From positions 1 through 52,162 of IMG/VR virus record IMGVR_UViG_3300006734_000001: a stretch of DNA of 52,162 bases, one strand, 5' to 3'. The notes under the pieces were generated by a model. That model searched no databases and was not told where the DNA came from. It saw only the letters and a program-made list of their open reading frames with translations. The first letter of the stretch is position 1. Each line of letters opens with the position of its first letter. Origin of the DNA: a virus (lineage: Duplodnaviria; Caudoviricetes). Below, piece by piece: positions 1-52,162 of the stretch. A program made the translations under genes and the position numbers.

Positions 1-9164: not shown

Positions 9165-9234
9165 TTTGTTTTGTGTTGTGTTGTGTGTTGTGTTGTTGCG
9201 CGCGGAGGGATGGAACCCCCGCGCATAGGGTGAA

Positions 9235-9927
9235 TCATGCTTTTGCGATTGCTTCAGCCTTCCGCTTACTGGCGCCGTGCGCACGGAAGGCGATGATCAC
9301 GGAACGGTTTGCACGCTGGCATAGTTGGCAAGTGGCGCACGTGATATCATCCCGTTGTTGGGCAGGGCAAACGATAGCTTTTCTCCCCGCCGGCGTTTCC
9401 ATGGTTGCGGGTGCGTCCTCGGGGACAACCGCGACAACCGGACCAGCCTGCAAATCAGCCAGTCTGTCAGCATGCGCCAAGGAATTCCCGGAAAGATTGA
9501 CGGTAAAGCCGTTTGCATTTGCAAATCGAACGGATGCCCGGTTGTGTGTTTCCATGCTGGAATCCCCTTCGCATGGTTTGTGAGTATACGTGAAGCCGCG
9601 CTTCCCGGCATTTGCACGCACCAAACGCAAAAGTGCCTTGGAGTCGATATCGTCACCCTTGCCGGGAAGATCACCGGCCTGATTGTGCCTCCACACTTGG
9701 CCAATGGGAAACGATTCAATCTGGCGGACAAGGGTAGACAAAAACCCTCCCCGATCGCCTCTCGTCACTTTTTGCCAGTGCATGCCAAGGGGTCCGCCTT
9801 TAGCATAGCACCCGCCAGCCTTTAGAGGGCAAGCGTCCGGACAAGTGGAAGCGGAGGAGGTTGTGACGGGGATGGGGCCGGTTTTTACGTTTGATGATTT
9901 TAGTGTGATGTGGATGCGTGTTTTCAT
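9235..9927 (-). CDS. Cys-rich phage Gp88-like protein (possible Fe-S/radical-SAM-like fold)
   Basis: SSNVKTGPIP, TCPDACPLKAGGCYA, RHNQAGD, FTYTH, CPAQ...CATCQLC. Confidence 0.7.
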   Translation of the reverse strand: MKTRIHITLKSSNVKTGPIPVTTSSASTCPDACPLKAGGCYAKGGPLGMHWQKVTRGDRGGFLSTLVRQIESFPIGQVWRHNQAGDLPGKGDDIDSKALLRLVRANAGKRGFTYTHKPCEGDSSMETHNRASVRFANANGFTVNLSGNSLAHADRLADLQAGPVVAVVPEDAPATMETPAGRKAIVCPAQQRDDITCATCQLCQRANRSVIIAFRAHGASKRKAEAIAKA

Positions 9928-9940
9928 CGCCAATCCGCGC

Positions 9941-9957
9941 AGCACATACCATGCCAA
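9941..9957 (-). promoter_or_regulatory. Sigma54 (-24/-12) promoter P1
   Basis: TTGGCATGGTATGTGCT, exact GG-N10-GC spacing. Confidence 0.7.
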
Positions 9958-10013
9958 CCGCGACCGGGGACCGGCACCCTCAAAAATCAACGGTTTGCAC
10001 AAGCAAAATGCGC

Positions 10014-10030
10014 AGCATCTTTCGTGCCAA
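10014..10030 (-). promoter_or_regulatory. Sigma54 (-24/-12) promoter P2
   Basis: TTGGCACGAAAGATGCT. Confidence 0.75.
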
Positions 10031-10177
10031 GTCATAAAGGCATGAAGCACAACACAAAAGCAAAAGGGAGTTTTTTGCCGATAGGCAATAAATACCGGGC
10101 AAATATTGCCGAAAAGGGGCATCTTTTGCCTGCGGGCAGCGTAAAGCAAACCAGGCGAGGCATTTGCGCAAATGCGC

Positions 10178-10194
10178 AGCATGATCCATGCCAA
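10178..10194 (-). promoter_or_regulatory. Sigma54 (-24/-12) promoter P3
   Basis: TTGGCATGGATCATGCT. Confidence 0.7.
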
Positions 10195-10528
10195 GCAAAC
10201 AAGGGGAACAGGCAAACACGGGGGAATAGAACAGGCACAAGGGACAATGGGAGGAACAGGGACATGGGGAACATCGAACAGGGGAGGGCATCGAACATGG
10301 GAACCAGAAGCCGGATGGCGACAATCGGGGCGATGGACTAGGGCGAATCAAACACCCATCCGGTGGTGACAAATGCCGGGGATGGACTAGGTGAGAGAGA
10401 ATGAGGCCAGACTAGACCAGCCCTGACCAACAGCGATGTTTCATAAAAAAATGAAACGATTGAACGAATCCCCGATCCAGCTTTTCAAATCCCCTCCCCC
10501 TGATGAGACTGATAACATCCGATAGTGT

Positions 10529-10569
10529 CATCTAATGAGTAGCGCCCACCGGCCTCGTCTCATTAGATG
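10529..10569. repeat. Perfect 11-bp inverted repeat in the large non-coding region
   Basis: CATCTAATGAG-N19-CTCATTAGATG. Confidence 0.8.
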
Positions 10570-10921
10570 CCGGCATCGTTCAAAGGAATCTATTTTTGGC
10601 CGGTCCGGCGATGGCACCACCCCACCACCCCATGATACCAGATTCAGCTTGTCTTACTACGAAATATACCTCCCATGAGAAAAACCCCTTCCTCGCACCC
10701 TATGGCTCTCTCCTCCCCGCTTTCCCCTATCCTCTCTAGGCTCCCTTCTTCTCCTATTTCCATATGGGGTCTATTTGCTCCTAGGATGCCCGTAGATCGC
10801 TTTTGGTGTGGTTTGGGGTGGGGTTGCCCTTCTTCTGGGGGGAAGGGGGGTTCTACTGGCCTTCTAGGCTTGTTATTGGCGGGGGTTGACTATCCCTGCT
10901 GGTTGGGGTAGTTGGTTGGGT

Positions 10922-11218
10922 ATGCCACCGTTTTCTAGGTTCAAGTTTTCCTTGCTCCATATTCTTGGGGGGTTTCCTGTGTTTTTGATGGGGTTGGCGG
11001 GGTGGGGGGTGTTTGCCGGGGTGTTCGGGGTGTTTGTTTTTTATTGGTCTAGGGAGAGGTGTCAGTATCAGTATTTATTGAAGGGGGATCGGTCTACTTC
11101 TACTGTGTGGTATAGGGGGTGGGTTCCATTGGAGTGGGGGTTTCCGGCGCAGCTTGATCTTTACGTGCCGGTTTTGTTTTACTTGCTTGTGGCTGGGGGT
11201 GTGGTGTTGTTTGGTTGA
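10922..11218 (+). CDS. Small membrane protein
   Basis: Hydrophobic segments flank YWSRERCQ...WVPLEW...LDLYVP. Confidence 0.6.
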   Translation: MPPFSRFKFSLLHILGGFPVFLMGLAGWGVFAGVFGVFVFYWSRERCQYQYLLKGDRSTSTVWYRGWVPLEWGFPAQLDLYVPVLFYLLVAGGVVLFG

Positions 11219-11421
11219 GGGTCGGCGAGCCATGCCATGATTTCTTCTGCTATGCGGTGGCATTTGAGGTGGGCGGCGTTGCGTTCTGATTTTGCTATGG
11301 CTAGTTGTTCGCGGGCCTCGTCTCTCTCGCGCTCAAGTTTGCGGGCGTGTTCGATCATTGCAATGAAGTCCAATGGGTCATCCGTCATTGGAAGAGCATC
11401 CGTCTCTGGTGTATCACTCAT
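11179..11421 (-). CDS. Phage MSDTPxTD-family protein
   Basis: MSDTPETDA...ARKLERERDEAR. Confidence 0.75.
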   Translation of the reverse strand: MSDTPETDALPMTDDPLDFIAMIEHARKLERERDEAREQLAIAKSERNAAHLKCHRIAEEIMAWLADPQPNNTTPPATSK

Positions 11422-11461
11422 TATCGTTGACGATAGTTGTTGAAAACTCTGCTTGGTTTTT

Positions 11462-11677
11462 TCAACGGAAGCCGAAGAGGGACTTCAAGGCATCCAGATT
11501 ACCCATCGAGTCGGGGTCCAAGTAATCTCTTTTCTTGGATTCCCCCTCGCGGTAGGCGATATCCCATGTGGTATCGAACATCTTTCGGAGTCCCCTTGTG
11601 GTTAGGGTTATTTCTCCTTCTTTGGCGAATTGGGGGTTTTTTTGGACATAAAACTCCCAAAGTGACGACTTATTCAT
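11462..11677 (-). CDS. Hypothetical protein
   Basis: In a tightly packed minus-strand operon. Confidence 0.7.
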   Translation of the reverse strand: MNKSSLWEFYVQKNPQFAKEGEITLTTRGLRKMFDTTWDIAYREGESKKRDYLDPDSMGNLDALKSLFGFR

Positions 11678-11930
11678 CCTCGGTCATCTCCGCGAGTTTC
11701 GCGTTGATATCATCCCGCATGAGTGAGTGGACCTGTTCCTTGGCTCCGTGGTAGGCCGCGATGAGTCCATGGATTGTTGACAGGCTGCATTGGTCATCCT
11801 CGGAGGTATATTCCTCCAAGACATCTCCGATGAGTAGAGCCTGCATCTGGAGGCTGATAATTTTCTTCGACTTGTATTCCAACCCCTCATTGAGGCGTTC
11901 GATCTCTTCTGCCATTTCTTCTTTTTTCAT
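11670..11930 (-). CDS. Hypothetical protein
   Basis: Operon packing. Confidence 0.7.
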   Translation of the reverse strand: MKKEEMAEEIERLNEGLEYKSKKIISLQMQALLIGDVLEEYTSEDDQCSLSTIHGLIAAYHGAKEQVHSLMRDDINAKLAEMTEDE

Positions 11931-11998
11931 ATTGTGTTGGTATACCCTTTCGGGCTTTATTCATGTATGCGCGATGAGTTTATACCTTATCGGTGGCA

Positions 11999-12196
11999 TC
12001 AAGCCTCGACTTCCTCATCATCCTCATCCTCATCATCTTGGTCAACCGAGTTTGCGACCAGTTCATGGATTTTGACATGAAGTGTCCCGATCATGGCGGC
12101 GAGGGACATGTCGAACTCGTCGCTATACCGTTGGAGCAAGCGGTCGAGATCGTCATCGAAGCAACCAATCTGGGTTCTCTCATCCATGAAGGTCAT
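11999..12196 (-). CDS. Small acidic hypothetical protein
   Basis: Operon packing; D/E tail. Confidence 0.65.
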   Translation of the reverse strand: MTFMDERTQIGCFDDDLDRLLQRYSDEFDMSLAAMIGTLHVKIHELVANSVDQDDEDEDDEEVEA

Positions 12197-12209
12197 GGTA
12201 ATCTTTTTC

Positions 12210-12464
12210 CTATTTGATGTCTACTCCTTTTACTGGGATGCCGATTTTTCTGACTGCCTGCTCGGCGCAGAATTGTATTGCTGCCAGCTTGTCTTTCTCA
12301 TCGCCGGGGATGTAGGTAGTCCAGAACTGCGGGACGGTATTGTGGCTTACCTCGATGGTTGGTTCTTCGTTGTATGTCCCCTCGCTTACGGTATAGCCGG
12401 ACTTCACGAGGTTCTTCGTTAGGTCATCGGAGTTCATAGCATTGAGATAATGGTAATCACCCAT
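12210..12464 (-). CDS. Hypothetical protein
   Basis: Operon packing. Confidence 0.65.
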   Translation of the reverse strand: MGDYHYLNAMNSDDLTKNLVKSGYTVSEGTYNEEPTIEVSHNTVPQFWTTYIPGDEKDKLAAIQFCAEQAVRKIGIPVKGVDIK

Positions 12465-12491
12465 AGGGCGATTAGGAGTAATATGAGGATA

Positions 12492-12677
12492 TTAAAAAGT
12501 GATTGGGTCATTGATATCTCCTATGTAGTTTTCGGTGTGGCACAGGGGGCATTGGGTGAGGTCCGGTTCCTCCCGGTGGTCGATCATGCTGTAGATGATG
12601 GCAATGACGAACATTGATAGGAGGAAGACAATGACCGATGCTTCTGGCGAGAATCCCTTGGGGGTTTTGTTTTTCAT
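12492..12677 (-). CDS. Small membrane protein with CxxC
   Basis: One TM segment followed by CPLC. Confidence 0.6.
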   Translation of the reverse strand: MKNKTPKGFSPEASVIVFLLSMFVIAIIYSMIDHREEPDLTQCPLCHTENYIGDINDPITF

Positions 12678-12723
12678 CGCGCCCATCATGGGTTTCCCCC
12701 TTGGTGCTGTCAACACTTTTTTG

Positions 12724-12924
12724 TTACCTCTGGAGAAATTTCAGCTTCTCATACTCTCCAAGGATGCGCTCCCTGTCTTGCCGGGTGATCTCATCCTTGT
12801 AAAGAATGGCGGCTAGTTCCTTCGCCATATTCTCCCATGCCATGCACTTGGCGCAGGTTCCAGCTACTCCAAGGTGGTCACGCCAACTGATCTCGCAGGC
12901 CGGGCAGTATTCTCTTATTTCCAT
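12724..12924 (-). CDS. Small zinc-finger-like protein
   Basis: CPAC...H...TC. Confidence 0.6.
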   Translation of the reverse strand: MEIREYCPACEISWRDHLGVAGTCAKCMAWENMAKELAAILYKDEITRQDRERILGEYEKLKFLQR

Positions 12925-13087
12925 GTTTGTTCCAGTTTTTGAAGCCTCCGAAGTCTCGGGGCTGGGTTACGACATCGTGGATTTCGCAGACATCACACTT
13001 GCCAAAATGCCAAGTGGAGACTGCCCTTTGGCCGCTTCCGTGCTTCAGGCCGCATTCTTTGCATGTCCAAGTAGGATATGGTTTCAT
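12878..13087 (-). CDS. Zinc-ribbon protein
   Basis: CKECG...STWHFGKCDVC...TQPRDFG. Confidence 0.7.
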   Translation of the reverse strand: MKPYPTWTCKECGLKHGSGQRAVSTWHFGKCDVCEIHDVVTQPRDFGGFKNWNKHGNKRILPGLRDQLA

Positions 13088-13635
13088 TCGCAGGAATTTA
13101 TCGTTGACGATAATTTGAGCATGGGAAGTTTGTCCAATGGCTTGATGAAAGAATCATCAATGAAAGTAATCCGGTTGGTGGGTTGGATGGTCAGCCTACC
13201 ATTGTCTAGCTGGATAAAGTAAAACGTTTTATCTTGCTCTGGGCAGTTGCTCCACCCCTCCTCCAAGTGAGTCACCTCAAAGAGGTAGATACCGGAGTGG
13301 ATGGTATCGCCGATCTTGGCGTTCATTCCGATCCCCTTGAGGATGGGGTTCTCAATGGCTGTGAAGTGGTAGGAGTAGCAGTCCCAGAGTTGAGCTTGTG
13401 GCGCGGCCCAATCCCTCCCGCAATTGGTATCAAATGATACCGCGTGTGGTGGAATATTGCGGTAGAGCATACCGCCCTCGCGGAAGATCACATTCAGCCC
13501 CCACATCCTGCCGGGGATCGAGGTAATCCCGACCCACATGGCTTCCTGCCACCCACAGTCTTCTTCGTGGGTAAAGCGTGAGTCCACCTGTATGTAAAGG
13601 TGGTATGGTATTGCGCCTATCTTGGAGTAGATCAT
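13084..13635 (-). CDS. Conserved phage hypothetical protein
   Basis: LYRNIPPHA, QLWDCYS, LDNGRLTIQPTNR. Confidence 0.75.
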   Translation of the reverse strand: MIYSKIGAIPYHLYIQVDSRFTHEEDCGWQEAMWVGITSIPGRMWGLNVIFREGGMLYRNIPPHAVSFDTNCGRDWAAPQAQLWDCYSYHFTAIENPILKGIGMNAKIGDTIHSGIYLFEVTHLEEGWSNCPEQDKTFYFIQLDNGRLTIQPTNRITFIDDSFIKPLDKLPMLKLSSTINSCE

Positions 13636-13874
13636 TTCATTGATTTGGCACCCCGGCACTTCCACTTCTTGCGCGAAAGATTATTAGGGGAGTTTGGATC
13701 ATTCTTCCAGTTGCCCTTGATTTTCAATGACCTAGCGCAATATGCGTCACCCTTGGCCGTGCCCGGACGAATACGATCACCACCATCTTTAGCCTTGCCA
13801 GCTTGCCCGTATTTGACCGTTTTAGTCCTACCAGTCTTGGGGTTTTTTACCACCTTCTTGAATCGCTTTTCCAT
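13632..13874 (-). CDS. Small basic protein (DUF6321-like)
   Basis: KTVKYGQAG...AYCARS...NLSRKKWKC. Confidence 0.7.
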   Translation of the reverse strand: MEKRFKKVVKNPKTGRTKTVKYGQAGKAKDGGDRIRPGTAKGDAYCARSLKIKGNWKNDPNSPNNLSRKKWKCRGAKSMK

Positions 13875-13875
13875 A

Positions 13876-14022
13876 TTACTTCTTCTTCGCAGTCTTTTTT
13901 GACTCCCGCCATGCTTTGTCTGTAGGTGCGCCCTTACTACCGGGCTTCCTCATTTTCTCACCGCTACCCGCTGCGATGCGCTTCCTTTTTGCGTTAACAT
14001 TGGCATACAATCCTTTTTTCAT
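13876..14022 (-). CDS. Small basic protein
   Basis: MKKGLYANVNAKRKRIAAGSGEKMRKPGSKGAPT... (48 aa, below the track cut-off). Confidence 0.8.
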   Translation of the reverse strand: MKKGLYANVNAKRKRIAAGSGEKMRKPGSKGAPTDKAWRESKKTAKKK

Positions 14023-14111
14023 TTGAAGAAGAATCCTATAATTGCTCTTTTGATTTTACTTAAAGAAAATGCTTTCTCTTTGAGATCACACCCGCAGATA
14101 GTGCATTTCAT
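14019..14111 (-). CDS. Very small CxxC protein
   Basis: MKCTICGCDLK..., 30 aa; ATGA overlaps on both sides. Confidence 0.45.
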   Translation of the reverse strand: MKCTICGCDLKEKAFSLSKIKRAIIGFFFK

Positions 14112-14263
14112 TTCTTTTTTTTCTTGGACATTCCCGCTTCAGACATGGCGATTGCCACGGCCTGCTTGCGCGACTTGACGACTGGCCCCTTCTTGGAACC
14201 CGAGTGCAGTTTACCTTTCGAGTATTCCCGCATTACTTTCTCTACTTTCTTTTTACCTTTCAT
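14108..14263 (-). CDS. Small basic protein (DUF6496-like)
   Basis: KVEKVMREYSKGKLHSGSKKGPVVKSRKQAVAIAMSEA. Confidence 0.8.
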   Translation of the reverse strand: MKGKKKVEKVMREYSKGKLHSGSKKGPVVKSRKQAVAIAMSEAGMSKKKKK

Positions 14264-14592
14264 AGTTTTATAGCTTCCATCCCATCTCGTAGTAGTTTGA
14301 AGAACAGGTCAGCCGACATGGTAACTTTCCAGTCTTTATTGGATTTCTTGTGCGCGACGATGAATTGCTTCCCGCCGGAATCTCTATAAGCCTGATCGAA
14401 TGCTTTATCAAGGCTGAGGTTCTCCACGAACTTGACCTCCATGTGGAGGTTGTTTAGTTCCTCGCAGATGACATCCGGGCTTTCTATGCCGCCAGCGTAT
14501 TGCTGACCACGGCGGGCGGTAAAGCCTTGGGCGAGGAGTTCGTCCCGCCAGAGTCTCTCACCGCGCTTACCCTTCTGTCGGGAGTTGATCAT
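14260..14592 (-). CDS. Holliday junction resolvase (Hjc-like PD-(D/E)XK)
   Basis: NSRQKGKRGER, SPDV, HMEVK. Confidence 0.82.
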   Translation of the reverse strand: MINSRQKGKRGERLWRDELLAQGFTARRGQQYAGGIESPDVICEELNNLHMEVKFVENLSLDKAFDQAYRDSGGKQFIVAHKKSNKDWKVTMSADLFFKLLRDGMEAIKL

Positions 14593-14815
14593 CTCGGCAA
14601 TCCTTAATCATTTGGTCAATCGCCTCCCTAAGAACGGGCCATTCATCGGGAGTTATCTGGACCGTGCCCATCGCTGCGTTATCGTCGCTTTGGACCACCC
14701 GCACAAACTCGCCAGCGGCCTCGTCTTCAATGACGATATCGGTCGCGGCTTCGCTGAATAGCTTTTCGCCCTCTGGCAATACCGTTAGTTTTGTCACTCT
14801 TTTTTCGTATTTCAT
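14567..14815 (-). CDS. Hypothetical protein
   Basis: MKYEKRVT...IEDEAAGEFV...EWP. Confidence 0.7.
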   Translation of the reverse strand: MKYEKRVTKLTVLPEGEKLFSEAATDIVIEDEAAGEFVRVVQSDDNAAMGTVQITPDEWPVLREAIDQMIKDCRDDQLPTEG

Positions 14816-15096
14816 TTCTTTTCTGTCAGAAATTTGATTGCCTTTTCCTTCACCAAGTCCCACGCCTCACGGTCGCAATCGTCACCTAATGGTTCCCAGT
14901 CTGGTTTCTTTTCCGCCTCCTCGTAAGCCTTGAGGAGTTCTTGCCCGATCATTTCCCTTGTTGTGGGCATCAAGTGGTCCCACGCCTTGGCCAAGTCTTT
15001 GGCGAATGCACAGGTTGCGATTGTTCGCCTTCCGAGGAAGTAGCGGAACGAGCAATGGATTAGCTCATCCGCATCGAAGAAGTCGATTGCCTTCAT
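14812..15096 (-). CDS. Hypothetical protein
   Basis: SFRYFLGRRT motif; ATGA overlaps. Confidence 0.75.
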   Translation of the reverse strand: MKAIDFFDADELIHCSFRYFLGRRTIATCAFAKDLAKAWDHLMPTTREMIGQELLKAYEEAEKKPDWEPLGDDCDREAWDLVKEKAIKFLTEKK

Positions 15097-15377
15097 ACCA
15101 AGTCTGGTAGTCTGCGGTTTTGTTTCTGCTCGTAGAGGTATTCAGATACCTTCTCCAAGGTATGCTGGCAACCATTGACCGTCTTCGGCTCGTATTGCTC
15201 GGTTTCGTCGTTCCAGACTTCTGTCTTGAACTCACCGAACTCACCAGCACCATACTTGAGGAAGGAGCGGATTTCGTTCAGCAAATCCTCGATTGCCAGT
15301 AAGGCGTCCGTTCCAGCTAAAGCGTAGCTGTGTTCATCCATCTCTTCGGGCAAATTGAATTCCAACGTCGCTTTCAT
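15093..15377 (-). CDS. Hypothetical protein
   Basis: MKATLEFNLPEE is a common phage N-terminus. Confidence 0.75.
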   Translation of the reverse strand: MKATLEFNLPEEMDEHSYALAGTDALLAIEDLLNEIRSFLKYGAGEFGEFKTEVWNDETEQYEPKTVNGCQHTLEKVSEYLYEQKQNRRLPDLV

Positions 15378-15387
15378 CGTGGTCAGT

Positions 15388-15570
15388 CTAGAATGGGCAG
15401 AGGTCTTCTGTCAATTCCTTTTTGTTGTCAAAGTAGAACTCCTTGAGGAATACCGCATCCTTGTAGTGCTGCTCGGCAATGTGATACTTCTCTGTGATCT
15501 TGCGCTCCCAGATTTGGGTGGCCTTGTCGAGTAGGCGGTATGCCTTCAGATATGCTTCGTCGGTTGTCAT
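15388..15570 (-). CDS. Hypothetical protein
   Basis: ATGA overlap with the DnaB stop. Confidence 0.65.
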   Translation of the reverse strand: MTTDEAYLKAYRLLDKATQIWERKITEKYHIAEQHYKDAVFLKEFYFDNKKELTEDLCPF

Positions 15571-16796
15571 GCTTCCTTGAGTTTGCTGATTTCCCCGTCC
15601 ATCTCGATTTGGAAGGAATAGTTCCTCGCTCCTCGTCTATTCTTGTCCACGAAGACTACAGACTTCTTCTCCGAGTGCTTGATCAGGATGAGTTGGTTGG
15701 AGTGTTGCTTGATGGCGCGGGACTCGCGGACCTTACCATCGTCGTTCAACTGGCTTCCCGTGATGATGGGAACCTTGAGCTTGGTGGCCAAGTTCTTGAG
15801 CTTCCTAGCGATATCCGATACTTGTTGCTCGCGGCTGTCGGCGTCCGACGACTCTACGATTTGTAGGTAATCGACCACAATCACATCAGCCTTGCCAAGC
15901 ATATTGAGCCTCTCGGACTCCGCGATGATCGAGGATAGGTCGGTAATATCGTCAACGATAATCAACGATTTCGACTTGAGCTTCATAATCGCCTTGGAGA
16001 TGAGGGGTATCTCGTTTTTGTGGGTGGTCTTGTATTCATCTGGGGAGCGGATGGGCAGGCTAGCCGTGCTGGCAACCATCCTCTCAAAGATGTCTGTCTT
16101 ATCCATCTCCAGAGAGAAGAACAAGACCGACTTGCCTTCGATGAGGTTGGCGAGGGCGGCTTGCACCATGAAGATCGACTTTCCCCCGCCGGATTCGGAA
16201 GCCACGGTGAGTAGCTCGCCACCGTGCATCCCACCCTTCATGTTCCTATCCAGATAGATAAGCCCGGTGGGGAAGCAAGGACGGTCCAGCTTACCCTCCA
16301 TCTGGTCCACCAGCTTGTGGGCGATATCCTTTGCCGTCGATAGGGTGGCATTGCGGTCCCGCTGGGTGGCGGATAGCTTCTCGGCGAACTCCGAGATGTC
16401 GGCAGTCCCCCGCCTAATCTTCGGCTCATACTCCTGCATCAAGACAAGGGAATCGCGGTAGCCACGGTAGCGGACCAACTGGCGGCGGTATTCCTCCGCC
16501 ATCTCCTTGCCGATATCACTCTTCTTGATCGTATGGGCGGAGAGGATATCCATCACCGCATCCCTGCCGCCGAGCTTCTCAAGCACACCCATCGACTCTA
16601 GCTCTGAAATGGTCGAGAATTCGTCGCAGTCGTTCGTCCGCTGGTAGACCCTTTGGATCGCATCAAAGACGCTCCTGTGGTCTTCTAGGGCGAAATAATC
16701 GCTATGCCAGACTTGGCAGCCAAGTATGTCGGGGTCGTTGGCGATCAGCGAGAGGGAACCAATCTCCGCGTTTCTGTGTATTGGTGCTGTTTTCAT
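15567..16796 (-). CDS. dnaB: Replicative DnaB-like helicase
   Basis: SESGGGKS Walker A, FFSLEM, VVDYLQ, SQLN, RESRAIKQ, DKNRRG. Confidence 0.93.
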   Translation of the reverse strand: MKTAPIHRNAEIGSLSLIANDPDILGCQVWHSDYFALEDHRSVFDAIQRVYQRTNDCDEFSTISELESMGVLEKLGGRDAVMDILSAHTIKKSDIGKEMAEEYRRQLVRYRGYRDSLVLMQEYEPKIRRGTADISEFAEKLSATQRDRNATLSTAKDIAHKLVDQMEGKLDRPCFPTGLIYLDRNMKGGMHGGELLTVASESGGGKSIFMVQAALANLIEGKSVLFFSLEMDKTDIFERMVASTASLPIRSPDEYKTTHKNEIPLISKAIMKLKSKSLIIVDDITDLSSIIAESERLNMLGKADVIVVDYLQIVESSDADSREQQVSDIARKLKNLATKLKVPIITGSQLNDDGKVRESRAIKQHSNQLILIKHSEKKSVVFVDKNRRGARNYSFQIEMDGEISKLKEA

Positions 16797-16815
16797 TTTA
16801 TCGGTAACGATAATC

Positions 16816-17487
16816 TCAATCGCGGGGTTTCACTTTCGCCCAGTCTATCTCACCGTTGGGGAGGCGGGGCGTTTCTTCCTTCTCGGGCCTCGGCGTAGCG
16901 CAACGGTTGATCCAAGTCGTGATGAAGGCGCGAGTCTTCTGTCGTTTGGGGTGAGATAAAAGCCAAGCGTCCATCTTCCGGAGTTCGGTGTCGATGTTGA
17001 TGTTGGGATGGATTTCCTTTAGGCGAGCGATGAACTCGTCATTTGGGTATCGGTTGACGCTGCTTTCTCTCATTGGTTTCTTTTCCTTACTTGCTTTACT
17101 ATCTCCTTTATTAGTAATACGGGGTTTTACCGAGTCCGTATTTTCCGGAGTCGGGTTTTCCGCGAGTCCGAACGGGTTCACCGATTGAGGCTCATCATAA
17201 ACGAAATACTCCCAACCGCCGGGATTGTCCCCGCCGATTGGCCTGCGAAAGACATAGCCACTCTCCATGAGTTCGGTGACTCCAGAACATACCGCCTCGT
17301 ATCCGTCCTTGGATGCTTTCGCCAACTGTCCCATGTAGACATTCCAATTGTCCGGCTTGGACAAAAGATAGGTAAGAATGCCTTTGGCCTTAAAGCTCAA
17401 AGCCTCGTTGTTCAGCATATCATTCGGGATGATCGTGTAGTTTCGTGTCCGCTTCTGGCGGATAATTGTTTTAGCAGTAAAGCTCAT
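16816..17487 (-). CDS. Replication initiator (N-terminal wHTH)
   Basis: NYTIIPNDML...LSFKAKGILTYLLSKPDNW; directly upstream of DnaB. Confidence 0.8.
   Translation of the reverse strand: MSFTAKTIIRQKRTRNYTIIPNDMLNNEALSFKAKGILTYLLSKPDNWNVYMGQLAKASKDGYEAVCSGVTELMESGYVFRRPIGGDNPGGWEYFVYDEPQSVNPFGLAENPTPENTDSVKPRITNKGDSKASKEKKPMRESSVNRYPNDEFIARLKEIHPNINIDTELRKMDAWLLSHPKRQKTRAFITTWINRCATPRPEKEETPRLPNGEIDWAKVKPRD
17121..17183. repeat. Iteron-like repeats inside the initiator gene (candidate ori)
   Basis: TTTTACCGAGTCCG, TTTTCCGGAGTCGG, TTTTCCGCGAGTCCG next to an AT-rich tract at 17073-17119. Confidence 0.55.
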
Positions 17488-17765
17488 TTTGAACCCTCCT
17501 CCCAATTTGCGTCTTCATTCAGCGCCCACCTCTTGTCCTTGTTGAGTTTCAAGAACCGAAGTCCGACCAGCGTCATAAATGCGTTATGCGCTTGCGTCTC
17601 TGTGATGCCAATTGTGTCGGCGACAGATTGGATGTCTTTCTCGTCAAACCCGCCATCGTAATTATCAATGACGGCGAATACTTGTTTCTTCCTATCATTA
17701 AGGATGGTCAATTTGATGATTTTACTGCGAACGAAGATACCTCCGTTTTTTTCTAATGGATTCAT
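17484..17765 (-). CDS. Winged-HTH-like hypothetical protein
   Basis: IQSVADTIGITETQAHNAFMTLV is HTH-like. Confidence 0.6.
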   Translation of the reverse strand: MNPLEKNGGIFVRSKIIKLTILNDRKKQVFAVIDNYDGGFDEKDIQSVADTIGITETQAHNAFMTLVGLRFLKLNKDKRWALNEDANWEEGSK

Positions 17766-17936
17766 TTTATATGAGGGCCGCGCCCCCTTACCGACCAGAA
17801 GACCGGCGAACTGACGGGTGAAGAATTATCGGTAAGGGAGCCGCGATATAGTTTGTTGGTTCAATTTATTTCTTCTGATTCTCGTCTGTTCTTCACGCAG
17901 ACGGCAGGGATTGCTCCCTACGTTGATCAGACTACC

Positions 17937-18347
17937 CTACTCGTCGGGGGTGTCAATATCTTTTTCCTCCAGCACGACGCTTTCCGCTCCACCCTCGCAC
18001 CATACGTTGAGTTTTTCCTTGATCCTTCCCCAAGCATTCTCGCAATCCTGTTTTACCTCGAAACTGAATTGGTGGCGCATGCGTTCGATATCGAAGTTCT
18101 GGGCATCGGCTTCCAATTCTACGAGGTGGATGGAGTCATCGTCTCCGATGTGGGCGGCGAGGATTGCTTCTCCTCCCTCGCGGATTGCCATGACGATATC
18201 GGTATCCGGCGGGTTCTTGACCTTGTAGTGGAGGTAGAGTGGCGAGCTTACTAGGTTGGCCAGCATCATGTGGCTTGCCAGCGTGGTGAAGTGGACGGAG
18301 GCGAGTAGGTGGTCGGCGATGATGGTGGAGGGGTGTTCTTCATTCAT
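17937..18347 (-). CDS. Hypothetical protein
   Basis: MNEEHPS...; ATG abuts the palindrome at 18348. Confidence 0.7.
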   Translation of the reverse strand: MNEEHPSTIIADHLLASVHFTTLASHMMLANLVSSPLYLHYKVKNPPDTDIVMAIREGGEAILAAHIGDDDSIHLVELEADAQNFDIERMRHQFSFEVKQDCENAWGRIKEKLNVWCEGGAESVVLEEKDIDTPDE

Positions 18348-18373
18348 TATCGTCAACGATAATCAGAATGCCC

Positions 18374-18401
18374 TTGACCCGTCAACAAAAATTGGTAAGC
18401 T
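18374..18401 (+). promoter_or_regulatory. Sigma70-like promoter
   Basis: TTGACC-N16-TAAGCT with TG extension; ATG at 18412. Confidence 0.5.
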
Positions 18402-18411
18402 ACGCAGAACT

Positions 18412-18717
18412 ATGTCAGACCACCCATTGATGCAAGCCTACCACGCCTACGAGAATGCTTGCAGGCACAGCAAGCTGGTGAAGGATATGGGCCGGGCGGC
18501 ATTCGCTAGGCAGTTGCGCGAGACGAGGACGAAGATGGGTCTCACGGTTCGCCAGTTGGGGAAGATCGTGGGCACGACGGGATCATTCATCAACCAGATT
18601 GAGATCAATCACAAAAGCATCTTGAAGATGGAGCAGATAGAGAGGATCATCGGGATATGCAAAGAAAGAAACCGCTCAAAGCAAAGCGGGGGTTCAAGAG
18701 GCGAGGCGGCAGGCTGA
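18412..18717 (+). CDS. XRE/Cro-family HTH regulator
   Basis: LRETRTKMGLTVRQLGKIVGTTGSFINQIE. Confidence 0.82.
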   Translation: MSDHPLMQAYHAYENACRHSKLVKDMGRAAFARQLRETRTKMGLTVRQLGKIVGTTGSFINQIEINHKSILKMEQIERIIGICKERNRSKQSGGSRGEAAG

Positions 18718-18971
18718 AGCCTGTTTCTAATTCGCGTAAAGAGAAGAACAAAGAGTATGCCAAGGTCAGAAAAGAATATCTCCAGAAAGTCAACGGGATG
18801 TGCGAAGTGTGCGGCGGGCAAGCAACCGACATACATCACAAAAGTAAAAGAGGAAAAAACCTATGTGTATCATCCACTTTCATGGCGGTATGCCGCCCTT
18901 GCCACACAAGAATAGAAACAAACCGAGCATGGGCTAAAGAGCGAGGCTATTTAATCTACCAATTCATCTAA
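18657..18971 (+). CDS. HNH endonuclease
   Basis: CEVCG...DIHH...VCRPCH. Confidence 0.8.
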   Translation: MQRKKPLKAKRGFKRRGGRLKPVSNSRKEKNKEYAKVRKEYLQKVNGMCEVCGGQATDIHHKSKRGKNLCVSSTFMAVCRPCHTRIETNRAWAKERGYLIYQFI

Positions 18972-18973
18972 TT

Positions 18974-19189
18974 ATGTTCCAATCACTAATCACCTGCAAA
19001 GGATTCATCAGCGACGAGAAACCAGATAAGATTCGCTTCCGCCAAGACTTCGCGGACTGCTGGATCAAGAAGAAGGATATCGAGAAAATCCAGCACTTGG
19101 AGAAGACCTACGAGGGGGATGTCTTGTCCTTGATCACGATGAAGGAGGAGGCGGCGAATCTTCTTGAGCTTGAAGGAGTGCTTGAATAG
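18974..19189 (+). CDS. Hypothetical protein
   Basis: Follows the HNH gene by 2 nt. Confidence 0.7.
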   Translation: MFQSLITCKGFISDEKPDKIRFRQDFADCWIKKKDIEKIQHLEKTYEGDVLSLITMKEEAANLLELEGVLE

Positions 19190-19298
19190 TGGTAGGTAAA
19201 GCCAGACTTGATCTTTGACATGAATTTGCGGTGGAGCATTGAGGGCGGCACGCTAGATAGTCGTAGCTCTAGGTGAGGTGAACTCCATCGCACCCAAT

Positions 19299-19479
19299 TT
19301 TGCGGTAGGTATGCAGGATACCGGATGACCTCTAATGTGGAGCGCAAAGCACCGCTTGCGTGTTGAAGCATGTGAGGCACATCGAGGTCGAGGGTCCACC
19401 TAGAGAGGCTCAAGCCTACGTGACCATAACCTTGGCAACTCGATGCATATAGAGTGTGCACGCTCGTCCCTACCGCAAA
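19299..19479. ncRNA. Candidate structured non-coding RNA
   Basis: Closing stem TTTGCGGTAGG/CCTACCGCAAA; nested CATCGAG/CTCGATG and AGGC-TCAA-GCCT stems. Confidence 0.4.
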
Positions 19480-19547
19480 TTTCTTTTTTATCGTCACCGA
19501 TAAAACGCCTTGCATAGCGCGAAAGAGTATGCATAGTCTTGTGAACC

Positions 19548-20705
19548 ATGGCATCTCCCGACCGACATTTCGCAAACGCCGCGATCTTCACGCACTCTAC
19601 TGGGCTTACCCCGAATACTGGTGACGCAGCCCTCTATATCAAGAGTGATAATAAAGCCTACATTCAAGACTCTGGTGGGGCGGAAGCAATCGTAGGCGGC
19701 TCTGGGACTATCGAAGGCACAGTAGGCACGGTGGACAATGCTGTTCCTAGGGCGGATGGGACTGGAGGTGTGACGGCGCAGGGGAGCGACATCAATATTG
19801 ACGATGCCGATACTACGACGCAAGCCAATGTCGCCATTACCAACCAGCACTCAGGCGAAACCAACTCCGCCCTCGTCCTCACGCCGAAAGGCACGGGGGC
19901 ACTCATCGCTGGTCCGAAGCCGGACGGGACTACAACTGGAGGGAATGCGAGGGGAGCAAGCGCAGTTGATTTGCAGCTTCAAAGAACAAGTGCAGCGCAA
20001 GTTGCAAGCGCAGCAAATTCTGCGCTGCTAGGTGGTTGGAGAAATAGCGCAACTGGCTCTTCCGGTGTCGTTTGTGGTGGACGAGACAATACAGCAAGCG
20101 GTTCATACGGTATTGTTATTGGAGGACTGAATTCACAAGCATCAGGAAATTCAGCAATTGCTGGTGGAGTTACAAATGTAGCAAGCGGTAGTTTCTCAAC
20201 AACAATAGGCGGGCGAGAAAATACATCCAATGCAAATTATTCCTCATCTATTGGCTACCAAGCATTAGCTGACAGGCATGGCGCAATAGCTCATTGCGCT
20301 GGACGATTTGCAGTCGATGGCGATGCTCAACGCGCCCGCTTCGTCATGCGGAACAAGACGACGACAGATAGCGCAGTCGAGCTTTTCTTGGATGGCTCCT
20401 CCACCCGCCTCACGATCCCCAGCGGCAAATACCTCACGGGCACAATCAATATCGCTGGTATTAAGAGCGACGGTAGCGCAGCAGCAAGCTACATCCGCCA
20501 GTTCTCTATTAAGAATGTCTCGGCGACCACCTCGCTCGTCGGGACAGTGAACACCATTGGCACAGATGAAGCCGCCAGCACCAGCATCAGCATCACAGCG
20601 GATGATACCAATGATGCCTTAAAGGTGGAAGTAACTGGAATCGCGGCAGAGACATGGCGCTGGGTAGCGTCTGTCGATGTGGTGGAGGTAGCTTACGGAA
20701 CATAA
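19548..20705 (+). CDS. Fibre/receptor-binding protein (paralog of the 29824-32013 C-terminus)
   Basis: Gly/Ser/Ala-rich YadA-head-like repeats; C-terminus TWRWVASVDVVEVAYGT nearly identical to that of the 729-aa fibre. Confidence 0.75.
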   Translation: MASPDRHFANAAIFTHSTGLTPNTGDAALYIKSDNKAYIQDSGGAEAIVGGSGTIEGTVGTVDNAVPRADGTGGVTAQGSDINIDDADTTTQANVAITNQHSGETNSALVLTPKGTGALIAGPKPDGTTTGGNARGASAVDLQLQRTSAAQVASAANSALLGGWRNSATGSSGVVCGGRDNTASGSYGIVIGGLNSQASGNSAIAGGVTNVASGSFSTTIGGRENTSNANYSSSIGYQALADRHGAIAHCAGRFAVDGDAQRARFVMRNKTTTDSAVELFLDGSSTRLTIPSGKYLTGTINIAGIKSDGSAAASYIRQFSIKNVSATTSLVGTVNTIGTDEAASTSISITADDTNDALKVEVTGIAAETWRWVASVDVVEVAYGT

Positions 20706-20707
20706 TT

Positions 20708-20941
20708 ATGAAGACTTACGGAGTAGTATTCGCAGACGGCACAAAAGAACTCATCTCGATTGTATTGGATGACGAAGGGAACCCGCGCATGGATACCTTG
20801 GCCCCATACCCGACACCGGAGGATTGGGCGGAACCCACGATCATTCCGCTGGTCAAGCTCCCCAAGCCGGAGGAGGGCGAATGGAAGCCAGTCGTCGTGT
20901 GGTTTGAGGATCGGGTAGAGCGCCAATGGGAGGCGGCTTAA
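20708..20941 (+). CDS. Small fibre-associated protein/chaperone (copy 1)
   Basis: Highly similar to 32017-32250. Confidence 0.75.
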   Translation: MKTYGVVFADGTKELISIVLDDEGNPRMDTLAPYPTPEDWAEPTIIPLVKLPKPEEGEWKPVVVWFEDRVERQWEAA

Positions 20942-22770
20942 TCCTCGCCCCAGTCGTCTGAAGAGTATTCTTCAACGATCTCGACAGGCTTTTCTTCTCT
21001 AGCCCAGAATCGGTTAGTCGGCATTACTTTATCGTTACCGATAAATACGAGGCCGAACCTGCGCCCAAGCTCGACGAGGTAGGCCATGGAATCGGCCAAA
21101 TCCGGCGATGAACCCACGCGAGCCTTGTAATCATTCTTGGTTTCGATACTGATCTTCTTATTCTTGATGTCGTATCTACGGAGGCATAGCTCCCTACCTA
21201 GCTCGCTGGCATAGTCCACACCAAAGATCACGCGGCTGCGGAATCCGTGGTATAGGGAGTAGTGGAACTCGGAGACAAGGCGATCATAGACCTCACTACA
21301 TGGCCGTTTATCGACCTCGGCGGCGATTCGGTCGGTTGGTTTTCCCATGGAAGAGATGAGCACGATACTATGTCCACTCTGGTCATACTTGAGCCACTCG
21401 CGGATGATAGCCTGCCCGACCCGCCCACCATCGCCAGAGACATCCATACCGAAGCGATGTGGTGCTATTCCCGAATTCCGACAGATTTCGACTACTTTTT
21501 CAGCTAACTGCACTTCAAATTCGGCACTCGCGGTTGCGGAAATCTGAATGATGTGTTGCTTCTCTAGGTAGAGAACTTTGTTCTTGGTCCCGCGCACGAA
21601 TCCTAGCTTACCCACAGAGAGAACGCACCTATCCCCCCCGGCGGTAAAGGCAGTATCAAACCCCGCCACTTTCACCATACCTTCAGAGTCCCAGAGTGGT
21701 TCTTCATTGGTATTGGCATTTCTGATCACATCTGCGGTGAGAATAGTCTGAGCGAAGCCGGACTTCGGCCACCACCCGATGGCATTCCGCATATAGTCCA
21801 CGGAGTCCGCATCCCCGTAGGCGAGGCGAAGCATATCAGCCTGCTTCTCGCGGTCCATGAGGAACGGGAATGGGGAAGGCTCATTCTCGGGAGCTTGGAA
21901 ATTCGGCGACTTCATCCCATTGTAGAAGAGGCAGATTCCGGTCTCGGTCTCCCACCTCTCCATATCCATATTCACCCCATCGAAGTTGGTAGCACCTTTG
22001 GGCAAACACCAACGGGTATGGGGATTGTCGCCTACGGATGGGTTGCCGATACCGATGAAGACCTTGTCATTATTGGAGGCGAGGTTGGAGCGCACGGTAA
22101 TCGCGCCCATCTCCATCTCGGGCAATTCATCCATCGCCATCCTTACTCTTTGGTTCTTACGACCACGGGTGGTATCAATAGCCTTCTGCCCGGCGGACCC
22201 TTTCTCGAAAGCAAGGGCTTTGATGGCATTCTGGAAGTCGCGCTCATCATCCCCCTCCGCGCCATCCCAGACAATCATGTGGCGGTAATCAATCAACTGC
22301 CCGAAGCGCACCCGCTGGAGCTTCCAGAGCTTTGCGATGATACCCCAGATACGATCCTCAGAAGCACCGATAGTGGTAGTCGCCACCCATGAGGAGGTGC
22401 AGAAGGGAGCCGCACACCAATCAAGGAGAACCCATAGGGCTACAGGGAAAGACTTCCCCATACTCGCAGCCCCGGCGAGAACCACATCGTCGTTATTGCA
22501 GAGTTCTTCCAAGGTCCGGAGCAATTGGGTGTTGGTATACCCACGATTCTTGATAGAGACATCTCGCGGCCATTGGATTTGGACAGCTTTGATAAAATGC
22601 TCGAATGGAGTGAGTAGCTTGTAATCCGCGAGGTCGATACTTTTCTCTCGTTGCAGCCACTTACCATATCTCCCGCGAGTGAGGGCGTAGCAATAGAGTT
22701 CAATTCCGAGATCGTCGATCTCCGCTGGGAAGAACATCCCGTATTTTTCCCGACCGTTTACACTTGACAT
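20938..22770 (-). CDS. terL: Terminase large subunit
   Basis: GAASMGKS Walker A, MAMDE Walker B, IGNP coupling motif, GFDTA...D and SPDLADS nuclease motifs. Confidence 0.88.
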   Translation of the reverse strand: MSSVNGREKYGMFFPAEIDDLGIELYCYALTRGRYGKWLQREKSIDLADYKLLTPFEHFIKAVQIQWPRDVSIKNRGYTNTQLLRTLEELCNNDDVVLAGAASMGKSFPVALWVLLDWCAAPFCTSSWVATTTIGASEDRIWGIIAKLWKLQRVRFGQLIDYRHMIVWDGAEGDDERDFQNAIKALAFEKGSAGQKAIDTTRGRKNQRVRMAMDELPEMEMGAITVRSNLASNNDKVFIGIGNPSVGDNPHTRWCLPKGATNFDGVNMDMERWETETGICLFYNGMKSPNFQAPENEPSPFPFLMDREKQADMLRLAYGDADSVDYMRNAIGWWPKSGFAQTILTADVIRNANTNEEPLWDSEGMVKVAGFDTAFTAGGDRCVLSVGKLGFVRGTKNKVLYLEKQHIIQISATASAEFEVQLAEKVVEICRNSGIAPHRFGMDVSGDGGRVGQAIIREWLKYDQSGHSIVLISSMGKPTDRIAAEVDKRPCSEVYDRLVSEFHYSLYHGFRSRVIFGVDYASELGRELCLRRYDIKNKKISIETKNDYKARVGSSPDLADSMAYLVELGRRFGLVFIGNDKVMPTNRFWAREEKPVEIVEEYSSDDWGED

Positions 22771-22808
22771 CGGACCAACATAACAATAAAAGTTTGTTTA
22801 CATCAAGC

Positions 22809-23180
22809 ATGAAACTCAAGGATCGCAACAGAGGGCCGGTCGGGGGCTGGTTCTACAAGTATACCCTCAAGAGAGACGGGCTTGATTTCCCCGCCACGGT
22901 ATGGGGATCGACTTGGAACAACTTGATCTCAAATATCGAGAAGGATATGAGGGCGAATGCCGTGGAAGTCCCCGTCGATCTGGAGTATCAGGTCGAGCAA
23001 CAAATCTGCGCCCGCCAACCCGAAGACCGATGCTGGCCCCAATCCGGCGATGTGGTTGCAAATGTTATACACTCCATGGCACGCGTCATAGATTCTGTAA
23101 CAGGCACCAAGCTGGAACGGAAGGCGAAGGGGTGTAAGGCTTGCGGTCGCCGCAGGGAAAGAATGAATAAAATCTTGTAA
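22809..23180 (+). CDS. Cys-containing hypothetical protein
   Basis: MKLKDRNR...; C-terminal GCKACGRRRERMN. Confidence 0.7.
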   Translation: MKLKDRNRGPVGGWFYKYTLKRDGLDFPATVWGSTWNNLISNIEKDMRANAVEVPVDLEYQVEQQICARQPEDRCWPQSGDVVANVIHSMARVIDSVTGTKLERKAKGCKACGRRRERMNKIL

Positions 23181-23210
23181 TTCAACTATCGTCAACGATA
23201 ATAACAAACC

Positions 23211-25631
23211 ATGCCACTCTCCATAGGCCCAGACAACTTTTCGCTTCTCACTTTAGACGAAGACGGTAACCCGCCAAAGACACGAATCTCATCCAGCAAC
23301 CATGCTTGGAGCATCGCGGACAACCTTGCGAGGAACAATGTGGGGCGCGAGAACAAGAGGATCAGACTATACAAAAACTACAAACGCTTCCCGCCCACAG
23401 ACTACAGCAGGCTCGCGCAAAAAACTCTTCCATTTTCGTCGAATGTTAATTGGGGGGCTTTAGAGTTTATCGTAAACAACCAGAAGGCAAGCTACTACGA
23501 TGTGATCACCGAGAGGCAAGCCTGCGCCAGCATCAAGACAAAGTATGGAAACGAAAAAGAAAGGCTCATCCACTCGGAGAACATCACTCAAGCGTTCGAT
23601 CAAGCGATCCGCGAGTGGCCCGGCTATCTCTATAACAAAGAGCAAGACCTTGAAGAAATGCTGCTCTACGGGAAGGGAATCGGAATGTGGGAGAGTCCAG
23701 TCGGATGGATGCCCAAGCATGTATTCCTTTCTGACATATTATTTCCCGACGATATCAAAATTGATTTCAGCAATCTTGAGGAGTTCGTTGTTCGCCGCCG
23801 ACCGACCCCCTACGAACTTTACAAAATCGTTGAAAAGGGGCAGGCTGCGAAAGACATGGGATGGAACATCGACGCCGTAATTGACGCGATCAGATTCCAC
23901 AGGGCATTTTCAGAGCACAACCGCACGCGGGAAGATTTCTTCCGCATGATCAGCGAGTCGAGCTTCAACTGGTCGCTCTCTGTGAATCAGAAGATTGATC
24001 TCTACGAAATCTACTGGAGGGAGTTTGATGGTAAGATCAGCAAGGGAGTGATCTTGCAGGATTACTACCCGATGACGGAGTATATCAACAACAACCTGCG
24101 CCCCGGCGAGAAGATCAGCGAGGAATTGGTCCGAGAGCAGCATGGATTCTTGTGCCTCAAGGTGGGGATGTATGATAGTTGGGACCAGATTCTCTACATG
24201 CTCACCGACTCGGTTGGTAGCGGACTCTTCCACGATATCAAGAGCCAAGCGGAGTCTGCCTTCGTAGCCTGCCGCCAGTATGACTTTACGATGAACAGCA
24301 TCGTGGATGCGGTGCGACTCAACTCCATGCTTCTCTTGGAGGGTCAGTCCCCCGATGCGACCAAGATGCTCAAGCAGATGGAATGGTTGCCGATGAGCAT
24401 CATGCCCGATGGGGCGAAGTTCGCGCAGAACAGGATTCAGCTTCCCGTGCAGGAGAGCATGCAATTCATGCAATTCTACATGGGCGATCTTTATCGTGGG
24501 ATGGGGCAATATCGAATCAACGCACCCACCTCGGGAGGCAAGCAGAGGACCAAGGGCGAAGCGGAACTGGATGCCGCCGAATCCGCGAAACTATCCGGCA
24601 CACAGATCAGAAGGTTCAACGAATGCGAGACGCTATACTTCCGCGAGCTTTACCGCCGATTCGTATCATCGACTAGGGATGATGACGGGTGGGAATATGT
24701 CCAGAAGTTCTGGGAAATCTTGGAGGAACTCGGCACACCGAAGGAAGCCGCCAAGTGGAAGAACATTACCAGCGTCCGCTCCAATCTGATCAACGGAGCA
24801 GGAAGCCCGAGTTACAAGCTGATCGTCGCCGAGAAGCTGGTTGGGCTAACATCTGTTACCCCGGCGAACGAGGGGCAAGAGAATGCAGTCAAGGACGCAA
24901 TCGCGGCACTTGCTGGCAGGGACAACGTGGCTAGGTATCGGGATACCAAGATGGTCAAAATCGACGATACGGACAGGATCATTGGTTTCGAGAATGCTGG
25001 TATGACCGATGTCTTCGTGAACCCCGCCAACTTCCCTGTGCTACCGACCGATCCGCATGTTGAACACGCGCAGGGTCACTTCGCCGATCTCATGTTGCAG
25101 ATTCAGACCAACATGCAGGCGGTCCAAGCAGGCATGGCGGATATTGACGAGCTTGCCAAGGCAGTCCGCTCCATCCAATTCAAGGGTGGCCACATCATGG
25201 CGCATGTGGAATTCATCGCCAAAGACGAGGGCAAGAAGGATTTCCTCAAGCAATTCATGCAGGGCATGGGCGAGGCCGGGAAACTGGGAGACGAACTCAA
25301 CTCTGTCTACCAAGAAATGGCGCAGGCCGAAGCGCAGAACCAAGGCGCTGGAATGTCCGAGGAAGACCTCAAGCTCCAATACCTCGCCGCGAAATCCGGC
25401 ATCGAGATCGACACCAAGCAGAAGCTCGCGGATATCGCCATCGGCAAGGCCGCTACTAGCCACGCCCAAAGGACCGAGCAGCGCAAGACCCAAGGCATCA
25501 CCCAATTGGGTCTCCAGAAGGCAAAGGCAAGGTTGGAAATTCAGAGGAAAATGGCAGAGCAGCAAGGCGAGATGGCAGCAGAGACCGAAGAGGAATCACC
25601 CGAACGCCCCCCGGCAACACCAACTGAATGA
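23211..25631 (+). CDS. Portal protein
   Basis: 806 aa, between terminase and scaffold; MLLYGKGI and RTKGEA portal-like motifs; Q/A-rich coiled-coil C-terminus. Confidence 0.75.
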   Translation: MPLSIGPDNFSLLTLDEDGNPPKTRISSSNHAWSIADNLARNNVGRENKRIRLYKNYKRFPPTDYSRLAQKTLPFSSNVNWGALEFIVNNQKASYYDVITERQACASIKTKYGNEKERLIHSENITQAFDQAIREWPGYLYNKEQDLEEMLLYGKGIGMWESPVGWMPKHVFLSDILFPDDIKIDFSNLEEFVVRRRPTPYELYKIVEKGQAAKDMGWNIDAVIDAIRFHRAFSEHNRTREDFFRMISESSFNWSLSVNQKIDLYEIYWREFDGKISKGVILQDYYPMTEYINNNLRPGEKISEELVREQHGFLCLKVGMYDSWDQILYMLTDSVGSGLFHDIKSQAESAFVACRQYDFTMNSIVDAVRLNSMLLLEGQSPDATKMLKQMEWLPMSIMPDGAKFAQNRIQLPVQESMQFMQFYMGDLYRGMGQYRINAPTSGGKQRTKGEAELDAAESAKLSGTQIRRFNECETLYFRELYRRFVSSTRDDDGWEYVQKFWEILEELGTPKEAAKWKNITSVRSNLINGAGSPSYKLIVAEKLVGLTSVTPANEGQENAVKDAIAALAGRDNVARYRDTKMVKIDDTDRIIGFENAGMTDVFVNPANFPVLPTDPHVEHAQGHFADLMLQIQTNMQAVQAGMADIDELAKAVRSIQFKGGHIMAHVEFIAKDEGKKDFLKQFMQGMGEAGKLGDELNSVYQEMAQAEAQNQGAGMSEEDLKLQYLAAKSGIEIDTKQKLADIAIGKAATSHAQRTEQRKTQGITQLGLQKAKARLEIQRKMAEQQGEMAAETEEESPERPPATPTE

Positions 25632-25873
25632 ATGAAGAAGCAATAAAGCCATTGTGTGCGGCTATTGTCGCGCACGAACAATGGAATGCATTACAGGCAT
25701 ACCTGTTGATGCGAGTAGCGCCTAGTAGTGGAATCGACACACTCCGCAATGCCATTACCACGATTGATTTCATGGGCAATGACGCGCAGGGTGAGTTCAG
25801 AAAGACCACTAAAAGGAAAACCAAACAAACCGTGGAAACAACCATCGACCCAGACCTAGACGAAAATGAGTGA
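25628..25873 (+). CDS. Small head-associated protein
   Basis: Typical small gene after a podoviral portal. Confidence 0.65.
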   Translation: MNEEAIKPLCAAIVAHEQWNALQAYLLMRVAPSSGIDTLRNAITTIDFMGNDAQGEFRKTTKRKTKQTVETTIDPDLDENE

Positions 25874-27176
25874 TACAAACGAAACCGAAGAAATCATCAG
25901 CGACATGAAGAAGAAAGCGGAGATTCCGATCAAAGGAACCCCCGCCGATCTGATTGCCAAATTCACCCGCAAGCAAACCGAGGCTGGGCTACCCAGCGGG
26001 GAGAATGTGAATGATCCCATGCTTGGTCGCATCCGCGAGGAACAGAGCGAGGAGACTATCGTTGACGATAATGCCGAAGAGTCCTCCGATCAGAAGGAGA
26101 CGAGAGAACTGATCCAACCGGAGAAAAAGAAAAAAGGTTTCGTGCAGAAGCAGATAGAGGAGAACCGCCGACTCAAGGAGGAGTTGGAGAAGTTCAAGAA
26201 TGACGAGGTTCCCAAGTATACCGCCAAGATCGCCGAGCTTGAGGAATTGGTGAAGAACAGCCAGACCACGCAGGAGGCTAATCATTACCAAGAGCAGTTG
26301 AACAAAGCCAACGAGCAGAAGGCTGAACTGGAATCCCAACTTTCCAAGGAGATTCAAGACCTCCGCAGCAAGCTGGACTTCTACGATCTGACCAGCAACA
26401 AGGACTTCCAAGACAAGTATCTTAAACCCATCAACCAAAACTATGGTGAGGCTAAGAAGTTGATTGGAACCGACCAGCAACTCAACGCTCTATTCAGCAA
26501 AGCGGTCACGGCGAATGCCGCCCAGTTCCAGCATACCAACGAGGAGGACCGCCAGCTTGCCATCAAGGAAAGGGATGAGGCTCTGGAGGAGATTGTCAAT
26601 TCCCTCCCGCTAGTGAAGCAGAGCAGGTTCCTCAACTACGTCGACAACTTCATGCAGGCTACGGAGAGTCACGCCCAAGCCTTGTATGACTTTGAGCAGA
26701 CCAAGCAGGAGATCACCCGCACGGCGAAGCAGAAGGAATTGGAGGCCCGCACCCAGTTCATCAATACGTGGAGGGAAAGCTACAAAGCCCAGCAGGAATT
26801 GACGGAAAAAGAGGTGCAAATTTCCGACGAAATCGAGAGCTACATGAAGGAGAAAGGCATTAAGTATGATACATCTAAAGATGATGCCATCGCCCTCTCG
26901 GCTACCCAGCAGAGCGATGACCCCGCCACGGTGGATGACATGAACCGCCTCATCAACCAAGGCCGGGTCTACAAGAAGCTCCAAGCCCTTGTCAAAGCCC
27001 AGCAGGAGATGCTGAAGGAGAAGGATGAATACATCACCAAGCTCAAGGGAAGCTCAAGCGTGAACAGCACCTCCTCGACCACGGATACACCGCAGAGGAA
27101 GCTGACTCTGCCCGAGGGGTTGGCGGAGAAGCTCGCTAGGTTCAGCCCGCAGGGGCGCAAACTTGCTACCGCATAA
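25866..27176 (+). CDS. Capsid scaffolding protein
   Basis: Charged coiled-coil protein immediately before the capsid gene. Confidence 0.7.
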   Translation: MSDTNETEEIISDMKKKAEIPIKGTPADLIAKFTRKQTEAGLPSGENVNDPMLGRIREEQSEETIVDDNAEESSDQKETRELIQPEKKKKGFVQKQIEENRRLKEELEKFKNDEVPKYTAKIAELEELVKNSQTTQEANHYQEQLNKANEQKAELESQLSKEIQDLRSKLDFYDLTSNKDFQDKYLKPINQNYGEAKKLIGTDQQLNALFSKAVTANAAQFQHTNEEDRQLAIKERDEALEEIVNSLPLVKQSRFLNYVDNFMQATESHAQALYDFEQTKQEITRTAKQKELEARTQFINTWRESYKAQQELTEKEVQISDEIESYMKEKGIKYDTSKDDAIALSATQQSDDPATVDDMNRLINQGRVYKKLQALVKAQQEMLKEKDEYITKLKGSSSVNSTSSTTDTPQRKLTLPEGLAEKLARFSPQGRKLATA

Positions 27177-27202
27177 ATTCTCGCTGGGGAAGGCGAGAAT
27201 AA

Positions 27203-27242
27203 GGAGGGGGAGAGGTGTAAAAATCTTTCCCCCTCTTTTTTT
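27203..27242 (+). terminator. Intrinsic terminator after scaffold
   Basis: GAGGGGGAGA...TCTTTCCCCCTC followed by a T run. Confidence 0.7.
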
Positions 27243-27244
27243 GT

Positions 27245-27273
27245 TTGACAGGGTAATAATAGTGTTGTAGTGG
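27245..27273 (+). promoter_or_regulatory. Sigma70-like promoter for capsid leader
   Basis: TTGACA at 27245 with a TG-TAGTGG -10-like element at N17. Confidence 0.45.
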
Positions 27274-27279
27274 TGGGCA

Positions 27280-27460
27280 TACAGAGTAAGCCGAAAGCGT
27301 GAGCGATTAGGGGGATCAGTCCACTCTGGCTGGCGAGTCACCGATCTCGCAGACAAACGGTATTCCGGACAGGTCCGCAAGGACACCGAGGGTAGACTCC
27401 GGCTCGAAAAACCAAGCACTCGCTTTGGGGTTTCGATCCGTGGAGCAAGTGCGAACCTGA
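27280..27460 (+). ncRNA. Structured leader/ncRNA upstream of the major capsid gene
   Basis: GTCC-GCAA-GGAC GNRA hairpin, GCGAG/CTCGC and GCACTCGCT/AGCAAGTGC stems. Confidence 0.45.
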
Positions 27461-27494
27461 ACCAAAACCAAATAACTCAAACAGAATAAATCAT

Positions 27495-28889
27495 ATGGCA
27501 AACGTCATCTTCAATTCGTGCGAAGAGTTGGATAGTTTTTTCCGTGAGGGCCGTGAGTATTTCAACGACCTCTACGTGAAGAAGCTCGTCACCAACTCGA
27601 CGTATTTCACCCGTTTCGAGGAGCAGCCTTGGCCGCTGAACCACACCACCGAGCAGAAGGCTTTCCGCTTTGGCCGTGGGTTCCACGATCCCTGCACCCC
27701 GTTCAACAAGATCAACGACACCTATTGTTCCACGGACTCCTGCGCGACCAATAGCGAGCTTATCCAGCGCCCCGGCACCGAAAGCTACACTTTCGAGCTT
27801 CTCCGCAAAGAGATGCACACCGACTGGATTTGCGTCGAGTCCTTGCTCTACCGTCTCTTCCCTGCTGAGGAAATCCTCCAGTTCGAGGAGAGCAACGCCC
27901 GCATCACCAAGAACGTCCACGAAGAGTTCCTCCGCGCCAACTACATTGGTCAGGCTGGACACAAGTGGGTCGGTCTCACCACCGAGGATGGAACCTACTG
28001 TGGTCTCCTCGACGATCAGGCGTGGTTCATCCCGCAGCACACCGAAGATAACACCGCTGGCTACGACCTCTGCACCGTCAAGGTGAAGGTGGCTCCTGCC
28101 GATCTGGTGAAGATCTCCTACCTGTCCCTCGACATGCTGGACGATGCGCTCATCGAGCTTCAGAACGAAGACGATGCCTTCCGTCTGGACATCGCCGAGA
28201 CGACTGGCATGCAGCTTCTCGACATCGTGATCCCCGATCCCCGTGTTGGTCGTGCGCTTTACTTCCAAGCCAAGCGCAACAATGGCTACTGGGATGCGAA
28301 CACCGACTTCGACGCCCGCCTCTCCAGCCTCAAGCTGGGTGTCAACCGCGTCATTGGCGACTACGCCTTCGGTTACGACATCAACGCGGCCCGCTTCAAC
28401 GCGGCTCCCGATCAGCCGCAGGGTGAGTTCAATCCCGCCGATCCCGATACGTGGGCAGTCCTCGTCCGCGTGCCTCGCTACACCAAGGTTGTGCAGGAGA
28501 ACGGTTGCTCGTATGTCCCGAACAAGGACTACGCCAATGCCGACTTCGCCATCTCGGTTGCGATGGTCAACAAAGCGATGGTCAAGTGGACGATGCCTTC
28601 CGCTACTGGCTACGGTCAGGCGCAGATGCAGACCCAGAACTACGCTGGCGATTGGGAGTGGAAGAACCCCGATTGGGAGTGCAACCGCTGGAGGAAGATG
28701 GGTTACTACCAAGCCCAGTTCCGCCTCGCCGCGCAGGTCAAAGACCCGACTCTGATCCACGTCTTCCTGCACCGCCTGCCCAAGACCAAGAACCTCTACG
28801 GTTCCTGCTGCCCGCTGAATGACTACACGCCTCCCACCGAGCCGGTTGATTGCTACAACTGCGAAGGTGTTGGCGACATTGTGGTCTAA
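27495..28889 (+). CDS. Major capsid protein
   Basis: 464 aa, after the scaffold; strongest C-ending codon bias; followed by a hairpin. Confidence 0.8.
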   Translation: MANVIFNSCEELDSFFREGREYFNDLYVKKLVTNSTYFTRFEEQPWPLNHTTEQKAFRFGRGFHDPCTPFNKINDTYCSTDSCATNSELIQRPGTESYTFELLRKEMHTDWICVESLLYRLFPAEEILQFEESNARITKNVHEEFLRANYIGQAGHKWVGLTTEDGTYCGLLDDQAWFIPQHTEDNTAGYDLCTVKVKVAPADLVKISYLSLDMLDDALIELQNEDDAFRLDIAETTGMQLLDIVIPDPRVGRALYFQAKRNNGYWDANTDFDARLSSLKLGVNRVIGDYAFGYDINAARFNAAPDQPQGEFNPADPDTWAVLVRVPRYTKVVQENGCSYVPNKDYANADFAISVAMVNKAMVKWTMPSATGYGQAQMQTQNYAGDWEWKNPDWECNRWRKMGYYQAQFRLAAQVKDPTLIHVFLHRLPKTKNLYGSCCPLNDYTPPTEPVDCYNCEGVGDIVV

Positions 28890-28908
28890 CCCACCCACCC
28901 AAACCCAA

Positions 28909-28930
28909 GGAGGGGGAGCGATCCCCCTCC
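28909..28930 (+). terminator. Hairpin after capsid gene
   Basis: GGAGGGGGA-GCGA-TCCCCCTCC; no T run. Confidence 0.5.
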
Positions 28931-28959
28931 CAAGGGGCGGGTAAACCCATAATAAAACC

Positions 28960-29469
28960 ATGGCTTGTTTCACCGACACACCTCCAGCCAACTGGAGCTA
29001 CCAGTGGCTTCTCACGCTGAATAGTTTTGTGCCTGAATCGCAGCCCGTGAGTCTCGGGTGCTTTGCCGCATCCAATTCATCGGCGCAACTCTACCAGTTC
29101 TATGATGTTCTCCATAAGATCGTTGGGACTGAAGAGTATCTGACCCAGAACTGCTTCGTTCAGCTTACGGAACCCCAGCAATGGGACCAACTCAACGATG
29201 TCCTCGCCCTGCTCTTCCCGCCCGTTATTACGAGCGAGTTGACCTTGGCTGGCACCGAGACCGTTCCGTTGTCCTACCAGATCACCGCCACGAACAATCC
29301 GACCAGCTTCAATGCGACGAGCTTGCCTGCTGGATTGAGCGTAGACACGAATACCGGATTGATCAGCGGGACTCCGACAACTGCTGGAACCTACAATGTG
29401 ACCATCTCCGCCACGAATAGTGCTGGAACCGGCTCTGCCACGTTGGTCATTACGATTGTTGCACCGTAA
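28960..29469 (+). CDS. Virion decoration protein with Ig-like (He_PIG) domain
   Basis: LPAGLSVDTNTGLISGTPT...GTYNVTISATN. Confidence 0.82.
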   Translation: MACFTDTPPANWSYQWLLTLNSFVPESQPVSLGCFAASNSSAQLYQFYDVLHKIVGTEEYLTQNCFVQLTEPQQWDQLNDVLALLFPPVITSELTLAGTETVPLSYQITATNNPTSFNATSLPAGLSVDTNTGLISGTPTTAGTYNVTISATNSAGTGSATLVITIVAP

Positions 29470-29529
29470 TATCGGTAACGATAACCCGCGATGGGGTCCG
29501 ACCCCCCGCCGCAAACCAAATCCAAAAAT

Positions 29530-29820
29530 ATGTTAAGTGAAAACTGCTTCAAGGAAAGCACGGAAGATGTGCAGAATTGGGAACTCCTCCAGCAAGGAGT
29601 AGCCATTGAACAAGCGATCCAAGCCGCGCAAGGCTTCCAGATTCCTCCATACGACTTCATCGACCTTGACTACTACGCTGGGACCAATAATATCCAGACT
29701 GTGGCCTTCAAAGATGGCGGCTCGGGCGGGACAACTGTGGGCACACTTACGCTCACCTACACGCCCACCCAACCTCCAGTTGATGATGACGCATTGCTCG
29801 ACACCGTAACCTTGAGTTAA
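29530..29820 (+). CDS. Small virion protein
   Basis: IPPYDFIDLDY...GGTTVGTLTLTY. Confidence 0.7.
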   Translation: MLSENCFKESTEDVQNWELLQQGVAIEQAIQAAQGFQIPPYDFIDLDYYAGTNNIQTVAFKDGGSGGTTVGTLTLTYTPTQPPVDDDALLDTVTLS

Positions 29821-29823
29821 GCC

Positions 29824-32013
29824 ATGCCATACAAATTCAATCCATTCACCGGCAAGTTCGACAATGCCCCCGGTGCCCCCGTCTTCAGCGATGCCAAGTT
29901 CACGATCTTCGATGACGGAGACAAGACGAAGAAATTCCAGTTTGAGGCTAGTGCCATTAGCGCGGCGACCACCCGCACGCTAGACATCCAAGATGTGGAT
30001 GGGCCTGTGGCTATTGGCTACGGCACGGCGAACCAATACATCCGTGGAGATGCCACGATCAGCAACTTCCCTGTGGCTGCTGGCGGTGGAAGCTCGGTGA
30101 GCTACTACCTCAATGGCTCGGTTAGCCAAGGGACGATCCTCGGCGACCAATACTATGAGATCAACAAAATCCCCGCAGGCGCATCGCAGACAGACTTTGC
30201 GCTGACCACGGGAGCAGACACGGCATTCTTTATTACGGATGTCAATGATCCATCCCTGCTCCAAATCCCGCAGGGTAACTTTACCTTCCAACTCTACTGC
30301 CAGACCAGCGCAGGTAGCCCGCAAGTCTCGGTGGAGCTATACAAATACGATGGCGCGGCATTCACCCAGATTGGCACTACCAGCCAAGCCACAACGATCT
30401 CCAATACCGCGCCGGATATCCACTTCTTGACGGTGGCGGTCCCCGCCTCCACCACGCTGGCTCTGACCGACAGGCTGGCAGTCCGCGTGATTGGGAGTAG
30501 CTTGGGAGCAAATACGCTCACCCTCAATACCGAGGGGAATACGCAGAGCCAAATCATCACGACCTTCTCGACCGGCTTGGCGGCACTCAATGGTCTGACC
30601 GACCAAGTGCAATTCTTCGCCACCGGCACCACGGGCACGAACTTCAACATTGTAAGCTCTGGGTCTACCCACACCTTCAACATCCCCGTAGCCAGCGCGG
30701 CGAATACCGGAAAACTCTCCGCTACAGACTGGTCTACCTTCAACGCCAAGATCGGCGCAGGTCTGTATACAGCCACCACGGGACTGACGATGAATACTGC
30801 CACCATGCTTGGCCGAACCACGGCAGGCGTAGGCGCGGCAGAAGAGATTACGGTGGGCACAGGACTCTCGCTTGCCGCAGGCGTCCTCTCCAATAGCGGA
30901 GTAGGCACCGTCACCGCCACCGCGCCGATCACAAGCTCTGGTGGGGCAAATCCCGACATCTCCACCAGCATGAACACCGACCGCCTGATTGGTCGCACGA
31001 CAGCAGGCACGGGTGTGATGGAAGAGATTGCCGTCGCAGGTGCCCTCACCCTCTCCGCTGGCACGCTCACCGGAACCGGAGTGGTTGGATCAGTCGGAGC
31101 AGTAGACAACGCCGTCCTCCGCGCAGATGTGGGAACCGGAGTGGTGCAGAACTCCTCCATCATCATTGATGATGAGACTACCGCTACGCAGAACAATGTG
31201 GCTATCGTCAACAATGATAGCCAAGCAGACTCCGCCCTCGTCCTCACGCCGAAAGGGACAGGGGCGTTCATTCTTGGGCCGAAGCCGGACGGGACTGCGG
31301 TTGGAGGCAATGCGAGGGGCGCAAGAGCGATCGATTTGCAAACAAATCGAACAGCAGCAACTCAAGTCGCTTCTGGGTCAGATTCTTTTGCTGCAGGCTT
31401 AAGCAACACAGCAAGCGGCTCTAATAGCACAGCAATAGGCAGGCAATGCGCGGCATCTGGCTCTTATAGCACAGCAATAGGCAGGCAATGCACGGCATCT
31501 GGCTCTAATGCGACTGCCATTGGGTATCTAACACAGGCTACTAACAATTCTTCTTTTGCATTAGGATATGTATCAAAATCCGATAGGTATGGAATGGTGG
31601 CTGAATCTGGGATTTATTTTAGCGCCGGAGGTGATGCCCAGCGGGGCCGTTTCGTTTTAGCAAATAAAACCACCAACGACACCGCCACCGAGCTTTTCTT
31701 GGAGGCCAATAATCGTCTCACGATCCCCAGCGGCAAAGTGCTCGCTCTGACAATCAATATCTCTGGCATTAAATCGGATGGAAGCGCAGTAGCCCACTAC
31801 CTGCGCCAGTATGCCTTGAAGAACGTCGCAGGCACCACCAGCGAAGTCTACGCGCCTGTGACTATCGGCACCGATAATGCCGCAGGAACCAGCATCGCAT
31901 TGAGCGCCAACGACACCAACGACGCACTCAAGGTCGAAGTAACAGGTATCGCCGCCGAAACATGGCGCTGGGTTGCAAGCGTGGATGCCGTCGAAATCGC
32001 CTACGGAACATAA
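29824..32013 (+). CDS. Long fibre protein
   Basis: MPYKFNPFTGKFD start; repeated GRTTAG.G..EEI fibre units; YadA-like ASGSNSTAIG repeats. Confidence 0.8.
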   Translation: MPYKFNPFTGKFDNAPGAPVFSDAKFTIFDDGDKTKKFQFEASAISAATTRTLDIQDVDGPVAIGYGTANQYIRGDATISNFPVAAGGGSSVSYYLNGSVSQGTILGDQYYEINKIPAGASQTDFALTTGADTAFFITDVNDPSLLQIPQGNFTFQLYCQTSAGSPQVSVELYKYDGAAFTQIGTTSQATTISNTAPDIHFLTVAVPASTTLALTDRLAVRVIGSSLGANTLTLNTEGNTQSQIITTFSTGLAALNGLTDQVQFFATGTTGTNFNIVSSGSTHTFNIPVASAANTGKLSATDWSTFNAKIGAGLYTATTGLTMNTATMLGRTTAGVGAAEEITVGTGLSLAAGVLSNSGVGTVTATAPITSSGGANPDISTSMNTDRLIGRTTAGTGVMEEIAVAGALTLSAGTLTGTGVVGSVGAVDNAVLRADVGTGVVQNSSIIIDDETTATQNNVAIVNNDSQADSALVLTPKGTGAFILGPKPDGTAVGGNARGARAIDLQTNRTAATQVASGSDSFAAGLSNTASGSNSTAIGRQCAASGSYSTAIGRQCTASGSNATAIGYLTQATNNSSFALGYVSKSDRYGMVAESGIYFSAGGDAQRGRFVLANKTTNDTATELFLEANNRLTIPSGKVLALTINISGIKSDGSAVAHYLRQYALKNVAGTTSEVYAPVTIGTDNAAGTSIALSANDTNDALKVEVTGIAAETWRWVASVDAVEIAYGT

Positions 32014-32016
32014 GCT

Positions 32017-32250
32017 ATGAAAACATACGGAGTAATATTCCAAGATGGAACCAAGGAACTCGTCAGCATCGTGCTCGATGAGAACGACGAGCCACGCATG
32101 GATACGCTGGCCCCCTATCCCACGCCGGAAGATTGGGTGGAGCCACAGATCATCCCGCTGGTCAAACTACCAAAACCCGCCGAAGGAGAGTGGACACCGA
32201 AGGTTGTCTGGTTCTCTGATCGCGTGGAGCGTCAATGGGAAGCCGTATGA
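32017..32250 (+). CDS. Small fibre-associated protein/chaperone (copy 2)
   Basis: Paralog of 20708-20941. Confidence 0.75.
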   Translation: MKTYGVIFQDGTKELVSIVLDENDEPRMDTLAPYPTPEDWVEPQIIPLVKLPKPAEGEWTPKVVWFSDRVERQWEAV

Positions 32251-32873
32251 GCCTCGCCTGCACAGGAGACAAGAACTGGGATACGCTGAACTACGAGCGG
32301 TATCTTACTATCGCCACGGCTATCGGCAACGATAATCCGTATAGCTTCGCGTGCTTCTCTGTGCTGAACGAGGCCCAGCAGAATCTTCTGATCAGCCAAA
32401 CGATTGCGGCAGGATTCACCGGACCCTACGCAGTAGCCCTGCGCGGACAGGCAGGCCGGATCACGGATGACACCATCGACATTGGCTCACAGGGCGTCTA
32501 CCAACCAACTGGGCTGGTCGCAAATTTCGACACCCCCATGGCGGTAGGGATGAGCTTGGGAACCACGGATCAATTCGCGCTCAAGAATACAAGCGGCTCC
32601 ACACGGGTCTTCCGCTTCTACGCAAGCTATGATGGCACGGCAGGGAACAACCAAATGCTTGGCATCAAGCTCGCCAAGAACGGGGTCTTGATTGACGAGA
32701 CGGAGTGCCGCGCCTTCACGGGAAGCAACATCCAAGAAGGCAAGAACGTCACAAGCTGGCTCATCGAGATGGATGATGATGATGAGGTAGCAGTCTGGGT
32801 TGCAAACCATTCCGGCACGAATGATATTGTAATGAAGAGAGGGAGAATCCTCGCAACATCAGTAGACCAATGA
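32247..32873 (+). CDS. Virion protein with C1q/TNF-like C-terminal domain
   Basis: Beta-rich C-terminus (IKLAKNG...IEMDDDDEVAVWV). Confidence 0.6.
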   Translation: MSLACTGDKNWDTLNYERYLTIATAIGNDNPYSFACFSVLNEAQQNLLISQTIAAGFTGPYAVALRGQAGRITDDTIDIGSQGVYQPTGLVANFDTPMAVGMSLGTTDQFALKNTSGSTRVFRFYASYDGTAGNNQMLGIKLAKNGVLIDETECRAFTGSNIQEGKNVTSWLIEMDDDDEVAVWVANHSGTNDIVMKRGRILATSVDQ

Positions 32874-33046
32874 GCGACCACCCTACCATGACAGGAGTTA
32901 TCGGAACCGCGACTAGCATCTCGGGGGTGTTAGTCTCCCTCCTCCCCCATATTGAAACAGGATTACGAATCTCGGGCGCAATCGTCGGCTTGGTGGCTGG
33001 CGTCTTGACATGCGTCTATATGTGGAAGAAGATACAGAACCTATGA
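32870..33046 (+). CDS. Putative holin/antiholin (2 TM)
   Basis: 58 aa, hydrophobic with basic C-terminus; ATGA overlaps. Confidence 0.6.
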   Translation: MSDHPTMTGVIGTATSISGVLVSLLPHIETGLRISGAIVGLVAGVLTCVYMWKKIQNL

Positions 33047-33219
33047 AAATCGTAGACTACATCCTCAAGCGACTGAAAGAGAAATCAACGTGGGCTGGCC
33101 TCACGACGATCTTGGCCCTTGTCGGGCTGAAGCTTGACCCCGATCAATTCGCCGCGATCAGCACGGCGGTCATCGGAATCATCGGGGCCATTGAAGTCTT
33201 TCGCCGGGAGAAGAAATGA
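33043..33219 (+). CDS. Putative holin
   Basis: RLKEKSTWAGL, two TM segments, RREKK tail. Confidence 0.7.
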   Translation: MKIVDYILKRLKEKSTWAGLTTILALVGLKLDPDQFAAISTAVIGIIGAIEVFRREKK

Positions 33220-33365
33220 ACCACCGGGCACTCATTGCTCTGACAGCTTTATGCATGTTGGTAATCTTATTGCTAACTGGCTGCGAAACCTTGCGTTTTG
33301 GAATAGCGACAGACTTCGGGACATTCAGCTACGAAATCCCGACGAAGACGCTCCGAGACAAGTGA
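33216..33365 (+). CDS. Small lipoprotein, spanin candidate
   Basis: Signal peptide with LLTG-C lipobox; 49 aa. Confidence 0.6.
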   Translation: MNHRALIALTALCMLVILLLTGCETLRFGIATDFGTFSYEIPTKTLRDK

Positions 33366-33841
33366 AGCCCAGTTATAAGGAAGTTATCCGCTCCACCCCT
33401 AACTTTTCCAAGGGGCGAGCGATAACTCCGAAGGCAGTAGTCCTCCACCATACTGCCGGTAGCTACGCAGGATCGGTATCGTGGTGTCTGAACCCAAAGA
33501 GCAGGGTGAGCTACCATTGTATCGTTAAACGAGACGGAGAGCGCACAATCCTAGCAGAAGACAACAAGAGGACATGGCACGCGGGGAAGAGTAGGTGGAA
33601 GGGAAGGAACGACCTGAATAGCTGGAGCCTTGGGTTGGCATTTGAGGGGGATACCTACGAGGAACCACTCTCCAAGGAAATGATTGAGTCCGCCATCGAG
33701 TATCTTCTCCCCAGAATGAAGAAACTATCGTTGACGATAAAGGATGTCACCGATCACCGCACGGTCAGTCCCGGCAGGAAGAATGACTTGAAACTGTCGG
33801 AATATGACAGATTCGTGCAAGAACTGGGAAAACATATATGA
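33362..33841 (+). CDS. Endolysin, N-acetylmuramoyl-L-alanine amidase (Amidase_2)
   Basis: VVLHHTAG, VSYH, TWHAGKS, SLGLAFEG, DH..VSPGRKND. Confidence 0.9.
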   Translation: MKPSYKEVIRSTPNFSKGRAITPKAVVLHHTAGSYAGSVSWCLNPKSRVSYHCIVKRDGERTILAEDNKRTWHAGKSRWKGRNDLNSWSLGLAFEGDTYEEPLSKEMIESAIEYLLPRMKKLSLTIKDVTDHRTVSPGRKNDLKLSEYDRFVQELGKHI

Positions 33842-34713
33842 GCAAATGGCAATTCCGCGAAGCTAGTAGGAATGTGCATATCTTCGATGTGAACCTATCC
33901 AAGGTGGGGGATGAGCAATGGTTCCTACTCCAATCGGATGTGCATTGGGACAACCCGCATTGTGACAGGAAGAAGCTCAAGAAGCACCTCGATCTGGCGA
34001 TGCAGAGGAATGCTCCGGTGCTGGACTTCGGCGACTTTTTCTGCGCCATGCAGGGTAAGTATGACAAGAGGAGCAGTAAGAATGACATTAGACCGGAACA
34101 CCAGAACGGGAACTATCTGGATAGCTTGGTGAATACCGCGCATGATTATCTTAAAACTTATGCTAAACTCCTCACGTTGAGAGGTAACGGGAATCACGAA
34201 TCTGCCATCAACAAGAATCACGAAACCGACCTCAATGAACGACTTGCAGAAAGATTGAGGGCAAGTGGAAGCCCGGCACGCAGGGGCGGCTACTCTGGCT
34301 ACGTCCGCATCCAAGTGAGCGACAAATACCGCCAGCATGGATCAATCGTGCTGTGGTATTTCCACGGTAGCGGGGGAGGTGGCCCAGTCACCCGAGGCGT
34401 GATCCAAACCAATAGGCAAGCAGTCTACGTCTCGGATGCCGACATTGTTTGCACGGGCCATGTCCACGAAAGCTGGCAGGTCGCCGTCGAGAGGATCAAG
34501 CTCAACCATAAAAACAAGGTCGAGATCAAGCGGCAGTCCCACGTAAAGATCGCAGGCTACAAGGAAGAATATGGAGATGGATATGGGGGATGGCACATCG
34601 AGACAGGCAAGCCGCCGAAGCCCACGGGAGCATGGTGGCTACGGCTATACATACCGGAATATGGAAAGCTGAAAAGATCGGGGCCGGAATATGAACTATT
34701 TGAGGCAAGATAA
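33838..34713 (+). CDS. Calcineurin-like metallophosphoesterase
   Basis: SDVH, GD, GNHE, FHG, GHVH. Confidence 0.88.
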   Translation: MSKWQFREASRNVHIFDVNLSKVGDEQWFLLQSDVHWDNPHCDRKKLKKHLDLAMQRNAPVLDFGDFFCAMQGKYDKRSSKNDIRPEHQNGNYLDSLVNTAHDYLKTYAKLLTLRGNGNHESAINKNHETDLNERLAERLRASGSPARRGGYSGYVRIQVSDKYRQHGSIVLWYFHGSGGGGPVTRGVIQTNRQAVYVSDADIVCTGHVHESWQVAVERIKLNHKNKVEIKRQSHVKIAGYKEEYGDGYGGWHIETGKPPKPTGAWWLRLYIPEYGKLKRSGPEYELFEAR

Positions 34714-34761
34714 AATTTGCAATAGACAAATGAACCGCTATCGTTGACGATAAATACTACT

Positions 34762-36618
34762 ATGGGAAACTGCTCCTCCACATCGAACTGCAATCCTTGC
34801 GGGCCAAACTATTCCGCGATCAACCAGCTTGCCACAAAGGCAGGAGCATACGCCCGCCAAGCCAATAGCTACTCGGTGGACGCACAGAACGCTTGGCTTG
34901 AGTTTAACGCTCTTTACCTCGGAGCATTCGCAGTAGCACCCACGGTAGACAACGAAGGTGATCCGCTTCAAGAGGGTGCGTTGTATTGGAATACGGGAAC
35001 AAATCTTCTTTACGCATGGGATGGAAGCGTGTGGGTTGTTGCCACAAACTTCAACGAGTTTACTCCGTTTCTAGCGATTGGGACCACATTTGCAAGGAAC
35101 CTTTTTACTCGGGAAGCTGATGTAGTTAATGTGAAAGACTTCGGCGCAGTTGGTGACGGAGTTACGGATGATACTGCGGCATTTAGTGCTGCGGCCATAG
35201 CAGCCCAAGCTGGCAATCCGCAAGGCCTGCAAAGGCCGGGCATTCTTTTCTGTGATTGGTCTATAGTTTATGTTCCCTCTGGCAATTATCTTCTTTCATC
35301 CTTTGTTGATACAGGCAATAAAGAAATTGTCTGGGATACGCATGTCGATGCATCAATCATAAATCCTCAAAATCTCAATGGAAGACTATGGAGGGCAGGG
35401 AGTAAAACGACTGACTTTCATCATGGCATCTTGGATTATGCTACCTCTTTTTCAATTACAGCAAATCGAAATGCAGATGAATTAGCGCAAGTTTCTGGAT
35501 TTACAAATCCAAACCAATTATCTAGAGGCAATGGAAGGGATTCAGTAACTTGTTATCTTGGGAATCAACTCCCAAGTGCGTTTTATGGAGACGCAAGCGT
35601 TGCATCGTATTCCGCTTCGGGAGCAATTCTTTCTACTCCATTAAACACAAATCAATTAAATAGGCTTCGGCGAGGCATGATTGTTCAAACAAGACATTCT
35701 CCGCAGCCATATGCAGGAATGTTGGATTCATGGGCATCTGACGGAACAAGCATTACAGTTCAAGGATGGTATCTAGTAGATGGGTCGCCGTCCGGCTCAC
35801 CAACAACTCCGACAGGAACAAATGGACTGGATATAAATATATTCCGCAAGTCATGGGCATTAAACGCAAATACATTTATTGATGCCAATTCTTATGGGAA
35901 TGCAATAAATTGCGTTGAGTTTGGAGTTAGGAATGACAAAGGTGAGCCAACTTCTAGAGCTGGAAGTATCGAATCAAATGGCGTTTACTCTGTCGCGCTC
36001 GACTCAGGCTCTAGTTTTTACAATGATGCATCATTTATTACTGGAGGTAAATGGACATATGGATACCTTGCGAGAAGCGGATGCACTCATGCATTTTATT
36101 ATGACGGATCATCAGGAAATCAGTCTGGAGAGCCGTTTAGTTCCTTGATATATGGAATCAATAATTCAGGAATTCGATTTTTCCAAGTCAAGCAAGATGG
36201 CGCTGTCGAAATTGGACTTCGTGGTAGCGGTGTAGCAACGCCTGCAACAATTGACTTTCATTCAGGAGCAACAGATTCAGACTACGACTCAAGAATTAGT
36301 TCTGGCGGGGGAACGGGATCACCGCTTGGCGGAAGTCTGAATTACCAAGCACTTGAACATATTTTCCAAGGAACACCTAGACCAAATGCAGATATTTTAG
36401 TGAATTTTGGAAGGATAGACAGGCGATGGCTTGTTGGCTATTTCAAAGAACTCCGCCCCGGCGATGGAAATGTTAGATGGACATCAGGAACAGGGTCGCC
36501 TGAAGGGGCTTTGACTGCTCCAGTTGGCTCAATATATACAGATACTAGCGGAGGTGTAGGCACAACTTTATATGTAAAAGAATCTGGAGTTGGGAATACA
36601 GGATGGGTTGCTAAATAA
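34762..36618 (+). CDS. Tail spike/fibre (pectate-lyase-like N-terminal motif)
   Basis: VNVKDFGAVGDGVTDDTAA; C-terminal GSPEGALTAPVGSIY...YVKESG..TGW. Confidence 0.8.
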   Translation: MGNCSSTSNCNPCGPNYSAINQLATKAGAYARQANSYSVDAQNAWLEFNALYLGAFAVAPTVDNEGDPLQEGALYWNTGTNLLYAWDGSVWVVATNFNEFTPFLAIGTTFARNLFTREADVVNVKDFGAVGDGVTDDTAAFSAAAIAAQAGNPQGLQRPGILFCDWSIVYVPSGNYLLSSFVDTGNKEIVWDTHVDASIINPQNLNGRLWRAGSKTTDFHHGILDYATSFSITANRNADELAQVSGFTNPNQLSRGNGRDSVTCYLGNQLPSAFYGDASVASYSASGAILSTPLNTNQLNRLRRGMIVQTRHSPQPYAGMLDSWASDGTSITVQGWYLVDGSPSGSPTTPTGTNGLDINIFRKSWALNANTFIDANSYGNAINCVEFGVRNDKGEPTSRAGSIESNGVYSVALDSGSSFYNDASFITGGKWTYGYLARSGCTHAFYYDGSSGNQSGEPFSSLIYGINNSGIRFFQVKQDGAVEIGLRGSGVATPATIDFHSGATDSDYDSRISSGGGTGSPLGGSLNYQALEHIFQGTPRPNADILVNFGRIDRRWLVGYFKELRPGDGNVRWTSGTGSPEGALTAPVGSIYTDTSGGVGTTLYVKESGVGNTGWVAK

Positions 36619-36648
36619 TTCCAACAGAAGGGTCAGTATTTGATAATT

Positions 36649-36822
36649 ATGAAACTAGAATTCAACGAGCAGCAATTATCTATCCTCAACGCAGCCCTTG
36701 TGGAGCTTCCGTTCCGTGTGGCCGCACCAGTCATCCAACATATCAACAACCAAATCGCGGAGCAACGCGCATTAGAGTTTGACGCTCGCCGCGAAGCAGC
36801 CGAGAATCACCCACAAGTATGA
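36649..36822 (+). CDS. Small tail-associated protein
   Basis: ALVELPFRVAAPVI motif typical of genes after fibres. Confidence 0.7.
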   Translation: MKLEFNEQQLSILNAALVELPFRVAAPVIQHINNQIAEQRALEFDARREAAENHPQV

Positions 36823-38582
36823 GTAATTGTATCCCATGCCCGCCTTGCGAAGGCGACGAACCGCTCGTCTGCGAGCCATACGGAACCGTAACCACAGGCA
36901 ACCGCATTCTAGTGGAAGACGATGCGTTCTGCACAAAGACGCTGACCAACCCGTCTGTTCCAGCAACATTGGTATGGGACAATGGGATCAAGTGGGAATC
37001 GCCGGGGAATATCGGGTTCGATGAGTTTACTGATTACACGGCTACAGGAACAACCGAAGCTAGGAATCTTGTAACGAGGTCATCCGACTACATCAATGTG
37101 CTGGATTTCGGGGCAGACCAAACCGGAACCGCAGATAGTTCCCCAGCCTTCCAAGCGGCAGTCAACGCTTGCGGGACATCTGGGGTTGTTAATATTCCGA
37201 GAGGCATATATCGCTTGAATTCAAATGTGTCGTCCGGCTCAAAAGCAATATCATTCAACATTGATACTGATGTGACCTTTACTGGCGGAGGTCAAATTTT
37301 GGACCCGGCGCTATATGGATACTTCTACAATGGGAATATCCAAGACAGTCCGACATCGCGCATTGTTGGAACGAGTTCCTCCCCAGTAAATAATTCCGCA
37401 GCCTCTGGGGCATTTACGAAGCATTCCAGCCTTGGGGCATCCGGCACATTCCAAAACCCGGCATTGTTTGCGGTTGGATACAAATACAGCACGGCAGTCA
37501 CATCCCGCGTGCAAGGCATCTATGCAGAGGCAATTGACAAAGCTGGTGCATTTGGAACCTTTGTCGAAGGCGGAAGGTTCTCTGGAATCGTTGACTCTGG
37601 ATACAATAATAGGGGAGACGCCTATGGAATTATTGCGTATGCCCAAGCTGGAACCTCTCCGGCAGACACTCCTAATGGTTCTTACTGCATTGCGGCGGAG
37701 GGTGAAATTCAATGGTGGCACCAAACCCCAAGGCCAGCGATTAGGAGCCTAAACCCAAATAATTTCTCAAGTGCCTTTGTTGCAACCAATAGGACTATTG
37801 GAAGCACAGAGGGTGACGCAGCGTTCATGGTCAACCCATTCACGGATGTTGGGTGGAAGGCTGGCTTTATCGTTCCCGATAGCGTGGGGGCGGCTCAAGT
37901 GACCGATGCAGCTTTCGGATGCTACCAGCAGAATATTGCTTATGGGTTGGATTTGGCGAAGGGATCGTATTCATTCGCCGCCATCTCGATTCCAAACAAT
38001 ACCGCGATCCGCGCATACAACGCCGCCGGGACATCGGAAGAAAACATTCTTACACTCAATGGGATTGATGTTCTGTCGGTTGGCATTGATACGAATGTTG
38101 CCCATGTCCAAACTAAAAACCTATTACCATCCGCCGGGAACACATGGTTGCTTGGATCAAATCCAGCCCCATGGCAGAACATCTATTCAAACAACCCGCT
38201 CAATGTGGTGTCGGATGCAAGGCTGAAGAAAGACATTGAGGACTGCGATCTTGGATTGGACTTCATCAAGGAACTTCGCCCGGTCAGCTACAAGTTCATT
38301 GAGGGCAGCAAGAATGCCGTCAAGTTTGAGAACGGTGAAGTTACTGAAACCGAATCCATCCCCGGCGTCCGCACGCATTATGGCTTGCTTGCTCAAGATG
38401 TGAGGGATGTTCTAGGTAAGTTCAACTTGGATGGCAATAGCTTTGCTGGATGGAACTTGGCAGACAAGGATGATCCGGAGAGCGCCCAGTCGTTGCGCTA
38501 CGAGTCATTTATCTCGCCAATGATTATGGCTATCCAAGAGATTGCACAGAAGGTTGAGGAAATTGAAGCTAAACTCAACTAA
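36819..38582 (+). CDS. Tail spike with C-terminal intramolecular chaperone (peptidase S74)
   Basis: INVLDFGAD..G..DS..AFQAA; SDARLKKDI...LRPVSY...GLLAQDV...LRYE. Confidence 0.85.
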   Translation: MSNCIPCPPCEGDEPLVCEPYGTVTTGNRILVEDDAFCTKTLTNPSVPATLVWDNGIKWESPGNIGFDEFTDYTATGTTEARNLVTRSSDYINVLDFGADQTGTADSSPAFQAAVNACGTSGVVNIPRGIYRLNSNVSSGSKAISFNIDTDVTFTGGGQILDPALYGYFYNGNIQDSPTSRIVGTSSSPVNNSAASGAFTKHSSLGASGTFQNPALFAVGYKYSTAVTSRVQGIYAEAIDKAGAFGTFVEGGRFSGIVDSGYNNRGDAYGIIAYAQAGTSPADTPNGSYCIAAEGEIQWWHQTPRPAIRSLNPNNFSSAFVATNRTIGSTEGDAAFMVNPFTDVGWKAGFIVPDSVGAAQVTDAAFGCYQQNIAYGLDLAKGSYSFAAISIPNNTAIRAYNAAGTSEENILTLNGIDVLSVGIDTNVAHVQTKNLLPSAGNTWLLGSNPAPWQNIYSNNPLNVVSDARLKKDIEDCDLGLDFIKELRPVSYKFIEGSKNAVKFENGEVTETESIPGVRTHYGLLAQDVRDVLGKFNLDGNSFAGWNLADKDDPESAQSLRYESFISPMIMAIQEIAQKVEEIEAKLN

Positions 38583-40441
38583 TGCCAACAGAAGGATCAG
38601 TATTTGATGGATTTAATAGTATCGTAGCCCAAGACGCCGATACTCATCCTTCTTATCTGCCAGAGTTCTATGTAGCCGAGTCGGTGAATCGGACCTTCCG
38701 GGGAGGGATCAACCGCACTAGACCAGCTATTAGGTGGCTGGAGCTTTACCCCGGCGAGGAGGAATCACCGACTATCGTTGACGATATTCAGAACGGGAAC
38801 TTCCAAGGGAGCTATCCATATCGGGCGACCAACTACGAGACGAGCGACGGGCTACTCTTGTCGGTATCCGGAGTGATCTACTTCATCCGCATCGTGAACA
38901 ATGTCGGGTATTGCTACGAGATACCAAGGGATGGAACTACCTTCACTACTTGGAACGACCCGAGCCTGATGCACACATGGTTCGTGCAGGCCGAGGATCG
39001 GGTCTACATCCAGAACGGGTATCAGGCGGCTATTGCATGGGATGGGAATATCAATAGCCCAGCGAAGAGGCTGAACCCATTCTTGCAGCAGATGCCAATC
39101 GGCACGCTGATGGAATATGCCTTTGGGCGGGTGTTTGTGAGCGACCGCTTCAACCAAATCTACGCATCGGACATCATCTTCGGCAACGGGTTTACCGATA
39201 CTAGTAATACTGAAAACTTCACGGAGATTACCTATTGGGCAGAGGGCGGAGCATTCGCCACTCCAAGCACGATGGGGAACATCACGGCAATGAAAGTGAT
39301 GCCATACATCGGCGGCAACCTGCGCGGGCAGGGAGAGCTAGTCGTGCTCACAGAGAACGGAGCCTTCTCGATGGATGTGGGCCTTCCCCGCTCAGTCTGG
39401 AACAGCACACAAGTCCAGCGCATCTCGCTGCTGGGTCGGGGCTGCACTAGCCCATATGTGGCATTAGCGAATAGTGAATTGTGGTTCCGCTCCCACGATG
39501 GTTGGGCATTCTACTCCAACAGCCAATCCGAATTCGGGCGATACTTCTCAATGAGGAAGCTCTCTAGGGAGGTGAATAAATGGGTTGGCAGAGATACGCC
39601 TTGGCTGCGTCAGTTTGCAAGCACGATGTTCTTCGACAACTATCTGATCAGCACAGTAGCCCCAGAGACGCAGAGAACCGACGCCCCCGGCTTGAACCGC
39701 TACCATAGGGGAATGGTCGTGCTGGACCTAGACAACTCCTCAAGCCCCGCGCCGGATGCCAACCTCTCTTTCCGCTGGAATGGGGTGTGGTCAGGCGTCC
39801 GACCAACCCAATGCCTCGCCGCCCAGATCAACAGCGATAAGAGGGGATTCATCTGGAGCTTCGATCAAGACGCCAAGAATAGACTCTACGAGATCACCAC
39901 AAACAACCAAGACGATTACGGTCCAGCGGGAACCTCGCCGATCAAGAGCTTCTTCATCTCTGGTAGGTATGACTTCAACCGCAGCGGGGCTACCAACAAG
40001 TTCCAAAGGAAGAAGCTGACCGGAGGAGAGATGTGGATGAGTGAGATACCCGGCACGGTGGGTAGCCAAGTCGAATATCGGAGCGATTCGTATCCATGCT
40101 GGTCGGAATTAAAGGTTCCAACAGAATACGGATGCAATCCCTGTGTCCCGCAGGTGGAATCATGCACCCCGCTCCGTAGTGGTAATCGCTACAAACGCTA
40201 CAAGTTCACCACCCCAAATCCCCAAGAATGCAATGATATCGCGGGAATCCCATCGGTGGAGGGAAGCGAGTTCCAACTGAAGGTAAACTTGGAAGGAACC
40301 GCCACAGTAGACCGGGTGAGGATCATGGCGAACATCAAGGATGGGGCCATGAATACGGTGGGAGACTGCCCCGAAGATGATGAAGAGTGCAGCAAATTTC
40401 TCTGTTGCCAAGAAAGATATTACGATTATTCTATAACTTAA
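38582..40441 (+). CDS. Tail tubular/stabilization protein (P22 gp10/T7 gp12-like)
   Basis: 619 aa, beta-propeller-like; podoviral position. Confidence 0.6.
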   Translation: MPTEGSVFDGFNSIVAQDADTHPSYLPEFYVAESVNRTFRGGINRTRPAIRWLELYPGEEESPTIVDDIQNGNFQGSYPYRATNYETSDGLLLSVSGVIYFIRIVNNVGYCYEIPRDGTTFTTWNDPSLMHTWFVQAEDRVYIQNGYQAAIAWDGNINSPAKRLNPFLQQMPIGTLMEYAFGRVFVSDRFNQIYASDIIFGNGFTDTSNTENFTEITYWAEGGAFATPSTMGNITAMKVMPYIGGNLRGQGELVVLTENGAFSMDVGLPRSVWNSTQVQRISLLGRGCTSPYVALANSELWFRSHDGWAFYSNSQSEFGRYFSMRKLSREVNKWVGRDTPWLRQFASTMFFDNYLISTVAPETQRTDAPGLNRYHRGMVVLDLDNSSSPAPDANLSFRWNGVWSGVRPTQCLAAQINSDKRGFIWSFDQDAKNRLYEITTNNQDDYGPAGTSPIKSFFISGRYDFNRSGATNKFQRKKLTGGEMWMSEIPGTVGSQVEYRSDSYPCWSELKVPTEYGCNPCVPQVESCTPLRSGNRYKRYKFTTPNPQECNDIAGIPSVEGSEFQLKVNLEGTATVDRVRIMANIKDGAMNTVGDCPEDDEECSKFLCCQERYYDYSIT

Positions 40442-40939
40442 ATGGACAATCAGCAAAGCAGTCCTCAAATTATCTTTCCCAATGTCCCAAGCGACTTCTG
40501 TCCTACTGGGGATTGGAGCCAAGTGCTTCAGCAGTTTATTGATACGGTGCTTGCCAATGGCACGATCAATGTGCCGGGGCTTGGCGATGTCACGCCCGCC
40601 GAGATTACCGAAATCAACAACCAACTTTCCTCTCAACAGCTTGAGATTGATGCGCTTGATACACGGGTGGATGCACTGGAGGCCATCCCCGTTGTCACGG
40701 CAAGGACCGGAACAGTATCGGTCCCCGCTGGAAATAGCACATTGAACATTACTTTCACGGCACTCCCCGGCACAGATTACGGAGTATCAATTATTCCTGT
40801 AGGAACCTCGACAAGTCGTGCTACTATGGGAAGCTATGTATTGCAAGCAGGCCAAACGACCACAGGATTCACGCTTCTTGTGGAAGACAACCCTGCCACA
40901 GTAACCACTCTGCGGTGGACAGCAATTCACACCGCCTAA
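40442..40939 (+). CDS. Tail protein (coiled coil + beta tip)
   Basis: IDALDTRVDALE followed by ITFTA...TTTGFT...WTAI. Confidence 0.65.
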   Translation: MDNQQSSPQIIFPNVPSDFCPTGDWSQVLQQFIDTVLANGTINVPGLGDVTPAEITEINNQLSSQQLEIDALDTRVDALEAIPVVTARTGTVSVPAGNSTLNITFTALPGTDYGVSIIPVGTSTSRATMGSYVLQAGQTTTGFTLLVEDNPATVTTLRWTAIHTA

Positions 40940-40965
40940 ACCACAAAACCAGAAAAACCAAAACT

Positions 40966-41121
40966 ATGTTAAAAGGAACAGACCCCAAGTTGATGAGCGG
41001 TGGTGCCCCCACTCGCGGCAAAATCCAAGAAGGCATGGGCAACAAACCCAACCTCGGCACCAAAACGGCTACTGCCTACTCTGCCAAGCCTCTTCCCACG
41101 GTCGGGAAGATGATGAAGTAA
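40966..41121 (+). CDS. Small basic protein
   Basis: A-rich leader; MLKGTDPKLM... Confidence 0.6.
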   Translation: MLKGTDPKLMSGGAPTRGKIQEGMGNKPNLGTKTATAYSAKPLPTVGKMMK

Positions 41122-41136
41122 CTATCGTCAACGATA

Positions 41137-42099
41137 ATGCCCCTCACCCTTGAACAGATGGTCGAGGAAGTGAAGGGTGCGGTTGGCGATAGTGGCACTT
41201 GCAGCTACGACTTAGCCAAGACCTACATCAATCGCGCTCGACGCCTCCTTTGGGACAAGCGAGAGTGGAATGCGACCAGCGAATATGTGTGTATTTGCTG
41301 CGTTGAGTGCTGCTTCACGCTACCCCCGCGCTATAGCCAGATACGGGCGGCATGGGTGAACAACGACGCGGCGAGCTTGTCGGATGAGTGGTATAACCTG
41401 ACACCGAATGCCAAGTTCGTGTGGCAGAATAGTTGCCATAGGCAGATCATCGAGGTGGGTGGGAAGCATGTTGTCTTCCGCGATTACAGGACTCGCCCCT
41501 ACCAGATCGCCGTGCTGGCGGAGAACATCGAGGATGTAGGGGTGGAGATTAGCTTTGAAGCCTACGACGAGTATGGTAGCTACAACCAAGACACGGTAAC
41601 AACTGTAGCAAGCCCCGACCTCGCCAAGACGGAGCGCACCTATACTGGAATCAGGGCAGTTAGCAAGCCCAAGACCAAGGGTAGGATCAGAGTGTATGCC
41701 TACGATCCTGTGCTGGAGATCAGCACGCTTATCTCGATCTACCAACCGCAGGACTCCAACCCAAGCTGGCGTCGATTCAAAGCACCGAAGGGGTGTAATT
41801 GCATTACACTCTATGCATCCAAGACATACGCCGATCTGGATGATCCTAATGAGCTAGTCGAGTTCACGCCGGAAGCCATGTATTTCGCGGTTCTGGCGAT
41901 TAACTCCAAGGAAAACCGCAAAGGTAATGAGTATCTAGGCAATCTCGGGCTGGCTATCGCGGAGGAGGAGAAGGCTATGGAGAGCGACGAGATTCCCACA
42001 GCGAGCCCGCCGAGGTTCATCGACTACCGCAGGCCGGACAACCTGATCCACGATACCTTCGTCTCCCCAAGAACGAATGATTACTTCTATTGGCCATGA
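41137..42099 (+). CDS. Head-tail adaptor/tail tubular protein A-like
   Basis: TLEQM...YINRARRLL...FTLP architecture; position. Confidence 0.6.
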   Translation: MPLTLEQMVEEVKGAVGDSGTCSYDLAKTYINRARRLLWDKREWNATSEYVCICCVECCFTLPPRYSQIRAAWVNNDAASLSDEWYNLTPNAKFVWQNSCHRQIIEVGGKHVVFRDYRTRPYQIAVLAENIEDVGVEISFEAYDEYGSYNQDTVTTVASPDLAKTERTYTGIRAVSKPKTKGRIRVYAYDPVLEISTLISIYQPQDSNPSWRRFKAPKGCNCITLYASKTYADLDDPNELVEFTPEAMYFAVLAINSKENRKGNEYLGNLGLAIAEEEKAMESDEIPTASPPRFIDYRRPDNLIHDTFVSPRTNDYFYWP

Positions 42100-42593
42100 C
42101 AATAACACTACAAAACAAGATCGACGCATTGAGCGTGGAAGGATTCGGAGACCCCGATGACTTCTTGAATCAATGCGATGTCGAGATTCTGAAGATGCCG
42201 CCGAGGGAATGTCCGGTGACGCACAGGTTCACGCCGGGGCTTTACATTCGGGAAATCTTCATGCCGAAGAATACGATTCTTACTAGCCTACTCCATCTTA
42301 CCACCCATCCCTACTTCATCATGCAGGGAGAATTATCGGTGTGGCACAAGGGAATCCAGATTCAAAGGATCAAAGCTCCCTACACGGGTATCACGGAGGC
42401 TGGGACGCGGAGGCTCTTATTCATCCACGAAGATACTATTTGGACAACCTGCCATGTTACTGATTTAACTGATCCGGATGAGATCATCGAGTCGATTACT
42501 TCAAATGACTTCAATCCTTTAGTGGACAAAACCACTCCCCGACTTAATAGTTGGAGATACAACCGCAACCAAATTAAGGATTCGCAATGCTAG
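42096..42593 (+). CDS. Cupin-fold phage protein
   Basis: HRFTPGLYIREIFMPK...H...GTRR...HEDTIWTTCH. Confidence 0.75.
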   Translation: MTITLQNKIDALSVEGFGDPDDFLNQCDVEILKMPPRECPVTHRFTPGLYIREIFMPKNTILTSLLHLTTHPYFIMQGELSVWHKGIQIQRIKAPYTGITEAGTRRLLFIHEDTIWTTCHVTDLTDPDEIIESITSNDFNPLVDKTTPRLNSWRYNRNQIKDSQC

Positions 42594-43681
42594 ACTCATT
42601 TATCGAAGACCGCTATAGCAAGAGAAGCAGGCCAATTTTCCATAGCTCTGGGTTTGCCATTGCTGCTGGTGTGGTGGGAGTAGCTGCTGCGGGAGCGGGC
42701 GCGGCTGTCAGTATGAGTGCGGCGGATAGGGCGGCAAAATCACAAGCAGCAGCGGGTCGAGCTTATGAAAGAAGGCTAAAAGAATCTGGATCAAAATACG
42801 AGAGATCGGTTAGAAGGTTCAATCGCCAGCAAAAGGAGTTGAGGAAGCAGGTTGAAGCGATTGATCCTACAATCAACATCCCTCAATATGATTTGCGGGG
42901 TGCCACGTTGGAGGGCATCGAGACGGCCAACCAGATTACCGCAAATACTCTTCAGCAATTGGAGAAAGTCGCCCCCGGCAGCACCGAAGCTAGGCAGCAG
43001 GTTGGTAGTATCATTGGAAGCTATCTGAGGGGAGAGGTTCCGCAAGATGTGCAGGAGCAGACCATGCGGATGATTGCCGAGCGAGGTGGGGCAGGATTTA
43101 ATATTGCTACGGCAGGCAGGGGGATGGGACCGCAAGCGCCTCAAGCCGATCTCGCCAGAAGCCTTGGTCTTACTTCCTTGCAGTTGCAGCAGACAGGCAT
43201 CAACGCAGCGCAGAGTTGGCAGCAGATGGCCGGTCAATTCATCCAGTCTCCCACCCAAATGATGGCACTCGGCCTGCAAGGTCGCGGCCAAGATATAACT
43301 GTCGCTCAAGCCAACATCGCCAATAGGTTTAGGCAGCTTGGCATGATTGGCGATATCAATGCCCAGCAACTTGGCGCTATGCGGGAATTGTATGGTATGG
43401 AGGCTGGGCAAGCGCAGACTGGCTACCAAGTCGGGCAGCAGAATATCGCATCGAATCTCGCAGCCCAGCAGGCTATTGGGCAAGGTATCCAGTCCATTGG
43501 CAGCGCAGCATCCGGGGCGTTGATGGGTGTTGGAGGCGCGTATGGGCAGTTGGCTGCCGCGCAAGCTGCTGCCCCTGTTCCGGGTCAATTAACCACAGGA
43601 TTTGAGGGTCAAAAATATATGCCAGCAACAACCTCAACTGGATCGGAATACTACACGCTCGCTCCAAAAGTATACCAATAA
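42587..43681 (+). CDS. Putative DNA ejection/internal virion protein
   Basis: Ala/Gly/Gln-rich with a hydrophobic N-terminal segment. Confidence 0.6.
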   Translation: MLDSFIEDRYSKRSRPIFHSSGFAIAAGVVGVAAAGAGAAVSMSAADRAAKSQAAAGRAYERRLKESGSKYERSVRRFNRQQKELRKQVEAIDPTINIPQYDLRGATLEGIETANQITANTLQQLEKVAPGSTEARQQVGSIIGSYLRGEVPQDVQEQTMRMIAERGGAGFNIATAGRGMGPQAPQADLARSLGLTSLQLQQTGINAAQSWQQMAGQFIQSPTQMMALGLQGRGQDITVAQANIANRFRQLGMIGDINAQQLGAMRELYGMEAGQAQTGYQVGQQNIASNLAAQQAIGQGIQSIGSAASGALMGVGGAYGQLAAAQAAAPVPGQLTTGFEGQKYMPATTSTGSEYYTLAPKVYQ

Positions 43682-43687
43682 ACTACC

Positions 43688-45361
43688 ATGGCAATACCAG
43701 CAATGATCTCAAAATTCGGGCAGCAGCAAGTTGATTACGGTGCTGCTATTGGCGCATCGCTTGCACAACTCGGCCAGCAGGTTGGGCGGCAACTTGCCAT
43801 GCAGGAATATCGCAAGCAAGCCGCCGCCGAACTACCATTCATGCAGGAAGCCATGAAGGGTGCCATGAACAAGATCAACGCTGGCGATGTATCTGGCGGG
43901 TATATGGAAGCAATGATGGCGCTTCCGCTGGGTAGCCAGAATCCTATTGTGGCATCGGCTGCGGAGAATTATTTCAATGGATTGCAGCAGGCGGCGGAGT
44001 TCAAGCAAAGCTCTCTATGGAATCAATTGCAGCGCGAGCAGATGATGGGGCGTGGGGGGGGAGTAGATTTTGAAACAGAGGTGGTCTACGAAACGCCCAC
44101 AGCAGAACAGATGGCCGATCCGAACTACCGCCCAATTGCTAGAATCGTGCCAAAAGCGACAGGTGGAGCCGCACCAATCACGCCAATGGGTGACTTGAGC
44201 TTAAGAGAACAAGCCCTAGAAATAGATAGGCAGACGCCCCTCCCTAGTCTTGATGTTGATTTCACAGAAACATTAGCGGAGACGGATATGGGCGATCAAG
44301 ATGGCGGACGATTTGAATTTGGTTGGAGCTATCAAGAGGGATACCGCCCGACCGCCGACCGGCGCAAATCATTTGAGAAGGAATACAACGACTTCCTCAA
44401 CGCTCCCGTTGAAGAGCAGGAAAAAATAAAGGAACAAGCTCAAGTTCCTCAAGAAAGTGTTCCGGAAGGAAAACAAATGATTCCATTCAGAATGGCGCTC
44501 AATCCGGATATTGTGGGAATTGTTGGGCCGAAAAGCTCTGTTGAAGTAGAGAAGATTACACAGGTGTTCAAGAATGGAAGCCAAGAAGACCGTCGGGATT
44601 TAATAAAGAAAGACCCGCTTGCAGCAACGATCAATGATCTACAGAAGGCTGATAGCATTATTTCAAGCAACAACACATTGCTAAATGTCCATAGGCAGAT
44701 TGACGGCAATTATTCTAGGGTCACAACGGAAAGGGAATTCATATCGGAAGACCCTAAAAATGATCAATTCAAAATCTTTATTGATGGAAGCGAATTGCCG
44801 GATTTAAGAACAGACGCCAATGGAGCGGAGGCTATAGGAATAATGAAAGCCAAAGATGTCGCCGCTCTAACGGGCAAGTATGGTTTCGTCACAGGTCAGC
44901 CCGCCGAAGCCGCAGCGGAAGGTGCGCCACCTCCGACCGCCGCTCCCGGTGCGCCTGCCGCTGCGCCCCCTCTTCCCGCTGCCCCAGACAATCCTTTTGC
45001 CCAGCCCGCAGAGCGGGAGGCCGCTCGTCTTTCGGGGGCTAAAGAAGCCAGAACCAAGGCCCAAAGGGAGAGGGAAATTAGAAGGCTTACACAACAACTT
45101 CAGGCGCTCGCGCCAAGAAAAACGGCGGGCTTAATGGCATTGGAAGCTGGGGCGGAAGGCGAGCCTGCGGCAGGAATGTCGCAGACAGAGCAAGCAGACC
45201 TCAAGCAGGAATATGATCGTCTTTATTGGCGGATTGATAGGCTGAAAGCTATTGATGAAGGCAGGGTATTTGAGACTGAAGCAGAAGCAAGGGCAAGTAA
45301 GAAGTCCTTCAAGAAAGGAACAGTAATTTATATTGCAGGGAAAATGGCAGAAATAGAATAA
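43688..45361 (+). CDS. Putative DNA ejection/internal virion protein
   Basis: Second of three successive ejection-type genes. Confidence 0.6.
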   Translation: MAIPAMISKFGQQQVDYGAAIGASLAQLGQQVGRQLAMQEYRKQAAAELPFMQEAMKGAMNKINAGDVSGGYMEAMMALPLGSQNPIVASAAENYFNGLQQAAEFKQSSLWNQLQREQMMGRGGGVDFETEVVYETPTAEQMADPNYRPIARIVPKATGGAAPITPMGDLSLREQALEIDRQTPLPSLDVDFTETLAETDMGDQDGGRFEFGWSYQEGYRPTADRRKSFEKEYNDFLNAPVEEQEKIKEQAQVPQESVPEGKQMIPFRMALNPDIVGIVGPKSSVEVEKITQVFKNGSQEDRRDLIKKDPLAATINDLQKADSIISSNNTLLNVHRQIDGNYSRVTTEREFISEDPKNDQFKIFIDGSELPDLRTDANGAEAIGIMKAKDVAALTGKYGFVTGQPAEAAAEGAPPPTAAPGAPAAAPPLPAAPDNPFAQPAEREAARLSGAKEARTKAQREREIRRLTQQLQALAPRKTAGLMALEAGAEGEPAAGMSQTEQADLKQEYDRLYWRIDRLKAIDEGRVFETEAEARASKKSFKKGTVIYIAGKMAEIE

Positions 45362-45368
45362 TACGGCC

Positions 45369-48300
45369 ATGGAATTCAAATACATTGGCTCGCTGGATGA
45401 AGAGGAGCCAGCAACAACGCAGCAACTAGAACCGCAAGTCAGCCAGCAACCAACCAAAACTGATGGCGGAACGCGGTTCAAATACATTGGCGATGTTGAG
45501 GCAATCGGTCAAGAGTTCTTCAGCTTTGAAGATGCAATATCAGCGATAGGCACGATACCCGAGGCTTTGGCGGTTGGCATTCCTGCTGCATTTCAAAAAC
45601 TTGTAACCGGACTTGAGATTCCAGAAGAGTCTGAAGCTATCGAGAGAGAGATTGAATTCCAACAGAGGATGCAGAAAGAGCAAGCGGATCGCGTGGCATC
45701 AGGCAAGGCCACAGTATTTGGCTCTGCTGTTCGCGCAGGAGCGCCAAGTTACTCTGGGAGCTTTATGACAATGGGCGCAGCAATCCCTGCGGGGATTGGT
45801 GGAGCTATTGCTGGCGGTCCTGCGGCGAAAATCACAGGACCAGCGGCGGCAATGGCGGCATCTGGCACGGTAGCCTATCGCATGGCTGGCTCCGATCTGA
45901 TGTATCGGGCCTACAAGCAGCTTGAAAATAAGAAGGGTTCCCCCCTTACCGATGAAGAGAAAGCAGAGTTTTACAAGACCATTCTTCCTATCGCACAGAA
46001 CGCCGCCCTATGGGAAGCTGGGCCGGAAGCGGTCAGTAATGCCATCTCTCTTGGCGTAGGCAGGTTTGTATTCGGATTCGGTAAGGGCACTGCAAAGCAA
46101 GTTGTCAATGAATCCATCGAGGCAGCAAACAAGACCTTAACCCGCAAGATTGGGGAGAAGAGCGCCGCAATTGCTGGAGGATTGGGGGCGGAAATTGCCA
46201 GCGAAGGCGTTACCGCTATGGGTCAGTTCCCGCAGGAGAAAAAGGTTCAGCAATTCGTGGAGACAGGAACAACCGAAGGCGCAGAGACTCAATACCCCGG
46301 CGGATATTTACAGGCAGTCAAGGATGTCGCGCCTGCCACCACGGCAGTATATTTTGGAATGGGTGCAGTAGGCGGGGGGGCTAAGCTAGCTACCCTCCCA
46401 TTCCAGAGGCAGAAGTCGCCAGAGCAGATCGAGGAAGACAACATCAATCTTGAGGCTGAAAGGGTTTCGAGAGAGCTTTCCGTTGGCGAGACAGACGAAG
46501 AGACGAAGGGTATCGTCGCCGCGCTCAACACCGCTAGGGATAACCTCGCTGCGAAGAAAGAAGTCTACACCGCGCTTGAGCCTACCGATCCCGCCGCCCA
46601 ATCCCTTGGTATGGAGATTCGCCAGATGGAGCGGGATGTGGCGATGCTGGATGCGGAACTACGCAAGAGGACTGGCGAACCCCTCGCCCAAGCAGAGGCA
46701 CAGCAAGCAGAGATTGCCCGTGGGTTGGAGGAGCCAGTATCGGCAACGATAACGCAAGAGCAAAGGGTGACAGATCTTCGTGCCGTATCGGAGAATACCG
46801 CTACACCGGAGCAGATCGCGTCTCTTTCGCAGGCCGGGTTGGTCGATGTGATCAAAGGCAAGCCCGTCGTTAACGAGGACGGAGAGGCTATCCTCGCGCA
46901 AGCACAGGCTCCCCTGCCGCGACTTACGCCGGAAGAGAGAGTTGCGGAGATCGAGGGTGAAGCTCCGGTTGCGCCCGCTCCAGCAGAGGGCGTAACAGAA
47001 ACCCCAGAGCAAAGATATTCAAGACTACTTGCGGAAGCTGAACCGTTCTCAAGGCCGGGAACAAACTACAACCGCAATATCGCATCATCCTACGAGCGAT
47101 TGAAGGCTGGAGTTGAATCTGGTTCAACGCTAAACGAACCTCGCGCAGAAGAACTTGAGATTAGACTTCGCAAGGTTCAGCCCGCCCCCGCATCTACTAT
47201 CAGAGAAGAACCGCAAGTTTCTCCAATGATAGGCGCGGAGCCAACTCAACCTGCGCCAGCGGAAGGAGTAACACCAGCACCGGAAACCGCCGCAGAGCCG
47301 GATATCCGCAGAGCGGCAGTAGAAGAAGAAGTCCAACCCGTCCCCGCAGAGGAGCAATACACACCCAAGCAAGCGCAGAGTGCGCTGAAGAAGCTCTTCG
47401 GTCGCAAAATCCCGGACCGCATCAAGATCATCAACGACCCGGAGAATAAGAGAAAAGCTGGATACTTTGTAGATAACGGAGAAATTGAACTAAACCTCGC
47501 GTATCTCAAAAAGACCGACAACTTGGAGGACATCATCACCCACGAAATCGGGCACTTCATCTACCCCGACCCCGAGTTTCAAAAGGCATTCCAATCATTC
47601 TGGGAAGCAATTCCGGATGATAAAAAGGAAAACATCACCAATTACGTCAAGTCTGCCTACAGCAAAGATACTGGAGAAATCCAGATCGAGGAAGCGCAGG
47701 TCATTGCCTTTGAGAAGATCATTGCCCGCAGCAAGCGCGGCGTGAATTGGTGGACGCAACTCAAGGACATCATCAATCGCATCATCAATCGCATCTTTGG
47801 AACTGATTTCGAGGTATCCGACCACGGCGCTATGGCGGTCTTGGCTGCTGGAATCAAGCGATACGGTAGCGGGGAGAGGATCATCCGCGAGACGAAGAAG
47901 CTACCAGAGGGTAGCGATATCCGTATGGCTGGAGTCCAATCGCAGGACGCCCGCTTCGCAGAGCTAGAGGCTAGGGCTAGAGAGGGAGACAAGGAAGCTG
48001 AAGCGGAAGCGCAGAGGATGGTGGATGAGGCGGCGAAGGCGGCTGGGTATGGGATGTATGGTGTTCACAGAACAACCGAGGCTGGAATTACTGAATTCAA
48101 GAAAGAGGGCGTTGGTCGCGGCGTATCATTTTCTGGAGACGCGGGTTTCTATTTTGCTTTTTCTGAAAACGACCAAGCCTCGCAAGTTTTTGGCAATAGA
48201 GTTTACAGGGCTTACCTCAAGGTAAACAACCCCGCTCCTGTATCGGTTGTATTTAAAAATGTAATTAGAACAGTTGTTCCGGAATCCGCAAGAGAAGCTG

Positions 48301-51300
48301 TAGGTAAATTCTTTTCACGACTTCGATTTGAAAGGGCGCGGCAAGGCAACATAATCAATGCGGCAAAGACTGCATTCCAAGAAGCTACCCAGCGCAGAAT
48401 AAATCCAGAGAGAATGTTTAGGGCTGATGCCGAAAGATTGATGGATTTGGGATACGATGGGATTGTCTGGAGCGGAGATGAAAATATAACCGCGCCCCCT
48501 CAAATTGTCGTCTTTACTCCAAACCAAATCAAATCCGCAGACCCATTCACATACGACGATGCAGGCAATCTAATCCCCCTATCCCAGCGATTCCAACCAA
48601 CAGAAAGAGACATCCGCAGAATGGCGGTGGAGCCACGGAGAGAGCAAGAGGCTGGAATCAAGAATATCGGTAAGATTATTGATACGCCGGTGGGCATCAA
48701 CCGCCGCACCGAGGAAGTGATCCGCAGGGATGTGTTCAATTCTGATGAAGTAAACCCAGAGCAAACCGCAAAGGCATACGATCTGATTGATCGGTTGAGC
48801 CGTGATCCAAAAGAGGCGAACAACTACGCCGACGAGATCAATGAACTCACTAGGAAAGAACTCTCTGCTGAAGAGAACAGAGAGGTTGCACAGACAATTG
48901 GCGCGGTGAAGCTCGGAAATGAACTCTTCAAATATGCGGTGAATCTCGCCGCCAAGGGAGATATCCGCATGCTCCAGCTTCTTACTGAACGGTTCAATGA
49001 TTTGGCTACAGGCGCAGGCGGAATCGGGCAGGATGCTCGCAACCTGCAAGCCCGCCAGAACCTAGCAAGCTGGGTGAAGCGAGCGGCGGAAAGCCAGAAG
49101 ACAGGCATTGTTAACGCAGTAGCCATCCAAATCTATGGACCCGGCGCAACACAAGAACAGATCGACACCATCCGCGATGCGGTGAATGCGGTGAACAAGA
49201 CGAAGGTGGAGGATGCCGACGCCATCTACACCGACCTAGAGGAGACGGGTAGCAGGACCGGAGTCGAGATTCGCAAGGCAGTAGAGAAGGCGATGGACAA
49301 AGCTGACGCCTCTAGCAAAGACCCGTGGGTGATGGCTCTGGAGATTGTAAAGGCTATCGAGGGATTCCAGAAGTTCACCTATGAAGGGCTGACCATATCT
49401 GTCCCTCAGAACATCAAGAACCTTGTTAGCAAGAACCTCGCCAACTACCGCAAGAAGATGAAGACCAAGGGCGCGGACGGGTTGGAGAAGACATTCTGGA
49501 AAACGATGTCCGACCAAGAGGACAAGATGGGGCCGCTTGGTGAGGTGGACATGGCGGTGGGCAGGAACTTGGCTGGCATCGTGAAGGATACGCTGATCAA
49601 GCTGGGGCTGAAGGGTGAGCCTCCGGACACCAAGATGACTTTGATCGAGCAGGTTGCCAACATCCTCTCCAACAACGAACTATCGACAGACCGCATGGCA
49701 GAGGCGGATAAGCGAATCTCGGAAGAGATAGCGGCACGCAGGGGGAAAGAGGTTTCTGATGCGGAAGATGCCAATGCTAGCCCGGAGGTCATAGACGCTA
49801 TCGAAGCCAAGTGGGAGGGCATCCAACAAGCATGGGATGAATCCATGTCCCGTCAGATGGATATCCCGATCAGCGATGCCACGCTCCGCCGACTCATTAG
49901 CAATGAACTGAAGGAAGATAATACAACCATCTCGCAATTCGTGAAAGAGGTTGGTGACGATATTGCCATCTCCAACGCAAGGAAGGGAACCATCATTAAC
50001 AAGATCATCTCCAAGCTCAATGGTTTGAATGAGGACGGGTCTACCAAGCGCGACTACACCAAGCTAGAAGAGTTTCTTTCCAGTCAATTTGACCAAATGG
50101 TTTCCAACCAGAAGCTCAAGAACCGGATGCGTTCTGCGGTCAAGAAGGTGGCGAAGGAGGCTGATCCCAACAAGCAGGCGGAACGCCAAATCGAGCGCCT
50201 TGCCGAACTCCAAAGCGATGTCCAGAGGTGGCCGCAAAAGAGGGAAGACAAGGTTCGTGATATTGTTTCCCAAGATTTACGAAACAAGCTGGACTTGGGG
50301 TTGAGGGTCGCAGACAAAATCAAGCGCAACTGGAAGCCTGTGCTTGTAGACAGGTTGGTCAATGCTGGTGTCGATCAAAGCACGGCTGGCATTCTCGCCG
50401 ACATTGTGTGGAGGCAGCATGAGATCAACTATCTCAACAGGAAGATGGCGCAGGTCGAGCGTGCCGTGACCAGAGGCAGTTTGGCCCCGATCATTGATGC
50501 GATCAAGAACACTCCGCTCGCCCAGCAACAAGACCCAGCGTGGAAGAGGAAGGTCGCCTACGATTATCTGATCAACGCAGGGCTGGATGCAAAGACTGCC
50601 GGGAGACTGGCAGACCTCATGGACACCACGCTCCAGAAGGTTCTCGCCGCCGCGCAGGCCAAGGCATTCGAGGACACGCTCAAAGGCAAGCTAGGTGATC
50701 AACGCTCCCGCCGTGGGATGGAGAAGTTCTTGAGGGCAATCCGAACCGGGGCAATCGACCCGACCAAGAATATAACAAGCGAGATCGCCGCCGCCAATGG
50801 GTGGACAGGGTTCACAAGCGAGCAATACGCCCGTCTCTCCGAACTGGATTCTATCGTCAACGATAAAAAGAAGACCGATCTGGAACTTGCTGCCGCCTAC
50901 AAGGAGATTCAAGACATCCTAGCGGACGCAAAGCTACAACCAAGGGTGAGGGAAGCATTGGCTGCATACTACACGGCGAACGCCTTGTCCGGCATCCCAA
51001 CCGCAACGGTGAACATCTTCTCCCCAATTGGATTCTCCCTCCGCAATCTAATGACGGACACGATCAAGAATCTGGCAACCAACCCCGCCGCATTGCCAAC
51101 GACCTTCGACACCTTCGTGTCTAGTTGGAAGACCTACTTCTCGGAGGTGGCATTCAGCTTCAAGAACAATGTTCAGCGTCGAGGCGTGGTGGAATACCTT
51201 TCCAACGACGATATTCTCCTTCGCCTCTACAACAAGGGCAAGAAGCAATGGCAGCAAGGTCAGCGGGCGGAGGGAATGAAGAATATGATTGTCGGCATGA

Positions 51301-52162
51301 TGGAGTATGTCGGCAGGATGCTAAAGGCTTTGGACGAGGGAGCGGTGTCCGTGCTGGAGCAGCAGGGGCTGACCCGCTATGCCATGGATGCCATGCAAAA
51401 GGCGGGAATCCCGGCAAAGGATGCTAGGGCCGCAGCCAATGCTGTCCTCTCCCAAAAGCAGGCATTCATTGAGGAGATGGTGGCGAAGGGAGTGAACAAG
51501 ACGCAAGCGAGAGCAATGTCCGACGATGTGTTCCGCTCTGCGTGGGTTGAGGCGCTGACCAACTTTGAGATCCCAAGCCAGCAGGTTCTAAACGCCTCGC
51601 TCAACGACGCTTTGGCATCCATCGGCAGGATCAACAATACCTTTGATGCGTTGAAGAAGGAGGATCGCAACATCCGCGACCTTGGCTTCGCCTCCGCGCC
51701 TCCGATTGGGTTGCTGGAAAGGCTTGGAGAATCATTGAACAGCGACAAAGCCACCGAGACACAGAAGGTCTTTTACCGAATGGTTTATGGTTTCGCCATC
51801 GTTCCTGCTCGCGTCTTCCGTGAGGCGGCATGGTTTTCGCCATACGGGTTTGTGAGGTTTGCTGTGAACAGCTTCTCCAAGAGGGGCGGGGGAGCGGGCC
51901 GATACGCCCAGTCCCTTGGAACGGATGCCCAGTTCCGCCAGAGGATGACTGAAACAATAGCTGGAACCGCTGTGCTTGGCGCAATGCTTGCACTATCCAA
52001 GGGATCGGACGAAGACCCGTTCGATGAACTTCCGTTTAAGATCGTAGTCACGGGCAACGGTCCCGAGCGCAGGCTCGACCCGCAGTTCTACGATTCATGG
52101 AACAAGAAATACAAAAGGAATGCTCTGCATGTATTTTTTGGAAAAACCAAGTTTGCGATCAA
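45369..52162 (+). CDS. Giant polyvalent/ejection protein (~2,524 aa, ends at 904) with HExxH metallopeptidase-like and ADP-ribosyltransferase-like domains
   Basis: ATG 45369 (MEFKYIG); track lists no ORF in this frame, consistent with no stop before the window end; THEIGH at ~47541; AQRMVDEAAKAAGY..VHRT..GFYF..YLKVNNP..GYDGI..VVFTPNQIKSADP at ~48010-48600. Confidence 0.85.
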   Translation, partial: MEFKYIGSLDEEEPATTQQLEPQVSQQPTKTDGGTRFKYIGDVEAIGQEFFSFEDAISAIGTIPEALAVGIPAAFQKLVTGLEIPEESEAIEREIEFQQRMQKEQADRVASGKATVFGSAVRAGAPSYSGSFMTMGAAIPAGIGGAIAGGPAAKITGPAAAMAASGTVAYRMAGSDLMYRAYKQLENKKGSPLTDEEKAEFYKTILPIAQNAALWEAGPEAVSNAISLGVGRFVFGFGKGTAKQVVNESIEAANKTLTRKIGEKSAAIAGGLGAEIASEGVTAMGQFPQEKKVQQFVETGTTEGAETQYPGGYLQAVKDVAPATTAVYFGMGAVGGGAKLATLPFQRQKSPEQIEEDNINLEAERVSRELSVGETDEETKGIVAALNTARDNLAAKKEVYTALEPTDPAAQSLGMEIRQMERDVAMLDAELRKRTGEPLAQAEAQQAEIARGLEEPVSATITQEQRVTDLRAVSENTATPEQIASLSQAGLVDVIKGKPVVNEDGEAILAQAQAPLPRLTPEERVAEIEGEAPVAPAPAEGVTETPEQRYSRLLAEAEPFSRPGTNYNRNIASSYERLKAGVESGSTLNEPRAEELEIRLRKVQPAPASTIREEPQVSPMIGAEPTQPAPAEGVTPAPETAAEPDIRRAAVEEEVQPVPAEEQYTPKQAQSALKKLFGRKIPDRIKIINDPENKRKAGYFVDNGEIELNLAYLKKTDNLEDIITHEIGHFIYPDPEFQKAFQSFWEAIPDDKKENITNYVKSAYSKDTGEIQIEEAQVIAFEKIIARSKRGVNWWTQLKDIINRIINRIFGTDFEVSDHGAMAVLAAGIKRYGSGERIIRETKKLPEGSDIRMAGVQSQDARFAELEARAREGDKEAEAEAQRMVDEAAKAAGYGMYGVHRTTEAGITEFKKEGVGRGVSFSGDAGFYFAFSENDQASQVFGNRVYRAYLKVNNPAPVSVVFKNVIRTVVPESAREAVGKFFSRLRFERARQGNIINAAKTAFQEATQRRINPERMFRADAERLMDLGYDGIVWSGDENITAPPQIVVFTPNQIKSADPFTYDDAGNLIPLSQRFQPTERDIRRMAVEPRREQEAGIKNIGKIIDTPVGINRRTEEVIRRDVFNSDEVNPEQTAKAYDLIDRLSRDPKEANNYADEINELTRKELSAEENREVAQTIGAVKLGNELFKYAVNLAAKGDIRMLQLLTERFNDLATGAGGIGQDARNLQARQNLASWVKRAAESQKTGIVNAVAIQIYGPGATQEQIDTIRDAVNAVNKTKVEDADAIYTDLEETGSRTGVEIRKAVEKAMDKADASSKDPWVMALEIVKAIEGFQKFTYEGLTISVPQNIKNLVSKNLANYRKKMKTKGADGLEKTFWKTMSDQEDKMGPLGEVDMAVGRNLAGIVKDTLIKLGLKGEPPDTKMTLIEQVANILSNNELSTDRMAEADKRISEEIAARRGKEVSDAEDANASPEVIDAIEAKWEGIQQAWDESMSRQMDIPISDATLRRLISNELKEDNTTISQFVKEVGDDIAISNARKGTIINKIISKLNGLNEDGSTKRDYTKLEEFLSSQFDQMVSNQKLKNRMRSAVKKVAKEADPNKQAERQIERLAELQSDVQRWPQKREDKVRDIVSQDLRNKLDLGLRVADKIKRNWKPVLVDRLVNAGVDQSTAGILADIVWRQHEINYLNRKMAQVERAVTRGSLAPIIDAIKNTPLAQQQDPAWKRKVAYDYLINAGLDAKTAGRLADLMDTTLQKVLAAAQAKAFEDTLKGKLGDQRSRRGMEKFLRAIRTGAIDPTKNITSEIAAANGWTGFTSEQYARLSELDSIVNDKKKTDLELAAAYKEIQDILADAKLQPRVREALAAYYTANALSGIPTATVNIFSPIGFSLRNLMTDTIKNLATNPAALPTTFDTFVSSWKTYFSEVAFSFKNNVQRRGVVEYLSNDDILLRLYNKGKKQWQQGQRAEGMKNMIVGMMEYVGRMLKALDEGAVSVLEQQGLTRYAMDAMQKAGIPAKDARAAANAVLSQKQAFIEEMVAKGVNKTQARAMSDDVFRSAWVEALTNFEIPSQQVLNASLNDALASIGRINNTFDALKKEDRNIRDLGFASAPPIGLLERLGESLNSDKATETQKVFYRMVYGFAIVPARVFREAAWFSPYGFVRFAVNSFSKRGGGAGRYAQSLGTDAQFRQRMTETIAGTAVLGAMLALSKGSDEDPFDELPFKIVVTGNGPERRLDPQFYDSWNKKYKRNALHVFFGKTKFAI
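52040..52162. repeat. Terminal direct repeat (copy 2)
   Basis: Identical to 1-123. Confidence 0.97.

Follow-up and report, generated by a model that had tools for sequence, protein, structure and literature searches.

Three tandem sites on the minus strand of an uncultured tailed-phage genome match the -24/-12 consensus of sigma-54 (RpoN) promoters, and an array of GGCA-N5-TGCC palindromes lies among them. With a probability of roughly 0.55, we read the sites as sigma-54 promoters driven by a host enhancer-binding protein that acts through the palindromes. That all three are true sigma-54 (RpoN) promoters is in itself probable, given their fit to the consensus and their behaviour in related phages; the palindromes that accompany them are the new element here. 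In the proposed model, host RNA polymerase carrying sigma-54 would read all three promoters (P1, P2 and P3), and the sites together with the adjacent palindromes would form an enhancer-dependent control module placed before a small mosaic gene block. Sigma-54 promoters need an ATP-driven activator, so that a phage depending on them cedes gene control to host signalling. In the present case, comparative sequence alone leads to testable proposals for the host group and for the activator, which would be the flagellar regulator of the host.

The window, by which we mean the whole stretch of DNA analysed, is an IMG/VR record of 52,162 bp that is complete and has direct terminal repeats; it represents a circular or terminal-repeat assembly. 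Its replication module (initiator, DnaB and RusA) runs on the minus strand from 17505 to 11179, and the structural, lysis and tail genes occupy the plus strand. Searching the window with the pattern TTGGCAYG-N5-TGCTGCGC yielded three exact matches, all on the minus strand, and no other. P1 (TTGGCATGGTATGTGCTGCGC) extends from 9957 to 9937 with its C(-12) at 9942, P2 (TTGGCACGAAAGATGCTGCGC) from 10030 to 10010 with its C(-12) at 10015, and P3 (TTGGCATGGATCATGCTGCGC) from 10194 to 10174 with the GG at 10192-10191 and the GC at 10180-10179. P2 is located 164 nt downstream of P3, and the spacing between P2 and P1 is about 73 nt. The sequence-only reading had described three minus-strand 21-mers of GG-N10-GC spacing with starts near 9930, 10003 and 10167. 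The 21-mers are present exactly as quoted, and counting from C(-12) at 9942, 10015 and 10179 places the predicted starts at the same positions, ~9930 for P1, ~10003 for P2 and ~10167 for P3.

The extended RpoN consensus reads YTGGCACG-N4-TTGCW. All three sites possess the GG-N10-GC spacing and agree with TGGCACG-N4-TTGCW at 11-12 of the 12 core positions, which bears out the earlier assignment to the RpoN -24/-12 class; they depart from the consensus in having A or G in place of the first T of TTGC. The same ATGC variant of the -12 element is listed for the experimentally supported Salmonella sites of hycA, zraP and fdhF in table 3 of PMC3844500, a source that treats GG and TGC as indispensable to sigma-54 promoters. 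When up to three mismatches (<=3) were allowed, the extended pattern gave 6 matches in the window against a shuffle mean of 1.08, and 6 was reached in 0 of 100 shuffles. The loose core TGGCAY-N6-TGCW with <=1 mismatch showed no enrichment over the whole window (15 matches, 14.2 expected), and the only two further exact cores, at 43263 and 45575, both fall within plus-strand ORFs. Given that there is no genome-wide excess of cores, the signal is therefore the cluster itself.

The cluster is intergenic, co-oriented with the downstream gene and directly precedes the ATG at 9927, with the three sites and 3-4 palindromes packed within 260 nt. Between it and the replication operon, upstream of P3, lies a stretch of about 1 kb (10195..11178) that has no convincing gene and is rich in short C/T- or G-rich direct repeats. 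The predicted start of P1 is only 3 nt before the ATG at 9927 of a DUF7227 gene, which places the ATG at about +4. This near-leaderless arrangement had been pointed out before, and the same geometry recurs both in relatives and at host-type flagellar promoters, as described below.

To follow the sites beyond the window, 58 IMG/VR loci were collected by DUF7227 protein homology alone, of which 56 are distinct (325,862 nt). In these 56 loci, the core regular expression matched 32 sites in the orientation of the gene and 5 in the opposite orientation, against 1 + 1 for the reversed control, and shuffled versions gave a mean of 2.2 sites and a maximum of 9; since the homologous loci are not independent, p-values overstate the support. 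At least one same-strand site was present in 19 of the 56 loci. Positions that the expression leaves free are also biased among the 34 unique sites, with T before TGG in 24/34, a purine after TGGCAY in 34/34 and T after TGC in 33/34. Moreover, the sites share features outside the classical core, namely a TGCGC tail and, behind TGCT, a TG-Y pattern. When five homologous regions were aligned (mean column identity 56%), TTGGCA and TGCT showed no variation at any of the three sites, in contrast to the variable spacers. An ortholog of P3 whose spacer differs is present in L013, L028, L059 and L093. The spacings of the three sites are likewise kept, at 164/73 in the window, 164/74 in G003 and G004, 175/74 in L093 and 164/63 in L059. 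These invariant -24/-12 blocks, the kept spacing and the strand bias answer the earlier call for a check of conservation in relatives.

Five relatives scanned as whole records gave 15 matches against 1 in the control, nearly all of them clustered. The next ATG follows C(-12) at distances that cluster at 44-54 nt or at 15-18 nt, so that the near-leaderless geometry of P1 is found again, and in G409 the sites are repeated before successive genes of one operon. The strand bias, the fixed start-codon distances and the recurrence before the G409 genes thus amount to promoter-like behaviour. The number of sites differs among relatives: 0-1 site is present in G407 and G408, one site and no palindrome in G002, which is the closest relative at the whole-genome level, and no site within 3 kb in L150. 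A search of IMG/VR with the extended 21-mer was set aside, as its 91 stretches carry mostly single matches, many in one ~29-kb family of near-identical contigs, and by rough arithmetic are close to the number expected at random when 16 bases are fixed; the relatives among these matches are only L013, L059, L028 and L029.

The candidate enhancer (UAS) is a palindrome array at 10076..10138, between P3 and P2. It consists of the palindromes GGCAAATATTGCC at 10098-10110 and GGCATCTTTTGCC at 10118-10130, along with TGCC-N4-GGCA units at 10076-10087 and 10127-10138. The palindrome centres are situated at about -79 to -130 from the predicted start of P2, at -150 to -200 from that of P1 and at +35 to +90 from that of P3, the array in the window thus being downstream of P3. 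Enhancers usually lie ~70-150 bp from the promoter according to PMC3844500, which also states that enhancer sequences have no common consensus; with respect to P2, the window palindromes are within this usual range. The half-sites are conserved in the five-region alignment. A further, perfect 16-bp palindrome (GCATTTGCGCAAATGC, 10160..10175) is centred on the predicted P3 start and is non-palindromic in relatives.

Among relatives, the element takes the form GGCAA-N3-TTGCC, often followed by TAG, and stands 1-110 nt upstream of the sites. The window and the 56 loci together contain 41 occurrences of GGCA-N5-TGCC, of which 17 stand no more than 200 nt upstream of a site; the zones so defined cover 1.8% of the bases (binomial p 2.7e-19, a value overstated by the kinship of the loci). 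Control palindromes near sites numbered 0/4, 1/9, 1/11 and 0/2. A palindrome within 200 nt is present in 10 of the 21 site-bearing sequences, for example in L092, L096, L098, L100, L108 and G409, and absent in 11; the single convergent sites of G003, G004, G006 and G409 also go without one. In IMG/VR at large, the composite of palindrome and sigma-54 site occurs in 91 stretches against ~27 expected by rough arithmetic. As a separate observation, six of these 91 composite stretches have mirror-image divergent pairs of sites around one palindrome.

We searched the phage for factors that could serve these promoters itself. RpoN is not encoded by the complete phage genome, six-frame searches for Sigma54_activat (PF00158) at E<=1 gave no match, the GAFTGA motif is absent from real ORFs, and a search for AAA+ Walker A motifs returned a classical match only in the terminase. 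The earlier remark that no AAA+ enhancer-binding protein is evident in this genome thus holds, and extends to RpoN. Family and PDB searches detected no RNA polymerase or sigma factor in the phage. A giant ORF of >2,264 aa that runs off the record end was considered as a hidden RNA polymerase and rejected, since the same kinds of search matched nothing in it except an ART-PolyVal domain. As the phage has neither sigma-54 nor an AAA+ activator, a host enhancer-binding protein would therefore have to open the complexes. The sequence-only reading had proposed that infection is gated by, or hijacks, a host RpoN activator; for the hijack, the palindrome array now supplies a concrete candidate enhancer.

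To compare the module with bacterial promoters, we searched 401 Verrucomicrobiota genomes for the composite GGCAANNNTTGCC-N40-70-TGGCAYN6TGC. It was found in 15 of the 401, against 0 for the reversed control and ~0.6 expected from rough arithmetic. Nine of the 15 composites are directly upstream of flagellar genes: the next gene is flgF of a flgF-G-A-H-I operon in seven (L192, L193, L195, L196, L197, L198 and L187), a flagellin gene in one (L194) and flhB in one (L190). The other six have no recognisable flagellar neighbour, two preceding a gene for a conserved 95-aa protein whose function is not known (L185 and L186) and four a gene without clear link (L184, L188, L189 and L191). The flgF ATG follows the TGC by 12-18 nt, which is near-leaderless as at P1. 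In E. coli K-12, no match to the composite was found. The class of the candidate enhancer and its position are thus the same in the phage as at Verrucomicrobiota flagellar genes, in a comparison that covers this phylum only and a likeness that may not be specific to the phylum or to flagella.

Since the palindromes share both form and distance with the Verrucomicrobiota flagellar promoters, we infer a flagellar activator. In the resulting model, a host flagellar activator, a response regulator of NtrC type, would bind the palindromes and turn on the two promoters that lie downstream of them, P2 and P1, and possibly also P3, to which they are themselves downstream; the activator's DNA-binding domain, for instance that from G001 or G183, would recognise GGCAATATTTGCC. 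The block behind P1 would then be expressed in cells whose flagellar programme is on. A host flagellar enhancer-binding protein is the most economical candidate for the activator, and we put this identity, judged from the likeness of the composites, at just short of even odds.

The host may tentatively be sought in Verrucomicrobiota, at odds somewhat below even. G001, a metagenome-assembled genome labelled uncultured Chthoniobacter (Verrucomicrobiota), is the only GTDB genome with a close relative of the DUF7227 protein (84% identity), and this match is on one 7-kb contig without host genes and with no sigma-54 site within 3 kb. The same assembly encodes rpoN. Its flgF is preceded by GGCAAAATCTGCC, 42 nt, TGGCACGGTCGATGCT and 13 nt before the ATG, an arrangement missed by the strict composite pattern. 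G183, a complete genome, contains a candidate activator of REC-AAA+-HTH_8 architecture and a PAS kinase ~6 kb from fliD and flagellin, and at least eight strong enhancer-binding-protein matches. Moreover, a 2025 in-silico survey reports sigma-54 control of motility in Opitutia (Verrucomicrobiota), Planctomycetia and Thermodesulfobacteriota (PMC12316311). Two other routes to the host were uninformative: the portal-like protein gave 2 weak matches in the 401 Verrucomicrobiota genomes and none in G001, and DUF7227 occurs in 185 cultured-phage records from many hosts. Cultured phages gave no DNA match to 9000-12000 and no portal-like or terminase match, and Roseobacter phage CRP-345 has one isolated core match.

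The same composites bear on another possibility, namely that the sigma-54 promoters are real and answer to another host activator, of stress, nitrogen or RNA-repair type, the flagellar likeness being coincidental or the palindrome class being common to several activators. Bacteria have many enhancer-binding proteins each, as the count in G183 illustrates; the composites without flagellar neighbours (6/15), the lack of the palindrome at about half of the phage sites and the want of a common enhancer consensus described in PMC3844500 point the same way. We nevertheless consider this reading unlikely, because 9/15 bacterial composites are flagellar against 0 control matches, and because palindrome form, distance (~-75 to -120) and near-leaderless start all match the flgF promoters, that of G001 included. 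A decoy or sponge appears still less probable. Here the sites and palindromes would mainly serve purposes other than the start of transcription: as the phage genome replicates, they would soak up the sigma-54 holoenzyme of the host along with its flagellar activator or a different one and thereby silence host flagellar or stress genes, or stable closed complexes could block transcription that reads through from the replication operon. The packing of three strong sites and 3-4 palindromes into 260 nt, immediately behind the long replication operon of the minus strand, would suit such a role, and closed complexes of E-sigma54 are stable without activator (PMC4591121). However, the co-orientation of the sites with downstream genes (32 vs 5), the fixed distances to start codons and the placement of the G409 sites before successive genes of an operon are typical of promoters and needless for decoys, although both roles may coexist.

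Recognition of the 21-mers might also fall to a factor of the phage's own, such as a novel polymerase, a novel sigma factor or a DNA-binding regulator, in which case the likeness to RpoN sites would be a resemblance only and the palindromes would be operators of a phage repressor or activator. Many phage proteins are without known family, conservation extends past the classical core to the TGCGC tail and the TG-Y after TGCT, and in the records of 6 of 8 relatives the sites are accompanied by four phage proteins. The four are encoded at 3526-4479 (a weak LmbU-type regulator match, E 2.9e-8, below the cut-off) and at 13084-13665, and comprise in addition an HNH protein and the giant virion protein; their co-occurrence is based on only 8 non-independent genomes. 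Against such a factor, which we regard as very improbable, the sites match an asymmetric RpoN consensus at constrained and unconstrained positions alike, no polymerase or sigma factor was detected in the phage, and the same composite stands at bacterial flagellar genes, where there is no phage factor. Among these explanations, we thus prefer sigma-54 promoters opened by a host enhancer-binding protein that would act through the palindromes.

Control by sigma-54 has a precedent among phages, which tempers the earlier description of such promoters as unusual for phage. In the literature searched, Pseudomonas aeruginosa phage YuA is the only phage found with a demonstrated sigma-54 dependence. 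The sigma-54 sites of YuA reportedly serve the particle and lysis region. The dependence is said to have been shown with a promoter trap and an rpoN mutant by Ceyssens et al. 2008 (J Bacteriol 190:1429). YuA and the window phage are unrelated, the latter having no DNA or portal/terminase match to any cultured phage, yet both are tailed phages that have several sigma-54-type promoters in the genome and no RpoN of their own. They differ in that the evidence is experimental in YuA and from sequence here, and in that the present sites precede a small accessory block. The dependence of YuA on host sigma-54 is stated in passages of PMC5053324 and bioRxiv 10.1101/2023.10.13.562163; these passages name no enhancer or activator, whereas the window has a conserved palindrome array. 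A 2026 preprint proposes a phage AAA+ protein that acts on sigma-54 polymerase.

Known flagellar systems provide a second comparison. A review (PMC3930126) describes FlbD with ftr in Caulobacter, FleQ/FleR and FlrA/FlrC as flagellar sigma-54 enhancer systems. As is proposed for the phage module, -24/-12 elements of bacterial flagellar promoters are paired with dyad-symmetric activator sites ~75-120 nt away, either upstream or downstream, and the Verrucomicrobiota flgF, flagellin and flhB promoters share with it the palindrome form, the distance and the near-leaderless start. In contrast to the bacterial promoters, the phage element precedes non-flagellar genes and has three tandem promoters instead of one. 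A possible likeness of Caulobacter ftr to GGCA-N5-TGCC is not counted as evidence. Our search of the literature outside subscription journals found no phage promoter tied to a flagellar activator.

The sequence-only reading had also likened the cluster to the A1-A3 promoters of T7, which are sigma-70 promoters that need no activator and lie at a defined genome end. The likeness is positional only: both consist of three co-oriented promoters for host polymerase within ~260 nt before a block of small genes, but the window sites are of sigma-54 type with no sigma-70-like site nearby, and a scan of 9000-11600 for sigma-70-like promoters predicted none. The downstream genes can be called an early operon only tentatively, the record being of terminal-repeat or circular form without defined physical ends. 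They form a block downstream of the replication operon.

This block is ~2 kb in size. Its first gene behind P1 (9235..9927, minus strand) encodes a protein of 230 aa that belongs to DUF7227 (PF23872, E 2.4e-92) and has three invariant cysteines, Cys29, Cys33 and Cys40. The predicted fold is a partial TIM barrel (pLDDT 94.8). A wide structure search (VIA) placed radical-SAM enzymes on top with weak Z scores of 5-6 (best 6.1), too weak to name the function, and the assignment as a radical-SAM enzyme was not adopted; Foldseek gave no match at E<=0.001, no PDB sequence matched, and a literature search found no paper on the family. Three small genes on the same strand (8778-9164, 8401-8721 and 7975-8322) complete the unit, with CA-rich leaders that have no Shine-Dalgarno sequence. 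A 38-nt hairpin element follows stop codons in three minus-strand copies (9200-9237, 8366-8403 and 7940-7977); only the copy at 7940-7977 is followed by a T-rich tail, and the unit therefore likely ends there. In related metagenome contigs, homology breaks off at 9941, within the -12 element of P1, and in relatives other genes stand behind the same three promoters. Given the break at 9941 and the swapped downstream genes, the module is therefore a portable cassette at a mosaic junction.

A bolder version of the preferred reading, which we find rather doubtful, is that an uncultured aquatic or sediment phage lineage copied a host flagellar control unit, with its palindromes, promoter and near-leaderless start, tripled the promoter and uses the result as a portable cassette before exchangeable accessory genes, either reading out the host flagellar programme or shutting it off by titration. 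If this were true, it would be sensible for a phage that enters via the flagellum or prefers motile cells, and would represent the first phage wired into the flagellar sigma-54 hierarchy. It would also turn the sequence into a clue to the host (Verrucomicrobiota) and to the binding site of the bacterial activator. More broadly, the proposal, if true, would show a phage sensing host physiology, namely motility, and would offer a route by which the hosts of uncultured phages, and the binding sites of regulators, could be predicted.

Finally, 15 sequencing runs contain part of the stretch as contigs, at shares of <=0.20, and are labelled as aquatic, marine and sediment metagenomes. One oligo-dT RNA library yielded short contigs on several parts of the genome, for which DNA carry-over is possible and from which starts cannot be read. 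Scans of the genome for tRNA and Rfam families gave zero matches. Shine-Dalgarno sequences are absent from almost all phage genes, whose leaders are A/C-rich; by our inference, weak use of Shine-Dalgarno sequences in the host would fit such leaders.

At promoter P1 of the sigma-54 cluster, metagenome contigs related to the window (from sequencing runs X2 and X3) keep the promoter cluster, and their homology to the window ends at position 9941, a break point falling exactly within the -12 block of P1. Past this point, the downstream gene on these contigs is of the type found at the related IMG/VR locus L059. Judged from these sequence comparisons, position 9941 is a mosaic junction at promoter P1. 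An additional conserved sigma-54-type site is found in four related phage records, at 60466(-) in G003, 42201(+) in G004, 62960(-) in G006 and 11855(+) in G409. In each, it lies 5–7 kb away from the cluster and is oriented toward it; a small gene ends directly 5' of the site, and an ATGAACACACAA start follows about 25 nt further on. No palindromes accompany this site in the four records, and a counterpart of this convergent site is absent from the window. Among four proteins that track the sites is a 317-aa protein (3526–4479, plus strand), which is present in all six records of site-bearing relatives and in neither of the two lacking the cluster; it gives a weak match to LmbU-type regulators (E = 2.9e-8, below the cut-off).

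Three of the genes behind the promoters share a 38-nt hairpin element, TGATTCACCCTATGCGCGGGGGTCCGATCCCTCCGCGC, located after their stop codons on the minus strand (7940–7977, 8366–8403 and 9200–9237). After two of the three copies, (CAA/CACAA)n leaders extend to the next ATG. Examination of 47 ORF starts in the window revealed A/C-rich leaders, and a Shine-Dalgarno sequence is absent from almost all genes.

The window also contains 23 copies of a 14-bp palindrome, TATCG-N4-CGATA, most of which read TATCGTCAACGATA (for example, at 11422–11435, 13099–13112, 16799–16812, 23187–23200, 29470–29483 and 41123–41136). The expected count for the palindrome is 0.36 at up to two mismatches, and the reversed control has no occurrence in the window. 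About half of the copies are located immediately 5' of start codons, on both strands, and none of the 23 lies inside the sigma-54 cluster. G002, the closest whole-genome relative, carries 24 copies, compared with 0–1 in seven other relatives. The palindrome is probably the operator or promoter element of a phage regulator specific to this lineage.

In two Verrucomicrobiota genomes (loci L185 in G110 and L186 in G392), a conserved 95-aa protein, matching no known family, is encoded behind the composite of GGCA-N5-TGCC palindrome and sigma-54 site that also precedes flagellar genes, which makes this protein a candidate addition to the flagellar regulon. In the phage itself, a giant ORF (45369–52160 and 2–904, plus strand), which exceeds 2,264 aa and is open at the end of the record, harbors an ADP-ribosyltransferase (ART-PolyVal) domain at residues 900–1058, and its product is probably a polyvalent virion protein that is ejected.
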